Shown here piece after piece: positions 1-64,000 of a stretch of 64,000 nucleotides of DNA (the stretch's first letter is position 1; each line of letters begins with the position of its first letter). The notes under the pieces were generated by a model, which was given only the letters and a program-made list of their open reading frames with translations, did not search any database and was not told the DNA's origin. Position numbers and translations under genes: made by a program. The stretch is from the NCBI GenBank assembly GCA_964651435.1, contig CAZYVU010000004.1:49660-113659 (forward strand). Direction: 5' to 3'. The stretch comes from an uncultured Pseudomonadota bacterium (GTDB lineage: Bacteria; Desulfobacterota; Syntrophorhabdia; Syntrophorhabdales; CAYQXL01).

Positions 1-500
1 GCCGCATCGCGAAGCCGGTTATTGTTCAGGTCCATGGGGTGGCGGCAGCGATCGGCACCGGCCTCGTTGCAGCGGCGGACCTGGCGATCGCTTCAGATAA
101 GGCAAAGTTCGGTCTGACGGCCATCAACGTCGGTCTCAACTGCATCGGCCCCGTTGTTCCCGTTGCCCGCTCCGTGGGAAGGAAGCGGGCGCTCGAGCTC
201 TTGCTGTACGGCGAACTGATAACGGCCCAAAGGGCCTGCGAAATAGGCCTCGTCAACCGCGTGGTGCCGCCAGGGGAGCTCGACGCAACGGCCCGGGAAT
301 GGGCCGCCGTTCTGGCGCGCAAGAGCCCCCTGGCCGTCCAATCGGCAAAAGGGGCATTTTACACCGCTGCGGACATGGACTACTACAAGGCCTTTGAGTA
401 CATGACCGATAACCTCGCCCGTCTTTGTACGGCCGAGGACGTACGGGAGGGCATCGAGGCCTTCATGGAGAAGCGGGAGCCCCGGTGGAGGGAGCGGTAG
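1..500 (+). CDS. enoyl-CoA hydratase/isomerase (crotonase) family protein, 5' end cut by window edge
   Basis: Frame 3 is open from the window edge (..RIAKPVIVQVHGVAAAIGTGL..). The glycine-rich oxyanion segment and the C-terminal EGIEAFMEKREPRW are typical of crotonases. Confidence 0.85.
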   Translation, partial: RIAKPVIVQVHGVAAAIGTGLVAAADLAIASDKAKFGLTAINVGLNCIGPVVPVARSVGRKRALELLLYGELITAQRACEIGLVNRVVPPGELDATAREWAAVLARKSPLAVQSAKGAFYTAADMDYYKAFEYMTDNLARLCTAEDVREGIEAFMEKREPRWRER

Positions 501-569
501 TCATTCTGTCGCCCCTTCTTGGACTACCAAGGGTCTTTCGACGGCTTTGGGCCCGGTGAAACCCTCTGT

Positions 570-1556
570 TTACCCCCCGATCCCGTTCATGGGCCGCACG
601 CACTTCCGGGGCTCCCATGGGGTTATCCCGTGTTCCTTTGGTTTGATACGGATAGCGGCCTCAATGAGGCGTAGCAGACCATCATCGTTCATGCCCCCGC
701 GGAGAGGGGTCTTCAGGTCGGTCTCTTCGTCGGAGAAGAGGCATCCCCGCAAACGGCCGCACGAGGTAAGGCGGAGTCTGTTGCATGTTCTGCAGAAATG
801 GTTGCTCAGCGCTCCAATGAAGCCGATTTCTCCTCTGGCCCCCTGAAGCCGGTAACGTCGCGCAGGACCATCAAGAAGGCGGTGGCTTAAGGGATTGACC
901 TCCCCCAGCGATCGAATGCGGTTAAGGATTTCGTCAACGGGAATAAACTTGTCCCGCCCCCAGCCGTTGCCGTTATCCTCACCAAAGGGCATCATCTCGA
1001 TAAAGCGCACGTGGTAGGGCTTGGCGAACGTCAGGCTTGCGAAGTCAACGATCTCGTCGTCATTCACCCCCCTCATGGCGACTACGTTTATCTTGATGGG
1101 ATCAAACCCCAGGGATTCTGCTTCGCCTATCCCTTCCCAGGCACGATCGAAAACATTCCGCCTGGTTATGCTGTGGAACCTGTCCCGCCTCAAGGTATCC
1201 ATGCTGACGTTGATGCGCCGCACGCCGCAGTCCCGCAGGCCACGGGCGAACTCTTTCAGGAGAACGCCGTTGGTGGTCAAGGTTATCTCCTCTATTTCGT
1301 CTATTTCCTGAAGCTTTTGGATGAAGTCGAGGATATCCCTTCTTACCAGGGGCTCCCCGCCCGTCAACCGAATCTTTCGAATACCCTCCCGGACGCATAG
1401 CTTGACAATATGAATCATTTCCTCGTAGGCAAGGACCTCACTGTGGGGCGTAAAGGGTACGCCCTCATCAGGCATGCAATAGATGCATCTGAGGTTACAT
1501 CGGTCGGTTACGGAGAGGCGCAAATAGTTGATCGCCCTGTTATGATTATCTACCAT
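570..1556 (-). CDS. moaA: GTP 3',8-cyclase MoaA (radical SAM, molybdopterin biosynthesis)
   Basis: N-terminal LSVTDRCNLRCIYCMP (CxxxCxxC), a GGEPL segment, and C-terminal second-cluster cysteines (CRTCNRLRLTSCGRLRGC). The 328 aa length fits. Confidence 0.9.
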   Translation of the reverse strand: MVDNHNRAINYLRLSVTDRCNLRCIYCMPDEGVPFTPHSEVLAYEEMIHIVKLCVREGIRKIRLTGGEPLVRRDILDFIQKLQEIDEIEEITLTTNGVLLKEFARGLRDCGVRRINVSMDTLRRDRFHSITRRNVFDRAWEGIGEAESLGFDPIKINVVAMRGVNDDEIVDFASLTFAKPYHVRFIEMMPFGEDNGNGWGRDKFIPVDEILNRIRSLGEVNPLSHRLLDGPARRYRLQGARGEIGFIGALSNHFCRTCNRLRLTSCGRLRGCLFSDEETDLKTPLRGGMNDDGLLRLIEAAIRIKPKEHGITPWEPRKCVRPMNGIGG

Positions 1557-1715
1557 AAACGTCTACTCTTGAAATGCCGTACTTGTCTTTCATTGCTCTG
1601 GCTACGCCTATAGCCATTTTGCAGGACAGTCATGAAGGGTTCCCGCTGTGAAAAACAACCAGCTCTGCCATGTTGGTCTCCTGAATTATTTGGCATTCTT
1701 GCTATAAGCGGCCAT

Positions 1716-2156
1716 TCAGCCGTCCCGCTTCTTTTGAACGATGTAGTTTTCGATGGCCTCCCGCAGGGTATTCGCGGCAAGCAGGGCGCAGTGCCGACTT
1801 TCCTCCGGAAGCCCGCCGATCGCGTCAAGGATCGTCTCGTTGGTGATCTCCCCGGCCTCTTCCAGGCTTTTCCCAAGGGCAAGGCCGGCTGCCAGCGACC
1901 CGCAGACGATGCTCGGCCCACAGCCGTCCGTTTGAAACGAGGCCTCACTCACCGTTCCGTTTTCGAATCTAAGGAATATTTCCATTGTGTCGCCGCAGGG
2001 ACCCGTAATCCGGCTATAACCATCGGGCCTCTCCATGGGCCGCATGTGCAAAGGGTTGCGCCATCGCTCAAAGGCCTTGTGTCCGTAGTCTCGAATTGTG
2101 TCATCGTTAATTTGATCCTGTAGCTCTTGCAAGAAATCATCAAGATTCTCCGACAT
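1716..2156 (-). CDS. IscU/NifU N-terminal-domain-like Fe-S scaffold protein
   Basis: Three scaffold cysteine contexts are present: GPCGD, DGCGPS and RHCALLA. Length is 146 aa. Confidence 0.7.
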   Translation of the reverse strand: MSENLDDFLQELQDQINDDTIRDYGHKAFERWRNPLHMRPMERPDGYSRITGPCGDTMEIFLRFENGTVSEASFQTDGCGPSIVCGSLAAGLALGKSLEEAGEITNETILDAIGGLPEESRHCALLAANTLREAIENYIVQKKRDG

Positions 2157-2203
2157 TACCGCTTCTCCTTATCTTGCTTTCACAGGGTGCCGCCCGGGAT
2201 TCT

Positions 2204-3067
2204 CTATGGCTTGGGCCCCAGGTTTGAAGCCAACACATTCGTTTCCGGAGCGAATCCTGCCTGCGATGCTACCACAGAGCATTTGACCCTGAAGAGGAAA
2301 ACAATTTTTTTCCTTGTATCACTTAAGGTTTCGTAGTTGCCTTGCCCTTTTGCTATTATGAGGTCCGCGTCGCTAAAGCACCTCCTGAATTCAGGACTGC
2401 ATTCGCTCACTATGGTGCCCGGCGCGTCAGAGCCGTTATCAATTACTTTTGCGATGTCATGGAGGCCTGCCGCATAGGCGTCAGCCATCGTGGCATCGTT
2501 GATGACCGGTTTTCCCCTGACGGCAACCGTCACCCTTTCCGCGGGAAGCTCCTCAACAAGAAGGCGGTCAAAGAATATCTCACCCGCATTATCGGTGAGG
2601 TACAGAATGTTGGTAGCCCCTTGCATCGCCAGGCGAAGGCCTTCGATATCTCCGCGAAATGGCCCTGAAAGGGCCTCGGCAACGCCGCGAAGGACGGCAT
2701 CCTCCGTCATTCCGCTCTTGGCGCCGCAGTCAATCACGTTTCCCGTTATTCCAAGATGGACGGCCGTCCTAAAACGGTCCCGGCTTTCATAAACCTTCTT
2801 TCTCAGTTCGGGCAGCAATCCCCGGGCAAGGCGGTTGAACCGCTCTTTAACTTCTCTGTATGGATCATCGTTTCCCGTCAGCTCCCGTATCCCGCGGTGC
2901 ATCCACTGGCCTGCAACGGGTGGCGGTTGATCGAAATCAAGTCCTGCCAGATAACGAAGTACATCGCGAAACACCTCTACGCGGACCGACGGATGGGCCG
3001 GGACATAGCGTATCGCTTCCAGCGCTTGCCTCGCCAAACAGGGAATACAATCGATCGTGGATTTCAC
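2204..3067 (-). CDS. DUF89 (ARMT1-like damage-control phosphatase) family protein
   Basis: The N-terminal CIPC motif and the overall pattern (..DNAGEIFFD.., ..AKGQGNYE..) resemble DUF89. GTG start lies downstream of AAGGAAGAAG. Confidence 0.65.
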   Translation of the reverse strand: MKSTIDCIPCLARQALEAIRYVPAHPSVRVEVFRDVLRYLAGLDFDQPPPVAGQWMHRGIRELTGNDDPYREVKERFNRLARGLLPELRKKVYESRDRFRTAVHLGITGNVIDCGAKSGMTEDAVLRGVAEALSGPFRGDIEGLRLAMQGATNILYLTDNAGEIFFDRLLVEELPAERVTVAVRGKPVINDATMADAYAAGLHDIAKVIDNGSDAPGTIVSECSPEFRRCFSDADLIIAKGQGNYETLSDTRKKIVFLFRVKCSVVASQAGFAPETNVLASNLGPKP

Positions 3068-3089
3068 AGTTTCACTTCTTCCTTAAACG

Positions 3090-3105
3090 AGCAATTAGCA
3101 TGCCA
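3090..3105 (-). promoter_or_regulatory. sigma-54 (-24/-12) promoter facing the DUF89 gene
   Basis: The reverse complement reads TGGCAT-GCTAA-TTGCT, with exact GG-N10-GC spacing. The -12 C is at 3091 and the GTG start at 3067, which predicts a leader of about 12 nt. Confidence 0.6.
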
Positions 3106-3211
3106 AAGCTTCTTTGCAGAACGATCACGAGACAACCTCATAACATGCCTGGCTATTCTTTCCCGGAACAACAACGTCGAGGTCCATATGCCCTCGGCTC
3201 TTCCACACATT

Positions 3212-3226
3212 CTTGCACTATGCAAG
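3212..3226. promoter_or_regulatory. inverted repeat CTTGCA-cta-TGCAAG, candidate enhancer (UAS) for the 3090-3105 promoter
   Basis: Perfect 6-bp arms with a 3-bp spacer. It lies about 110-120 bp upstream (minus-strand sense) of the -24 element, just after the activator gene stop. Confidence 0.35.
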
Positions 3227-3227
3227 G

Positions 3228-4625
3228 CTATCTGCGAAGCCCCCGCCCGTCGCGTGCGGGGGCTTCGATTTTCAGGTCTTTGATCTTCCTGTAAAGGGTG
3301 CTTGTGTCGAGGCCCAACTCTCGCGCCGTCACTGCCCTGTTGCCGCCGCAGCGTCGCAAGGTCTCTGCTATAAGGGTTTTCTCCATAGCCTTCAGGTTCA
3401 TGGGGCCTGCTCCTCCGGCCGAAGACGATACAGGGGGGCGTAATTCTGGGGGGAGGTGGTGAAGCTCTATGATCTCCCCACGGCACAGGACGAAAGCCTG
3501 CTCGATAATGTTCTCCAACTCCCGTATATTGCCGGGAAAGTCGTATTCCATAAGTTGCGTCATGACCTCAAAGGAAATCCCCGCAATGGTCTTTCCCTGG
3601 AGCCGGTTATATTTTCCCATGATGTGGTCGACCAGCAACGGTATATCTTCACGCCGCGCTTTGAGACTCGGCAGAACAAGGCGGATAACGCGAATCCGGT
3701 AGTACAAATCTTCCCGGAACCTTCCCTCCTCGACAAGCCGCAAAAGATTCCTGTTTGTGGCGGCCACAACACGCACATCTACCCTAACGGGCTCCACGGA
3801 TCCGAGCGGTTCTACCGTGCGCTCCTGCAGCACACGAAGCAAACGCACCTGAAGAGCCGGAGATATATCACCTATCTCATCAAGAAACAGCGTCCCACCT
3901 TCCGCAAGGACAAAGCGGCCCACCTTGTCCCGCTTGGCGTCCGTAAATGCCCCGGCTTTGTAGCCGAAAAACTCACTTTCCAGAAGGGTGTCGGGCAGTG
4001 CGGCACAGTTTACTGCAACGAACCGTTTCTTTCTGCGCGGCGAGAGGTTATGTATAGCCCGGGCGAAAAGCTCCTTGCCCGTACCGCTGGGACCCTCGAT
4101 CAGCACCGTGCTGCTGCTCTCGGCGATAGGCGGGAGCATCTCAAACAGACGTATCATCGAGGGACTCCTTCCCACGATGTCTTCAAAGGTGTGGCGGCTC
4201 TCCAATTCCTTTCGCAGCTCTTCTACCTGACTCAGGTCCTGAAAGGTTTCAACCCCGCCAATCACGTTGCCATCGTCACCTTTTAGGATTGCCGTCGAAA
4301 TGCGAACAGGCACACGCAATCCCTTATTGTTAACGATAAAAGCGGTGGCATTCACGACGGGCTTTGCCGTTTCGAAGGTACGTCTCAAGGCACAGTTCTT
4401 TTCGCATATATTCGCATGGAACACCGCGGAACATGGACGCCCCATCGCCTCTTCCCGAGAAACACCGGTAATGCGCTCTGCCGCACGGTTGAAGGAAGTA
4501 ATATGCCAATCGAGATTTATTGTGAAAACACCCTCGTTAATCGAGTCGAGAATAACCTCCCGCTCCTCCGCTCCCGTTCCGTAGCGGCTAAGGGCTCTAC
4601 CATTTTTCATATCCTTATCGTTCAT
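3228..4625 (-). CDS. sigma-54-dependent transcriptional activator (PAS sensor, AAA+ domain, Fis-type HTH; no receiver domain)
   Basis: PAS-like N-terminus (ILDSINEGVFTINLDWHITSFNRAAERITG). Walker A GPSGTGKE, GAFTGA-type loop (GAFTDA), Walker B LFLDEIG. C-terminal HTH ..AARELGLDTSTLYRKIK. Confidence 0.9.
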   Translation of the reverse strand: MNDKDMKNGRALSRYGTGAEEREVILDSINEGVFTINLDWHITSFNRAAERITGVSREEAMGRPCSAVFHANICEKNCALRRTFETAKPVVNATAFIVNNKGLRVPVRISTAILKGDDGNVIGGVETFQDLSQVEELRKELESRHTFEDIVGRSPSMIRLFEMLPPIAESSSTVLIEGPSGTGKELFARAIHNLSPRRKKRFVAVNCAALPDTLLESEFFGYKAGAFTDAKRDKVGRFVLAEGGTLFLDEIGDISPALQVRLLRVLQERTVEPLGSVEPVRVDVRVVAATNRNLLRLVEEGRFREDLYYRIRVIRLVLPSLKARREDIPLLVDHIMGKYNRLQGKTIAGISFEVMTQLMEYDFPGNIRELENIIEQAFVLCRGEIIELHHLPPELRPPVSSSAGGAGPMNLKAMEKTLIAETLRRCGGNRAVTARELGLDTSTLYRKIKDLKIEAPARDGRGLRR

Positions 4626-4660
4626 ATTGCAATAGTATGGTACCTATAGTATTGCAATAT
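4624..4660. promoter_or_regulatory. 37-bp near-palindrome containing two ATTGCAAT boxes, candidate activator-binding site (UAS/operator)
   Basis: ATATTGCAATAGTAT-GGTACCT-ATAGTATTGCAATAT, with 15 of 18 symmetric pairs matching. It starts inside the activator start codon and is centred about 100 bp upstream of the 4740-4755 promoter. Confidence 0.45.
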
Positions 4661-4739
4661 GCGGCACAAATGTCAATGTAACCCTGCCCACCGCCGTGCA
4701 ACATATTGGTATCGCTGTTGTTTATATGTCTTTTCTTCA

Positions 4740-4755
4740 CGGCACAAAAGTTGCG
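4740..4755 (+). promoter_or_regulatory. sigma-54 (-24/-12) promoter facing the NifX-like/DUF5320 gene set
   Basis: CGGCAC-AAAAG-TTGCG, with invariant GG and GC at the correct spacing. ATG 4771 is 16 nt after the -12 C, so the leader would be very short. Confidence 0.5.
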
Positions 4756-4770
4756 TTGCATGTCGATATC

Positions 4771-5187
4771 ATGGTGATAGCAATAGCAAACTTCCAGGGT
4801 TCCGTATCGCCGGTCTTTGACGTGTCCGATAAGCTCTCTCTCGTAGAGGTCGTCGGCGGAAAGGAAGTGCAGCGAAAAGACGTGCTATTGATGGAAAGAG
4901 ACCCATTCCTGAGGGCTAAGGAAATGACCGCTATCAGCGTCGAGGTGCTGCTCTGCGGGGCCGTCTCGTACGCCATGGAGACGGCCCTGATTACCGCCGG
5001 TATCAGCGTTGTAGGATTTCTGTGCGGCGGTCTTGAGATGATACTTGGCGCTTTTCTGAAGGAGGGACTGACGGACAGCCGCTTTCTCATGCCCGGATGC
5101 GTCGGGGGCAGGCGACGACGTCGGTTTCGCTGTAGTCACGGAAGACAGGAAGCCCCTATGCGGGGCGGGCCAAACAAAAGGAGGTGA
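4771..5187 (+). CDS. NifB/NifX (dinitrogenase FeMo-cofactor-binding domain)-like protein with Arg-rich tail
   Basis: From the internal ATG the protein reads MVIAIANFQGSVSPVFD..LLCGAVSYAMETALITAGISVVGF..ILGAFLKEGL, the alternating pattern of NifX-like carriers. The tail is GGRRRRRFRC. Confidence 0.6.
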   Translation: MVIAIANFQGSVSPVFDVSDKLSLVEVVGGKEVQRKDVLLMERDPFLRAKEMTAISVEVLLCGAVSYAMETALITAGISVVGFLCGGLEMILGAFLKEGLTDSRFLMPGCVGGRRRRRFRCSHGRQEAPMRGGPNKRR

Positions 5188-5192
5188 GGAAC

Positions 5193-5597
5193 ATGCCAGG
5201 TGGAGATGGAACAGGGCCTCGTGGATTTGGACCCATGACCGGACGGGCGGCAGGATTCTGTACAGGTTTTCCCGTTTCCGGGTATGCAAATTTCGCTCAG
5301 GGAAGAGGGTTTCGTACCTGGGGCGGCCCTGGTGGAGCCGGCGGCCGTGGCTTCAGAAAATGGTTCCGCAGAACCGGACTGACAGGGCGGCAAAGAGCCG
5401 GAGGCTTTATGCCGGCCTGGGACAATCCCTTTACTTACGGTGCGCCCCAGCACACCCCTGCAGCGCCCGCTGTAACAAGGGAACAGGAGTTGGCTGCACT
5501 GAAGGCTCAGGCGGAATACCTGGAAGACGCCCTCGATGGCGTCCGCAGGCAGCTCAAGGACCTGGAGGCCCAGGGAATGGCGCCTCAGGCAGGTTGA
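5193..5597 (+). CDS. DUF5320 family protein
   Basis: MPGGDGTGPRGFGPMTGRAAGFCTG N-terminus, a Gly/Arg-rich middle, and a C-terminal coiled-coil-like REQELAALKAQAEYLEDALDGVRRQLKDLE. AGGAGG lies 7 nt upstream. Confidence 0.7.
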   Translation: MPGGDGTGPRGFGPMTGRAAGFCTGFPVSGYANFAQGRGFRTWGGPGGAGGRGFRKWFRRTGLTGRQRAGGFMPAWDNPFTYGAPQHTPAAPAVTREQELAALKAQAEYLEDALDGVRRQLKDLEAQGMAPQAG

Positions 5598-5606
5598 CGT
5601 CGAATA

Positions 5607-5640
5607 GGGGGTAACGGTTGCGCAGGTAACCGTTACCCCC
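5607..5640 (+). other. perfect 13-bp stem-loop between DUF5320 and the next gene (attenuator, terminator or RNA-stability element)
   Basis: GGGGGTAACGGTT-gcgcaggt-AACCGTTACCCCC. No U-tract follows. Confidence 0.4.
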
Positions 5641-5678
5641 GTGCCCCGGCTTCTGAGACATGATCGAGGAGGATTGTT

Positions 5679-6323
5679 ATGCGTATTGCCGTTACAGCGG
5701 AAGGACCATCTCTTGACGTCGCAATTGATCAGAGGTTTGGGCGATGCCCTTTCTTTCTCATCGTCAATACCGGGGACCTCACTTTTGAGGCTATCCCGAA
5801 CGGAAGCGCTTCTCAGCGGGGAGGTGCGGGTATCCAGGCCGCTCAAATGATCGTCGGCAAAGGGGTGACGCACGTCTTCACAGGTGCCTGCGGGCCCAAT
5901 GCTTACCAGGTCCTCGCGGCGGCCGGGGTCCAGGTTATAGTCGGCTGCACCGGCACGGTACAAGACGTCATCAGACAATGTCGGGAGGGAAGGTTTGTGG
6001 CAGCCGCAGAGCCCAATGTAAGGGACCACTACGGCGTCGGCCAACCCTTGTCGGGTCAGGCAGGCACCCCTATGGGAATCCCCGGCGGGTTTACGACAGG
6101 CATGGGGATGGGCAGAGGAATGGGCCGCGGCAAGGGCAGAGGAATGGGGGTGGTCCGCGGTATCGGTACAGACCCGAACGTTAGTGTCGGGCAAGCACCG
6201 GGAGCGCCGGTCCAGCCCAAGAATGCTCAGCAAGAGCTGGAGTTGCTAAAGAAGCAGATGCAGGACATTAAGAACCGCATCGACGAGCTCGAGCAAACTG
6301 CGCCCGCTAAGAATCGGGGTTGA
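5679..6323 (+). CDS. NifB/NifX-like domain fused to a DUF5320-like Gly/Arg-rich coiled-coil tail
   Basis: N-terminal half MRIAVTAEG..IDQRFGRCPFFLIV..GVTHVFTGACGPNAYQVLAAAGVQV matches NifX-like domains. C-terminal half is GMGMGRGMGRGKGRGMG..QQELELLKKQMQDIKNRIDELE. Confidence 0.7.
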   Translation: MRIAVTAEGPSLDVAIDQRFGRCPFFLIVNTGDLTFEAIPNGSASQRGGAGIQAAQMIVGKGVTHVFTGACGPNAYQVLAAAGVQVIVGCTGTVQDVIRQCREGRFVAAAEPNVRDHYGVGQPLSGQAGTPMGIPGGFTTGMGMGRGMGRGKGRGMGVVRGIGTDPNVSVGQAPGAPVQPKNAQQELELLKKQMQDIKNRIDELEQTAPAKNRG

Positions 6324-6392
6324 GTGATGCGAATTGCCGGCTTTCACATCCCTGAAGGCTTGGGGGCTTAGGCTCCATTTCACCGTGAGGGA

Positions 6393-7415
6393 ATGGAAAT
6401 GGGTATTTTTGCCATAATAGTTGATTATCTCCAGCGAGGCTCCGGCGGTATCCTTGCAACGGTGATACAACGAACCGGTTCGGCACCGCGCGATGTGGGG
6501 GCGAAAATGTTCATCGCTGCCGATGGCACCATGTTTGGGACTGTAGGAGGCGGCCGTCTTGAGTCCGACGCCTACAACAAGGCGCTGGAAATAATGAACA
6601 AAGGGATTACGGCCCTGCTGAGCGTCAATATGGAAGCAATGAATGTAGAGGATGCAGACATGCTCTGCGGCGGCAACGTGTACGTTCTCTTGGAGCCGGT
6701 AACAACAGGCAGTCTTGAGCTCTATAGCGCCATAAGGCATTGCCGGGAAAGAAGGGAGGCAGGTGTGCTCCTGACAAGGTTCGGCGACCATGGGTTTGCC
6801 AAAACCTTGCTGTGCGAAAACGGAACCACGGTTGGTGATTTCCCTGACTACGGGACGGGCAAAACCGACTTCTTTTCCTTCGACTTGCCCGCACTGGCAG
6901 ACTCCGGGGACCTCTTTGTTGAACCAATCCGCGCTATCAGTCCCCTTTACATTTTTGGTGCAGGCCACATATCGCAGCATCTGTCCCGAATGGCCAAAGC
7001 CGTCGGTTTTTACGTGACCGTCATCGACGACAGGAGGGAATTTGCCAATACGGAGAGGTTCAGCGATACCGACAGCATTATCGTGGGGGAATTTGCGGAC
7101 ACCTTTTGTGCTCTCGAGTTCACGGGCCACGAATACGTGGTCATCTGTACGAGAAGTCATGAGTACGATGCCCTTGTCCTGGAAAACGCACTGAAGAAAG
7201 AAACAAAATATATCGGAATGATTGGGAGCGCGCGAAAGGTGCGAATCATCATGGACCGCATGCACGCAAAAGGCTACGACCAGAGGATCACGGCGGGGGT
7301 GCGCGCCCCGATAGGGATCCCCATCAATGCGGAAACCCCCCAGGAAATAGCGGTAAGTATTGTAGCGCAACTGATACAAGTGAAAAACGCGCAGTCTCGC
7401 GGCAGCGGGACTTAA
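6393..7415 (+). CDS. XdhC/CoxI-family cofactor-insertion accessory protein
   Basis: N-terminal XdhC-type segment (ATVIQRTGSAPRDVGAKMFI..GTVGGGRLE) plus a Rossmann-like half (LYIFGAGHISQHLSRMAKAVGFYVTVIDDR..IGMIGS). Confidence 0.8.
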   Translation: MEMGIFAIIVDYLQRGSGGILATVIQRTGSAPRDVGAKMFIAADGTMFGTVGGGRLESDAYNKALEIMNKGITALLSVNMEAMNVEDADMLCGGNVYVLLEPVTTGSLELYSAIRHCRERREAGVLLTRFGDHGFAKTLLCENGTTVGDFPDYGTGKTDFFSFDLPALADSGDLFVEPIRAISPLYIFGAGHISQHLSRMAKAVGFYVTVIDDRREFANTERFSDTDSIIVGEFADTFCALEFTGHEYVVICTRSHEYDALVLENALKKETKYIGMIGSARKVRIIMDRMHAKGYDQRITAGVRAPIGIPINAETPQEIAVSIVAQLIQVKNAQSRGSGT

Positions 7416-7427
7416 AAGAATTTAGTG

Positions 7428-7478
7428 TTAGGGCGTGGGTTTCTCGGTTTCCGTCGGTGCCGAGGCTATGCCCTAACG
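7428..7478 (+). other. nested stem-loop abutting the ribosome-binding site of the radical SAM gene
   Basis: Outer stem GTTAGGGC/GCCCTAAC and inner stem CTCGG/CCGAG. GGGGTGA and ATG 7490 follow directly. Confidence 0.3.
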
Positions 7479-7489
7479 GGGTGATCCTT

Positions 7490-8263
7490 ATGAAGAGAAG
7501 CTTCATGTATATTTACGGGCCCGTTTCATCCTGGAGAATGGGCAGCTCTCTTGGTATCGATCTCTTGTCGCAGCCGGAAAAAATCTGCTCTTTTGACTGC
7601 ACCTATTGCCAGCTCGGAAGGACCTGCAACGGTGAGACAAAGAGGAAGATCTGCGTTCCTGTTGAAGACATGTTGGAGGAAATTCGGTCGTTACCTGAGA
7701 TTTCCGTCGACTGCTTTACCTTTTCCGGAAGAGGAGAACCAACACTGGCAGCAAACCTTGGCGACGCGATCAGGGCCCTCAGGCAGGCCAGGTCCGAGCG
7801 AATCGCCGTCATTACAAACTCATCGCTATTGCAACAGGATGATGTCCAAAATGACCTCTTGCAGGCCGACCTCGTTATTGCCAAACTCGATGCGCCGTCG
7901 CAAGATGTATTTGAGGCCATCAACAGGCCTTGTTCCGGTTGCGACTTCCCGGGCCTTCTTGCGGCCCTTGTAGATTTCAGGGGCCGTTTTTCCGGCACGC
8001 TTGCTTTACAAATCATGTTTACGGCACAGAATAGGGGCTACGCGTCCGAGATAGCGCACATTGCCCGGATCATCGCGCCGGACGAGGTGCACATCAATAC
8101 ACCGCTAAGACCTTGCGCCGTCCACCCCCTCGGAAGAGAGGAGCTCTCTCGTATCACGGCCTTCTTCGCCGGGCTTAATGCCCTTTCCGTCTACGAAAGC
8201 AGCAAGAAATTCGTCGAGCCCATGAGCGACGACGACACACTACGAAGAAGGGGAAAGGTTTAG
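7490..8263 (+). CDS. radical SAM protein (COG0731/Tyw1-like bacterial family, function unknown)
   Basis: YGPVSSWRMGSSLGIDL followed by CSFDCTYCQLG (CxxxCxxC), then GRGEPTL. Start moved to the ATG preceded by GGGGTGA. Confidence 0.75.
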   Translation: MKRSFMYIYGPVSSWRMGSSLGIDLLSQPEKICSFDCTYCQLGRTCNGETKRKICVPVEDMLEEIRSLPEISVDCFTFSGRGEPTLAANLGDAIRALRQARSERIAVITNSSLLQQDDVQNDLLQADLVIAKLDAPSQDVFEAINRPCSGCDFPGLLAALVDFRGRFSGTLALQIMFTAQNRGYASEIAHIARIIAPDEVHINTPLRPCAVHPLGREELSRITAFFAGLNALSVYESSKKFVEPMSDDDTLRRRGKV

Positions 8264-8265
8264 GG

Positions 8266-8976
8266 ATGGAGATTAAGATCCTCTTCGACAACAGAAGGCT
8301 GAATCGCACGTTCATAGCAGGGTGGGGATTGTCATATCTTGTTGACGACCGGATCCTCTTTGACACAGGCGAGAGCGCAGGACCCCTTTTCTACAACATG
8401 GACCGCATGGGCGTCAGTATCGAGCAGATCCAGTCAGTCGTCATTTCCCATGAACATTTTGACCATACCGGCGGCCTCTGGAACATCCTTAAGGAAAGGC
8501 CGGGCATCAATGTCTATGTATGTCCGGATTTCAGCGCGCCATTCAAGGAAGAGGCGGCATCGTATACCTGTAACGTAATAGAGGCTCACCATATGACCCC
8601 GATTGCCGAGCGCATACAGGCAACGGGTCAGTTACGCAGCGGCACCCATTCGGACGGTATCGCAGAGCAGTCCTTGGTACTTTGTACGGAGCTGGGCCTG
8701 ACAATGCTGACGGGCTGCGCACATGTCGGCATAGTAGACATGGTGGAGCAGGTAACAATGGTGACGGGAAAGAAATCCTATCTTGTCATGGGCGGTTTTC
8801 ACCTCCTCGGCGAACCCGAGACCATGGTACAGGCTGTCGGCAGAAGACTGCACGAGCTTGGCGTACAATACATCGGGCCGGCCCACTGCACCGGCACCGA
8901 ACCAATGCGAATCCTAAAGGGGTCGTACGGACAACGTTTCATCGATGTCCTCGTAGGCGAGACAATAAAGGTTTGA
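8266..8976 (+). CDS. MBL-fold metallo-hydrolase superfamily protein (COG1237-like)
   Basis: ISHEHFDHTGG metal motif and later GCAHVG and GGFHL motifs. Starts 2 nt after the radical SAM stop. Confidence 0.7.
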   Translation: MEIKILFDNRRLNRTFIAGWGLSYLVDDRILFDTGESAGPLFYNMDRMGVSIEQIQSVVISHEHFDHTGGLWNILKERPGINVYVCPDFSAPFKEEAASYTCNVIEAHHMTPIAERIQATGQLRSGTHSDGIAEQSLVLCTELGLTMLTGCAHVGIVDMVEQVTMVTGKKSYLVMGGFHLLGEPETMVQAVGRRLHELGVQYIGPAHCTGTEPMRILKGSYGQRFIDVLVGETIKV

Positions 8977-9028
8977 TGCCGCTAAAAGTGTTCTTTGCAT
9001 CGTTGCGTGGTCCAGGCTAAGGGGTGCC

Positions 9029-9778
9029 ATGGCTGTTGGGACATTACCGCTGATTATCGGGGCCACCCTGGTGGGGAGTGTGGCCACCCTGGTGGGGGCA
9101 TCTTTCGTGCTCCTCTGCTCCAAGGGGAGAAGCCGGATCTTTATTCCTTTTCTTGTAAGTTATGCCACCGGAACGCTTCTCGGGGCAGCCTTTTTGGGCA
9201 TGATACCGAAGGCACTGAAAGTTTCCTCAACAACCACAGTCTCCGCTACCATACTGGCCGGCACTCTCCTCTTCTTCCTGCTTGAGAAGTCCGTCATCTG
9301 GCGCCACTGCCACGAAGACAACTGCGACATTCACACGAGGGCAGGCACTCTCATTATTTTTGGCGATGCTTTTCACAACTTTGTTGACGGCATCGTTATC
9401 GCCGTGGCCTTTATGGCCGACAGGTCATTTGGGGCCGCGACCACCGTAGCCGTTCTCGCCCATGAAATTCCGCAGGAAATGGGAGATTTTGCGATCCTCA
9501 TTGAAAGCGGCTACCCTCGGGCGAAGGCATTTCTTTACAACTTCCTATCCCAGGCAACCTCTCTGCTGGGTGCGGTCGCCGCCTACTTCTATCTCCAGGC
9601 CGCCGAGGCCGCTATTCCATACGTCCTCTCCATGTCAGCGGCAAGCTTCATCTACATCGCCCTGGCGGACCTCATCCCCGGGCTCCATCGAACAATAGAA
9701 CTGAAAAACAGTTTTATTCAGTTAGTGCTGCTCCTGTCGGGAATCGGGACGATAGCCCTTTTCGTTGCCTCTCCTTAA
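9029..9778 (+). CDS. ZIP-family divalent metal permease (ZupT-like)
   Basis: Multi-pass membrane protein with the signature HEIPQEMGDFAIL and HNFVDG. Confidence 0.8.
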   Translation: MAVGTLPLIIGATLVGSVATLVGASFVLLCSKGRSRIFIPFLVSYATGTLLGAAFLGMIPKALKVSSTTTVSATILAGTLLFFLLEKSVIWRHCHEDNCDIHTRAGTLIIFGDAFHNFVDGIVIAVAFMADRSFGAATTVAVLAHEIPQEMGDFAILIESGYPRAKAFLYNFLSQATSLLGAVAAYFYLQAAEAAIPYVLSMSAASFIYIALADLIPGLHRTIELKNSFIQLVLLLSGIGTIALFVASP

Positions 9779-9830
9779 CGGGCCGTTCCGCGTACGGCTC
9801 GGTCTGTCGATGCAGGGCGAAGAGGGGCCA

Positions 9831-10526
9831 TTACGGTTCTTTGAGCCATGAATAGTAACTCCCCAACAGATAAAGGGCCGCCAGGGGGTTGTGTCCCGTG
9901 ACGCGGTCCTTGACGGCAAGCACCGTGGAGGGGGCCTTCGCATACTTGAAGAAGAGCGAGTCGTGGCCCACGCAGAGACCGAGAAGGACGTTGAAATCCG
10001 TCTCCTCTTCGTTGGCGATCATAGCCTGAAAAATAGGGTTGCACATGGACTCGTGCCCCCCCCTGAACACCTTTTCGTCATCGGTCAGCCCTATCTCTTC
10101 CTTTGCCACGCATCCGGCCTTGCACATCACAGAAACGACGTCAAAACCCTTCTGCTCAAAAAAGCCGCAGGTCAACCGTGCCTCCGCGACAAGGCCGGCG
10201 CAGAAGATAAGCCCGAGGCGCTCGTAACCCATCCGTCGGGCAAACTCGCATATCTCCAGAATGCGCGGCTTTGTCGGATGGATGACGTATGGTCTCCGCT
10301 CCCTGCCGGCGTAGCACTCCCCTTCCTGAATGGAGGCCTGCCGGGCAAACTCGCCGTTTTCCAAGGATCTGTACTCCTGCCGGGCCTTCTCAAGCAGGCC
10401 TCTGAAGGACGCCGTGGGGCATCCCGCCGCAGGAGAGCCTCCGGGCTTCATGCAGGCACGCTCGCGAAACTCGACGCTGCATTCTGCGCACTGAGCCTTG
10501 ATCTTCTGTGATTTTCGGGCCGTCAT
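9831..10526 (-). CDS. DUF1847 family Cys-rich (metal-binding) protein
   Basis: N-terminal CAECS..C..C and the conserved LLGLCVGHDSLFFKY block. Confidence 0.6.
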   Translation of the reverse strand: MTARKSQKIKAQCAECSVEFRERACMKPGGSPAAGCPTASFRGLLEKARQEYRSLENGEFARQASIQEGECYAGRERRPYVIHPTKPRILEICEFARRMGYERLGLIFCAGLVAEARLTCGFFEQKGFDVVSVMCKAGCVAKEEIGLTDDEKVFRGGHESMCNPIFQAMIANEEETDFNVLLGLCVGHDSLFFKYAKAPSTVLAVKDRVTGHNPLAALYLLGSYYSWLKEP

Positions 10527-10876
10527 TGCGTGACCTCTTTCTCCTTTACAACCTCTGTCTTGAGAAACGTGAGCAGGTCCTGCAGCACAGGCAGGACGTC
10601 GCTTCTGAACCGCCCTGCGACAAGGACCTTCATGATGTCATCGCCAACGTTGAGCTCCCCCTCGTTAAGCCAAACCCGCACCTCGACTACTCCTTCTCTT
10701 GCTTTCGCCGCCGTTATTGCCTCGGCAAGCTTGTCGCGATCGTACGAAAGCAACATCCCCCGAACCGCTGAGCCCGTTTTTGCCGTGGCCCTCACAACCC
10801 CGTTATGAACGAGGATCATGCCCAGCTCCCTGGGATCAGCGCTCTTCTTCACCTCTCCAATCCATTCATCAAACAT
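10523..10876 (-). CDS. MoaE-like (molybdopterin synthase large-subunit fold) protein
   Basis: By-eye alignment to MoaE: HNGVVR vs TGKVR, NEGELNVGDDIMKVLVAGRFRSD vs IGELWPGDEIVFVGVTSAHRSS, TFLKTEVVKEKE vs DYLKTRAPFWKRE. ATGA overlap with the DUF1847 gene. Confidence 0.5.
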   Translation of the reverse strand: MFDEWIGEVKKSADPRELGMILVHNGVVRATAKTGSAVRGMLLSYDRDKLAEAITAAKAREGVVEVRVWLNEGELNVGDDIMKVLVAGRFRSDVLPVLQDLLTFLKTEVVKEKEVTQ

Positions 10877-10902
10877 CCTTCACCTCCTTCTTGGCCCTAT
10901 TA

Positions 10903-12258
10903 TTAGAGGAGGGCCATCAAGTCTCCGATATCCTCCACGCGCTCCAGCGACAGCACCCTTTCGACGATCAAGGGTGCTTTGGCTCTTGCGTCCGCCAGTC
11001 CGCTGTAATCCACACATTTGAAGAACTTCTGCACGCACTCCTCGACGGTCAACGGGTTTTCCGGGCTACCCCTCATGTGCTCAACGGTTTTCTCAATCGC
11101 CGCGCCCTTATAGCGCACGACGAGGCGCGCCCTGTTCATGTCCCGCTCCGGAATCGCCGGATCGGCCACCACGCGCACCTTTCCGATGAGACCGTCGCCG
11201 GGCGCCTGCCTTACCCGGTCCTCTTCGAAGTCCTCGAGGCGCACATCGCCCCGCTGCAGAGCCGCAGCAACCGTGTAAGGTATGCTGAACTGGGCATCCA
11301 CCTGGGGGTTTTCCCGAACGCTAAAAGGCCTTCCCACCATGTTTTCCGCCATGGAGGAAACGTAGGCCGCCACCTCCTCGATCTCCGACGGGTCCGGCCC
11401 GTGCTCCCGAAGGATGGTCAGTGCTGCGTCTATTGAGGCATGCGTCATCCTGCACGAAGGGTAAGGCTTCATGCTGAGGCCCATGCCCTCGTAACGGGTG
11501 CCCAGGTCTTCTGCCGCCCGTCGGGCGTCGAAGTCGCCCTGCTCGTAGAGGTTGAAAAATCCGTATTGACCTTCGAAGGTGTCACGTGCGCCCGTAATGC
11601 CGGCACGGGCCAGGTAGGCCGACACCACTCCGGCCTTGGCCGAGAAGGCAGGCTGCATACGCTTGACCAATCCGCCGTCAACCAGACACTGGGCGTTGCC
11701 TGCCGTCTGGCTGTAAACAATGCCCAGGGCCTGCCGTATGCCTCCGCCGCCGAGCCTCATCATCTTTGCCGCGGCAACTGCGGCGCCGAAACTCCCACAG
11801 GTAGCCGTCCTGATCCAGGACAGCGGCCGCCTCGTACCGAGGCCCAACCTGCAGACACTGTCGACGCCCAGGACAAGGGCACAGATGAGCTCCCTTCCGC
11901 TGGCCGGCCCAGCCGCCTCGGCTACGGCCAGCGCCGCCGGCAGCACCGACACATGGGCATGCAATGCGCTCTCGTCGAGCGTGTCGTCAAAGTCGAGGGC
12001 ATGCATCATCGTGCTGTTTGCAAAGGCCGCCCACGGCGACGGCACCCTGCCTCCCCCCGCCAGCACCGTCGATTCAGGGCTGCCGCCCCACTCTTGTACG
12101 AGACGCACCACCTCGCGGCAGCCCGGCGCATGTGCGCCCGCAAGGGCCACGCCCAGCGAGTCAAGAACGAACAGTTTGGCCCTCTCCACCACCGATGCGG
12201 GAAGGTCCTCATACTTGACGCGGGCCGCATGGTCCGCCATAGCCTCCAAGACATTCAT
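10903..12258 (-). CDS. MmgE/PrpD family protein (2-methylcitrate dehydratase-like)
   Basis: N-terminus ..YEDLPASVVERAKLFVLDSLGVALAG and the overall PrpD-type pattern. 451 aa. Confidence 0.85.
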   Translation of the reverse strand: MNVLEAMADHAARVKYEDLPASVVERAKLFVLDSLGVALAGAHAPGCREVVRLVQEWGGSPESTVLAGGGRVPSPWAAFANSTMMHALDFDDTLDESALHAHVSVLPAALAVAEAAGPASGRELICALVLGVDSVCRLGLGTRRPLSWIRTATCGSFGAAVAAAKMMRLGGGGIRQALGIVYSQTAGNAQCLVDGGLVKRMQPAFSAKAGVVSAYLARAGITGARDTFEGQYGFFNLYEQGDFDARRAAEDLGTRYEGMGLSMKPYPSCRMTHASIDAALTILREHGPDPSEIEEVAAYVSSMAENMVGRPFSVRENPQVDAQFSIPYTVAAALQRGDVRLEDFEEDRVRQAPGDGLIGKVRVVADPAIPERDMNRARLVVRYKGAAIEKTVEHMRGSPENPLTVEECVQKFFKCVDYSGLADARAKAPLIVERVLSLERVEDIGDLMALL

Positions 12259-12297
12259 ACCGCCTCCCTATGCTCCCGCCGGCGCACCGCTATCTGC

Positions 12298-13320
12298 CTA
12301 CCGGGGAATCTTCTTTCCCTTCTCTTTGTAATACTTTATCGCTCCGGGATGAAAGGGGAAAGGTGATCCATCGACGGCAATGTCAAGAGTGAGGTCGTTT
12401 GCAACTTTATGCATCGATACGAGCTCCGGCTTGTGATCAAAGAGGGTCTTCAAGACGTCGTAGACAAACTTGTCGTCCATCTTCTCGTGAGTAACGAGGA
12501 AGTTGCCCGCACAAACGGTAGCCACGCCATAGTCCACCCCCTTATACGTGTTTGGTGGACAGGTGGTTTTGAAGTATATGGGACCGTACTTGGCCACCAT
12601 TTTTGGAAGCACCTCAGCAGAGCTCAGCATTCTGATTTTCATGCCAGGGCTTGCCGCCACATCCATGACGGCCGCCGTAGGTATTCCGCCAACCCAAAAG
12701 AAGGCGTCGATCTTCCCGTCTTTGAGGGCCCCCGCCGATTCTGCCACGCTGAGACGGTCCCTTTTTACGTCCTTCTGTATATCCAGACCGTAGGCCTCAA
12801 GAATTCTGGTGGCCACAATCTCCGTTGCACTTCCCGGCGCACCGACGGAAACCCGCTTGCCCTTGAGGTCCTTAACCGACTGTATGCCGTTGCCGTCCAC
12901 CGTGACGATATGGGTAACGGAGGAATAAAGCCCGGCGATATTCCGCATGGGCACCTTCGCCTTGAACACCCCCTTGCCCATGTAAGCATCATAACCCACG
13001 TCACCAAGCATGATGGCCAGATCGGCCTTCCCGGCCCCAAGGAGCTTGGCATTGTCTACGGCCGCCGCCGTCACCTCTGCCGTCGCTTCAACTCCCGGAA
13101 TGTGCTTGGAAATGACGGCTGCGATAGCCCCGCTATAGGGATACCAAACGCCGCCTGTACCCCCGGCTGCGATGGAAATTCTCCGCACTTTGTCCGCTGA
13201 GATTGCCCCGGGGACTAAGGCCACGCAAACGATAACAAGGAGCGTTACAAAGCCCACAACCGCACAGGTCAAGCCCTTTCCGTGTTCGGACCCGCCCTTT
13301 GATGACGATTTTCTGTTCAT
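12298..13320 (-). CDS. TAXI-family TRAP-type solute-binding protein (no membrane partner nearby)
   Basis: Signal-anchor N-terminus, then AAGGTGGVWYPYSGAIAAVISKHIPGVEATAEVTAAAVDNAKLL. Start set at ATG 13320, preceded by GGAGG. Confidence 0.85.
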   Translation of the reverse strand: MNRKSSSKGGSEHGKGLTCAVVGFVTLLVIVCVALVPGAISADKVRRISIAAGGTGGVWYPYSGAIAAVISKHIPGVEATAEVTAAAVDNAKLLGAGKADLAIMLGDVGYDAYMGKGVFKAKVPMRNIAGLYSSVTHIVTVDGNGIQSVKDLKGKRVSVGAPGSATEIVATRILEAYGLDIQKDVKRDRLSVAESAGALKDGKIDAFFWVGGIPTAAVMDVAASPGMKIRMLSSAEVLPKMVAKYGPIYFKTTCPPNTYKGVDYGVATVCAGNFLVTHEKMDDKFVYDVLKTLFDHKPELVSMHKVANDLTLDIAVDGSPFPFHPGAIKYYKEKGKKIPR

Positions 13321-13349
13321 GACTACCTCCAATAACGTTATTGTCTGTC

Positions 13350-14582
13350 TCACAGAATCGCCCGTCGGAGAATCTGTGCAATGTCCATAACCTCAATTCT
13401 GTTGTTTACCTGAAGGTCCCTGACGGCGCCGTCAAGCATGGTAAAACACCAGGGACATGCCGTGGCGATCACCTCGGCGCCCGCAGCGAGGGCCTCGGCA
13501 ACCCTGACCTTCGAAAGCCTCCTCTCCTCCTCGACCTCCGCATACATTCGCCCTCCCCCTCCCCCGCAGCAGAGGGCGTCGTCCATGTTCGACTTCATCT
13601 CTACGAGCTTGAGGCCTGGGACAGATTTGAGGAGTTCTCTCGGCGGCCCATAGATCTTGTTGTGTTTTCCGAGGTAACAGGGGTCGTGGTAGGCCACGAC
13701 CCGAGGAAAGGTTCCCGCCGGTTCCCATCCATTCTCCTGTATACGCTTGAAGAGAAACTCCGTATAATGCTCTACGTGCCAGTCATCGCCGGCTTGCCGA
13801 TACTCGTGAAGAAAGGTGTTGTAACAGTGGGGGGAAAGCGTGACGACCCTTTTCACGCCTGCGGCTTTGAACCGGTCCACGTTCCGGACGGCGAGCTCAT
13901 CGAAGATAGCGGTATCGCCCATCCTGAGCGCCGGATCACCGCAGCAAATCTCGTCCGGCAGCACACCAAAGTCCACGTTCAAGCGCGTAAGCACATCGAC
14001 GAGGCTCCGCCCCACCTCCGCGAGCAGCGGATCGTAGGCGACGGTGCAACCGACGTAGAGCATCGTCCCGGTCCCATCGGCCGGCAGGCGCTTCACCTGC
14101 ATGTCCCCGAGCCAGCCCAGCCGCTCTTCGGGCTTGCCACCGTAAGGGTTCCCGTAGGCATAGATGTGCCAGAGGGGCTTTCGCTGTTGCGGCAAAGGGC
14201 CGATCATCATCTCGCGGAGGATTCTCCGGCCCTGTTCGATAGCCTCTCGGATCTTTATCCCTGTTGCCTTGGACTTGCAGCGGATGACGCAACCGTTGCA
14301 GGTTGTGCAGGCATAGACGATGTCGCGCAGGATCTCCCGCTCCTTGCCGGACATGAGGTTCCAACGCAGGGCATAGCTGAGGGACTGCAGGATGCCCGAT
14401 GGCGTTTGACTCATAAACCCCCGGGTGGATTGAAAAATGGGACATATGGTAAAGCAGTAGTTGCAATTCCGGCAACGGCTCGCCGCGTCAAGGATCGCCT
14501 CCCGGGCGGCCTCGACAACATCCGGGCCCGTCTTTTCGTCATCTCCCTCAGGACGGCCGTACTCTCGGTCCTTTTCTTCCAC
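13350..14582 (-). CDS. (Fe-S)-binding protein, GlcF/HdrD-like (two 4Fe-4S motifs plus CCG domains)
   Basis: CRNCNYCFTICP and CTTCNGCVIRC ferredoxin motifs. Two CCG-type segments (..HDPCYLG.., ..DALCCGGGGG..). Confidence 0.8.
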   Translation of the reverse strand: MEEKDREYGRPEGDDEKTGPDVVEAAREAILDAASRCRNCNYCFTICPIFQSTRGFMSQTPSGILQSLSYALRWNLMSGKEREILRDIVYACTTCNGCVIRCKSKATGIKIREAIEQGRRILREMMIGPLPQQRKPLWHIYAYGNPYGGKPEERLGWLGDMQVKRLPADGTGTMLYVGCTVAYDPLLAEVGRSLVDVLTRLNVDFGVLPDEICCGDPALRMGDTAIFDELAVRNVDRFKAAGVKRVVTLSPHCYNTFLHEYRQAGDDWHVEHYTEFLFKRIQENGWEPAGTFPRVVAYHDPCYLGKHNKIYGPPRELLKSVPGLKLVEMKSNMDDALCCGGGGGRMYAEVEEERRLSKVRVAEALAAGAEVIATACPWCFTMLDGAVRDLQVNNRIEVMDIAQILRRAIL

Positions 14583-14628
14583 CTATCTTGCCTCCAACGT
14601 CACGGCGACCCGCGGGGGTTTCCGGCCT

Positions 14629-16047
14629 TTACCGGTAACCCTCCAGCACGCCGGGGTTTAAAATGTTCTCTGCGTCGACGGCCCTTTTCAAATCTCTCAT
14701 CAAGCCGTAGGCGTGGGGGCCGTAACGCCGGATAAAGAAGGGCGTTCTTTTCGAGAACTGGCCCCACTCTCCGCCGCAGGTTCCATACTTGAGGTTAAGC
14801 TCCCCTTCCCTTTCAAACTTCTCGTCGATGGCCCGGTGCTTCGTCTCGTTGTCCCACTCCTTGGGTATGATGACCCCGGGGTGCATCGTCAGCCCGCCGA
14901 TATGGCCAAAAACATAGAGATCGAGGCGGCCGAGCACGGGCAACCCAGTGTTGAAGGCAGCTGCATCCCTCATACATTCCGGAAGATCCTTCAGGTTGGC
15001 AACAACCTCGGCCGAGGACCATTGGTTGCCGCTTTGCTGCATGAGGAAGGAGCCGATTACCTCGCGGGCCGACCAGAGTTTTTCCCAGAGATGCGGGTCA
15101 TCCACGAGGCCTTTGTCTGCGGGATGCTCGGTTTCGAGAGAGCGCATAATCTCGCGGGCCTTCCTCGACGCCTCCTCCTTCGATTCGCCGTGCGTTACGA
15201 AGAGCACCACAGAGCCCTGGGGTGGTTCGAGCCCTTTGAGGCCATAACCGATTGCCGAGGACCGTTCGTCCATGAACTCCATGAACAGGGGTGCGGGACG
15301 CCGTTCCATGTACATCCTCTGAACGGCCCGCGCAACGCTGTCGAGGTTTCGGTACACGGCAAAGCCGAAGGCCCGTTCGAATTGCGGCACAAGCCTCATT
15401 CTGATCCGCGTCACCACACCAAACAGCCCGTCGCCCCCCACAAAAAACTTCGTCAGGTCCGTGCCGGCCGCCCTTCGGAGTCCTTTCGTTCCCGTCTCTA
15501 TGATATGGCCGTTCGGAAGCACCGCCTCGACACCCAGCACGTAATCGCCCGGCTTTCCGATGCTCGTGTCGACTATGTGCGCACTCGTGTTGTTGGCGAT
15601 GATGCCGCCCATGCTTGCGATGAGCCTGCTGCCCGGGGCCGCCGGAAGAAAGAAGCCCCCGGGTTTGAGGGCTTCCTCGACATGGGCACAAATGGCCCCG
15701 GGGCCGCACTCAAAATACCCGTAGTCCTCAAAAAGCTCTATCGAGTCCAGGCGGCGCGTGCTCAGGACAATGCCCGGCACATGGTACCGCGAGGCACCCA
15801 GAAAGGATGTGCCCGAGCCCCGGACAAAAACGGGCACCCGGGCAGCCGCGGCATAGCGCATTATTCGGCTCACCTCGTCTGTTGAGCCCGGCATAACGAC
15901 GGCCGCCGGCAAGGTATCCCTGTCTGCCTCGTACGGAAATGTGTCAAGAGAGCTCTTGATCCGTTCAAAGATGTGCGTCATCACGTACTTCTTTGAAACG
16001 ATTCCTTCAAGCTCTCCGATCACGGCTTCCTGTTCTTGCACGGTCAT
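14629..16047 (-). CDS. FAD-linked oxidase (GlcD / D-lactate dehydrogenase-like)
   Basis: FAD-binding PCMH-type N-terminal half (..VFVRGSGTSFLG..). 472 aa, immediately upstream of the GlcF-like gene. Confidence 0.85.
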   Translation of the reverse strand: MTVQEQEAVIGELEGIVSKKYVMTHIFERIKSSLDTFPYEADRDTLPAAVVMPGSTDEVSRIMRYAAAARVPVFVRGSGTSFLGASRYHVPGIVLSTRRLDSIELFEDYGYFECGPGAICAHVEEALKPGGFFLPAAPGSRLIASMGGIIANNTSAHIVDTSIGKPGDYVLGVEAVLPNGHIIETGTKGLRRAAGTDLTKFFVGGDGLFGVVTRIRMRLVPQFERAFGFAVYRNLDSVARAVQRMYMERRPAPLFMEFMDERSSAIGYGLKGLEPPQGSVVLFVTHGESKEEASRKAREIMRSLETEHPADKGLVDDPHLWEKLWSAREVIGSFLMQQSGNQWSSAEVVANLKDLPECMRDAAAFNTGLPVLGRLDLYVFGHIGGLTMHPGVIIPKEWDNETKHRAIDEKFEREGELNLKYGTCGGEWGQFSKRTPFFIRRYGPHAYGLMRDLKRAVDAENILNPGVLEGYR

Positions 16048-16169
16048 ACGTCCTCCAGAGGTCCTCCATCGGCTGTCGCGTGGCTTTATTCGAGAGGTAA
16101 ACGGCCGCAGAAGGATTCAGACTACTACGTAGGGGCCCCAGGCTGTGCAAGAAACAACTGCAGGGGACC

Positions 16170-16198
16170 TTGACATGTTATGAGCATATGCTTAAAAT
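16170..16198 (+). promoter_or_regulatory. sigma-70-type promoter of the DUF134 operon with an embedded palindromic operator candidate
   Basis: TTGACA-N17-TAAAAT. The spacer ends in the perfect palindrome AGCATATGCT (16183-16192). ATG 16205 is only 6 nt after the -10. Confidence 0.6.
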
Positions 16199-16204
16199 AT
16201 TCTC

Positions 16205-16501
16205 ATGTCAAGACCAAAGAAATGCAGATGTGTCGATTGTAGCCCTCACGTATTTTATTTTAAACCCAAGGGGATTCCCTTGGTCAATCTCTTTGAGATT
16301 TCCCTTGAGATAGACGAGCTTGAGGCATTGAGGCTGGCCGACTACGAGGGCCTGTACCACGAAGAGGCATCGAAGAGAATGAACATATCAAGGGCTACTT
16401 TTGGCCGCGTTTTGTGCAGCGCCCGCCATAAGGTCGTGGAGGCCATACTGGAGGGCAAGGCCTTGAAGATTGAAAACCAACAAGCTGGAGGTCACATATG
16501 A
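16205..16501 (+). CDS. DUF134 (UPF0251) family putative DNA-binding protein
   Basis: MSRPKKCRCV..FKPKGIPL N-terminus and a sigma-70 region-4-like HTH (EEASKRMNISRATFGRVL). Confidence 0.8.
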   Translation: MSRPKKCRCVDCSPHVFYFKPKGIPLVNLFEISLEIDELEALRLADYEGLYHEEASKRMNISRATFGRVLCSARHKVVEAILEGKALKIENQQAGGHI

Positions 16502-16872
16502 AGGTCTGTTTTGCAGTACAGAAGGATGAGGGGCTGGAAAGCACCGTCTACGGTCATTTCGGTTCAGCTCCGGCTTTTATCGTCGTTGATACGGAAGCGG
16601 AGACGGCGGCTACGGTAGCCAACAGGGACCGGAACCACGCACACGGGGCCTGCAACCCCATGGCCGCCATCGGCGGGCAGCGGGTCGATGCCGTGGTTGT
16701 CGGCGGCATCGGGGCCGGTGCGCTCATGAGGCTCAACGCAGAGGGCATCAAGGTCTTCCGCGCTGCAGGGCCGTCGGTCCGGGCAAACCTATCCTTGATC
16801 AAAGATAATATGCTCCCCGAAATGACGGCGCAGAATACCTGCGCTGGCCACCAGGGCGGGTGCGGCCACTAA
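16498..16872 (+). CDS. NifB/NifX-like (FeMo-cofactor-binding domain) protein
   Basis: MKVCFAV..VYGHFGSAPAFIVVD..VDAVVVGGIGAGALMRLNAEGIKVF. ATGA overlap with the DUF134 gene. Confidence 0.8.
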   Translation: MKVCFAVQKDEGLESTVYGHFGSAPAFIVVDTEAETAATVANRDRNHAHGACNPMAAIGGQRVDAVVVGGIGAGALMRLNAEGIKVFRAAGPSVRANLSLIKDNMLPEMTAQNTCAGHQGGCGH

Positions 16873-16890
16873 CGCGAGAAGAGGTGACAT

Positions 16891-17124
16891 ATGCCGATCT
16901 ACGAATACCGTTGCGCCGATTGCGGCCAGATAAGTGAATTCATCGTCATTGGCAATGAGGACGGCTTGGCCTGCAAGGCCTGCAGCAGCCCCAAACTGGA
17001 GAAGCTCATGTCGGCTCACAACACCGTAGGTGCGACCGGAAGCAACACGTTTGCGGGGCCCTCAGGCGGCTGCTGCGGAAACCCCGGATCCTGCGGCACC
17101 CCCGGTAGTTGCTGTTCCGGTTAA
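16891..17124 (+). CDS. FmdB-family zinc-ribbon protein with Cys/Gly-rich C-terminal tail
   Basis: MPIYEYRCADCG..CKACSS (CxxC-N-CxxC ribbon). The tail is GGCCGNPGSCGTPGSCCSG. Confidence 0.8.
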   Translation: MPIYEYRCADCGQISEFIVIGNEDGLACKACSSPKLEKLMSAHNTVGATGSNTFAGPSGGCCGNPGSCGTPGSCCSG

Positions 17125-17149
17125 GCCTTAGGCCCTCGATGGCGCTGCT

Positions 17150-18313
17150 CTATTTTTTGCTATAGAGCGGCGACATGCTCCGCAGGAATTCGACGCTTCT
17201 CTTCAGCACATCGACGGAACGGTCAACGTCCTCCAGGGTGTTTTCCATGCCGAAAGAGAAGATCAGCGTACCCTGGGCAAGGGCATAGTCGCGGCCGGTA
17301 GCGATGAGGACATGAGACGCCCTGAGCGAGCCGGCCGCGCAGGCCGAGCGGGTAGAAACGGCAACGCCCTCTTCGTCGAGCATCATCGTCATCGATTCGC
17401 CTTCCACATAGGCGACAGAAAAAGACACGAGGCCGGGCAGACATTTCTCCTGATGTCCGTTCAGATAAATTTCGTCTATGTCCGCCAACCGGCCGACAAG
17501 GGCCCTGCGTAGCTCCCAGACGTGGGCCGTGCGCTCCGGCATCTCCGCTATGGCCAGTTCGGCCGCCTTGCCCATGCCCACAATGCCGAGCATGTTGGGC
17601 GTACCCGCCCTCCTGCCGCCCTCCTGGGTGCCCCCGTCGATGAGGGGGAAGATAGCCGTTTTGGGCCTCACATAAAGCGCCCCTACGCCGGAAGGGCCAT
17701 AGAACTGGTTGGCCGCCATGCTCAGCAGATCGACGTTGAGCTCCTTTACATCCATAGGCACGTTCCCACAGGAAGCCACTGCGTCGGTGTGAAAAACGAC
17801 GTCCTTCTCTTTTGCAATCTTTCCGATCTCGGCAACGGGTTCCAGCGTTCCGATCTCGTTATTGGCATGCATGATGGAAATTAGGATCGTATCGCTCCGT
17901 ATCATCCTCTTTACTTCTTCCGGATCCACCATTCCATATTCGTCAACGCCCACCGAGGTGACCTCAAAGCCCATCCGCATGAGCACCCGAAGGGGCCGGG
18001 AAACGGACTGATGCTCGATGTTGGAGGTTATGATGTGCTTGCCCTTTTTCGCCTTGGCAAAAGCGACCCCCTTTATCGCCTGGTTCGTCGACTCTGTGCC
18101 CCCAGAGGTAAAGACAATTTCGCCGGGCCCGGCACCGATAAGCCGTGCGACCTGAGAGCGGGCACTCTCAAGCATCTCCGATGCCTGATCGCCGACCCGG
18201 TGCTGACCCATGGGGTTGCCGAAACCGTCCTTATCAATGTAGTCAACAATCGCCTTCTTAACCTCGGGGTGCAACGGAGTAGCCGAAACGTGGTCCAGGT
18301 AGGTTAATTTCAT
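17150..18313 (-). CDS. IscS/NifS-family cysteine desulfurase homologue lacking the PLP-binding lysine
   Basis: Class V aminotransferase fold throughout (ITSNIEHQSV, FHTDAV, active-site loop STRSACAAGS). The canonical S-x-HK-x-YGP motif reads SMAANQFYGPSG (DNA: GCC AAC CAG TTC TAT GGC). Confidence 0.85.
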   Translation of the reverse strand: MKLTYLDHVSATPLHPEVKKAIVDYIDKDGFGNPMGQHRVGDQASEMLESARSQVARLIGAGPGEIVFTSGGTESTNQAIKGVAFAKAKKGKHIITSNIEHQSVSRPLRVLMRMGFEVTSVGVDEYGMVDPEEVKRMIRSDTILISIMHANNEIGTLEPVAEIGKIAKEKDVVFHTDAVASCGNVPMDVKELNVDLLSMAANQFYGPSGVGALYVRPKTAIFPLIDGGTQEGGRRAGTPNMLGIVGMGKAAELAIAEMPERTAHVWELRRALVGRLADIDEIYLNGHQEKCLPGLVSFSVAYVEGESMTMMLDEEGVAVSTRSACAAGSLRASHVLIATGRDYALAQGTLIFSFGMENTLEDVDRSVDVLKRSVEFLRSMSPLYSKK

Positions 18314-18340
18314 GGTTCTATACCCCTTATCGCGAGCTTT

Positions 18341-18850
18341 TTACTTATGAACTGCAACGGGTTTCCCGCACTTCTTGCAGACAGGAGCCCTTTGCGGAAT
18401 CTCCGTGTCACAGTAGGGGCAATAGCAGCCTCCCTCACGCTCGCCGATAAACTCTACGGGCTCGCGCGTGCGGCCCTTGCCCTCCCTTCGCTCGTAAAAA
18501 TCCATGATCGCTTTGTGGAGGGCATCGGCGCCCAGGTTTGAACAGTGGAGCTTATTCTTCGGCAGGCCCCCCAGCGCCTCGGCCACGGCCTGGTTGGTGA
18601 TCTTCATGGCCTCCTCAAGCGTCTTGCCCTTGGCCATCTCCGTCACCATACTCGATACGGCTATCGCCGCGCCGCAGCCGAAGGTATTGAACTTGATGTC
18701 CTCTATGCGGTCACCCTTGACCTTGATGGTGATCGACATCATGTCGCCGCATATGGGGTTTCCCACCTCACCCACGCCGTCGGCATTCTCGATTTTCCCG
18801 ATATTTTTTGGATTCTTAAAGTGTTCGAGGGCAATTTCGGAATACGCCAT
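18341..18850 (-). CDS. IscU-type Fe-S scaffold with C-terminal zinc-ribbon extension
   Basis: From MAYSEIALEHFKNPKN: GNPICGDMM, FGCGAAIA and LHCSNL scaffold motifs. Extra tail CYCPYCDTEIPQRAPVCKKCG. Confidence 0.85.
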   Translation of the reverse strand: MAYSEIALEHFKNPKNIGKIENADGVGEVGNPICGDMMSITIKVKGDRIEDIKFNTFGCGAAIAVSSMVTEMAKGKTLEEAMKITNQAVAEALGGLPKNKLHCSNLGADALHKAIMDFYERREGKGRTREPVEFIGEREGGCYCPYCDTEIPQRAPVCKKCGKPVAVHK

Positions 18851-18965
18851 GGCCTCCTCCTTTGGTGAGCCTCTCCGATTAATATAACCCATCTCACCGA
18901 TTTTTCAAGCTAATTGGCGGAGGGCGGCACCCTTCGACCATTGGCCCACTCTTTTCCTCAGGGTG

Positions 18966-18994
18966 TTGACAAGGCCCCTATCGTGAGCTAATAA
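18966..18994 (+). promoter_or_regulatory. sigma-70-type promoter upstream of the YeiH-like gene
   Basis: TTGACA-N17-TAATAA. Confidence 0.5.
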
Positions 18995-19032
18995 GGTATG
19001 AGGAATAGCAATCTTTTCCAACACATCAACGC

Positions 19033-20583
19033 ATGCCCCAGGGGGTGAACATGGAACAGAGGAACGCTATTGACTGGACTACGCTATGGAAAAAAGACGA
19101 CTGGATGTCCGTATGGATCGGCTTTCTCATTCTCATCATCTTCATGGCCGGGGTTAGCTTCAAGCTGCCGGGATGGCGCTGGATGACCGACGGGGCCTTT
19201 TCGGAAAAGTCCCAGGAATGGGTGCCGAAGGCAGAAAAGCTCGCCAAGGATGCGGAGGGAAAAGGCGAGCCTGCCGTCTCGACAGCGGCTGCGGCCCTGA
19301 AGACGGCCATAGACGGGAAGGACAGAAAGGCCATCGGAGAAGCGGGAGGCAAGCTGGAGAAGGCCGCCAAGGGGGCAAAGGACAAGGACATCATCAAGGC
19401 CGGTGAGAAGCTGGGGAAAGACGCCAAGGGGATGGCCGGCAACACGGCGGGCAAGGTCTTCTCAGCCGATAACCTGCTCAGGGCGCTCTGGCTCCTCATA
19501 GGGCTCTGGATCCTCGGCGGTATCGGAATGGCCGTTATGGGCATGTCCTTCGGCAAGTTCACCGTCGGTTTTCCCATCATCTTCATCCTCTCGGCCCTCG
19601 CCTTTTTTGTGGCCGGCAACAGCACCGTCAACTACTATGGGCTGGAGGTCGTCTTCTGGGCCCTTCTCTTCGGCCTCCTCATAAGTAACACCGTCGGCGT
19701 TCCCGATTGGCTCAAGACCGCCATCAAGACGGAGTTCTTTATTAAGATCGGCCTCGTGCTCCTGGGTGCTGAAGTGCTCTTCACGACCATCATCCAGGTG
19801 GGCGCCTACGGAATGATACAGTCGATCATAGTCATCTTCGCCGTCTTTTATCTCTGCTACTGGGTTGCCAAGAAGATGGGGCTCGACGATGAGTTCGCAA
19901 GCATTCTCGGCACCGCCGTTTCTATCTGCGGCGTTTCAGCCGCCATCGCGGCCGGCGGAGCTGTCAAGGGAGACCAAAAGAAGGTGAGCCATACCATCTC
20001 CCTCGTGCTTCTCTGTGCTATCCCCATGCTTATCTTTCAGCCGCTCATAGCCAAGTGGACAGGCATGTCCCCTGTCATCGCCGGCGCATGGATCGGCGGG
20101 ACCATCGACACGACGGGCGCCGTTGTGGCCGCCGGCCAGATAGCCGGCCCTCAGGCGGAAAAGGTTGCCATCGTGGTCAAGATGGCCCAGAATGTGCTCA
20201 TCGGATTTGCGGCCTTCTTTCTTGCCATCTGGTTCAGCTTCAAAGGGTTGGCTGCAGGCCAAAAACCAAGCTTGATTGACATCTGGTTCCGGTTTCCCAA
20301 GTTCGTCGTCGGCTTCATCATTGCCTCCATCGTCTTCTCCTTTTTCATGCCGACGGCTACGGCAAAGGGCATCACGAGCATAACGGCTCCGCTTCGGGGC
20401 TGGTGGTTTACCTTGGCGTTCCTCTGTATCGGACTCGAAACGAAGTTCAGCGAACTGGTCAAGATGGGCGGGGGGAAACCTGCAGGGGCCTTTCTCATTG
20501 CCCAGGCCTTCAACATCGTCTGGACCTTGCTCTTGGCCTGGCTTATTTTCGGGGGAGTGCTGTTCCCCGTACCGACATTCTGA
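19033..20583 (+). CDS. YeiH/UPF0324 family membrane transporter (putative sulfate-exporter family) with a repeat-rich N-terminal loop
   Basis: Core ..ILGTAVSICGVSAAIAAGGAVKGDQKKVSHTISLVLL.. matches UPF0324. An alternative start at ATG 19051 is preceded by GGGGG. Confidence 0.75.
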   Translation: MPQGVNMEQRNAIDWTTLWKKDDWMSVWIGFLILIIFMAGVSFKLPGWRWMTDGAFSEKSQEWVPKAEKLAKDAEGKGEPAVSTAAAALKTAIDGKDRKAIGEAGGKLEKAAKGAKDKDIIKAGEKLGKDAKGMAGNTAGKVFSADNLLRALWLLIGLWILGGIGMAVMGMSFGKFTVGFPIIFILSALAFFVAGNSTVNYYGLEVVFWALLFGLLISNTVGVPDWLKTAIKTEFFIKIGLVLLGAEVLFTTIIQVGAYGMIQSIIVIFAVFYLCYWVAKKMGLDDEFASILGTAVSICGVSAAIAAGGAVKGDQKKVSHTISLVLLCAIPMLIFQPLIAKWTGMSPVIAGAWIGGTIDTTGAVVAAGQIAGPQAEKVAIVVKMAQNVLIGFAAFFLAIWFSFKGLAAGQKPSLIDIWFRFPKFVVGFIIASIVFSFFMPTATAKGITSITAPLRGWWFTLAFLCIGLETKFSELVKMGGGKPAGAFLIAQAFNIVWTLLLAWLIFGGVLFPVPTF

Positions 20584-20594
20584 TGGCTCCCGGT

Positions 20595-20623
20595 GGGAAG
20601 GGATGGCCCCGGCCCTCCTTCCC
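20595..20623. terminator. GC-rich hairpin between convergent genes (possible bidirectional terminator)
   Basis: GGGAAGG..CCTTCCC arms around a GC-rich loop. No clear U-tract. Confidence 0.3.
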
Positions 20624-20632
20624 GCCAGCCCC

Positions 20633-21715
20633 TTAGAACCCTAATACTTTGTGGCACCTGCGACAGCTTTCCGGTGGAGCCGGAAGCGGACGCACCCCTG
20701 ATACCTTCAGCTCCATAAGGGCATCAATGGTATCGCGCCGACATCTTCCCCTCTCTTCAAAGCTGCGCCGAAAGGCAACATATTCCGGCCTTCCCCAGAT
20801 CGCATCCCACTCTTCCCGAAAAAGATTGCCGAAGCTGACCTTCTCCTCCGGAAATGTGTGGCCGCAAAAGATGCGGGAAAAGGGCGAATGCACCGGCGGC
20901 TGCAGGTAGACACAAGGCGACACCTCGCCCTGGACGGAGACGTAGACGTTTTCAAGGGGGTTCTCACTGCACACGGCAACGTCCGTCGGGGCGAGGGCGG
21001 GAAGGGTCAGCCTTACCCGCAACCTGCGTGCCCTGCCTGCGGCCTCAGCCATCACCTCGCCGTAGGGGTTCACGTCACCGCAGGAAAAGACCCTTTGTTC
21101 ATCCTGCCAGGCCGTTGCCACGTGGGCATTGGTGATGACGATCACCTCTCCGATACCGAGGCCGTATGCCACGTCGACGACCTGCGGCAGCTCGGCCATG
21201 TTTTCTTTCAGGGCGAGATAGACTATGTGGACCTTCGGCCCCCTGGACCTGCGGGACCGCACTATACCCACGAAGGCCCTGATGCTCTCCTGCAGCCGGT
21301 CAAAATCAGAGCGGACACGAATGCGGTTGTGGGTTTGGGCGGTGCAGCCGGCGAGAGAAAACCCGATGAAGTCAATGCCCCCGTCTATCAATGCCCTGGA
21401 CCGCTCCTCGCTCAGCCCATAGCCGCTTGTGACAAAGCCGACCTCAGGCCCCTGAGCCTTGACCGAACGGACAAAATCGATGAGCCGGGGGTGCATAAGC
21501 GATTCACCCCACCCTTCAAGGACGACGCTTTTCACCGACCTCAGCCAGGGGGAGATCCGATCGAAGTCCCGAAGGGCCATATCCCGTCGCAGCCATTGCG
21601 CATCGGCCTCCTTGACGCACATGCGGCAGGCAAGAGGGCATCGGGTCGTTACTTCTATCTGCCACGCGTTGAACGTCGGCCCGATCCGGTTGCTGCGCCG
21701 CGAAAAAATACCCAT
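20633..21715 (-). CDS. radical SAM protein with SPASM/twitch-like Cys-rich C-terminus
   Basis: EVTTRCPLACRMC (CxxxCxxC) and C-terminal cysteines (SPCVY..FCGH..GRCRR..ESCRRCHKVLGF). Start set at MGIFSRR, 7 nt after the upstream stop. Confidence 0.75.
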   Translation of the reverse strand: MGIFSRRSNRIGPTFNAWQIEVTTRCPLACRMCVKEADAQWLRRDMALRDFDRISPWLRSVKSVVLEGWGESLMHPRLIDFVRSVKAQGPEVGFVTSGYGLSEERSRALIDGGIDFIGFSLAGCTAQTHNRIRVRSDFDRLQESIRAFVGIVRSRRSRGPKVHIVYLALKENMAELPQVVDVAYGLGIGEVIVITNAHVATAWQDEQRVFSCGDVNPYGEVMAEAAGRARRLRVRLTLPALAPTDVAVCSENPLENVYVSVQGEVSPCVYLQPPVHSPFSRIFCGHTFPEEKVSFGNLFREEWDAIWGRPEYVAFRRSFEERGRCRRDTIDALMELKVSGVRPLPAPPESCRRCHKVLGF

Positions 21716-21722
21716 CGTCCGC

Positions 21723-22220
21723 CTAAAGCCTCGACAGGAGATCGGCCGTTGCCCACGGACCGTCCGTGCGCCAGCGACCGCACTCATATGTGAGGGAGGC
21801 TTCGCCGCCCCACTTCACCTTGAAACATCGCATACCCTCGTTGACATTGAGCCCCAAATGAATGTATTCCTTGCCCCCCTCCTGAGCCAACTGGACCATG
21901 CGGAGAAATAGGATGTCCGAGGCATGGGGCTCATAATGGGCCTTGGAATGACATCCCGCCACGTAGGTGGCGAATCTTTCCTTTCCCAGATCAACGACAT
22001 AGAAGGCCGTGAGCGCCCCCGTTCCGTCCCTGCCGTCGATGACGACGGCCCTTCTTGTCGTTTCGCGCCTCAGCCTCCCCTTCACAACAAATCTTTCGAG
22101 CTTAAGGACGTAGTACCGGTCACGTCCGTACTCGCCACCGGATATGCCCGTCATGAGGGCGACTACGTGCTCAGGAACATAAGCGTTTTCGGTAATGAAA
22201 CGGTCCTCCTCGGTCAGCAT
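21723..22220 (-). CDS. small GNAT/FemAB-like (Acetyltransf_6-like) protein, function unknown
   Basis: The C-terminal ..YIHLGLNVNEGMRCFKVKWGG resembles the ..L..FK.KWG motif of FemAB/BioF2-like acyltransferase folds. The assignment is weak. Confidence 0.35.
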   Translation of the reverse strand: MLTEEDRFITENAYVPEHVVALMTGISGGEYGRDRYYVLKLERFVVKGRLRRETTRRAVVIDGRDGTGALTAFYVVDLGKERFATYVAGCHSKAHYEPHASDILFLRMVQLAQEGGKEYIHLGLNVNEGMRCFKVKWGGEASLTYECGRWRTDGPWATADLLSRL

Positions 22221-22295
22221 CGTCAGCCTCTGCAGTTAGTTTATCATAGGTCGGGAGAATCGGAGCGCCCCAGGCACGGCGAGCCCATCCTTTCG

Positions 22296-22324
22296 TTGAC
22301 AAGACGGGCCGGTGCGGGTAGAAT
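22296..22324 (+). promoter_or_regulatory. sigma-70-type promoter; downstream gene apparently leaderless
   Basis: TTGACA-N17-TAGAAT, then cagcc and ATG 22330. Confidence 0.6.
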
Positions 22325-22329
22325 CAGCC

Positions 22330-22791
22330 ATGGATGTGCGAGCACCGATGGACGAGACAGATCGCAGGATCCTTAACCTCATTCAGGAAGAGTTTCCCCT
22401 GACTCCACGGCCCTTTGAAAGGATCGGCGCCGACGTCGGTATCTCCGAGGCCGATGCCCTGGCAAGGGTAAAACGGCTCAAGGATCGCGGATTGATCCGC
22501 CGCATCGGCCCGGTCTTGGAAAGAAAGCGGTTGGGCTACGTGAGCGCCCTCTGCGGCGTCCACGTTCCCAAAGAAATGATCGACGAGGTAGCTCGGGATA
22601 TCAACGCGCATACGGGTGTTACTCATAACTACGAGCGGGACGGGGAACTCAACATGTGGTTCACCATAACCAAAAGGACGGCGGAAGAGATCGAGACACT
22701 CCTTTCCGACATCGAAAAACGCTTCGGCCTCAGAATCTACCGCTTTCCCGAAAAGAGAACCTTTAAGATCAAGACCTTTTTCCCCCTATGA
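22330..22791 (+). CDS. AsnC/Lrp-fold protein of the siroheme decarboxylase family (AhbA/AhbB, NirD/L/G/H-like)
   Basis: DETDRRILNLIQEEFPLTPRPFERIGADVGISEADALARVKRLKDRGLIRRIG..VTHNYERDGELNMWFT..FKIK, the family pattern as I recall it. ATGA overlap with polA. Confidence 0.65.
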   Translation: MDVRAPMDETDRRILNLIQEEFPLTPRPFERIGADVGISEADALARVKRLKDRGLIRRIGPVLERKRLGYVSALCGVHVPKEMIDEVARDINAHTGVTHNYERDGELNMWFTITKRTAEEIETLLSDIEKRFGLRIYRFPEKRTFKIKTFFPL

Positions 22792-25352
22792 TGGAATCCG
22801 ACCCGTCAACCATCGATCCAGCCGCCGTCGGCCGCCTCTTCCTCGTTGACGGAAACGGCTTCGCTTACAGGGCCTTTCATGCCACGCCCTACCTTTCCAA
22901 CTCCAAAGGCCTTCCGACTAACGCCATCTTTGCCTTCCTCAACATGATCAGGAAGCTCGTCAACACCGAACATACCGAACGCCTCGCCGTTATCTTCGAT
23001 TCGCCGGTTCCCTCTTTTCGCGCCCAGATCTCCGAGGATTACAAGGCGCAGCGGCCGCCCATGCCCGACAACCTGGCTGCCCAGATTCCCTACATCAAGC
23101 GGCTTATGAGCCTCATGGGCATACCGACCTTGGAGATGGAGGGGTTCGAGGCCGATGACATCATTGCTACCATTGTCACCACGCTGAAGGACAACCCCGC
23201 GGAGATCTGTATCGTCACAAGCGACAAGGACTTGGCCCAACTGGTCTCCGGCAAAGTCTTTCTCTTCGACACGCAGAAAAACGTCAAGTCGGGTCCAAAG
23301 GAGGTAACTGACAGGTTCGGCGTGGCCCCGGAGCGGATGGGGGACTTCCTGGCCCTTGCCGGTGACGCGTCCGACAATATACCGGGCGTACCGGGCATAG
23401 GAGACAAGACGGCACGGCAGTTGATTCAGGAGTGGGGCACCCTTGAGCAGATCTATGAAAACCTCGACGGAATCGGAAAGCCCTCTGTTCGAGAGCGGTT
23501 GAAAACGGGCCGGGACCTCGCCTTCATGAGCCGCCGACTATCCGCCCTGCGCCATGACGTACCCCTATCCGGCGTCGAGGACCTTCTGCAGCCCGTCGCC
23601 CAGGACCGCCAGGGCTTGCGTGCGCTCCTAAGGGAGCTGGAATTCCTCTCGTTGTACCGGGAAATCGCGCCGGATGAAGAGGAGACAGAGACGTTCGAGG
23701 AAGCTGCGGCCTCTGCCCTTGCAGGGGGACCCATTGCCATATGCGCCGACTTTCAGGGAAAAAACCTTGGCGACAAGGTGCTCAGCGGTTTTTCGGCCTT
23801 TGACGGCCGCCGGGTGGCCTTCGACGAGAGCCCCGAAACGCTCTCCGCTCTCCTCAAACGCGCCGCCCCCCTTGTCGTCCACAACCTGAAGCCGCTTTTT
23901 CTCTGCATCCCCCATACCCATGACGACGGCTCCGTCAGCGCCTTCGATACGATGCTGGCGGCATACCTCGTCAACCCGCTCCGCAAGGAGTACGGGCTGG
24001 AGACGCTGGCCGAGGAGCACCTCGGCGCCTCCATTCCGGCAGGGAACGACCAAGGGTCGTCCAAGCAGAAGGTAGCTTACCTGCTTCGGCTTTGGGGGGT
24101 GCTCCGGGAGAAGATGGAGGAGCTGGGCCTCAGCAAGCTTTTTACCTCCATCGAAATGCCCCTTGTCGAGGTGTTGGCGGCCATGGAAATGACGGGCGTC
24201 CGGGTTGACAGAAAGGCGCTTGCCAACCTGTCCCGGGATTTCGACCAGAGGCTTACAACGATTACCAAGGAGGTTTATGCCCTCTGCGACAGGCCTTTCA
24301 ACATAAACTCGCCCCAGCAGTTGGCCCGGGTCCTTTTCGATGAGCTCAAGCTACCGCCCTCAAAAAAGACCAAGACGGGCTACTCAACGGACACAGAGGT
24401 GCTTCAGGCGCTCTCATCCGTTCACGCCTTGCCGGGCAAAATTCTCGAATACCGCAGCCTGGCAAAGCTCAAAAATACCTATATAGACACCCTCCCCCTG
24501 CTCATCAACCCTAACACGGGGCGCATACACACAACCTACAACCAGATGATCGTTGCCACTGGCCGGCTCAGCAGCTCTGACCCCAACCTCCAAAATATAC
24601 CCATCCGGGGTGAGGAGGGAAAGAAGATCCGGGAAGCCTTTATTCCTGCAGAGGGGTTTCTGATCATGTCATCCGATTACTCCCAGATCGAGCTTAGGGT
24701 CCTCGCGCACCTTTCGCGGGACCCGGTGCTGTCGGACGCCTTTCTGAGGGACGAAGACATCCATAGCCGCGTCGCCCGGGAGGTCTTCGGCGTGGGGCCC
24801 GAGGCCGTGACCCATGACATGCGCCGGGCGGCCAAGGTGATCAACTTCGGCATCATTTACGGTATGAGCAGCTTTGGGCTTGCCAAAGAGCTCGGCATCA
24901 GCCAGCGGGAGGCTCAACAGTACATCGACGACTACTTCGCCAGACACGAGGGGGTGCAGGCCTTTATGGCCGGTATCCTCGAGGCCGCACGCGCCAAAGG
25001 CTTCGTGAGCACCCTCTACGGGAGAATCCGCTCCGTGCCGGAGCTCCGGAACCGCGATGCGGCCGTTCGGCAGTTCGGGGAACGCATCGCCATGAATATG
25101 CCCATTCAGGGAACGGCGGCGGACATCATCAAGGTGGCCATGGTGAACATATACAGGCGGATCCGCCGCGAAGGGCTCGCCTCCAGGCTCATCATGCAGA
25201 TCCACGACGAGCTCGTCTTCGAGGTCCTTGAGGCCGAACAGGGCCCCATGGCCCGTCTTGTCCGGGAAGAGATGGAGGGGGTCGCTTCCCTCTCCGTGCC
25301 CCTCAAGGTGTCCCTCGGCGTTGGCCCGAACTGGGCCCTCGCCCACGACTGA
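22788..25352 (+). CDS. polA: DNA polymerase I
   Basis: 5' nuclease domain (LFLVDGNGFAYRAFHA), polymerase motif A (DYSQIELRVLAH), motif B (RRAAKVINFGIIYG) and motif C (QIHDELV). 854 aa. Confidence 0.95.
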   Translation: MMESDPSTIDPAAVGRLFLVDGNGFAYRAFHATPYLSNSKGLPTNAIFAFLNMIRKLVNTEHTERLAVIFDSPVPSFRAQISEDYKAQRPPMPDNLAAQIPYIKRLMSLMGIPTLEMEGFEADDIIATIVTTLKDNPAEICIVTSDKDLAQLVSGKVFLFDTQKNVKSGPKEVTDRFGVAPERMGDFLALAGDASDNIPGVPGIGDKTARQLIQEWGTLEQIYENLDGIGKPSVRERLKTGRDLAFMSRRLSALRHDVPLSGVEDLLQPVAQDRQGLRALLRELEFLSLYREIAPDEEETETFEEAAASALAGGPIAICADFQGKNLGDKVLSGFSAFDGRRVAFDESPETLSALLKRAAPLVVHNLKPLFLCIPHTHDDGSVSAFDTMLAAYLVNPLRKEYGLETLAEEHLGASIPAGNDQGSSKQKVAYLLRLWGVLREKMEELGLSKLFTSIEMPLVEVLAAMEMTGVRVDRKALANLSRDFDQRLTTITKEVYALCDRPFNINSPQQLARVLFDELKLPPSKKTKTGYSTDTEVLQALSSVHALPGKILEYRSLAKLKNTYIDTLPLLINPNTGRIHTTYNQMIVATGRLSSSDPNLQNIPIRGEEGKKIREAFIPAEGFLIMSSDYSQIELRVLAHLSRDPVLSDAFLRDEDIHSRVAREVFGVGPEAVTHDMRRAAKVINFGIIYGMSSFGLAKELGISQREAQQYIDDYFARHEGVQAFMAGILEAARAKGFVSTLYGRIRSVPELRNRDAAVRQFGERIAMNMPIQGTAADIIKVAMVNIYRRIRREGLASRLIMQIHDELVFEVLEAEQGPMARLVREEMEGVASLSVPLKVSLGVGPNWALAHD

Positions 25353-26208
25353 GGCCTTTCAGCAGGATCGACTGCAGCTCGGCGCAGTTGATAAAGATAA
25401 AGACCGAAAAATAGATCCAGAAGAGGAAGGCGATGAAGACGCCGTAGGTGCCGAAAAATGCCGTTACCTTGGCAAGATACATGACGTAGTGCTTGAAAAG
25501 GGTTCGGCCCAGGTGCCAGAGCAGCGTCGCACCGGCCGTCGTCCAAAAAAGGATCGCTTTTCTCCTTCGGACAGGGGTGAGTGCATAGTAGATCATGTAG
25601 AACATGGCAAAGGTGAAGAAGATATCGAGAAAGCCGAAGAAAGCGATGGCCGGTGCCTTACCGACAAAGGCAGGGAGCGCCCTTACCGCCTTGGTCTGGA
25701 TGACGACGGTAAAAATGAAGCTGAAGAAGAGAATGGCCTGAAGGACGGTAAAGGCGAGGGTTACGACCAGCTCTTTACCCGTACCCTTCAAAAAGCCCTC
25801 GGGGGTTCGTCCGAAGATAATGCGAAAACCGGACCGCATGGAGGCAAAAAGCCTCATGGAGAAAAAAAGCAGCGTTGCCAGACCAAGGGGGCCCGAGAGC
25901 TTTTTTGACGCCGAGATAAAGTTCATCTCCTTCATGAGCCTCTTGATGACGATGGCGTTGTACGGCTCCGGGATGATGGCCTTCAGCAGTTTGCTGACGT
26001 GGAGGCCGGCCTGGCTGACATCGATGACAAACCCGAGCATGAAAAGCGACAAAAGGGTAAAGGGAATGAAGGTGAGCAGCACGTTGAACGAGATCGAGGA
26101 CACGATAAGGCGGCCGTTGTCCCGCTGATACTTCCTGTACAGCTCTTTGACCGCGCCGAGGGCCAGGGAAGCGAAGCCGGCGATCCTGCTCTTTGCGACC
26201 GGTGTCAC
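25303..26208 (-). CDS. YihY/BrkB family membrane protein
   Basis: ..DNGRLIVSSISFNVLLTFIPFTLL.. and six predicted hydrophobic spans. The 3' end overlaps polA by 50 nt, convergently. Confidence 0.7.
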   Translation of the reverse strand: MTPVAKSRIAGFASLALGAVKELYRKYQRDNGRLIVSSISFNVLLTFIPFTLLSLFMLGFVIDVSQAGLHVSKLLKAIIPEPYNAIVIKRLMKEMNFISASKKLSGPLGLATLLFFSMRLFASMRSGFRIIFGRTPEGFLKGTGKELVVTLAFTVLQAILFFSFIFTVVIQTKAVRALPAFVGKAPAIAFFGFLDIFFTFAMFYMIYYALTPVRRRKAILFWTTAGATLLWHLGRTLFKHYVMYLAKVTAFFGTYGVFIAFLFWIYFSVFIFINCAELQSILLKGLSRGRGPSSGQRRGTP

Positions 26209-26217
26209 GGCAGCCGG

Positions 26218-27192
26218 TCAGCCGATCCGGATTCTCGGATCGGCAATGGCATAGGCAAGATCGGCAACGAGGTTCCCCACCAGCGTCAGGAAGGCACCGA
26301 TGACGAGAATCCCCATGATTGTCGGATAGTCCCTCGCCATGACGCTCATATAGAAGAGCTGTCCCATGCCGGGGATGGAAAAGATACTTTCGAATATGAC
26401 GCTGCCGCCAATGAGCCCCGGAACGGAGAGACCCAGTATGGTAATGACGGGCAGGAGTGCGTTTCTCAGGGCGTGCTTTCTCAGCACCAGGCCCTCGGGC
26501 AACCCCTTGGCATAGGCCGTCGTTATGTATTCCTGCCGCAGGACCTCGAGCAGGCTGTTCTTCATGTACCGCGAGATCCCTGCAAGACCGCCGAAGGCGG
26601 AGATACACACGGGAAGAATCAGGTGCTTCACCACGTCCCACGCCTTCTCAAGAAAGGACAGCTCCTCAAAATTAAAGGACTTGAGGCCGGAAATGGGGAG
26701 CAGCTCAAGGTAGACGCCGAAAAGCATCATGAGCAACAGCGCCAGCCAAAAGGTCGGCATGGCGTAACCGGCAAAGACAAAGGCCGTCAGGGCCTTGTCG
26801 CCGAGGCTGTCCTTGTAGCGGGCGCAGTAGACGCCTATGGGTATACCTATGAGAAAAATGAGCATCATGGATATGAGGTTAAGTGTCACGGTAACGGGCA
26901 GCCTCTCGGCAATCTTTGCGATAACCGGCCTTCTATCGGGCATAAACGAGAGACCAAAATCAAGTTTCACGACCCTCTTGAGCCATAGAAAGTACTGCAC
27001 ATGAACGGGCTTGTCCAGGCCGTAGAGGCTGCGTATCCGCTCGCGGACCTGTTTCGTCACCTTGGGGTTCATCTCAGCGCCTATGATTTCCGGCTCCCCC
27101 GGCGTGAGGTGAATGACGACGAAGGATATGATGGTGATACCGAGGAGCATGGGCACCATCAGAAGCAGGCGCTTAAGGAGATAGTGCAGCAT
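26218..27192 (-). CDS. ABC transporter permease (DppB/OppB-type)
   Basis: [35 protein letters not shown]-terminus and an EAA-like loop (..[24 protein letters not shown]..). Confidence 0.85.
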
Positions 27193-28807
27193 TCCTCTTA
27201 TACCTCTGTTGTTCGGCCGGCACGTACCACTTCACCGTGTTCCACATGAGGCCCGCCGGGCCCGGATCGATACCCTTGATCCGCTTGTGAACGGCCAGGT
27301 TGGTGTAGGGAACGAAAAGCCAGGTGTAGGGCTGTTCTTCGGCAAGGATTTCCTGGATGCGGAAATAATAGCGCCTTCTTTCCTCCCTGTCCATGGTATG
27401 CCTTGCCCTGACGAGAAGCTCGTCGACCTCGCTGTTTTCGAAAGAAATAAAATTGAGCTCCTTGGGGCCCTGCTTGGAGGAGTGCCACACATCATAGATG
27501 TCCGGATCGTTGGAGATCGTCCATCCCAGCATGACCGCCTCGAAGTTCCTCTTGTCGATGAATTCGTTGATAAAGCTTGCCCACTCAATTACGCGAACCT
27601 TCATGGTAATGCCTATCTGGGCAAGGCGCCTCTGGATCAGCTCGGCGCAGCGTATGCGGACCTCATTCCCCTGGTTCACGAGGACGGTAAACTCAAAGGG
27701 CTTGCCGTCCTTTCGCAGCATGCCGTCCCCGTCTCTTACAAAACCTGCCTCCTTCAGAAGGACCAACGCCTTGTCCACGTCATACCCGTACCTTTTTACA
27801 TCAGCGTTGTACGCCCACATGTCGGGCTTGTAGGGGCCCGTTGCCTCCACGCCCTGACCCATGAGAATCCCGTCGATGATCTCCTTCTTGTCAATGGCAT
27901 AGCTGATGGCCTGCCGCACCCTCTTGTCACGGAATAGGGGGTGCTTCAAATTGTAGCCCATGTAAACGTAACTGAAGGCAAGGTAGCGGTACCTGCTGAA
28001 CTCCCTTTTGAAGCCGGCATAGTCCGTCTGTTTTATGAACTGCAGGGGCGTAAGGCCCATCATGTCGATGGCGTACTGCTTCAATTCGAGAAACATCGTG
28101 GCGCTGTCGGGGATAATCCGTGTTATGCGTCTCGATATGTAGGGCCGACCCTCGAAATACCTCTCGTTGGCCACAAGGACAACACGGTCCCCGGGAATCC
28201 ACTCCTTGAAGCAATAGGGCCCCGTCCCCAAGGGCCTCCGGATGAGCGGCGAGGTGGTGATGTCCCTGCCCTCCAGCAGGTGTCTGGGGAGTATGGCAGC
28301 CCCCCAGCTTATGAGGGCAGGGGCGAAGGGCTTCCCGTAGGTTACCCGGAACGTGTGGTCGTCGATCACCCGGGCACTCTTAACGAGCTGAAAGTCGCCG
28401 GCATAAGGCGTCGGCGTCTTCGGGTCCACAATGACCTTGTAGGTGTACATGACATCATGGGCCGTAAAGGGGTGGCCGTCCTGCCACAGAACGCCTTTCT
28501 TCAGCCGGAAGGTTATGGACAGGTTGTCTTCCGATATCTCCCACGACTCAGCCAGGTCGCCGACGATGTTCAGGTCGCGGTCGTACTTGACAAGGCCGTT
28601 GTAAACATAGGAGGCCACATCGTGGGAGGCCGAATCGCTGGCCAGAACCGGGATCAGGCTTGACGGCTCCCCGATGGAGGCCGTGATGAGGGTATCTCCC
28701 GCGACAGGCTCTCCTTTGTCCTCATAGGAGGAAACATCGTGCCCCCGGTTGCATCCGAAAAAAAGAAGAAAGATACAAAGAAAGACGGCAATGGCTGGCC
28801 AACGCAT
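27173..28807 (-). CDS. ABC transporter substrate-binding lipoprotein, family 5 (peptide/nickel type)
   Basis: Lipobox LFFGC, then the typical family-5 pattern (..[40 protein letters not shown]..). Confidence 0.85.
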
Positions 28808-28869
28808 AGAGGTAGCCTATTCTAACAAAGGCATCCTGAAAAAGCAAAGACGCGCCGGTTCTGTCCCGG

Positions 28870-29652
28870 CTATTTGAACTTGTGTGAGTCCCTGTTCTTT
28901 TCGTACAGAAGCTTGAGCCCCCGCAGCGTGAGAAACTCATCGACCTCATCGATGGTTTCCGACTGCTTGAAGATGAGGCCCGACAGGCCCCCGGTCGCAA
29001 TGACGTAGGGATCGGCCCGCACCTCATCCTTCATCTTCTTGACAATACCGTCCACAAGGCTCGCGTAGCCATAAATGATGCCGGCCTGCATGGCGTGAAC
29101 CGTATTCTTGCCCACCAGCGTGCGCGGACGGACAAGCTCTATGCGCGGCAGCTTCGAGGCCTTCTCGAAAAGCGCCTCCAGCGAGATCATCATGCCCGGT
29201 GAGATGGCCCCCCCTGCGTACTCGCCCCTTGCCGTAATGTAGTCGAAGGTTGTGGCCGTACCGAAATCAACAATGATCAGGGACTTCTTGAATTTCTCAT
29301 AGCCGGCCACGGCGTTGACGATCCGGTCGGCCCCCACCTCCTGGGCATTCTCGTAGAGAACGGGCATACCCGTCTTGATGCCAGGCTCCACCACCAGAGG
29401 GATAATGCCGATATATTTCCGGCACACTATCTCGAAGGGGATGAGCAGCGGCGGGACGACGCAGGAAATGATGGTGCTGTCTATTTCGTTGAGGCGAATC
29501 CTTTCGATATAGAGCAGGCTGTTGAGAAGAATCGCGTACTCGTCAACAGTCTTGCCGATGACGGTGCTCAGCCGCCAATGATTGACGAGCGTATCGTCCT
29601 TGTAGACCCCAAAAACAATATTCGTGTTTCCTATGTCGATAACAAGCAGCAT
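28870..29652 (-). CDS. coaX: type III pantothenate kinase
   Basis: MLLVIDIGNTNIVFGVY.. and ..IIVDFGTATTFD... Confidence 0.9.
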   Translation of the reverse strand: MLLVIDIGNTNIVFGVYKDDTLVNHWRLSTVIGKTVDEYAILLNSLLYIERIRLNEIDSTIISCVVPPLLIPFEIVCRKYIGIIPLVVEPGIKTGMPVLYENAQEVGADRIVNAVAGYEKFKKSLIIVDFGTATTFDYITARGEYAGGAISPGMMISLEALFEKASKLPRIELVRPRTLVGKNTVHAMQAGIIYGYASLVDGIVKKMKDEVRADPYVIATGGLSGLIFKQSETIDEVDEFLTLRGLKLLYEKNRDSHKFK

Positions 29653-29654
29653 GG

Positions 29655-30620
29655 CTAAAAGGTCACGTCTCCCGCAATTATTTTCCTCACAACCCCGTCC
29701 GTTCTCAGCAGCATGCCGCCGTCGCGATCAATACCTTCGACGACACCGCTGTACCGCTCTCCCATCTGGACGATCTCCACGTACTTCCCGTTCAGACCGG
29801 CACGCTCCTGCCAAAGCTCCAAGATCCTTCCCTCGCCCTGGCGGACGAAAACCTCATAGTGGGTTTCGAGGTTGGTCAGTAAGATACCACAAACATAGGC
29901 CCTTTCATATGATTTTTTTGTTTCCATGAACAGGGATGTGGCCCTTTGCTTCAGAGCCTCATCCACCTCTGCGGCCTTCATATTGATATTGAGTCCTATT
30001 CCGACAACAACAAACCGCACCAGTTCGGATTCCGTGGACAGCTCCAGGAGGGTGCCGCAAAGCTTCCTGCCGTTCATGAGCACGTCGTTTGGCCACTTGA
30101 GCGTCGGCTTCTCGCCCGTCAACCTTTCGATCGTATCGTAGACGGCCAAAGAGGAGAGAAAGGTAATGGGCGGCACGCGGCTCGGGTGCACCTGGGGTCT
30201 GAGAATGACGGATATATAAAGGTTTTTCCCCGAGGGCGAGAACCATTGCCGGTTCAATCTGCCCTTACCCGACTTCTGCGTCTCTGCAATAACGCACGTT
30301 CCTTCCGGCGCACCGTCGAGGGCAAGCTTGAAGGCCTGGGTGTTTGTCGACTCGACGGCCTCGTTATAGACGATTTCCTTTCCAATGCTCTCTGCAGCGA
30401 GGTGTCTTCTCACCTCCCATGGATAGAGCTTCTCCGGTGCCTTCACAAGCCGGTATCCCTTGCCCTTCACCTTGTCGATCTTGTAGCCCAGCTTCTCCAG
30501 TTGATTGATGTATTTCCAGACGGCCGTTCTGGAGACGGAAAGCCGGGAGGAGATCAGGTCACCCGATACGTACCCCTTCCCCTCTCTGAGAAAGGACAGG
30601 ATTCCACTAAGCCTGTCCAT
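29655..30620 (-). CDS. birA: bifunctional biotin--[acetyl-CoA-carboxylase] ligase / biotin operon repressor
   Basis: From [10 protein letters not shown]: HTH ([24 protein letters not shown]) and the biotin-ligase loop [12 protein letters not shown]. The start choice overlaps the upstream gene by 14 nt. Confidence 0.85.
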
Positions 30621-32673
30621 TGTCCACCTTGTCGTAGTGCGAGAAGTACATGGTGAAGGATGCCCGTCCCTGGGACAGCGACCGGACGTCGGTGGAGTAA
30701 CCAAACATCTTTGTCAAAGGGGCGTGGGCCTGGATCACCGTCACCTTTTCCCTCGTCGCGAGCTGGGTGATGTGGCATTTCCTCGCGTTCAGATCGCTGA
30801 TGATGTCCCCAAGGAACTCATTGGGCGTCGTTACCATAAGAGACATGATAGGGGACAGCAGGATCGGCTTCGCCGCTGCACAGGCCTTCCGAAAGGCCTC
30901 GTAGGTCGCCATCTTCAGGGTGAGCCTGGCGAAGTCCGGATTGCTGAAAGAAGCATCCCGCACAAGCACCCTCACATCCGTCACGGGGTATCCCTTGACA
31001 ATGCCTACGTTCGACGCCTCCATGACCCCTTCCTCAATGGCCTCCAGGTTCGAGAATGCCATGTGTTCTTCCGAAAGCTGGGATACCGTCACCATCCCTT
31101 CGCCCCTGCCGTTCGGCAGCACGGCGATCGCTATGCTGCCCTTGCAGGGCATGTTGTTGATCTGCTTCTCGAAGGTGTGCTCCACAGAGGCATCGCCCTC
31201 GATGGTCTCCTTGTACACCACCTGGGGTTTTCCGACATGGAGATCGATGCCGTGGTCCTCCCGGATCCGTCGCATGATTACGTCGAGGTGCAGCTCTCCC
31301 ATGCCGGAGACGATGGTCTGATATTCGTTGTCATCGGCCCGGAGAACGAAGGTAGGATCCTCTTCGGCTATTCGCCTCAGAATGACGAGCAGCTTGTCCT
31401 GGTCAACATTCCGCCTGGGCTCGACTGCTATCGAAATAACGGGTTGATAGACTTCGATCGCCTCCAGTATGATGGGTCGCGACTTGGCCATCGTGTGACC
31501 TGTCGAGGTCTCTTTGAGGCCCACCAGGCCCACGATGGCCCCCGTCCTTGCCTCCTCGACCCTCTCCTTGTGGTTTGCATGGATCCGGTAGATCCTCGAA
31601 ATCTTCTCTTTCTTGCCGAGATTTACGTTCAGAATTTCGTCCCCCACTTTGAGGGTGCCCGAATAGATCCTCGCGTAGACCAGCTTCCTGCCTTCGTCGA
31701 GAACCACTTTAAAGGCCAGGGCCGAAAAATCCTCGTCGTCTTTCGCCTCTCTGCATTCCGCTTCCTCCGTCTGTGGATTCCTCCCCTGAACGGGAGGCAC
31801 GTCGAGCGGCGAAGGAAGGTAGCGCACGATCGCGTCGAGAAGGGGTTGGATGCCCTTGTTTCTCAGCGCAGCACCGCACAGCACGGGGACACACTTGAGG
31901 TTCACCGTCCCTTTTCGCACCACGTCGTAAACCACCGATGCATCGATCGCCTCTCCGCCAAGATAGAGTTCCATAAAATGATCGTCAATGAGGGAGAGCT
32001 TCTCGAGGAGTTTTTCCCGGTAATCCCTGGCCTGGTCCTGGTAGTCGGCCGGAATCCCTATCTGCCGGAATGAGGTTCCGAGGCTCTCCTCGTCCCAAAC
32101 GAGGGCATCCATCGTAATCAGATCCACAACGCCATAGAATCCATCCTCTCTTCCCAGGGGGATCTGGAGGGGAATGGGATTTCCCCCGAGCTTGTCGGCC
32201 AACGCATCGACAACGGCGAAAAAATCTGACCCTATGCGGTCAAGCTTGTTCACGAAGGCAATGCGGGGGACTTTATACTTGTCGGCCTGGTGCCACACGG
32301 TCTCGGACTGGGGCTCCACCCCGCCGACGCCGCAAAAAACGGCCACCACGCCGTCAAGGACCCTGAGCGACCGTTCGACCTCTATGGTAAAGTCCACATG
32401 GCCGGGCGTATCGATGATCTGGATGTCGTGGTTCATCCAGTAGCAGGTCGTCACAGCCGAGGTGATGGTGATCCCCCGTTCCTGCTCCTGAGGCAGGTAA
32501 TCCATCACCGCCGTTCCTTCATGCACTTCGCCGATGCGGTGCGTCCTTCCGGTATAGAAAAGGATGCGCTCCGTCACCGTCGTCTTGCCGGCGTCGATGT
32601 GGGCTGCAATACCGATATTGCGTATTTTCTTGAGGCGTAGGGCGTCTTTCTTCACGGCGGTAAAAGTATTCAC
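30607..32673 (-). CDS. elongation factor G paralogue
   Basis: G1 [10 protein letters not shown]3 DTPGH, G4 NKLD. Full five-domain length (688 aa), located away from any str operon context. Confidence 0.9.
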
Positions 32674-32832
32674 CTATTGGCGCCGAAAAGTCAACACGTA
32701 AGCCATGTTACAGCGGAAGAAAAAGCCATCCTGACAGGCCCATGCACTATGCTGTGCCTCGACAGTCACAATGATGATCATGGGGTACGGTAACCGATGA
32801 AAACCACCTATGCGATGGGCGGGGTCCGGACC

Positions 32833-33606
32833 TCAGAACCTGAGCACAATCCCCTGCTTCAGCGGCCGGACGCGCGGCATCGTAAGAGAGCGCGTTTCTT
32901 TAATGATTTCATCGAGATAAATCGGTTTCATGTGGGTCAAATAGAAGGTCTTGTCTTTGAGGCCGTATCGTTCGATCTGCTCCAGGAGCATGGAGAGGGT
33001 CATGTGGCCGGAAATCCGGGCGAACTTCTCCAGCCTGCTCGGAAAAGACACGTCGGCAATAATGGCTTCGATTCCCGGCTCCTCGCTCGCTCTCTCCCAG
33101 AACCGTTCCGTAGGGCCCGTGTCGGCCGTATACATGAATCCGCGAGAACCTTCCTTGACGACAAAACCGACGGTGAGAACGGTGTGGTTTACCAGAATGG
33201 GCGTTACCGCGAGGCTGTCCAATGCCTCGGTGCGTTCCGCATGCAGGGGCCGGAGCCGAAGGACCGCCTGCGACTCAGAGGGGATAACGGTAAAATCAGG
33301 CCAGATACGGTCGTTAAAGAGGTGCTGTGTGATGAGGTCCAGTATTCCCCACTCACTAACGAGCTCGATGGTGTAGCGGCCGAGCATCATCAACTCATCA
33401 ACAAGGGCGAAGAGGCCCTTGACGTGGTCGATGTGTGTGTGGCTGACGATTACGTGAGTAATCTTCTTAATCTCTTCGTCGGCCAGCACATCGGTGACGG
33501 CGCCGGCGTCGAGAAGGATGGCATCATTGATGAGGAAGGCCGTCGTGCGATAGCGGCCCACGGCGTTTCCGTAGCACCCCAAGACCCGGACGTCCATGCA
33601 AACCAT
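32833..33606 (-). CDS. MBL-fold protein, class II 3',5'-cyclic-nucleotide phosphodiesterase-like
   Basis: SHTHIDHVKG matches the class II PDE HxHLDH signature region. 257 aa. An alternative start is MDVRVLG at 33597. Confidence 0.6.
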   Translation of the reverse strand: MVCMDVRVLGCYGNAVGRYRTTAFLINDAILLDAGAVTDVLADEEIKKITHVIVSHTHIDHVKGLFALVDELMMLGRYTIELVSEWGILDLITQHLFNDRIWPDFTVIPSESQAVLRLRPLHAERTEALDSLAVTPILVNHTVLTVGFVVKEGSRGFMYTADTGPTERFWERASEEPGIEAIIADVSFPSRLEKFARISGHMTLSMLLEQIERYGLKDKTFYLTHMKPIYLDEIIKETRSLTMPRVRPLKQGIVLRF

Positions 33607-33648
33607 TGTAGTGAACAGTCTCTCGCCCTGTCAAGCCCTTTCGGTCAC

Positions 33649-33677
33649 TTGCAATAGAACGCGATTTCGTTAATAAT
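33649..33677 (+). promoter_or_regulatory. sigma-70-type promoter; downstream NusG-paralogue gene apparently leaderless
   Basis: TTGCAA-N17-AATAAT, then acagccc and ATG 33685. Confidence 0.5.
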
Positions 33678-33684
33678 ACAGCCC

Positions 33685-34182
33685 ATGATGAAATGGTTTG
33701 CCGTTAACACAAAGCCGCGAAACGAAGACCGTGCCGCTCACAATATCGCCCAGGGCGGCTACGAGGTCCTTTCTCCACGGCTGGAAATCAGGAAGTACAG
33801 GGACGGCAGGTTTGTGCCTGTCGTTGAGCCCATGTTTCCGGGATACATTTTCGTCCATTTTGACCCCATCGACGACTTTCACAACATTAAGTACGCCAGG
33901 GGCGTCAAGACAATCGTTCATTTCGGCGAACGGATCGTGGCCCTCGACGATGCCGTCATCAGCTTCTTGCAGGCACGGCTTACCGGGGGCGTCGGCAAGG
34001 TAGAAAGAAAACCCTTGAAACGGGGTGAAAAAATTCTCATTAAGGACGGCCCCTTCAAAGGCCTCAGCGGTGTCTTCGAAAAGGAGCTGGACGGCAAGGA
34101 GCGGGTGGCCATCCTACTCGAGGGCATACAGTTCTCGGCCCGTATGGAGGTGGATCGCGACCTGGTAACAGGGGCCGATTGA
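33685..34182 (+). CDS. RfaH/NusG-paralogue transcription antiterminator
   Basis: NGN domain (WFAVNTKPRNE..PMFPGYIFVHFDP) and KOW (GEKILIKDGPFKGLSGVFE). Closer by eye to RfaH (..RGV..V.FG..) than to housekeeping NusG. Confidence 0.8.
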   Translation: MMKWFAVNTKPRNEDRAAHNIAQGGYEVLSPRLEIRKYRDGRFVPVVEPMFPGYIFVHFDPIDDFHNIKYARGVKTIVHFGERIVALDDAVISFLQARLTGGVGKVERKPLKRGEKILIKDGPFKGLSGVFEKELDGKERVAILLEGIQFSARMEVDRDLVTGAD

Positions 34183-34185
34183 TCC

Positions 34186-35607
34186 GTGAGAAGCAGAATC
34201 ATCATTAGTCTTGTCATTGGCGCCATCTGGTTTGGTTTTGCCGGGTTCAAACTTAAGCACTACTATCTGCCCCCGGCTGAGGCCACCTATGTGTCCCAGG
34301 CCTACAGGGAGAAGGTGGGCGTGAACGAGTACAATTACGGTATCTACATGAGGGACACGCGCATAGGCCACATGAAGCGCATGCTCGTGCCCACGGACAA
34401 AGGCGTGAAGATTTTCGAGGAAGGCATTATGCGGATGAGCTTTCTCGGAGAAAAGAAAGAGCTTCGCATGAACCTTTACAGCGATCTCGACAAGGATTTT
34501 CGTCTCATTGCCTTCGTTCTGCAGGTCCTTTCCGATACGGAAGACCTGACGATCCGCGGCGAGATGGCGGGCAACACCCTTGTGGTTTCCGCCATCACCA
34601 AGGACGGAAAAACGGCCCATTCCATTCCCATGACAGAGAGGCCCCTTATCCCGTCGGCCATCGTTCCCTTTCTCGTCAAGTCGGGGTACGGCGGCAAAAC
34701 AAGCCTGAGGCTTCCCGTCTTTGACCCTTCGATCCTGGGCCGGTACGACGCCGAGGTTGTGCTCGTCGGTTGGGAGAGGATAACCGTTGACAATGAGGAG
34801 GTACGGGCCTTTCACGCCAAGACCCTTTTCAAGGGCATCGAGCTCCACGCCTGGATCGACGAGTCGGGAGGCATCGTCAAAGAAGTGAGCCCCATCGGAA
34901 TCGTCGTGCAAAAGGAGCGGCCGGGCAGGGAGGCAGACTACCTCGACGTCAACCTTCTGGCCTCGGTGGAGACGACAGGATCAGTCACCGACCCCCGGAA
35001 CGCGTCCTACATGAAGGCCGAGCTGACCGGTTCAGAGGACCTCCTCAAGGTGGTGGGCCGATATCAGCGGCTTACGGGGAACGCCTTCGAGATCGAGCGC
35101 GGGCAGCTCCCGCAGGTTTCCCTTGACCCCTCGTCGCACCTGGCGCCAACGCCTTTCATCAATAGCGACGATACGGCCATACGGGCGGCCATCCCCAAGA
35201 TCGTGGCATCGAAGACAAGGCCGGTGGACAAGGCCGGCGCGCTGATGAACTGGGTGCACGCCAACATGCGAAAGGCACCCGCCTTTTCTGTGCCCGTGGC
35301 CTCCGACGTGTTCAGAAAGCGCGTCGGCGACTGCAACGAGCATGCCGTCCTCTTCGCCGCCATGGCACGGGCCGCCGGGATACCCTGTGCCATCGCCTCC
35401 GGCATGGTCTTCAACGACGGTCACTTCTACTACCACGCCTGGAACATCATATTCGTCGACGGTAGGTGGACGGACGTCGATGCCACCTTCGGCCAGCTTC
35501 CCGCCGATGCCACCCACGTAATCTTGGCCCTCGGCGACATAACGGAGGGCATCGAGGTGCTGCAGTTTGTCCGGAAATCGGCCGTCCGCATCGTGGAGGC
35601 CCGGTGA
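34186..35607 (+). CDS. membrane-anchored transglutaminase-like (cysteine protease fold) protein
   Basis: N-terminal TM segment. C-terminal core has the Cys-His-Asp contexts VGDCNEHAVLFAAMARAAGIP, YYHAWN and TDVDAT. Confidence 0.8.
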   Translation: MRSRIIISLVIGAIWFGFAGFKLKHYYLPPAEATYVSQAYREKVGVNEYNYGIYMRDTRIGHMKRMLVPTDKGVKIFEEGIMRMSFLGEKKELRMNLYSDLDKDFRLIAFVLQVLSDTEDLTIRGEMAGNTLVVSAITKDGKTAHSIPMTERPLIPSAIVPFLVKSGYGGKTSLRLPVFDPSILGRYDAEVVLVGWERITVDNEEVRAFHAKTLFKGIELHAWIDESGGIVKEVSPIGIVVQKERPGREADYLDVNLLASVETTGSVTDPRNASYMKAELTGSEDLLKVVGRYQRLTGNAFEIERGQLPQVSLDPSSHLAPTPFINSDDTAIRAAIPKIVASKTRPVDKAGALMNWVHANMRKAPAFSVPVASDVFRKRVGDCNEHAVLFAAMARAAGIPCAIASGMVFNDGHFYYHAWNIIFVDGRWTDVDATFGQLPADATHVILALGDITEGIEVLQFVRKSAVRIVEAR

Positions 35608-36314
35608 TCAGGTGTGTCGAACTCAGCAAATTCTATGGCACCGTGCGGGCCCTCGACTCCCTGAGCCTGTCCCTGGAGAGGGGCGAGATCTACGGCCTTA
35701 TAGGGCCGAACGGTGCGGGTAAAACAACAACGATGAAGCTTATCGTCGGGCTCCTCAAACCGTCCCAGGGCCGCATTTTCATTCATGGCATCGACATGGC
35801 CAAGGATCCGCTGGGGGCCAAGAGGAGGATCGGCTACATTCCCGACGAGCCATTTCTCTATGAACGCCTGACGCCTTCTGAGCTTATCGACCTGAAGGGA
35901 AGCCTTTTTGACATGGAAGAGGCCCGGACAGAGGAGAGAAAGGCCAGGCTTCTGGATATGGTCGGCATGTTGGAGCACAGGGACGCACTCATTGAGGGTT
36001 TTTCCCTGGGCATGAAGCAGAGGGTCGCCATCGCCGTAGCCCTCCTGCCGGAGCCCGACGTGATTGTCGTCGACGAGCCCCTTGTCGGCCTCGACCCGAG
36101 AGGCATGAAGCGGGTAAAGGACATCTTTCTCCATCTGGCGCAGAAGGGAACCACCGTGCTCATCTCCACCCATATGCTCAACGTGGTGGAAGAGCTGGCC
36201 CACCGGATAGGCGTTCTCGACCGGGGCAGGCTGGTGGCAGAGGGTCCGTTGGACGATCTAAGAGGGAGTGAGGACGTGAAGCTCGAGACGGTTTTCTTCA
36301 GGCTTTTCTCCTGA
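35604..36314 (+). CDS. ABC transporter ATP-binding protein
   Basis: GTG start overlaps the upstream stop. Walker A GPNGAGKTT, signature-like FSLGMKQR, Walker B VIVVDEP. Confidence 0.9.
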   Translation: MIRCVELSKFYGTVRALDSLSLSLERGEIYGLIGPNGAGKTTTMKLIVGLLKPSQGRIFIHGIDMAKDPLGAKRRIGYIPDEPFLYERLTPSELIDLKGSLFDMEEARTEERKARLLDMVGMLEHRDALIEGFSLGMKQRVAIAVALLPEPDVIVVDEPLVGLDPRGMKRVKDIFLHLAQKGTTVLISTHMLNVVEELAHRIGVLDRGRLVAEGPLDDLRGSEDVKLETVFFRLFS

Positions 36315-36320
36315 AAGGCC

Positions 36321-37994
36321 ATGAAATACGTAAAGACATACCTGCGCTTTCGGCTCCTCATGGTCCGCCACGGTCTTCGCCTGCACGGAAAGGAACTGTG
36401 GGGGTATGTGGGATTCCTCGGCTTTTTTCTCTTCGTCTCGACGAGCCTTTTTCTCCTTCTTCTCAAGGTCTTCCGCTTTTTCCGGTCCTTCGAAATCGTC
36501 GGCGATCTGGTCATCATGAAGCTCCTGGCAACGATCTTTTTCGTATTCTTCATCTTTCTCGTTTTGAGCAACATTAACAGTATTGTAAAATGGTTCTTCA
36601 CCAAAGAGGATCTGCCATTCGTTCTGACAAACCCGGTATCCGACGGGGCGTTTTTCGTCACCCGAAGCCTCGAAGCCCTCTTTGAATCCTCCTGGGCCTT
36701 TCTCTTCTTTGCCGTGCCCGTTCTGCTCGCGTACTACGGGGCTGTCGAGAGGCTCACGGCCGGCGCAGCTCTTTCCTTCCTTCTCCTCATTCCTTTTGTG
36801 CTCATCCCCCACGGCATTGCCTTTCTTCTCGTCATTCTCCTGTCCCGGTTTCTCTCGCCCCGCATCATCAAGAATACCTTCACCGTCCTTTCGCTGCTCC
36901 TCATGGGCCTTCTCATAACCATCTTCCGGGCCATCCAGATTGAAAGGCTGACGCGACCGGAGAGCTTTGCCCAGCTTTACGAATACATGCGTTTTCTCGC
37001 ACTGCCCTCTCACCCTTTTATCCCCACAAACCCGTTCCTGGAAGCCGTCACCTACCCCATCAAGCGGGGCAGCCCGGCGCTCCTCGCCGCCGACCTCGGC
37101 TTCTTTCTATCCACCGCCGCCCTTGTCCTCGTTTTGTCGTACTGGTGCCATCATTTTTTCTACGTGCAGTGCTACACCAACGTTCGGGCCGCATCTGGAA
37201 GGGTGAGGCACGACGTGCTCAAACGGCTCTTCGCGTTCCTGCCCCTGCGGACAAAGAACTTCTTCCTCAAAGACCTGAAAAACATCCAGCGGGATCCCAA
37301 AGAGTGGTCGCAGGTCTTCCTCATCCTGGCCCTCATCGTTGTTTATGTGTACAATTTCAAGCTCTTTCCCAGGGACCGGTCACCACTGCCAACGATCTTT
37401 TTGGAGAGCGTGCTGGCCTTTCTCAACATGGGGCTTCTCACCTTTGTCATTGCTGCCATATCGGTCCGCTTTGTTTACCCGGCCTTCCAGCTCGAGGGGA
37501 GGCCCTTCTGGTTCATACTCTCGGCTCCTGTGACCCCTCGCGAAATGTGCAGGAAAAAACTTGGTCTTTTTATCCCTCCCGTCCTGGTGCTGGCCCTCAT
37601 CCTCAACTACCTTTCAAACAGGTACATGTCACCGCCGCCTTTTCTCTTCTACCTATCCTTCGGATACATTCTTCTCGTCTCCTTCGTGTCTCCCCTTGCG
37701 GCCCTTTATCTCGGCACAAGGAAGATAGACTTCCATGAGACGCCAAACCCTTACGGCGGCATGGGCGGCATCACCGCCATGCTGGCCATGCTCTCTTACG
37801 CCGCAGTCAGTCTGGGACTCATGGCGTGGTCGTCGTCGTCGCTCCTGTTTTTCGTGCAAAGGAAAATCATGGTACCCTTTTCCGTACAGATGCGTGCAGC
37901 GGCCGTCTATCTCCTCATTGCCGCCGGTTCCCTGCTTCTCATGCGGTTTCTCTTTCGTGGGACGATACGGAACCTCGAAAATATTGAACTTTAG
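36321..37994 (+). CDS. large multi-pass membrane protein, putative ABC exporter permease
   Basis: 557 aa with many hydrophobic spans, 6 nt after the ATPase gene. No recognisable catalytic motif. Confidence 0.6.
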   Translation: MKYVKTYLRFRLLMVRHGLRLHGKELWGYVGFLGFFLFVSTSLFLLLLKVFRFFRSFEIVGDLVIMKLLATIFFVFFIFLVLSNINSIVKWFFTKEDLPFVLTNPVSDGAFFVTRSLEALFESSWAFLFFAVPVLLAYYGAVERLTAGAALSFLLLIPFVLIPHGIAFLLVILLSRFLSPRIIKNTFTVLSLLLMGLLITIFRAIQIERLTRPESFAQLYEYMRFLALPSHPFIPTNPFLEAVTYPIKRGSPALLAADLGFFLSTAALVLVLSYWCHHFFYVQCYTNVRAASGRVRHDVLKRLFAFLPLRTKNFFLKDLKNIQRDPKEWSQVFLILALIVVYVYNFKLFPRDRSPLPTIFLESVLAFLNMGLLTFVIAAISVRFVYPAFQLEGRPFWFILSAPVTPREMCRKKLGLFIPPVLVLALILNYLSNRYMSPPPFLFYLSFGYILLVSFVSPLAALYLGTRKIDFHETPNPYGGMGGITAMLAMLSYAAVSLGLMAWSSSSLLFFVQRKIMVPFSVQMRAAAVYLLIAAGSLLLMRFLFRGTIRNLENIEL

Positions 37995-38180
37995 GGTAGA
38001 ACTATAGAACTTTACGGCAATACGGAAGGATTAGGCCACCTCATCCGGAGGCGCCTCGAAAATCTCTACCGGAAACGCGTCGAGCCCAAGGACGTCGTCA
38101 CCGCCGACCTTTCGCGGACGATCCTCGACCTGTCAAAAGAAATATCCCGTCAGGTTGGCCTCCTCATCAACCGACGGGGC

Positions 38181-39629
38181 TTGGTGGATTACGTCATCAT
38201 CGGAGACCACGGGCGGATCCGCCTGCCCAGGCTTGCCACGGAGCGCGTCGGAAGGGCACGTTTTCGCGGCATACGGTTCATCCATACCCACCTCGGCGGC
38301 GAACTCCTGTCCAGGGAAGACCTGACGGACCTCGCCACGCTCCAGCTCGACCTCGTGGCCGTCATAACCGAACGTCGGGGTGAGGCGGGCCCCATAGTTC
38401 ACATCGGCCATCTCATTCCGCCAAACCCCCAGGGCAGGCTCTGGGACTTCGTGGGCCCCTTGAACGTCCACGACCTCGACCTCCACTTCACGGGCTTTAT
38501 TACCGAGCTGGAGGCCGAATTCGTGAGGGAGCGGGGCCGCTCGTGGGACCTCGACACAACCGGGGACCGATGCATCCTCGTCGGCGTCTTCCCGCCCGAC
38601 AGCCGGGACATGCCGGAGGAACGGATGTCGGAGTTGGCCGACCTTTGCCGCTCCGCAGGGCTTACGGTCGTTGATTCTCTGGTTCAGAAGCCGAAGGAGC
38701 TGCACCGGCAGTATCTGCTGGGAAAGGGAAAAATGGAGGAGATCGTTATCCGTTCGCAGCAGCTCGGTGTCGACCTCCTCGTTTTCGACAGGGGCCTTTC
38801 GCCGGGTCAGATGCTGAGCATCGCAACGCTGACGGAAATGCGGGTTGTGGACCGCAACCAGCTTATCCTCGACATCTTCGCAGCGAGGGCACAGACCAGC
38901 GAGGCCAAACTACAGGTGGAGCTTGCCCAGCTCAAATACATCCTGCCCCGGCTGGCGGAAAAGAACACGGCATTCTCCCGGCTTACCGGCGGCATCGGTG
39001 CCAGGGGGCCCGGCGAGACAAAGCTGGAAGTCGACCGCAGAAGGGTTCGTGACAAGATCCGGTTTTTGGAAGGAAAACTGGACGATGTGCGGAAGGTGAG
39101 GGACAAGAAGCGCGAGAGACGGCGGGCATCGCAGATTCCCATCGTCTCCATAGTGGGCTATACGAACTCGGGCAAATCAACGCTCATCAACCTGCTCACG
39201 AAGAGCACCGTCGAGGTCGAGGACAAACCGTTCAGCACCCTTACGCCCACCACCCGGCTCATCAAGTATCCGGAACGGAAAAATATCATCCTTACCGACA
39301 CGGTGGGGTTCATCAAGGACCTGCCGGCCGTGCTGGTCCGGGCCTTCATGGCCACCCTGGAGGAGCTCGATGACGCCCGCATGCTTCTGCACCTGGCCGA
39401 CCTGAGCCATCCCGATTTCGAGGAGCGGATCGAGGCCGTTGACGCCATTCTGAAAGACCTCAACCTGGGCGACAAGAAAGGGTGCCTTGTCTTCAACAAG
39501 GTCGACCGGGTCGAAAAGGCCTTTGCCGAACGCATGGAACACCGGTTTCAGGCGCTTTCCATCTCCTGCCTTACCCGGGAGGGAATCGACCGCCTCATTG
39601 CCACCCTCGATGGAGAGCTGCAGGCTTAG
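38181..39629 (+). CDS. hflX: GTPase HflX (conservative TTG start; homologous region continues upstream to 37995)
   Basis: G1 GYTNSGKST, G3 DTVGF, G4 NKVD, and an HflX N-terminal domain. The 62 codons upstream stay open and look like part of the protein but contain no ATG, GTG or TTG. Confidence 0.85.
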   Translation: MVDYVIIGDHGRIRLPRLATERVGRARFRGIRFIHTHLGGELLSREDLTDLATLQLDLVAVITERRGEAGPIVHIGHLIPPNPQGRLWDFVGPLNVHDLDLHFTGFITELEAEFVRERGRSWDLDTTGDRCILVGVFPPDSRDMPEERMSELADLCRSAGLTVVDSLVQKPKELHRQYLLGKGKMEEIVIRSQQLGVDLLVFDRGLSPGQMLSIATLTEMRVVDRNQLILDIFAARAQTSEAKLQVELAQLKYILPRLAEKNTAFSRLTGGIGARGPGETKLEVDRRRVRDKIRFLEGKLDDVRKVRDKKRERRRASQIPIVSIVGYTNSGKSTLINLLTKSTVEVEDKPFSTLTPTTRLIKYPERKNIILTDTVGFIKDLPAVLVRAFMATLEELDDARMLLHLADLSHPDFEERIEAVDAILKDLNLGDKKGCLVFNKVDRVEKAFAERMEHRFQALSISCLTREGIDRLIATLDGELQA

Positions 39630-40129
39630 GCTTCTTTCCGCTCCTCGTCAAGGAGCGACAGGAAGTAATCGCGTATCTCCGGCGCAGCGTAGCTGAAATC
39701 AAACTTCTTCACGAATTTCTCCACGGAGATGTCCTTACCCTCCCTGAAGAGCGCGTTGACCCGGGCGCAGATCTGACCGTGTCTGTCCTCGATCCAGCCC
39801 TCGGAGAGGAAATCGCGCTCCTCAACGGCCAGGAACCGTACCTTGGCCACATAGGGATGGTTGCACAGAACGGGCTTGAAATACTCCATCTCCGTCTTTC
39901 TGGTCATACAGATCTTCTTCGTGGCCATGAAGATTGCATACCAGATCATAACGTCGAGGACGCCGAAGAGCATACCCCCGTGCACCACATCCGTATAGCC
40001 CTCGAACCGGTTGTTGATGTTCATTTCGCATGAAACCAGCCCGTCCTCGTAGAGCATTGTCAGTTGCAGCCCGTCGGCCCTGTCGGGGCTGCAGAAAAAG
40101 GATTCCTTATACGCCGGCAGTACGCCCAT
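39626..40129 (-). CDS. PaaI-type hotdog-fold thioesterase
   Basis: ..GYTDVVHGGMLFGVLDVMIWYA.. is typical of PaaI-like thioesterases. Confidence 0.65.
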   Translation of the reverse strand: MGVLPAYKESFFCSPDRADGLQLTMLYEDGLVSCEMNINNRFEGYTDVVHGGMLFGVLDVMIWYAIFMATKKICMTRKTEMEYFKPVLCNHPYVAKVRFLAVEERDFLSEGWIEDRHGQICARVNALFREGKDISVEKFVKKFDFSYAAPEIRDYFLSLLDEERKEA

Positions 40130-41156
40130 GTTCTATCTCCTCCAGATATTTCACACCCAATTGCCCGCACCCCCCGAACACATCCTTGCCGCGGGAGTCC
40201 CTGACGATAGCCGTAAACCGACGGTCAACGAGATATTGATGGAACCTGTCGACAGTTGCCGGATCAGGTGCTTTGCAATCGGTGTAGGGAGATTCATTGC
40301 AGGGTATGAGGTTGATCTTGCACTTTACATCCCTCAGCAGGCGGGCCAGGGTCCCGGCGTCGTCGAGGGAGTCGTTGACGTCGCGCACAAGGACATACTC
40401 GAAGGTGACGCGCTCCCGTCTGGCCAGAGGGAAGGACTTGACAAAGTCAATGATTGCGCCTATCGGATAGAGCCTGTTGATGGGCATGAGAAAGGACCTC
40501 TTTTCGTCGTCGGCCGCATTGAGGGAGATGGCGAGCCCGGCGGCCTTCGGCTCGAGCAGGTGAAGCCCGTCCAGAAGGCCCACCGTGGACAAGGTCGTTC
40601 GCCGGTGGGAAAAGTCGAGGCCCAAAGGGTTTTTGAGGATATGCAGAGCCTGAAAGAGGCTGTCCCGGTTGTCCAGCGGCTCTCCCATGCCCATGAAGAC
40701 GATGTTGGTGATTCGTTCCTCTCCCAGGTGTTCCCGGGCGCGAACCACCTGACCGACGATTTCCGAGACGGTCAGGTTCCTGACAAAGCCTATTTTGCCC
40801 GTCACGCAAAACCTGCAACCCATTCGGCACCCTATCTGCGTGGACACGCAAAGCGTGTTCCTCTCCTTTTCGGGAATAAGGACCCCCTCGAAGACCCCTC
40901 CGTCCTGCCCCTGGAAGGCAAACTTGCGACACCCGTCCGATGAGGTCAGCACCTCTTTTACCGTTGGGAGCGCGAGGGAAAACATATCCCTCAAGAGCAC
41001 CCGAAGGCCCTTCGAGATATCGGTCATAGCCGAAAAATCGAGAACCCCCCGCCTGTATACCCACTGGTATAGCTGCCGCGCCCGGTATTTCTCGTTGCCC
41101 ATGGTGCCGATGGCCCCCTCGAGCTGGGGCAGGGTAAGGTCGAAAAAATTCTTCAC
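40107..41156 (-). CDS. rlmN: 23S rRNA/tRNA (adenine-C2)-methyltransferase RlmN (radical SAM)
   Basis: YRARQLYQWVY, CVSTQIGCRMGCRFCVTG, and C-terminal GGCGQLG. GTG start overlaps the upstream stop (GTGA). Confidence 0.9.
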   Translation of the reverse strand: MKNFFDLTLPQLEGAIGTMGNEKYRARQLYQWVYRRGVLDFSAMTDISKGLRVLLRDMFSLALPTVKEVLTSSDGCRKFAFQGQDGGVFEGVLIPEKERNTLCVSTQIGCRMGCRFCVTGKIGFVRNLTVSEIVGQVVRAREHLGEERITNIVFMGMGEPLDNRDSLFQALHILKNPLGLDFSHRRTTLSTVGLLDGLHLLEPKAAGLAISLNAADDEKRSFLMPINRLYPIGAIIDFVKSFPLARRERVTFEYVLVRDVNDSLDDAGTLARLLRDVKCKINLIPCNESPYTDCKAPDPATVDRFHQYLVDRRFTAIVRDSRGKDVFGGCGQLGVKYLEEIEHGRTAGV

Positions 41157-42145
41157 ATGGCCACCTTCTCCAGCCTTAACAACCCACAGATTCCGGCAAC
41201 GGCTATCCCACCCAGAACGGCATAGGCCTCCCAAATGCTCGCATGGACGAGAAATACGGCCAGGACACCGAGGGCGCAGCAGACGAGATAGAGGATGAGG
41301 ACCGCCTCCCGGTGGGTATAGCCCATGGCCACGAGGCGGTGGGACACGTGGTCCTTACCCGGCGTCGAGAAGGGGTTGAGCCCCCTGCGAAGGCGCGATA
41401 TGACGACCAGTGTCGTGTCGAAGATGGGAACCCCGAGGAGAACCACGGGTATCATCCACGTTACCAGGTATGTGTTTGCCGGGAACCTGAGCTTGATGCC
41501 GAGCACGGCGAGCATGAACCCGATGAAGAGGCTCCCCGAATCGCCCATGAAGATGCTGGCCGGGTTAAAGTTGTAGTAAAGAAAGCCGAGGCAGGCACCG
41601 AGCAGCGCAGCCGAAAGGCTCGCCACGAGATACTGGCGCGAGATGATGGCCAGGAGCAGGAAAAATGTGCAGATGACCGTTGCGATACCGCCGGAAAGGC
41701 CGTCCATATTGTCCAGGAGGTTGAGCGCGTTGGTGATGGCAACGATCCAAAAAACCGTCAACAGTATGTTGAGAATCTCGTAAGGAAAAAGGCGCACCTG
41801 AATTCCCGTCGCAACGAGGATGAGGGCAGCCAGAATCTGGCCCCCGAGCTTGATTACCGGTCTCAGCCTCCGATAGTCATCCCAGATGCCAAGAAAGGAG
41901 ACGAACGTGGAAGCGAGAACGATGCTGACAAGCTGGGCAAGATAGAACTGGTCGAAGATCAGAAGGGTTCCGATGCAGCCGATGTAGATGGCCACGCCCC
42001 CCAAGCGCGGCAAAGGTGTTGTATGGACTTTGCGAGCACTCGGCTCATCGACGAATCCCAGCTTGCGGGCAGCCCGCCGCACCGGGGGGATGAGCGCCAG
42101 CACAATCGCCAGGGCGCTGCCTACAATAAGGAGATAGGTGAGCAT
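41153..42145 (-). CDS. polyprenyl-phosphate sugar-1-phosphate transferase (MraY/WecA family)
   Basis: Multi-pass protein with ..ITNALNLLDNMDGLSGG.. and ..GDSGSLFIGF... Confidence 0.85.
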   Translation of the reverse strand: MLTYLLIVGSALAIVLALIPPVRRAARKLGFVDEPSARKVHTTPLPRLGGVAIYIGCIGTLLIFDQFYLAQLVSIVLASTFVSFLGIWDDYRRLRPVIKLGGQILAALILVATGIQVRLFPYEILNILLTVFWIVAITNALNLLDNMDGLSGGIATVICTFFLLLAIISRQYLVASLSAALLGACLGFLYYNFNPASIFMGDSGSLFIGFMLAVLGIKLRFPANTYLVTWMIPVVLLGVPIFDTTLVVISRLRRGLNPFSTPGKDHVSHRLVAMGYTHREAVLILYLVCCALGVLAVFLVHASIWEAYAVLGGIAVAGICGLLRLEKVAM

Positions 42146-42155
42146 GTTCGGAGCT

Positions 42156-45100
42156 CTATGATTTTCTCTGGCCGGCCTGTTCTGCCTTCAGTTGATCAAG
42201 CTGTCGCCGGATGGCCGGCTTCTCCTGCTCCGGGGCTAACTTAAGCGCCTCCTCGAGGTGTTTGGCCGCCTCGTCGTAACGGCCGAGCCGCGCATAGGTG
42301 ACCCCTACGTTGCGCTGGGCATTGAGATGCCTGGGGGCAATTTTGAGAACGGCCAGCCCTTCTCGAAGGGCGTCATCGAGTCTCCCCGCTTTGAAGTAGA
42401 GAATATTGAGCAGCATGTGCGCGTTTGGATTGTTGGAATTGAGCCGCTCCGCCTTGGAGGCGAGCTTGATGGCCTCGTCCAGCTTTCCCTGCCGGTAAAG
42501 GCTGTGCGCCGCCGCCAGCATGGCATCGACGTTCTTTTCGTCCTTGGCCACGGCCTCTTTGAATGCGGGCAATGCCTCATCATGCTTGCCCCTGCGGGCC
42601 TGTATCTCTCCAAGCAGCCGATGGGTGGGGGAAAATCGGTCATCAATCTTGAGCGAGACCTTCAACTTTTCCAGCGCCCCGTCGTAGTCGCCCCGCTGCA
42701 GGTATGCGGCAGCCCAAAGGTTGTACACGGCAGCCCGGTAAGGATTCTGTGTTATGGCGCGCTCAAAATAGGTATTCGACCTTTCGATCCGCATCGTCCG
42801 CAGCTCCGGGGAAGGCTCCGATGCGGCCAGGGCCGCATTCACAAACCCCAGATTGGCAAGGTAATCGACGCTTAAGGGGTTCGTGCCGTGTGCCTTTTCC
42901 AAGGTAAAAAGGCTCTTCTCCATGAGGGCCCTTCGCTCCTGCACCCCGGGGGCCGACCGGGCCCCGTCAAAGATCGCCTTGGACAGGGACCCCAGGTATT
43001 GACTCTCGCCCGGGTCCGCTTCCGTGGCACGGCCGTACCACAGAAGGCTTCCTCGGACATCCTGCCTGCGCTCGGCGCTCTTGCCGAGCTTCTGGTAGAT
43101 GTCGGCCCTTGCCGGCGCTACATTGGACTCGGCTATCCACCACACGGTGAGGACGGCCAGCACGGGGTAGAGCCACCACCAGCCTTTTCTGCTCAGGACG
43201 GGGACCGTACCCGGGCCGGCGAGGACGAAGGCAAGGGTCGCCAGAAGAATCATAACGACGGTAACGTAGAAGCCGATCACCTTCCCGGGATCAGACCCAG
43301 GCTGGACGAAGGTAGTCTCAATGAGAAGAAGAACGATCGTCACAACGGCGGAGGACACAAGGAAAACAAGTGCATTGAGGTACCACGTGGAGCTGCCGGC
43401 CCCTTCCCGGAGGTCTTGGCGGAGGAAGAAGGCGCCGGCCGACAACGCCGTGGCGAGGACGATAAGGATGCCGTAGGAGTCCGTGACCAGTTCTCCCACA
43501 TAGATGCGGGAGAACGCACGGCCGAGAACGGTAAGGGAGTCGCCCTCTCCCTGCGGATTAATGACGTTCGGAAAGGCGAGGGAAAAGAGGAGGCCCATCA
43601 TGAGGGTGCTGTAAAAGGCCGTATCCTTCCAGCCTGCCGACGGCAAACCTTGGCGCGGCGGCCCCTTCTTCTCTCTGGATGCCTGGGCCGCAACGGGTGT
43701 CCCGCCCTGCAATGGCTTGGCAGCACCCTCGCCGCCCTGACCGGCGACGAGCACCATAAGCCCCGCAAAGAGAAAGAGGAAGAGTCGCGTGGCGGCTACG
43801 GTGATACCGGAGTGGGTTTCCACGAAGTGCGCCACAAGGGCCGCAAGTAACGCCAGCAGGAGGAGCTGCTTGCCCGTCTTGAGCCCCACACCGGCAGGGG
43901 CTGTAGAGACCAGGCCGGTTACGGCCATGGAGGCAACGAGCCCCCCGACAAGGCCGAGCGGCAGGCCGATGAAGGACAGATTGGGTGTCGCGCCGACGAG
44001 GCGGGGTAGGAAAAAGCCTGCCAGGCCTCCTGCCGCAACGCAGGCGGCAAAGATGATCTTGTCCCGCTTGAGCACAAGGAGGCCGAGCCACCTGAGCCCG
44101 TAATAGAAGACAGCCACAATGAACCAAAGGTAGGCGGCGAGCCCGGCGAGCCCGGAGTTGACCAGGGTGTCCAGGGTCTCGTTGTGCGACCTGTCGGCCG
44201 TGGCATCGCGGGATTCGAGGAAGGCCAGTTCCGGGGAGCCGAAGCGGCCCCAGACATACTTCATCGTGTCGGGACCCTGGCCGATGACGCTGCGAACGGG
44301 CGAGCTCTTGACCAGACGAACGGTCCCATCCCAGATCAGGAGACGAACCTTCACGGTGTCCGACTGAAGGTCAAAGAGTGTGCCGAGGCGGCCTGCGTAG
44401 GGTATGCCTTTTTTTGCCGCCTCGCCCCCGCCGGCCACGAGCAGGACCACCAGAAACATTGCTGCAAGTCCCTGAAAAACAAGGCTTAGCCAGAGCCAAC
44501 GGTACCCCTTCTTTCGTATAAGAAAGAAGATGTAGGCCGGAAGGGCCCCAACGGGCATGCTCAGAACGGCAAAAAGCAGGGCCTTCCCCGCGTCCTGCGC
44601 AGTCAGCCGGACGGTCCCCCCGTCCCCTTTGGCCAGCATAAGGAGGCCGCCAAGCATAAAAACGCCAAGCCCCGCTACGAACCCGAAAAGGGGGCCGCGG
44701 CTTTGGGTCAGGACGAAGGTAAAGAGCTGCAGCATAGCAAGGAGGGCGTAAAAAGCCGCAGGAATAAGGCCTTGCACCCCCCGGTCTTGCCTCCGGTACA
44801 GACTAAGACAGGACTCTATAAGTCGCGCCAAGGTCAAAGGGAAGACCATGATAAGGTAGGCCGAAAGAAAGATGGGGTTTCCGAAGGTGGAGGCAACGCG
44901 CAGCGACAGGGCGCCCGACCCGGACGCACTGCCCCCGAAGGCCTGGACAATCCCGTAGGCCGCCACAGGAACGCCGGCGAGAATGATGGCGTCGACGAGC
45001 CTCCGTATGCCCCGCTCACCTTGAAGGGACTCTGTGAGGACGAAAAACATGATGGCATAGGATAGAAGGGAGTATAGCCCCTGCCTGCGCTCGTAGCCTC

Positions 45101-45431
45101 CCCAAAAGCTTGTTTCCGGAAGGACGGAAAAGGCGGTGCTGACGGCGTTGACGGCGCACAGCAGCAGCAAAGGGGCAACGAGCGGCTGCGCAAGAAAGCC
45201 CGAGACCCCGCCCGCTCCGGTGCGCACCCAGCCTCCCCGTTCAATATTTCTGCACACAAGGGCAAACAGGCCAATAAGGGAAAGAGAACGGACCAACAGC
45301 ACCTTGTCGGGCTCAAAGGATTGGGCTGCGAAAATATTGAAGAAACCGGGAACGAGGGTGACAGCGAACAAAACCGCCGCAGCCATGAGGCCGTCAAAAA
45401 AAAGGCCAAGCCGTGTGGCCGCAGGCGCCAT
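42156..45431 (-). CDS. giant membrane protein: O-antigen ligase/polymerase (Wzy_C)-like region fused to C-terminal TPR repeats
   Basis: About 20 hydrophobic spans with ..TQSRGPLFGFVAGLGVF... The last 330 aa or so are TPR-like (..YNLWAAAYLQRGDYDGALEKLKVSLKID..). Start set at ATG 45431 after AGGAAG. Confidence 0.6.
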   Translation of the reverse strand: MAPAATRLGLFFDGLMAAAVLFAVTLVPGFFNIFAAQSFEPDKVLLVRSLSLIGLFALVCRNIERGGWVRTGAGGVSGFLAQPLVAPLLLLCAVNAVSTAFSVLPETSFWGGYERRQGLYSLLSYAIMFFVLTESLQGERGIRRLVDAIILAGVPVAAYGIVQAFGGSASGSGALSLRVASTFGNPIFLSAYLIMVFPLTLARLIESCLSLYRRQDRGVQGLIPAAFYALLAMLQLFTFVLTQSRGPLFGFVAGLGVFMLGGLLMLAKGDGGTVRLTAQDAGKALLFAVLSMPVGALPAYIFFLIRKKGYRWLWLSLVFQGLAAMFLVVLLVAGGGEAAKKGIPYAGRLGTLFDLQSDTVKVRLLIWDGTVRLVKSSPVRSVIGQGPDTMKYVWGRFGSPELAFLESRDATADRSHNETLDTLVNSGLAGLAAYLWFIVAVFYYGLRWLGLLVLKRDKIIFAACVAAGGLAGFFLPRLVGATPNLSFIGLPLGLVGGLVASMAVTGLVSTAPAGVGLKTGKQLLLLALLAALVAHFVETHSGITVAATRLFLFLFAGLMVLVAGQGGEGAAKPLQGGTPVAAQASREKKGPPRQGLPSAGWKDTAFYSTLMMGLLFSLAFPNVINPQGEGDSLTVLGRAFSRIYVGELVTDSYGILIVLATALSAGAFFLRQDLREGAGSSTWYLNALVFLVSSAVVTIVLLLIETTFVQPGSDPGKVIGFYVTVVMILLATLAFVLAGPGTVPVLSRKGWWWLYPVLAVLTVWWIAESNVAPARADIYQKLGKSAERRQDVRGSLLWYGRATEADPGESQYLGSLSKAIFDGARSAPGVQERRALMEKSLFTLEKAHGTNPLSVDYLANLGFVNAALAASEPSPELRTMRIERSNTYFERAITQNPYRAAVYNLWAAAYLQRGDYDGALEKLKVSLKIDDRFSPTHRLLGEIQARRGKHDEALPAFKEAVAKDEKNVDAMLAAAHSLYRQGKLDEAIKLASKAERLNSNNPNAHMLLNILYFKAGRLDDALREGLAVLKIAPRHLNAQRNVGVTYARLGRYDEAAKHLEEALKLAPEQEKPAIRRQLDQLKAEQAGQRKS

Positions 45432-45448
45432 CGCTTCCTGGCCGATCG

Positions 45449-46411
45449 TTATCGTCTTGCGTTGAACCATGCTACGGTCCGTTCCAGGCCCTCCCGCAGC
45501 GACACCTTGGCGCGGAAACCCAGGATCTTCTCCGCCTTGCTGGCATCGAGCTCCCTCGTCATGTCTTCAAACTGAGCCCCGTAAACCTCCGCATAGGGGA
45601 CCAGAACCGTGGACGATGACGACCCCGTAAGCCGGAGTATAATCCTGGCGAGGTCCAGGACGGAACTGCTTACCGTGCTGCCGATATTGAAGACATCGCC
45701 CAGGGCCTCGTCACGGGTTGCAGCCATGACGCTTCCATCGACCGTATCGTCAACATAGGTGAAACAGCGGGTCTGCGTACCGTTACCGTGAATCGTGAGG
45801 GGTTTCCCGGCCATGGCCTGACTGATAAAGGTAGCCACGACACTGCCGTAGCCCCGGGGGTCCAGCCTCGGGCCATATGAATTGACATAGCGGACAACAG
45901 AAACGGGTAGGCCCTCGGAGTGATAGGCGAAACAGAGATGTTCTCCCAAGGCCTTGGCCAATCCGTAAGACCACCGGAAGACCTTCGTCGATCCAAAGAC
46001 GCTGTCGTCGGCCTCGCCAAAGGGCAGCTTCGGATTCTTTCCATAAATTTCAGACGTTGAAGCAAAAAGCACACGGCGCCCGAAGCGGTAGCTCGTTGTA
46101 AGGACCACCTCCGTGCCCAGCGAATTGTCGAGGATGGAGCGGACCGGATTGTCCAGGACATGCCGCACCCCGACCACGGCGGCGAGATGACAGACGAGAT
46201 CGCAATCCTCGATGAGGCGCTCCATGAGTGACCGGTCCCGAACATCACCTTTGACGAAGCTAAAGTGCCGTGACGACAGGTTGTGATCGATGTTTTCGAT
46301 CCTGCCCGTGAACAGGTTGTCCACAACCGTTACGTGCCAGCCTTCCTTCAAAAGTCTGTCTACAAGGTGCGAACCTATATAGCCCGCCCCTCCTGTTACC
46401 AGCGCTTTCAT
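45449..46411 (-). CDS. NAD-dependent sugar-nucleotide epimerase/dehydratase (SDR family)
   Basis: VTGGAGYIGSHLV Rossmann motif and catalytic YGLAK (YxxxK). Confidence 0.85.
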   Translation of the reverse strand: MKALVTGGAGYIGSHLVDRLLKEGWHVTVVDNLFTGRIENIDHNLSSRHFSFVKGDVRDRSLMERLIEDCDLVCHLAAVVGVRHVLDNPVRSILDNSLGTEVVLTTSYRFGRRVLFASTSEIYGKNPKLPFGEADDSVFGSTKVFRWSYGLAKALGEHLCFAYHSEGLPVSVVRYVNSYGPRLDPRGYGSVVATFISQAMAGKPLTIHGNGTQTRCFTYVDDTVDGSVMAATRDEALGDVFNIGSTVSSSVLDLARIILRLTGSSSSTVLVPYAEVYGAQFEDMTRELDASKAEKILGFRAKVSLREGLERTVAWFNARR

Positions 46412-46444
46412 GATCGCTTAGCTTACTGTGACCGCCTTGAAAAA

Positions 46445-47551
46445 TCAAGAATTACAGACTTCTCGGTAAAGCCTTTCGACCCTCTCCACCATCGTTTCAA
46501 GGGAGAATTCCCTGAGGGCACGGTCCCGTGCCGCAGCGCCCATGGCCGCACACAGATGCGGATTGGCGAGAAGTTTCATGAGCGCCCCCTTAAGGGCCGA
46601 AGGGTCTCGTGCGGGGACAACGAGGCCCGTCTTCTCGTGGAGGTTGACGAACGAGGTGCCCGTCCCCAGCTCCGTGGAAACTACCGGCTTGCCGCTGGCC
46701 ATCGCTTCAACCTGCACAAGGCCGAATGCCTCGCTTCTCTCCGATGCAGGCAGGACAAAGATGTCCGAGGCGTGGTAAAGGGGCGGAAGGTCTTCATCGC
46801 TCACCTCGCCGCAGAAGGCCACCTTATCCCCAAGCTGAAGGGAGTTGGCCAGCTTCTTCCAGTAGCCCTCCATAGGCCCGCTCCCGACGACAAGCAGGCG
46901 TGCCGGCACGTCGGCCATTGCCTCCAGAAGATAGTGAAGCCCCTTGTAATAGCGCAGTTTACCGACAAAAAGAAGGAGGGGGGATCCGTAGCGGCTGCGA
47001 AAGGCCTTCACCTCCGACGGGTCGGGGGCCAGAAAGGGGTCGAGATCGATCCCCAAGGGAATGACGGTGCACTTGCTCCGAAGCGGCCTCAGGTACGGAG
47101 ACGAGTTAATATAGTTGTGGCTCGTCGCTATTATCCTGTCAACGCCTCCCAGGACCCTCCTGAGCAAGGGGCGGTAGAGCCTCAGGATGGCCTTCTGACG
47201 CACCACGTCGCTGTGATACGTGAGAACGGTCCGCTTCGACCGGCCGAACAAAAACTGGGACACCTCTCCTAAGGGGTAGGGGAAATGGAGATGGGTGACG
47301 TCGGGCCTCTCCTTGCGCAGCAGGAGAGGAAGGCTGAGCGCGATGGGCGCCGAGGCGACGGTCGCGATTCTCCCCGCCTTGATTACCCGCACGCCGTTCA
47401 TTTCCTCGACATGCGTCTTTCCCGTCGGGTGCGTAACAAGGACCGTCACGGTGTGTCCCTTTCCTACCTGGGCCTCTGCCAGCATCTTGATGTGGTTCTC
47501 CATGCCGCCGAGAACGGGATAGTAGTCCTTATAAACGTGGAGTATGTTCAA
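46445..47551 (-). CDS. glycosyltransferase family 4
   Basis: ..AFGLVQVEAMASGKPVV.. (EX7E region). TTG start after GGAGG, overlapping the upstream stop (TTGA). Confidence 0.8.
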   Translation of the reverse strand: MNILHVYKDYYPVLGGMENHIKMLAEAQVGKGHTVTVLVTHPTGKTHVEEMNGVRVIKAGRIATVASAPIALSLPLLLRKERPDVTHLHFPYPLGEVSQFLFGRSKRTVLTYHSDVVRQKAILRLYRPLLRRVLGGVDRIIATSHNYINSSPYLRPLRSKCTVIPLGIDLDPFLAPDPSEVKAFRSRYGSPLLLFVGKLRYYKGLHYLLEAMADVPARLLVVGSGPMEGYWKKLANSLQLGDKVAFCGEVSDEDLPPLYHASDIFVLPASERSEAFGLVQVEAMASGKPVVSTELGTGTSFVNLHEKTGLVVPARDPSALKGALMKLLANPHLCAAMGAAARDRALREFSLETMVERVERLYREVCNS

Positions 47552-48885
47552 CGTTGGGCCTCCACCTTCGACAAGCCCCGCACGATAGCGCCGCCGGTGA
47601 CCATGACGGCGCACAGACCGCTGCTTACCGCAACAGCGGCCACAGGAAAAGGAAGAGCGATCGCCCAGAGGTGGCTAAGCCGGGAAAGTCCGAAAAGAAA
47701 ATAGATTATACAGACCATCATCCGATAGCCTCCGGCCCTTGCCCAAAGCCAGGCAAGGCCGGGAAGCACAAGGACGTGGTTGTACCGGTCCGTGTGCGGG
47801 ACAAGGATGAGACAGAAAAGAATGAAAAGATAAAACATGATCTCAGGATGCTCTTTGCCGTGGCGGCGCAGCACATAAAGATAGACAACCCCCAGGGCGG
47901 CGCAAAGGGCAAAGGCCACGGCCAGAACAGCGGAAAAGGGCAGATCATGGGGAGGAGACCACCGAATGGTATGCATTACATCGACGGCCCGGCCCGGTAT
48001 GTCAAATTGCTGGGTGCGGGAAAGCCGGTCTACGGCCGCAAGGAGTGACTGATCTTCAACACCCTTGAAGCCGACGAAAGATGATGACCGCTGCACAAAA
48101 AAACGGCCCCAATGGTCCCCACTGGCCTCGGGGTATGCGGCATGAACGATCAGGTTTGTCCCCAGGAGAACGGCGGCGGCGATGATAAAAAGCCTCCCCC
48201 GCCTGAGCAAAGGCAACGGCGCAATCCAGAGAAGGGGAAATATTTTCGCTGAAAAGGCGACGAGCCACGACGCAAGGGCCGACACCTCGCGGCCCGCCCC
48301 GCCCGATCTCAGCGCCCGCCCCATGAGCAGCACCGCAACAAGGAGGAAGATGGCGTTCTGCCCCAGAGTCAGATTGAGAAACGTGGGCCCAAAGGTCATT
48401 ATGAGCAGAAAAACGCCCAACACCTTGGCGGGCCGCTTTTCTTCGCCCGCAATCGAGAGGAGCATAAAGGTGCATGTCAGAACAAGGGCCGAGAGAATAG
48501 CAAGCCAGACCCAAGACGCCTGGGGAAAGGAGAGAAACGTCAAGGGCTTGAGGATCGCGAGGCCCAAGGGCGGGCTTCCGGAGAGCTCGGGGATGACGCT
48601 GAGCCCCTGCTCTTTTTCAAGCATGGTCACAAATTCCGGTACGTTGCGGTATGCGGGAACGGACGCCCTCAGGGCAAAGGCGCCCACATAAAACCCGGCA
48701 AAATCAAGGAGCTTCGGCGTGGGGAAAAAGGTGTTCAGCCTGAGCAAGGCCGTACCGACGTGGATCAGCATGGCGCCCGCCACTAAGGCAAGGGCTATCA
48801 GTTTTCCAATGCTCTTCGTCCGGTCCTCCAGGCTCCCTCCTCGACTCTGCGGCCTTCCCTCAAATGATAAACACAAATATACCAC
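47548..48885 (-). CDS. polytopic membrane protein, possibly GT-C-type glycosyltransferase (DUF2029-like)
   Basis: More than 10 hydrophobic spans and placement inside a glycan locus. No motif I can name with certainty. Confidence 0.4.
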   Translation of the reverse strand: MVYLCLSFEGRPQSRGGSLEDRTKSIGKLIALALVAGAMLIHVGTALLRLNTFFPTPKLLDFAGFYVGAFALRASVPAYRNVPEFVTMLEKEQGLSVIPELSGSPPLGLAILKPLTFLSFPQASWVWLAILSALVLTCTFMLLSIAGEEKRPAKVLGVFLLIMTFGPTFLNLTLGQNAIFLLVAVLLMGRALRSGGAGREVSALASWLVAFSAKIFPLLWIAPLPLLRRGRLFIIAAAVLLGTNLIVHAAYPEASGDHWGRFFVQRSSSFVGFKGVEDQSLLAAVDRLSRTQQFDIPGRAVDVMHTIRWSPPHDLPFSAVLAVAFALCAALGVVYLYVLRRHGKEHPEIMFYLFILFCLILVPHTDRYNHVLVLPGLAWLWARAGGYRMMVCIIYFLFGLSRLSHLWAIALPFPVAAVAVSSGLCAVMVTGGAIVRGLSKVEAQR

Positions 48886-48931
48886 AATCTCCGTCGTCGC
48901 GCCGACCTGCCCAATGCTATCCTGGCGCAGG

Positions 48932-50047
48932 TTACCGCTGGGCGCGGACGGCCGACGAATAGACCGACAATGTCTCCGCTGCCGCCCTTTTCCACGAGAA
49001 CGCCCGTGCCCGTTGGAGGCCCTCCCGACGCAGGCGATCTCTCTCCTCGGCGTCCTTGAGAAGCGTTTCCATTGCCCGCGCCATCATGTCGACATCGTGG
49101 CCGTCAACAAATTTCACGGCAGTACCGCCCACCTCAACGAGGCTTCCTGCGTTGCTGCACAGCACCGGCGTGCCGCATGCCATGGCCTCGAGGACGGGCA
49201 GGCCGAAGCCTTCGTAGAGGGAAGGCATGACAAAAAGGACGGCGCCGCAATAAAGCGCGGCGAGGTGTTCCTCGGCAACGCTGCCCAGAAAGAGAACCGA
49301 CCCCAGGCAACGCAGTTCCTCGGCCCTCCTCTTGGCCTCCGGAAAACGGTGGTCCCAGTGCCCGGCCACCACGAGAACAAAGTCCCGTAGCCTGCCTGCC
49401 TTCTCGATTTGCGCCCACGCTTCGACAAGGCGCACAAGGTTCTTGTGGGGCTTGTTCGTACCTACCGAGAGGACATACCGTTCCGGCAAGCCGTACCGGG
49501 CGCCGACGGCCTCCGTCTCCCCCCGGGGTCTCGGATAAAAATCTGACGCCGAGGCCTCCTCGACAACGGTAACCGTTGTGGGTTCTACATTGAAGCGGTC
49601 GATGAGGTCGGCCTTTGTCTGCCCCGACACAGCAATGAGCCTCGAAGCGGCCCTGAGCGCCAGACGGGTCGTCAAGCCGTAAACGATGCGCTGTCCCCTG
49701 CTGAAATAGTGGGGAAAGAGGACTGGAATGACATCGTGACATGTAAGAACAGTCGGCACCCCCGGTCGATACGGCATGAGGTAGTAGGGGCTGTGATAAA
49801 TCACGGGCTTCAGGCGGGACAGGGCGGGGCGAAGGGACCACTGCTGGGCCACGGAGAAGGGCGTGCGAGGGCATGGTAGCGCCGGGAAATCGGGCAGGCT
49901 GTAGGGTTCGTCGACCCCCAGGGCCGTTATGACATGTATCGGAGGAGTACCGGCAAGCTGCTTGAACCCCCAAAGCAGGCCGGCAACGTACCTGCCGATG
50001 CCCGGGAAACCCTTGTGGGCCGTCCTCGCGTCAACAACAACGTTCAT
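48932..50047 (-). CDS. glycosyltransferase family 4
   Basis: ..SLYEGFGLPVLEAMACGTPVLCSNAGSLVEVGG... Start at ATG after GAGAGGG, with a 17-nt overlap of the upstream gene. Confidence 0.85.
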   Translation of the reverse strand: MNVVVDARTAHKGFPGIGRYVAGLLWGFKQLAGTPPIHVITALGVDEPYSLPDFPALPCPRTPFSVAQQWSLRPALSRLKPVIYHSPYYLMPYRPGVPTVLTCHDVIPVLFPHYFSRGQRIVYGLTTRLALRAASRLIAVSGQTKADLIDRFNVEPTTVTVVEEASASDFYPRPRGETEAVGARYGLPERYVLSVGTNKPHKNLVRLVEAWAQIEKAGRLRDFVLVVAGHWDHRFPEAKRRAEELRCLGSVLFLGSVAEEHLAALYCGAVLFVMPSLYEGFGLPVLEAMACGTPVLCSNAGSLVEVGGTAVKFVDGHDVDMMARAMETLLKDAEERDRLRREGLQRARAFSWKRAAAETLSVYSSAVRAQR

Positions 50048-51188
50048 AGACCCTCTCATAGACATCCCATGTCCGCTCGGCCGTCTTCTCCCAGGTAAAG
50101 CCCTTCGCCCGGTCAATCCCTTTCGCTATAAGGTTCCGCTGCAGCTCCGCGTTCGAGAGGAGCCCCCTGATCGCCTCAACCCATGCCCATGTGTCCAGGG
50201 GCGGCAGGAGGATGGCGGCGTCGCCTGCCACCTCCGGGAGGCTGGACCCGTTGCTGCAGAGCACCGGCGTACCGCATGCCATGGCCTCGAGGACCGGCAG
50301 GCCGAAGCCTTCGTAAAGTGAAGGAAAAAGAAACATGCGGGCAGCGCCATAGAGTGATGCCAACGCTTCATCGGCGAGAGGTCCCGTGAGAACGACCCGG
50401 TCCTCCATGCCCGTGTCGCGCAACCGGTCAAAGAACGGCCCCGAGAGCCACCCTTTCCTACCTGCCACCACCAGCTTAAGGTCCTCGCCTCCGTTGTCTA
50501 CAGCCTTCAGCACATCGAGGAGCATGGCGAGATTCTTTCGTGGCTCGATGGTCCCTACCGCAAGGAGAAAGGGGCCGGACAAGCCGTACCGGTCACGGAC
50601 CGCTTGGTCCCGGTCCCCCCCGGCCGCCCGGGGGCGAAAGCGCCTGTTGACACCATGAGGGATAACGGCGATCTTGCCGGCCGGGACGGATGCAATGCGT
50701 ACGGCGTCGCGCTTCGTCGACTCGGAAACGGCGATGACGGCATCGGCACAACGCATGAAGGCCGGGACCATGGCACGGGAGAACCACCGGTTCAAGGGGC
50801 GGTGCATATCGGGGAAGAGGGTGACGGTCATGTCGTGGAGGGTAAACACCTTGCCCGCCGCCGCACGATAGGGCAGGAGGTGGTCCGTGGCGTGAAAAAT
50901 GTGGGACGACAGGCTGCAGAGGCGGCCCGTCGATATCCGGAGCATGTGCGTAGTAAGAACGAAAAGCCTCCAGGGCTTGTTGCCCAGGCGGAGCCGACGG
51001 CCCTTGAGCCCCGAAAGTCCTCCTTTCAGCCCTTCGTCGCCCTCTGCCACAGAAAAGGCGGCCACCTGTCCGGACCGCCCTATGGCCTTAAAGCCCTGCA
51101 GCAGTTCATCGACGTACCTTCCAATGCCGGCGTGACCCTGGGCGGCGGGCGTCGCATCGACGGTAACGCGAAGGCCCCCTTTGTTCAT
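50031..51188 (-). CDS. glycosyltransferase family 4
   Basis: ..SLYEGFGLPVLEAMACGTPVLCSNGSSLPEVAG... ATGA overlap with the upstream gene. Confidence 0.85.
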   Translation of the reverse strand: MNKGGLRVTVDATPAAQGHAGIGRYVDELLQGFKAIGRSGQVAAFSVAEGDEGLKGGLSGLKGRRLRLGNKPWRLFVLTTHMLRISTGRLCSLSSHIFHATDHLLPYRAAAGKVFTLHDMTVTLFPDMHRPLNRWFSRAMVPAFMRCADAVIAVSESTKRDAVRIASVPAGKIAVIPHGVNRRFRPRAAGGDRDQAVRDRYGLSGPFLLAVGTIEPRKNLAMLLDVLKAVDNGGEDLKLVVAGRKGWLSGPFFDRLRDTGMEDRVVLTGPLADEALASLYGAARMFLFPSLYEGFGLPVLEAMACGTPVLCSNGSSLPEVAGDAAILLPPLDTWAWVEAIRGLLSNAELQRNLIAKGIDRAKGFTWEKTAERTWDVYERVYERCC

Positions 51189-52267
51189 CGGCATGCCTTC
51201 CGCCGTCCCAGCACGCGCCCGTACACCTCGATCGTCTCTTCTGCGGCCTTCTTCCATGAAAAAGAAGCGGCCCGTCGCAATCCTTTCTCCCTCAGCTCCC
51301 GCTTCTTATCCGCACCATCAACAACAGCAAGGAGCGCCTCCGCCAGGGCCTTGGGGTGGTCTGGTGGAACGAGGACCGCCGCACCCCCGGCCACCTCGGG
51401 CATACTTGAAATGTTGGAGCAGACTACCGGCGTGCCGCAGGCGAAGGCCTCCACGAGGGGAAGGCCGAAGCCTTCGTACCGCGATGGAAGAACGAGCAGT
51501 TCTGAGGCGCTGTAGAGGGAGGGCATGTCCTCTTCCGCAACATGGCCCAGAAGGCGAACGTGCCCCGAAAGGCCAACGGAGCCGGCCTCCTCCACAAGGG
51601 GTGTAACCCTCCAACCCACCTTGCCGGCCATGACCACGGCCACATCCGTTCTTGCCTTCAGGATGAGCCGCATGGCTGCGAGCAGCGTATCCACCCCCTT
51701 GCGCGGCTCGATGGTGCCCACGAAGAGAATGAACCGGTCCGGCAGGCCGTACTTCCTGCGTACACCCTCTGCCTCGCCGGCGCTCCGCGGACTGTAGTGC
51801 TCCCCAACGGCCGCATGGATCACCGTAATCTGTGATGCATCGAGCCCCAGGAGACGCATCAGGTCCTTCTTCGTGTGGTCGGAAACGGCAATGACGTGGT
51901 CCGAAAACCGTGTTGCGTAGGGAAGCCACTTGGACCAATACCATCGGGAGGCCGGCGGGAGATTTTCGGGGAAGATCATGCCGATGAGGTCGTGAACGGT
52001 CAACACGACGGGGCACGGCTTCCAAAGGGGCGCATCGAAGCCCGTCACGTGCAGCAGGTGGGCGGATACTCGCCTGGCGCGCGCCGGGAGCCCCATCTGC
52101 TGCCACGCCAACCGCTCGTCGAGCCTCATAGACCGGGGCCTGCCGCAGTTCAGCTCCGCTATGTCGTACGTCCCGGCGGCCTTGAGCGCCCCGACGAGCT
52201 CGCTCGTGTACCGGCCTATCCCGGTCATGGCGCCCAGCGTAGATTGGGTGTCGACGGCAACCCTCAT
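51185..52267 (-). CDS. glycosyltransferase family 4
   Basis: ..SRYEGFGLPLVEAFACGTPVVCSNISSMPEVAG... The start abuts the upstream stop. Confidence 0.85.
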   Translation of the reverse strand: MRVAVDTQSTLGAMTGIGRYTSELVGALKAAGTYDIAELNCGRPRSMRLDERLAWQQMGLPARARRVSAHLLHVTGFDAPLWKPCPVVLTVHDLIGMIFPENLPPASRWYWSKWLPYATRFSDHVIAVSDHTKKDLMRLLGLDASQITVIHAAVGEHYSPRSAGEAEGVRRKYGLPDRFILFVGTIEPRKGVDTLLAAMRLILKARTDVAVVMAGKVGWRVTPLVEEAGSVGLSGHVRLLGHVAEEDMPSLYSASELLVLPSRYEGFGLPLVEAFACGTPVVCSNISSMPEVAGGAAVLVPPDHPKALAEALLAVVDGADKKRELREKGLRRAASFSWKKAAEETIEVYGRVLGRRKACR

Positions 52268-53311
52268 TCAAACCCCTCCGCGGCACCCCGGGGCGCTGTC
52301 GCCCGCCCCTCCCGGTGCGCCCGGGCCGCCGCTTGACGTCTCGTTGGGAAGGTTGGGGCGAAACCCGTAGCGGCTCCGGAGAAAATCGACGACACCCTGA
52401 ATCTTGAACAGGCTCAGCTCGGCATGCCTGCCGCCGACGAGATAGCGCAGGCCGTCTCTGAGGACAACGCCCGCCGCCAACGCGTAGAAAACCGTCTTCG
52501 CCAGGGGGTCGGCGTACTTCCTGATGATGAGCAGGGTATTCCGGGTCGTATAGTAGACCGAAAGGGGCGATTTGGGAACTATGGATGCGCTCACCTTGTG
52601 CCAAACCAGCGATTGGGGGACGAACACAACGCCGTATCCGCTGTCGGCTGCCCTCATGCACCAGTCCGAATCCTCATGAATAAGAAAGAACCTTTCGTCG
52701 AGCAATCCCACCTTTTCCAGGGCGGCCCTCCTCATGAGGAGGGCGCAGCCCGTGGCAGCCGAGACCCGCTCCTGCTTCGCAAATTGCCCACAGTCTTCCA
52801 TGCCGTAGCCCCTCATTTCGAAAACCAGTGACGCCATGTTGCCGCCCCTGCCCCCCCGGAAAAACCGGCGCCATTTTCCCAGATGGATGTTTACGCCCGT
52901 CGACCAGATGACCGTCGGCTTGACCTCAAAGTAAATCTTGGGACAGGCCGCCCCGAACCTCGGATCCGCCTCCAGGGCCTCCACCAGAGGGTCAAGGAAA
53001 AGGGGGTCGACAATGGTGTCGTTGTTCAGAAGCAGGACGTAGTCCGCCCCCTTCTCCAGGGAAAACCTGATGCCCTGATTGTTGGCGCCGCAGAAACCCC
53101 GGTTCGTCTCATTTCGAATGAAGGCCGCCTCCGGAAAGGCCCTGCCCAGGTCGTCGATGCTGCCGTCAACGGACCCGTTATCGACGACGACGATCTGCAC
53201 GTTCGGATAGGTTGCCTTCCTCAGCGAAGCGAGGCACTGCGAGGTTAGTGCAGGGCTGTTCCAGTTGAGCACAACAACGAAAACAAAAGGCCGTGCCGTG
53301 TCTCCGTTCAT
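52268..53311 (-). CDS. glycosyltransferase family 2
   Basis: FVVVLNWNSPALTSQCLASLRKATYPNVQIVVVDNGSVDGS and ..LLLNNDT... Confidence 0.85.
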   Translation of the reverse strand: MNGDTARPFVFVVVLNWNSPALTSQCLASLRKATYPNVQIVVVDNGSVDGSIDDLGRAFPEAAFIRNETNRGFCGANNQGIRFSLEKGADYVLLLNNDTIVDPLFLDPLVEALEADPRFGAACPKIYFEVKPTVIWSTGVNIHLGKWRRFFRGGRGGNMASLVFEMRGYGMEDCGQFAKQERVSAATGCALLMRRAALEKVGLLDERFFLIHEDSDWCMRAADSGYGVVFVPQSLVWHKVSASIVPKSPLSVYYTTRNTLLIIRKYADPLAKTVFYALAAGVVLRDGLRYLVGGRHAELSLFKIQGVVDFLRSRYGFRPNLPNETSSGGPGAPGGAGDSAPGCRGGV

Positions 53312-54840
53312 GAGCCGTTTACACCCCTTCGAAGGATAATGTCACGGGTGTACCTCGCCCTCTCCAAGGTGGTTCTGGGTTGACTGAGGCACAGGCAGGC
53401 AAAACATCCCAGGAAGGCATAGAGCACCTTGACGACAACGTTTATGGGCGTCGACCATCCCAGCCTGCTGAGATAGCCGTGGAAACCGAGATAGCCGAGG
53501 GTCACGACGCCGAAGGTGATGACGGGACGGGCAAAGATGTCCCGGTAGCGTACGGCGATGCTCCCCTTGGCACACCTGATTCTTAGGATGGCACCCGCCA
53601 GGACCGCGATGCCAACGGCTATGCAGGTCCCGACGGCTCCAAACGTGAGACTGAGGATGAGACCTCCAACAACCAGGACGGCGCACTCCGTCATAACCGA
53701 CTTGGCAAACGCCTTGGGCCGCCCTACGGCCGTCAACAGCGCACCGGCATTTTCCAAAAAAGGCCGCAGGAAAGCATACACAATGAGGAGCCTTAGGAAA
53801 AGGGCGCTGGGAAGCCACTCATCCCCGTAAAGCCAGATAATGAGGTCGGGCCCCGAGATAAACAGCGCCAGGCTCAGCGGCAGCGTAACGAGCGTAATGA
53901 GCCATGAGGTCATGGCGAAGGCCTTCGACAGCCTTTCCGGATCATGCTGGAGGTGAACGTAGGTGTAGAAGGCCGTTCTTCCTATGACACCAAGGAGAAT
54001 CGCCGTGGGCCATATGGCCAGCCTCAATGCCCTGTCATAGAAGCCGAGGGCCCCCATGCCGACGAAGGTGCCCACGAGAAAACTGTCAAACTGCGTCAGG
54101 AAAAGGCTGGCCGTATAGGCAAGCCCGACGGCCATGCCGAACTTCAAGAACTGTCGTCCAACGACAAAACGAAACCTCCAGGGCCGCCGGAGCACCTCCG
54201 GCAGGTCGCGCTTAACCCCCCACCAAAGCCCCGCAGAAAGAAGCAGCGCGTAAGAAACGGACTGGCTCAGCAGGCTCCAGTAGCCCTTACCCAGATATGC
54301 CAGCCAAAGGGCCGGCATGTAGGAGAACACAAAGGCCACGTTTGTGATGATGCTGATCCTGCGGGCCTTAAAGCTCTTGTCGAGAAGCGTCGATGCCGTC
54401 GCCGATCCCGCCGTCAGGATGTTGACCGCCGAAAGCACCACTGCCACCTGGAGTACATCCCGCCCGTACCCGATGGCGGTGAGGATCGGCAGGGCTATGA
54501 GCATAACAGCCAGGCCTCCCACCGCCGAACCGACCTCCATCCAGAAATAGGTGCCCACGAGGTCTCCATCGTCCTCCGTCCTCTGGCCAAAGGCCTGCGC
54601 GATGCCGAACTTGGAGCGCAATTCGAGAAAAGATGCGATAACAAGGCCCAGGGCAAAGATACCGAAGACCTCCGGTCCCAGCATGCGGGTCAGGAAGATG
54701 TTCGCAGCAAAGCCGACGATGAGATTGACGTAAGAGCCCGACGCCACCCAAAGCCCGCCGCGCACAGCCCGCACGGTCAGGGGCTCCTCGCCGGCACTTT
54801 TTGAGGCGCCCAAACTGCCTTTCAGGTCACCGTCGCTCAC
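53308..54840 (-). CDS. polysaccharide flippase (Wzx / MOP superfamily)
   Basis: 510 aa with about 14 hydrophobic spans. N-terminal ..RAVRGGLWVASGSYVNLIVGFAANIFLTRMLGPEVFG is typical of Wzx-type proteins. GTG start. Confidence 0.7.
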   Translation of the reverse strand: MSDGDLKGSLGASKSAGEEPLTVRAVRGGLWVASGSYVNLIVGFAANIFLTRMLGPEVFGIFALGLVIASFLELRSKFGIAQAFGQRTEDDGDLVGTYFWMEVGSAVGGLAVMLIALPILTAIGYGRDVLQVAVVLSAVNILTAGSATASTLLDKSFKARRISIITNVAFVFSYMPALWLAYLGKGYWSLLSQSVSYALLLSAGLWWGVKRDLPEVLRRPWRFRFVVGRQFLKFGMAVGLAYTASLFLTQFDSFLVGTFVGMGALGFYDRALRLAIWPTAILLGVIGRTAFYTYVHLQHDPERLSKAFAMTSWLITLVTLPLSLALFISGPDLIIWLYGDEWLPSALFLRLLIVYAFLRPFLENAGALLTAVGRPKAFAKSVMTECAVLVVGGLILSLTFGAVGTCIAVGIAVLAGAILRIRCAKGSIAVRYRDIFARPVITFGVVTLGYLGFHGYLSRLGWSTPINVVVKVLYAFLGCFACLCLSQPRTTLERARYTRDIILRRGVNGS

Positions 54841-54846
54841 GGAGCA

Positions 54847-54876
54847 ATTCTACCAGCTAACCGGACATACAGGCAA
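54847..54876 (-). promoter_or_regulatory. sigma-70-type promoter of the polysaccharide operon; first gene apparently leaderless
   Basis: The reverse complement reads TTGCCT-N18-TAGAAT, then tgctcc and GTG 54840. Confidence 0.45.
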
Positions 54877-55015
54877 CGCCTGTCTTCAGAATTCTTGAGA
54901 AGTGTCAAATACTTAAAAAGTGGCAGAGTGCAACCGCTTTTTCAAGCAAAAGGGATGGGGCAACCGCCCGCCCTGCCGCGTAAGCCCACCGGCAGCGGCT
55001 TTACAACTATTTAAT

Positions 55016-55044
55016 TTGATTATACTTTGACAATCTGCTATAAC
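55016..55044 (+). promoter_or_regulatory. sigma-70-type promoter upstream of queA
   Basis: TTGATT-N17-TATAAC. ATG 55060 is 15 nt after the -10 and has no Shine-Dalgarno sequence. Confidence 0.4.
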
Positions 55045-55059
55045 ATTAGACTTTGCGCC

Positions 55060-56094
55060 ATGAAGACAGCCGATTTCGACTATGATCTACCCAAGGAACT
55101 GATAGCCCAGCATCCGGCAGGAGAGCGGGCGTCGTCGCGATTGCTCGTCCTGCACAGACAGTCAGGGATAAGGGAGCACAGGGCATTCCACGACGTGGCC
55201 TCCTACCTCAGCGCCGGGGACGTCCTCGTTCTTAACGAAAGCAAGGTGCTGCCCGCACGGCTTTTCGGCAGGAAAGCGACGGGCGGCTCCGCAGAGGTCC
55301 TCCTCGTCGAGCAAAGGGGACCAGGCCGCTGGCTTTGCCTTGTAAAGGGCATAAGCCGACGGCAGGAGAGCACAGAGGTCACGTTCGCCACGGGCAAGGC
55401 AACGCTTTTCCCCGGCCCCGATTTTTGGACAATCGTCTTTGCCGACGGCACAGATGGGGAATCGGTAATGGGACGGGAAGGCGCTATGCCCCTTCCTCCC
55501 TACATCAAAAGGGTTCCCCGCGGCGATAATTTATTGGAAGATAGCTCGGATTTCGAGCGCTACCAGACGGTCTACGCGCGCGTGGAGGGCTCCATTGCAG
55601 CCCCGACGGCGGGCTTTCACTTCACCGGTGAACTGCTGGACCTCCTTACCCGTAAGGGCGTCGAGATTGTGAAGATTACGCTGCACATCGGCGTCGGAAC
55701 ATTCTTCCTCGTTAAGTCCGAGGATGTGGTGGAGCATCGCATGCACGCCGAGCGCTTTTCCGTTTCTGCCGAGGCGAAGCATCAGATTCTCCGGGCAAAA
55801 AGCGAGGGAAGGAGGATTGTGGCCTGCGGCACCAGCGCCGTTCGCACCCTCGAAACGTTGGGTTCGGGCAACGGCTCCAGCCCCTTTGCAGGAGAGACGG
55901 GGCTCTTCATCTACCCCGGCTACCGCTTCACCATGGTTGATGCCCTCATAACCAATTTTCACCTTCCCCGGTCGACACCCCTGCTCCTGGCAGCCGCCTT
56001 TGCCGGGCACGAGGCGCTCCTGACAGCCTACCGGGAGGCTGTGGAGAAAGGCTACCGCTTTTACAGCTACGGCGACGGGATGCTCATTCTATGA
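55060..56094 (+). CDS. queA: S-adenosylmethionine:tRNA ribosyltransferase-isomerase
   Basis: MKTADFDYDLPKELIAQHP.. and ..PPYIKR.., ..AAPTAGFHFT... Confidence 0.92.
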   Translation: MKTADFDYDLPKELIAQHPAGERASSRLLVLHRQSGIREHRAFHDVASYLSAGDVLVLNESKVLPARLFGRKATGGSAEVLLVEQRGPGRWLCLVKGISRRQESTEVTFATGKATLFPGPDFWTIVFADGTDGESVMGREGAMPLPPYIKRVPRGDNLLEDSSDFERYQTVYARVEGSIAAPTAGFHFTGELLDLLTRKGVEIVKITLHIGVGTFFLVKSEDVVEHRMHAERFSVSAEAKHQILRAKSEGRRIVACGTSAVRTLETLGSGNGSSPFAGETGLFIYPGYRFTMVDALITNFHLPRSTPLLLAAAFAGHEALLTAYREAVEKGYRFYSYGDGMLIL

Positions 56095-57227
56095 AGGCCA
56101 TCGAGATCGCTACGACGGACGGTGAGGCACGCCGGGGACGCCTCATAACGGGCCACGGCACGGTGGAGACGCCGGTCTTTATGCCCGTGGGGACCCAGGG
56201 CACCGTCAAGGCCATGGCGCATAAGGACCTCAAGGAGCTCGGCATTGCCATGATCCTGGCAAACGCCTACCATCTCTACCTGAGGCCGGGAGACGAGCTC
56301 ATTCGGGCCATGGGCGGCCTCCACCGGTTTGCAGGCTGGGACGGTGCAATGCTCACCGACAGCGGCGGCTATCAGATATTCAGCCTCGATGTCCTGAGGA
56401 AAATCGAGGAAGAAGGGGTGGCGTTTCAGTCGCACATCGACGGCTCGCGCCATTTTCTGTCACCGGAGCGGATCGTCGAAATTCAGGTAAACATCGGCGC
56501 CGACGTTTGCATGTGTCTCGATGAATGCGTGCCCTATCCGGCCTCGCACGAGTACACAAGCCGGTCGGCAGCGCTGACCTCCCGTTGGGCACGACGGTGC
56601 AAGGATGCGGCAAAGCCGGGGAACCAACACCTCTTCGGCATAATTCAGGGTGGATTTTATGAGGACTTGAGGGTACAATCTGCGTCGGAGCTGATTGAAA
56701 TGGACTTTGATGGCTATGCCTTAGGCGGACTGAGCGTGGGAGAACCGAAGAGCCTCATGTGGGACATGGTAGATACGGTCATGGCGTTTCTCCCGAAAGA
56801 CAAGCCCCGGTACCTCATGGGCGTCGGCTTTCCCGACGACGTCGTGGAAGGTGTGCGGCGGGGCATCGACATGTTCGACTGCATCATTCCGACGCGCGTG
56901 GCGAGAAACGGAGGCCTGTTCACGTCCTACGGAAAGATCAACATAAAGAACGCCAAGTACACAAGGGACGAGAATCCCATCGATGGCACCTGCGGGTGCT
57001 ACACGTGCAGGACCTTTTCCCGGGCCTATCTGAGGCACCTGACCGTATCGCACGAGCTTTCAAGCTTCTACCTCAACACAATCCACAACCTTGCCTTTTA
57101 TGCCCACATGATGAGAGACCTTCGGGCCGCCATCAGGGAGAGCAGGTTTGGCGAGTTTTACAGTACGTTTATGGAAAAATGGAAGGGAGGTGAATCACAG
57201 GATGAATATCGCGTATGCAATGGGTAG
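56091..57227 (+). CDS. tgt: tRNA-guanine transglycosylase
   Basis: ..TPVFMPVGTQGTVK.., ..TDSGGYQ.., and the zinc site CGCYTCRTFSRAYLRHL. ATGA overlap with queA. Confidence 0.95.
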   Translation: MKAIEIATTDGEARRGRLITGHGTVETPVFMPVGTQGTVKAMAHKDLKELGIAMILANAYHLYLRPGDELIRAMGGLHRFAGWDGAMLTDSGGYQIFSLDVLRKIEEEGVAFQSHIDGSRHFLSPERIVEIQVNIGADVCMCLDECVPYPASHEYTSRSAALTSRWARRCKDAAKPGNQHLFGIIQGGFYEDLRVQSASELIEMDFDGYALGGLSVGEPKSLMWDMVDTVMAFLPKDKPRYLMGVGFPDDVVEGVRRGIDMFDCIIPTRVARNGGLFTSYGKINIKNAKYTRDENPIDGTCGCYTCRTFSRAYLRHLTVSHELSSFYLNTIHNLAFYAHMMRDLRAAIRESRFGEFYSTFMEKWKGGESQDEYRVCNG

Positions 57228-57516
57228 TCAGGCAGGTCAGGGCCAGGGTGGGTCGAGTCAATGGATGGGCCTTCTTCCCCTCGTTCTGCTCTTCGTAGTC
57301 TTCTATTTTTTGCTTATCAGGCCTCAGCAGAAAAAGGCGAAACAGCACAAGCAGTTCATTGAAAACTTGAAGAAGGGAGATGAGGTTGTCACTGCCGGGG
57401 GAATGTATGGTAAAATAACCGGCATTACCGACAACTCGGTTACGCTGCAGATTGCCGAAGGGGTGAGGATCAAGGTTACCAAGGGATCAGTTGCAGACAT
57501 CGTGAAAGGAGAATGA
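57202..57516 (+). CDS. yajC: preprotein translocase subunit YajC
   Basis: One TM segment followed by LIRPQQKKAKQHKQFIENLKKGDEVVTAGGMYGKI. Confidence 0.85.
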   Translation: MNIAYAMGSQAGQGQGGSSQWMGLLPLVLLFVVFYFLLIRPQQKKAKQHKQFIENLKKGDEVVTAGGMYGKITGITDNSVTLQIAEGVRIKVTKGSVADIVKGE

Positions 57517-57517
57517 A

Positions 57518-57871
57518 GTGGCGCGGTACGAAAACATAATTATTATAAACCCTGATTGTACGAAAGAAGAGGAAGAGGAATTTCTGAAACGCGTTACAGG
57601 CAACGTTGAGCGCTTGAAATCAACACTTATAAGCCTGGACGACTGGGGCATCCGGGAGCTGGCCTATCCTATCAAGAAAAAGGAAAAGGGTCATTATTTC
57701 TTCCTCCTCCTTGACATGGAGAAAGGAAAAGTGTCGTCTTTTGGCCGTTTCTACAAAACGATAGACCTCGTTCTCAGACACATGTTTGTCGCCGTCGATG
57801 AGGAGAAGAAGGTCCCGGCCAAGCCGCCCGAACATGTAGTCTTCGACGAGCTCGAAGGCGAATATTCGTGA
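57518..57871 (+). CDS. rpsF: 30S ribosomal protein S6
   Basis: MARYENIIIINPD..DDWGIRELAYPIKK..GHYF. Confidence 0.92.
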   Translation: MARYENIIIINPDCTKEEEEEFLKRVTGNVERLKSTLISLDDWGIRELAYPIKKKEKGHYFFLLLDMEKGKVSSFGRFYKTIDLVLRHMFVAVDEEKKVPAKPPEHVVFDELEGEYS

Positions 57872-58137
57872 ACCGGATTTTCCTTTCCGGTAGGACGAAG
57901 AAGGCCCCGCAGGTCTTTTACACCCCAAGGGGGGAACGCATCATCACCTTCCCCCTGCTGGTTGACGACGGCCGTTTTATGATCGAGGTCGTCTTCAAGG
58001 ATCCATCGGGTTCCAGTACAATAGAAAGAGGGGAAGGGAGTTCGGTCATGGCAGTGGGCGAACTGATGAAATCCCCGGAGAAGTCAAAAGCCGCCTTTCG
58101 CGTAAAGGCCCATAACATTGTTTGGATGGAGGAATAA
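57868..58137 (+). CDS. small OB-fold protein in the priB/ssb slot, PriB-like
   Basis: Sits between rpsF and rpsR. The N-terminus MNRIFLSGRTKKAPQVFYTPRGERIITFPL parallels E. coli PriB [30 protein letters not shown] (from memory). Confidence 0.5.
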   Translation: MNRIFLSGRTKKAPQVFYTPRGERIITFPLLVDDGRFMIEVVFKDPSGSSTIERGEGSSVMAVGELMKSPEKSKAAFRVKAHNIVWMEE

Positions 58138-58407
58138 ATGCCAGGACCAAGAAGACCAACAAGATCACCGGACATGCACAAGAAGAGGGTATACGTGCGC
58201 CGACGGGTCTGTCGCTTTTGTCAGGACCGGAACCTTGATATCGACTACAAGGACCCGAAGCTGCTGAAAAACTTTATCACCGAGCGCGGTAAGATCATGC
58301 CGAGAAGAATGACGGGCACCTGTGCCAACCATCAGCGCAAATTGAAGGAGCACATAAAGATGGCGCGGCACATCGCCTTTCTTCCGTTCACCACACTATC
58401 ACGATGA
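58138..58407 (+). CDS. rpsR: 30S ribosomal protein S18
   Basis: ..[39 protein letters not shown]... Confidence 0.95.
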
Positions 58408-58420
58408 AGGGGAGCACCAC

Positions 58421-58867
58421 ATGAAGGTCATATTGTTAGAGGATGTTCCCGGAACGGGGAAAAAGGGTCAGACGCTTGAGGTGAAGGACGGGTACGGGCG
58501 GAATTTCCTGCTTCCCCGAGGGGTTGCCATAGACGCCAGTCACGGGAACCTGAAACGCTTCGATCGCATCATAGAAGAGCTCCAGAAAAAGAAGGAGCGC
58601 CACCTGAAGGCTGCCGGCGAGATCAAGGTGAGGCTCGAGCAGGAGACCGTGACGATCAAGAAAAAGGTCGGCGCCGACGGCAGGCTCTTCGGCTCCGTCA
58701 CCCATAAGGATGTGGCCGAGGCCATCGAAGCCTCCCTCTCCGTATCTATCGACAAGCGGCTTGTCCGCATTGATGAGCCCATCAAAATGACGGGTGCTTA
58801 CACCGTCGACGTTCACCTCGACGAAGGTGTCCACGCCACCGTCAAAATAGAAGTCGAAAAAGAGTAA
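58421..58867 (+). CDS. rplI: 50S ribosomal protein L9
   Basis: MKVILLEDVPGTGKKGQTLEVKDGYGRNFLLPRG... Confidence 0.95.
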   Translation: MKVILLEDVPGTGKKGQTLEVKDGYGRNFLLPRGVAIDASHGNLKRFDRIIEELQKKKERHLKAAGEIKVRLEQETVTIKKKVGADGRLFGSVTHKDVAEAIEASLSVSIDKRLVRIDEPIKMTGAYTVDVHLDEGVHATVKIEVEKE

Positions 58868-60225
58868 TGGCCAAGACTTCCCGGAAGCCGCAGGAGGTCG
58901 TAGGGCGGGTGCCCCCTCAGAACATAGAGGCGGAGCAGGCCCTTCTCGGCGGTCTTCTCGTAGACCCGGAGGCGATGAACAAGGTTGTTGATGTTGTGTC
59001 TCCCGAAGATTTCTACAGGGAGGGGCATGGGAAGATCTATGGCTTTATGCTCGACCTGTACGAGCGCGGCGAGGCGGCGGACATCCTTACCGTAAGCTCC
59101 TTGGCGCGCGACAGGGGCATGCTGGACCGCATAGGCGGCCTCACGTACCTGAATACGCTCGTGGATCTCATGCCCAGCTCGGCGAACATCATCCAATACG
59201 CCAAGATGGTCCGGGAAAAGTCCCTCATGAGATACCTCATGAATGCGGCCACCCAGATCATCGAGATGGGACAGGAGGCTGAGCTCAACGTCGACAGCTA
59301 CATCGATGAGTCGGAAAAGCTGATCTTCGAGGTCTCGGAGAACAAGCTCAAGCCCTCCTTTTACGCCATGAAGGACATCGTCCTCGAAAATGTGCAGACG
59401 ATCAAGCGGCTTTTCGAGAAAAAGCAGTCCGTTACGGGCGTATCAACGGGCTTCACGGACATCGACCGCATGACAAGCGGCCTGCAGCCGTCGGACCTCA
59501 TCATCGTCGCCGGCAGGCCGAGCATGGGCAAGACCGCCTTTTGCCTCAATATCGCCCAAAACGTGGGCAGAAACAACGAAGCTATCATTCCTGTCGGCAT
59601 TTTTTCGCTGGAAATGTCGAAGGAACAGCTGGTCACACGGTTGCTCAGCTCCGAATCGGAGATCGAGCACACCAAGCTGAGAACGGGGACTCTGTCGGCC
59701 TCGGAGCTTCCCATACTGTTCAAGGCGGCGAACCGGCTCAAGGATGCGGCCATCTTCATTGACGATTCGCCGTCGCTCTCTATCCTCGAGCTTCGGGCCC
59801 GGGCCCGGCGGCTCAAAAAGGAACACGGCCTCGGCCTCATCATCGTCGACTACCTGCAGCTCATGCGGGGCAGGACATCGATAGAACGCCGGGAACAGGA
59901 GATATCGGAGATATCCCGGTTCCTTAAGGCGCTTGCCAAGGAGATTCACGTCCCCGTCATCGCCATTTCGCAGCTTAACCGGCGGGTGGAGGACAGGGAT
60001 GACAGGCGGCCCCGCCTTTCAGACCTGCGCGAATCGGGGGCCATCGAGCAGGACGCGGACCTTATCATGTTCATCTATCGCGATGAGGTCTATAATAAGG
60101 ACAGGGCGGAAAACAAAGGAATCGCCGAAATCCTTATCGAGAAGCAGCGGAACGGGCCAACGGGAAAAGTGGAAGTGGCCTTCATAGACAAATGCACGAG
60201 CTTTAGGAACCTTTACACGGAATGA
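58867..60225 (+). CDS. dnaB: replicative DNA helicase
   Basis: ..PPQNIEAEQALLGGLL.., Walker A AGRPSMGKT, ..IIVDYLQLM.., ..ISQLNR... Confidence 0.95.
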   Translation: MAKTSRKPQEVVGRVPPQNIEAEQALLGGLLVDPEAMNKVVDVVSPEDFYREGHGKIYGFMLDLYERGEAADILTVSSLARDRGMLDRIGGLTYLNTLVDLMPSSANIIQYAKMVREKSLMRYLMNAATQIIEMGQEAELNVDSYIDESEKLIFEVSENKLKPSFYAMKDIVLENVQTIKRLFEKKQSVTGVSTGFTDIDRMTSGLQPSDLIIVAGRPSMGKTAFCLNIAQNVGRNNEAIIPVGIFSLEMSKEQLVTRLLSSESEIEHTKLRTGTLSASELPILFKAANRLKDAAIFIDDSPSLSILELRARARRLKKEHGLGLIIVDYLQLMRGRTSIERREQEISEISRFLKALAKEIHVPVIAISQLNRRVEDRDDRRPRLSDLRESGAIEQDADLIMFIYRDEVYNKDRAENKGIAEILIEKQRNGPTGKVEVAFIDKCTSFRNLYTE

Positions 60226-60749
60226 ACGTCCCCAACGCCCTATCCCTCCTCCGCCTCGTAATCACCGTATTCTTCATTCTTGCCGTCGACGCAGACCGTT
60301 TTCACGTGGCCCTTGCCCTCTTTGCGCTGCAGGCCTTTACGGACCTTCTCGACGGGCTCATCGCGCGGACCATGGGGTCCAAGACACGGCTCGGCGCCTT
60401 TCTCGACCCTCTCGCAGACAAGACCATGCTTCTGTCTGCCTTTATCATACTCACCGTCAAGGGCATCGTTCCCTTCTGGCTCTTTGCGGCCGTCTTCATT
60501 CGCGATCTTGTTCTCCTCGTCGGCTTCCTCGTCATGTATTGGCTGCGCCTCCAGGGAAAGCCGCTGCCCAGCATGTGGGGCAAAATCAACAACGGGCTAC
60601 AGATGTTTACGGTCATGTACCTGCTTTGGGACGAATCAAGGGCCTACAGCCCCATCTTCTTTTATCCCACCGTTTTTTTCACCATCGCCTCGGGTGTTCA
60701 TTACATCGTCAGGGGTGCCAGGACCCTGATGCGAAGGGAAACCGCCTAA
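60222..60749 (+). CDS. CDP-alcohol phosphatidyltransferase (PgsA-like)
   Basis: DLLDGLIARTMGSKTRLGAFLDPLADK fits the D-G-x2-A-R..G-x3-D-x3-D motif. ATGA overlap with dnaB. Confidence 0.8.
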   Translation: MNVPNALSLLRLVITVFFILAVDADRFHVALALFALQAFTDLLDGLIARTMGSKTRLGAFLDPLADKTMLLSAFIILTVKGIVPFWLFAAVFIRDLVLLVGFLVMYWLRLQGKPLPSMWGKINNGLQMFTVMYLLWDESRAYSPIFFYPTVFFTIASGVHYIVRGARTLMRRETA

Positions 60750-60754
60750 ATTCA

Positions 60755-61811
<1,057 letters not shown>

Positions 61812-61854
61812 CCGGAGGCATTAGAGCGCCGACTATAGCGGACAGGAGCAAGAA

Positions 61855-63048
61855 ATGAAATACGTTAACGAAATAGATGTTACAGGCAAAAGGGTTTTTC
61901 TCCGTGTAGATTTCAACGTGCCCGTCGACGGGCAGGGAAATATTACCGACGACACCCGCATCCGGGCCCACCTGCCCACCATCGGCTACCTGCTTGAGGC
62001 GGGGGCCAAGGTTATCATCGGGTCCCACATGGGGCGGCCTAAAGGGAAAAAGTCGGATGCCCTCTCTCTCAAGGTCTGCGCGGCAAGGCTCTCGGCACTG
62101 CTGCAGAGAGAGGTGCAGTTTGTCGGCGACTGCATCGGTCCCGAGGCCGAGCAGGCGGTGGCAAAGATGAAGGAGGGCGATATTCTCCTTCTTGAGAACC
62201 TCCGATTCTACATCGGCGAAGAGAAAAACGACCCCGAGCTTGCAAAGGACCTGGCCAAACTGTGCGACGTTTACGTAGACGACGCCTTTGCCGTCTCCCA
62301 CCGCAAGGCAGCTTCAAACTATGCCATTACGGATTATGTAAAGGTTTGTGCCGGCGGCTTTCTGCTGAGAAACGAGCTTGAATACTTCGCCAAGGCGATG
62401 CTCAATCCCGTGCGCCCGCTGGTGGCAATCATCGGCGGCGCCAAGGTCTCCGACAAGATCGGCGTCCTTGAGTCCCTGGCCGAAAAGGTGGACAAACTCA
62501 TCGTCGGCGGAGGCATGGCTTTCACGTTCCTGAGGGCATTGGGGTACGATACGGGTACGTCTCTCTGTGAAGAAAACATGCTCGACCTGGCACGAAATAT
62601 TATGGAAAAGGCAAAGACCAACGGGGTTAAATTCTATCTCCCCGTGGATTGCGTGGTGGCCCAGACGGCGGCAGCCGATGCGGAGACAAAGGTCGTCACC
62701 GTTCAGGAGATCCCGAAAGAATGGATGGGGCTTGACATCGGCCCTGCCACCACAAGCCTCTTCGCAGCGGCAATCCAGAACGCCAGGACCATCGTCTGGA
62801 ACGGTCCGATGGGCATGTTCGAGCTCGACCCATTCAGCAGGGGCACCTTCGCCATGGTCACCTATGTCGCCAATTCCCATGCCCTCACCATTCTCGGCGG
62901 CGGCGATACCGATGTTGCGGTGCACCGGGCCGGAGAGAGTCAGAAGATCTCCTACATTTCGACGGGTGGCGGCGCCTTCCTGGAGCTTCTGGAGGGCAAG
63001 ACCATGCCTGCGGTAGAGGCCCTCGAGAAGGCCGCGGAGGCATCATGA
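61855..63048 (+). CDS. pgk: phosphoglycerate kinase
   Basis: ..RVDFNVP.., ..SHMGRPKG.., ..STGGGAFLE... Confidence 0.95.
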   Translation: MKYVNEIDVTGKRVFLRVDFNVPVDGQGNITDDTRIRAHLPTIGYLLEAGAKVIIGSHMGRPKGKKSDALSLKVCAARLSALLQREVQFVGDCIGPEAEQAVAKMKEGDILLLENLRFYIGEEKNDPELAKDLAKLCDVYVDDAFAVSHRKAASNYAITDYVKVCAGGFLLRNELEYFAKAMLNPVRPLVAIIGGAKVSDKIGVLESLAEKVDKLIVGGGMAFTFLRALGYDTGTSLCEENMLDLARNIMEKAKTNGVKFYLPVDCVVAQTAAADAETKVVTVQEIPKEWMGLDIGPATTSLFAAAIQNARTIVWNGPMGMFELDPFSRGTFAMVTYVANSHALTILGGGDTDVAVHRAGESQKISYISTGGGAFLELLEGKTMPAVEALEKAAEAS

Positions 63049-63803
63049 GAGAGTGGATCGTCGCGGGCAACTGGAAAATGAACAACTCCATCGCCGAGTC
63101 TTGCACCCTCGCCGAAAAGGTAAGGGACGAGACGAAAGGCGTTGCGGGCGGCACCATTATTGTGGCCCCTCCCGTTACGGCCCTCAAGAGCGTTCATGAA
63201 GTCATCAAGGAGTCGCAGGTCAAGCTGGCGGCACAAAACCTTTTCTTTGAGGAGAAAGGCGCCTACACGGGCGAGGTGTCACCGGACATGCTCATAGACG
63301 TCGGATGCACATACGTCATTATCGGCCACTCTGAGCGCAGAAAATACTTTCACGAAACCGATGACGGCGTGAACCTGAAAGTGAAAAAGGCCCTGGAGAA
63401 GGGCCTCAAGGTCATCATGTGCGTGGGAGAAACGGACGAAGAGCGCACGAGGGGCATCACGCAGTTCGTCGTCGGCATCCAGGTTAAGAAGGGGCTGGCC
63501 GGCATCCCGGCCCTTGACAATATCATCGTGGCATACGAGCCCGTGTGGGCCATCGGCACGGGAAAGAACGCAACGGCGGACCAAGCCCAGGAGGTACACG
63601 CCTTTATCCGGAAAGAGCTTGCAGGTCTTTACGGGGCCGCCGCCGACGCAACACAGATTCTCTACGGGGGCAGCGTCACACCGGACAATATCGTTGAGCT
63701 GGGAGGAATGGCCGACGTAGACGGAGCGCTCGTCGGCGGAGCATCCTTGAAAGCGGAATCATTTGTTGGTATAATAAGAAGGTTAGCGGAGAGACGTGCA
63801 TGA
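63045..63803 (+). CDS. tpiA: triose-phosphate isomerase
   Basis: ..AGNWKMN.., ..IIGHSERR.., ..AYEPVWAIGTG... Confidence 0.95.
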   Translation: MREWIVAGNWKMNNSIAESCTLAEKVRDETKGVAGGTIIVAPPVTALKSVHEVIKESQVKLAAQNLFFEEKGAYTGEVSPDMLIDVGCTYVIIGHSERRKYFHETDDGVNLKVKKALEKGLKVIMCVGETDEERTRGITQFVVGIQVKKGLAGIPALDNIIVAYEPVWAIGTGKNATADQAQEVHAFIRKELAGLYGAAADATQILYGGSVTPDNIVELGGMADVDGALVGGASLKAESFVGIIRRLAERRA

Positions 63804-64000
63804 TTACGGCAATTGCAATTATCCATCTCATCATCAGTATCGGCCTCATACTCATCGTCCTCCTCCAGCACGGAAGGGGCAGCGAGATCGGGGCAGCCTT
63901 CGGCGGAGGGTCGAGCCAGACCCTGTTCGGCAGTTCGGGCTCGTCTACCTTTATGACGAAACTGACTACGGGCGCCGTCGCCGTATTCATGATAACAAGT
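63800..64000 (+). CDS. secG: preprotein translocase subunit SecG, 3' end cut by window edge
   Basis: Not in the ORF track because no stop falls within the window. My translation: MITAIAIIHLIISIGLILIVLLQHGRGSEIGAAFGGGSSQTLFGSSGSSTFMTKLT... ATGA overlap with tpiA. Confidence 0.85.
   Translation, partial: MITAIAIIHLIISIGLILIVLLQHGRGSEIGAAFGGGSSQTLFGSSGSSTFMTKLTTGAVAVFMITS

Follow-up and report, generated by a model that had tools for sequence, protein, structure and literature searches.

A conserved bacterial IscS-like protein without the PLP Schiff-base lysine, encoded next to IscU and probably a non-catalytic partner of the scaffold

Two adjacent genes on the minus strand of the window, a term used here for the whole 64 kb stretch of DNA that was analysed, encode an IscS/NifS-like protein and, directly upstream of it in the same operon, an IscU/NifU-type scaffold protein. 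The minus-strand placement of the iscS-like gene corrects the original prediction for this region. The IscS-like protein is referred to below as the query, and its residues are compared with those of E. coli IscS. The features of the locus are listed here, with the basis of each assignment in brackets.

17150–18313, minus strand: iscS/nifS-like gene encoding a 387-amino-acid protein without the PLP Schiff-base lysine (open reading frame and Pfam Aminotran_5)
17162–17185, minus strand: C-terminal helix LRSMSPLY, the IscU-docking region (likeness to the E. coli IscS helix)
17261–17263, minus strand: I351, at the position of E. coli R354 (alignment)
17327–17356, minus strand: flexible Cys loop STRSACAAGS, residues 320–329 (alignment)
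17339–17341, minus strand: C325, the equivalent of E. coli C328 (alignment)
17687–17722, minus strand: SMAANQFYGPSG, residues 198–209, the string quoted in the original prediction and present as quoted
17705–17710, minus strand: codons AAC CAG for N202-Q203, aligned with E. coli H205-K206, of which K206 is the Schiff-base lysine (phmmer and MAFFT)
17774–17791, minus strand: H175-T-D177-A-V-A180, in which D177 corresponds to E. coli D180 and A180 stands in place of Q183 (alignment)
18281–18283, minus strand: A11, at the position of E. coli T12 (alignment)
18341–18850, minus strand: iscU/nifU-type scaffold gene encoding 169 amino acids, directly upstream of the iscS-like gene in the same operon (Pfam NifU_N)
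18365–18427, minus strand: C-terminal cysteine ribbon of IscU, C142-x-C144-P-Y-C147 ... C158-x2-C161 (cysteine pattern)
18881–18908, minus strand: sigma-70-like promoter match TTGAAA-16-TATATT upstream of iscU (one match)

Homology of the query to class-V aminotransferases extends over its full length, with Pfam PF00266 (Aminotran_5) matching residues 4–365 at E = 2.9e-77. The top PDB matches obtained by phmmer were all type-I cysteine desulfurases, with 9wep (5e-108) in first place; the corresponding values were 2e-105 for Archaeoglobus fulgidus IscS2 (4eb5) and 8e-97 for E. coli IscS (1p3w). An AF2 model of the query has a mean pLDDT of 90.4, with low-confidence stretches at residues 226–236 and in the block that contains the Cys loop, where low values are expected of a mobile loop. 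Foldseek superposed the model on NFS1, IscS and A. fulgidus IscS with TM scores of 0.90–0.94. Homology to IscS along the whole protein and an intact Cys loop, both originally predicted by eye, were confirmed by the Aminotran_5 match, by these structural scores and by the presence of STRSACAAGS. None of the curated NifS/IscS equivalog cutoffs in NCBIfam was reached by the query, which scored 440.3 against a cutoff of 530.75 for TIGR03402 (NifS), 395.4 against 548 for NF010611 (IscS), 387.4 against 643.2 for TIGR02006 and 301.5 against 304 for NF002806.

The active-site columns were assigned using the sequence of PDB 1p3w (404/404 identical) as the E. coli IscS reference and the A. fulgidus IscS2 sequence as given in the PDB alignment. 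In phmmer alignments with lysine-bearing structures, N202-Q203 was set on the His-Lys pair, and the alignments were ungapped for tens of residues on either side; a MAFFT alignment with E. coli IscS produced the same assignment. Substitution of the Schiff-base His-Lys by AAC CAG, as first read from the DNA, therefore holds, and no other lysine falls at that position in the alignments with desulfurase structures. The E. coli residues lost in the query are Q183 (A180), S203 (A200), H205 (N202), K206 (Q203) and R354 (I351), and T12 is also changed (A11). The original prediction had read the HTDAVA segment as losing the glutamine of E. coli IscS, and A180 indeed occupies the Q183 column. The changes at R354, S203 and T12 come in addition to those recorded earlier. 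E. coli residues G74, T76, H104, N155, D180, T243 and C328 are all retained, so that the cofactor pocket of the query still contains T73, H101, N152, D177 and T238 (E. coli T76, H104, N155, D180 and T243, respectively).

A displaced or compensating lysine was considered and rejected. The lysines closest to Q203 are K190 and K218, none lies within 12 residues of position 203, and no alignment column with a newly conserved lysine was found in 45 lysine-less relatives compared with 170 canonical ones.

In E. coli IscS, the internal aldimine is formed by K206 (PMC2854127). Desulfurase activity of the E. coli enzyme is abolished by each of the single substitutions K206A, Q183E, H104Q, D180G and C328S, although the K206A variant still binds some PLP (PMC9978102). 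Since both K206 and Q183 are replaced in the query and R354 is gone, and since K206A and Q183E are each inactivating in E. coli, the query should not be a canonical desulfurase; this expected lack of desulfurase activity is read from the residues alone.

The missing lysine is a shared property of the closest relatives of the query. All 120 of the nearest homologues (68–100% identity) lack it, with NQ in 119 and HQ in the remaining one. These homologues derive from many independent contigs and samples and have intact open reading frames of 387–393 amino acids, and a protein identical to the query is present on an independent Logan contig. Comparison of the query gene with that of an 81%-identical relative yielded pN 0.12 and a saturated pS of 0.75. 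The lysine-less state of the query is that of a conserved clade and not a single-genome oddity. C325, L377 and R378 are invariant in the alignment of this clade, and N202 and Q203 are nearly so; such near-invariance could reflect a function beyond merely not being lysine.

A comparison set of 45 lysine-less and 170 canonical relatives was drawn from two sources, the nearest 150 representatives of 50%-identity clusters and 80 genome loci among the matches listed. T12, Q183, H205, K206 and R354 were the only columns at least 90% conserved in the canonical proteins and less than 30% retained in the lysine-less ones, a count that leaves out an alignment artefact at the start methionine. The K206 column is lysine in 100% of the 170 canonical relatives. 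Glutamine occupies the Q183 column in 100% of canonical and 0% of lysine-less proteins, the R354 column is 100% arginine in the former and V, L or I in the latter, and the T12 column changes from 92% threonine to mostly alanine. Overall column conservation was 0.62 for the lysine-less and 0.60 for the canonical proteins, and both groups were equally conserved in the phosphate loop, around H104, N155 and D180, along the Cys loop and in the helices that contact IscU. The C328 column is cysteine in every lysine-less relative whose sequence covers it. No newly conserved residue was detected in the 45 lysine-less proteins relative to the 170 canonical ones. Across this wider lysine-less set, the K206 column varies and includes Q, T, S, R, D, L and others.

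The scaffold protein encoded upstream matches Pfam NifU_N at E = 3.6e-48 and exceeds the NCBIfam TIGR03419 (NifU_clost) cutoff (191.2 versus 187.9). It carries the full set of cluster ligands: C34, D36, C59, H102 and C103. Its start is the ATG at 18850, which is preceded by an AAGGAGG ribosome-binding site, and its length of 169 amino acids agrees with the gene calls in relatives. The sigma-70-like match upstream is suggestive only by its position just ahead of the ribosome-binding site, as the single match equals the chance expectation of about one. The C-terminal cysteine ribbon scored 23 bits against Pfam Zn_Ribbon_1, below the cutoff of 25. This tail is conserved in the IscU proteins of the Desulfobacterota relatives (loci L002–L009) and of a Dehalococcoidales locus (L012), and it is absent from the aligned IscU proteins that adjoin canonical desulfurases (L016, L021 and L031).

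Pairing with IscU is a recurrent property of these genes, an IscU gene being located within approximately 1 kb in 15 of 18 lysine-less loci among the matches listed. The iscU-iscS pair is the sole conserved part of the neighbourhood across relatives. In the analysed genome the pair is flanked by genes for a DUF134 protein, a NifX-like protein, an FmdB ribbon protein, a YeiH-like transporter and a radical SAM enzyme. A conserved wider neighbourhood was rejected because, beyond the pair, only the divergently oriented YeiH-like transporter gene recurs, and it does so in the closest relative alone. Outside this locus, the window contains genes typical of ordinary chromosomal DNA, among them polA, dnaB, those for ribosomal proteins and glycolysis, and a molybdopterin-related cluster.

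Accessory genes of the ISC system, including hscBA, fdx, iscA and iscR, were absent from the 64 kb window, as was any further Aminotran_5 gene. A phmmer search of all six-frame open reading frames of at least 80 amino acids in the window for a second desulfurase matched only the query gene, and no other desulfurase was found in the approximately 9.5 kb to the left of the window that could be covered by extension through contig L089. This contig, which is the same as or nearly identical to the one analysed, carries a Sulf_transp (YeeE-like) gene and a TusA-like gene to the left of the window. In one relative (L002), a desulfurase gene with the canonical HK/Q/R residues convergently adjoins the NQ gene and is split over several frames. 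No canonical paralogue was found within 10 kb in the other relatives among the matches listed.

Source names of the close relatives include Syntrophales, Syntrophorhabdaceae, Desulfobacterota and Deltaproteobacteria, and their database labels read "cysteine desulfurase" or "cysteine desulfurase family protein". At greater distance, 24 of the nearest 150 representatives of clusters at 50% identity have no lysine at this position. Among the matches listed on GTDB contigs, lysine-less homologues occur in Syntrophobacterales, Desulfatiglans and other Thermodesulfobacteriota, in Dehalococcoidales, a Scalindua metagenome-assembled genome and Nitrospirota/Thermodesulfovibrionales, and in Caldimicrobium and Bathyarchaeota; an Odinarchaeum protein belongs to another lysine-less cluster. 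Similar lysine-less proteins are thus present in several bacterial phyla, which amends the original description of the trait in one genome.

In a neighbour-joining tree built on all columns, the lysine-less proteins form one block. Removal of the five signature columns separated them into three groups joined by near-zero backbone branches, namely the clade of the query, a mixed bacterial group and an archaeal group that includes A. fulgidus. In 41 of 100 bootstraps the query's clade of 22 proteins appeared with exactly this membership, and its mean best overlap was 0.95. Because the block splits and its backbone is unresolved once the five signature columns are masked, no claim is made on the number of origins.

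The query combines loss of catalytic residues with purifying selection, an operon shared with IscU and a residue signature in common with A. fulgidus IscS. We consider it probable that the query has lost PLP-lysine chemistry and works as a non-catalytic partner of the IscU encoded just upstream. The original prediction had offered two options, a scaffold partner without catalysis or an enzyme with a different route for sulfur. That proposal, itself a reading of sequence, gains support from the five-column signature of A. fulgidus IscS, from the retained Cys loop and docking helices, from the intact IscU in the operon and from the inactivity of E. coli K206A and Q183E.

The query would fold and dimerise like IscS, and IscU would dock through the conserved helix-8 region and the C-terminal helix. 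In E. coli IscS, residues 379–391 of the C-terminal helix touch IscU (PMC2854127), and the LRSMSPL segment is identical between the query and A. fulgidus IscS. C325 of the mobile loop may then serve the [2Fe-2S] cluster under assembly on IscU as its fourth ligand or as a handling thiol; the ligand role is suggested by analogy with the A. fulgidus (IscS-IscU)2 complex. Sulfur would be supplied by free sulfide, which is plentiful in the habitat of these anaerobes, or by another donor, and not by cysteine breakdown by the query. Direct use of sulfide for Fe-S assembly has an anaerobe precedent in the SMS system (PMC12192291), and a further example is reported for an E. coli iscS deletion exposed to H2S. 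For the query pair, the formation of a complex, cluster ligation by C325 and sulfide as the sulfur source are inferred. Given the retained pocket, the query too may hold a B6 vitamer non-covalently, with PMP or PLP acting as a structural cofactor. Retention of most of the cofactor pocket, together with the binding of PLP by K206A IscS, leaves room for some cofactor-dependent chemistry.

The main rival explanation is a persulfide relay fed by another enzyme. The query would make no persulfide itself; its Cys325 loop would take sulfane sulfur from another donor, either a paralogous canonical desulfurase or a route from thiosulfate or polysulfide, and pass it to IscU. Strict conservation of the Cys loop speaks for such a relay, as do the convergent canonical HK/Q/R gene beside the NQ gene in L002 and the Sulf_transp (YeeE-like) and TusA-like genes just left of the window in L089. 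We nevertheless regard the relay as unlikely, since the adjoining canonical gene occurs in one relative only and is split across frames, the other relatives among the matches listed have no canonical paralogue within 10 kb, and the A. fulgidus precedent favours a ligand role over a relay role. The same L002 arrangement, together with a dimer fold and an IscU-docking surface that persist where catalysis is lost, would also suit a regulatory or decoy subunit that sequesters IscU or heterodimerises with a canonical desulfurase and so tunes sulfur flux. A tight two-gene operon with its own IscU, conserved in many genomes, instead suggests a self-contained module, and most loci give no sign of a partner desulfurase, which makes a decoy role very unlikely. 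The canonical gene beside the NQ gene in L002 fits the relay or heterodimer model as well as it fits the scaffold model.

It is likewise very unlikely that the query is still an enzyme, in which non-covalent PLP or PMP supports slow desulfurase activity or a different reaction on another substrate. The conservation of T73, H101, N152, D177 and T238 to the canonical degree, the PMP bound by A. fulgidus IscS, the residual PLP of E. coli K206A and the fixation of N202-Q203 in the clade speak for this reading. However, K206, Q183 and R354, which contribute to catalysis or substrate positioning, have been lost together, and K206A and Q183E are each inactive in E. coli. The lysine-less proteins have moreover gained no newly conserved residue from which a new active site could be built, and no residue is fixed at the lysine column across the wider lysine-less set. 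Finally, each of the two codons is one base away from CAC AAG, as might be expected from a sequencing or assembly error or from a decaying pseudogene. This explanation has a negligible probability and is refuted by the identical protein on an independent Logan contig, the absence of the lysine from 120 of 120 nearest homologues, the intact open reading frames under strong purifying selection and the concerted change of four other active-site columns.

If the lysine-less proteins are indeed non-catalytic, many "cysteine desulfurase" annotations in anaerobe genomes would be wrong, and surveys that count ISC, NIF and MIS systems as cysteine-using would overestimate them. Cluster building by IscS-IscU without desulfurase chemistry would become open to study in bacterial proteins, and the conserved IscU tail would offer an extra handle on it. 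The inactive A. fulgidus IscS has so far been treated as an archaeal curiosity, and the same residue package is now found in a well-conserved bacterial clade. A broader proposal, which we put forward as possible rather than likely, is that a lysine-less IscS with IscU (here ribbon-tailed) constitutes a cysteine-independent, sulfide-fed ISC-type Fe-S module. Such a module would occur widely among anaerobic bacteria (Desulfobacterota, Dehalococcoidia, Nitrospirota and anammox Planctomycetota) and in archaea, would represent one old lineage common to both domains, and might rely on the ribbon for a supply of iron or electrons.

Canonical type-I desulfurases (E. coli IscS 1p3w, NifS, human NFS1 and 9wep) are homologous to the query along their whole length, with 41–50% identity. 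They have in common with it the domain layout, the mobile Cys loop, the IscU-docking surfaces and the pocket residues T76, H104, N155, D180 and T243, whereas their K206, Q183, H205, S203 and R354 are missing from the query.

The minimal ISC system (MIS) was reportedly defined by Garcia et al. 2022. It consists of MisS and MisU, and MisS is described as a working cysteine desulfurase (PMC12192291, PMC12442378, PMC13066941). By gene content the query locus resembles MIS, as both are two-gene modules of a desulfurase-like and an IscU-like protein in an anaerobe host with no accessory genes nearby. Unlike MisS as described, the query is without the residues for desulfurase activity.

Methanosarcina acetivorans IscS1 has been reported to lack the catalytic lysine and was proposed to act like A. 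fulgidus IscS (PMC7585200). This protein is archaeal, whereas the query is bacterial, and it is set beside the query by description only. The lysine-less cases described in the literature searched were A. fulgidus IscS and M. acetivorans IscS1, and no IscS or MisS of this kind from a bacterium was found there, although an earlier mention is possible.

The closest known counterpart is A. fulgidus IscS2 (AF_0564; PDB 4hvk, 4eb5 and 4eb7, and the D199K variant 4r5f). A. fulgidus IscS has no desulfurase activity because the lysine is replaced by aspartate (PMC7585200), and the cysteine of its loop provides a ligand to the IscU-bound [2Fe-2S] cluster (PMC7585200; PMC8918507; PMC13066941). It was crystallised with non-covalent PMP and also in complex with its own IscU (4eb5), in which PLP was modelled, and sulfide was proposed as the sulfur source for the system (PMC8918507). 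What the original prediction stated about this protein was accurate for the lost lysine and the IscU partner, and inaccurate in stating that the protein lacks PLP, given the non-covalent PMP and the modelled PLP (PMC8918507).

A. fulgidus IscS2 and the query share the type-I desulfurase fold (44% identity, TM ~0.9), and in each the Cys loop is intact and the C-terminal helix has the sequence LRSMSPL. The residues at T12/Q183/H205/K206/R354 are A-A-N-Q-I for the query, A-A-N-D-L for A. fulgidus IscS and T-Q-H-K-R for E. coli. The lysine column thus holds Gln in the query and Asp in A. fulgidus IscS2, and S203 is lost (A200) in the query, unlike in the A. fulgidus protein. The host of the query is a Desulfobacterota-type bacterium whereas A. 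fulgidus is archaeal, and the gene order at the query locus, iscU followed by iscS, is reversed relative to A. fulgidus. The cysteine-ribbon tail on IscU further sets the locus apart from that of A. fulgidus, and this tail is not described in the literature searched. An inactive, lysine-less IscS bound to IscU is a kind of protein already known from A. fulgidus, and we rate the query as a new, bacterial member of that kind.

The IscU protein encoded directly upstream of the iscS/nifS-like gene with Asn-Gln in the E. coli His205-Lys206 columns (the NQ gene) carries a cysteine ribbon at its C-terminus. The ribbon and the genes surrounding the iscU-iscS pair are as follows:

18365-18427, minus strand: IscU C-terminal cysteine ribbon, C-x-C-P-Y-C ... 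C-x2-C
19033-20583, plus strand: YeiH/PF03601 family membrane protein gene, divergent from iscU
16205-17124, plus strand: three small genes convergent with iscS, encoding a DUF134 protein, a NifX/NifB-like Nitro_FeMo-Co domain protein and an FmdB-type zinc ribbon protein
20633-21787, minus strand: radical SAM/SPASM protein gene

The ribbon tail is kept in IscU proteins encoded beside lysine-less IscS genes in the Desulfobacterota group (loci L002-L009) and at one Dehalococcoidales locus (L012); the canonical-desulfurase-adjacent IscU genes in the alignment are devoid of it. The tail could be a zinc- or iron-binding element.

A YeiH/PF03601 gene is also divergent from iscU in the 81%-identical relative (L085/L086 7687-9219). 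The copy in the window has an N-terminal extension of ~170 aa that is rich in Lys and Ala. The top NCBIfam matches of the radical SAM/SPASM protein fell short of cutoff in every case and were to putative maturases of metalloenzymes and of tungsten-cofactor oxidoreductases. The FmdB-type zinc ribbon protein displays a cysteine-rich C-terminal tail, GGCCGNPGSCGTPGSCCSG.

In a relative with a 2.9 Mb genome, the NQ gene is itself adjoined by a gene for a desulfurase of the canonical, His-Lys-retaining type:

L002, about 11400-12520, minus strand: canonical desulfurase gene, convergent with the adjoining NQ gene

Its motifs read HTDAVQ, AAHKLYGP, GSACTS and VRMSLG, and the gene is broken into at least three reading-frame segments. 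It is either a pseudogene or a product of indel errors in the assembly.

Within the query's own clade, the representative of one 50%-identity cluster (P0123) retains His-Lys, yet Gln183 is replaced by Ala and Arg354 by Leu. This protein may represent an intermediate, or a reversion, along the route to lysine loss. A small distinct group from Methylomirabilota and Rokubacteria MAGs (L050 3886-5145, L079 5402-6646 and the cluster representative P0193) has Met or Leu at the lysine position and retains Gln183, His205 and Arg354. Both of its contig loci, L050 and L079, hold a canonical copy ~5-6 kb away on the same contig (2/2). Lysine loss in this group looks like an independent event of a different kind.

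Further features lie toward and beyond the left end of the window, the latter on a collinear contig (L089):

570-10876: Mo/W cofactor-related cluster
1716-2156, minus strand: divergent NifU_N/IscU-like gene, 146 aa, the second such gene in the window
L089 12062-13395, ~1.4-2.8 kb past the window's left edge: Sulf_transp (YeeE/YedE-like) transporter gene, then a TusA-like gene

The cluster contains moaA, moaE, xdhC, a radical SAM gene, DUF1847, a ZIP transporter, a sigma-54 activator and two DUF5320 proteins, one of which also has a NifX-like Nitro_FeMo-Co domain. The high GC content of this region gives rise to long wrong-strand ORFs. The 146-aa protein is extended at its N-terminus and displays the ligand motifs Cys/Asp/Cys/His-Cys; its gene is flanked by moaA and an ARMT1-like gene. 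No desulfurase gene adjoins it, and its NCBIfam scores were far under cutoff (99 vs 188). The L089 transporter and TusA-like genes may constitute a thiosulfate or sulfur uptake route.

Among solved structures, the top PDB sequence match of the query was a point-variant series of one 406-aa cysteine desulfurase (9wep, 9wer, 9wew, 9wf8, 9wfb, 9wfe and 9wfy). Several of these variants are altered at the very columns where the query diverges, e.g. Gln to Pro after TDA and Arg to Val in the VRFSFG motif.
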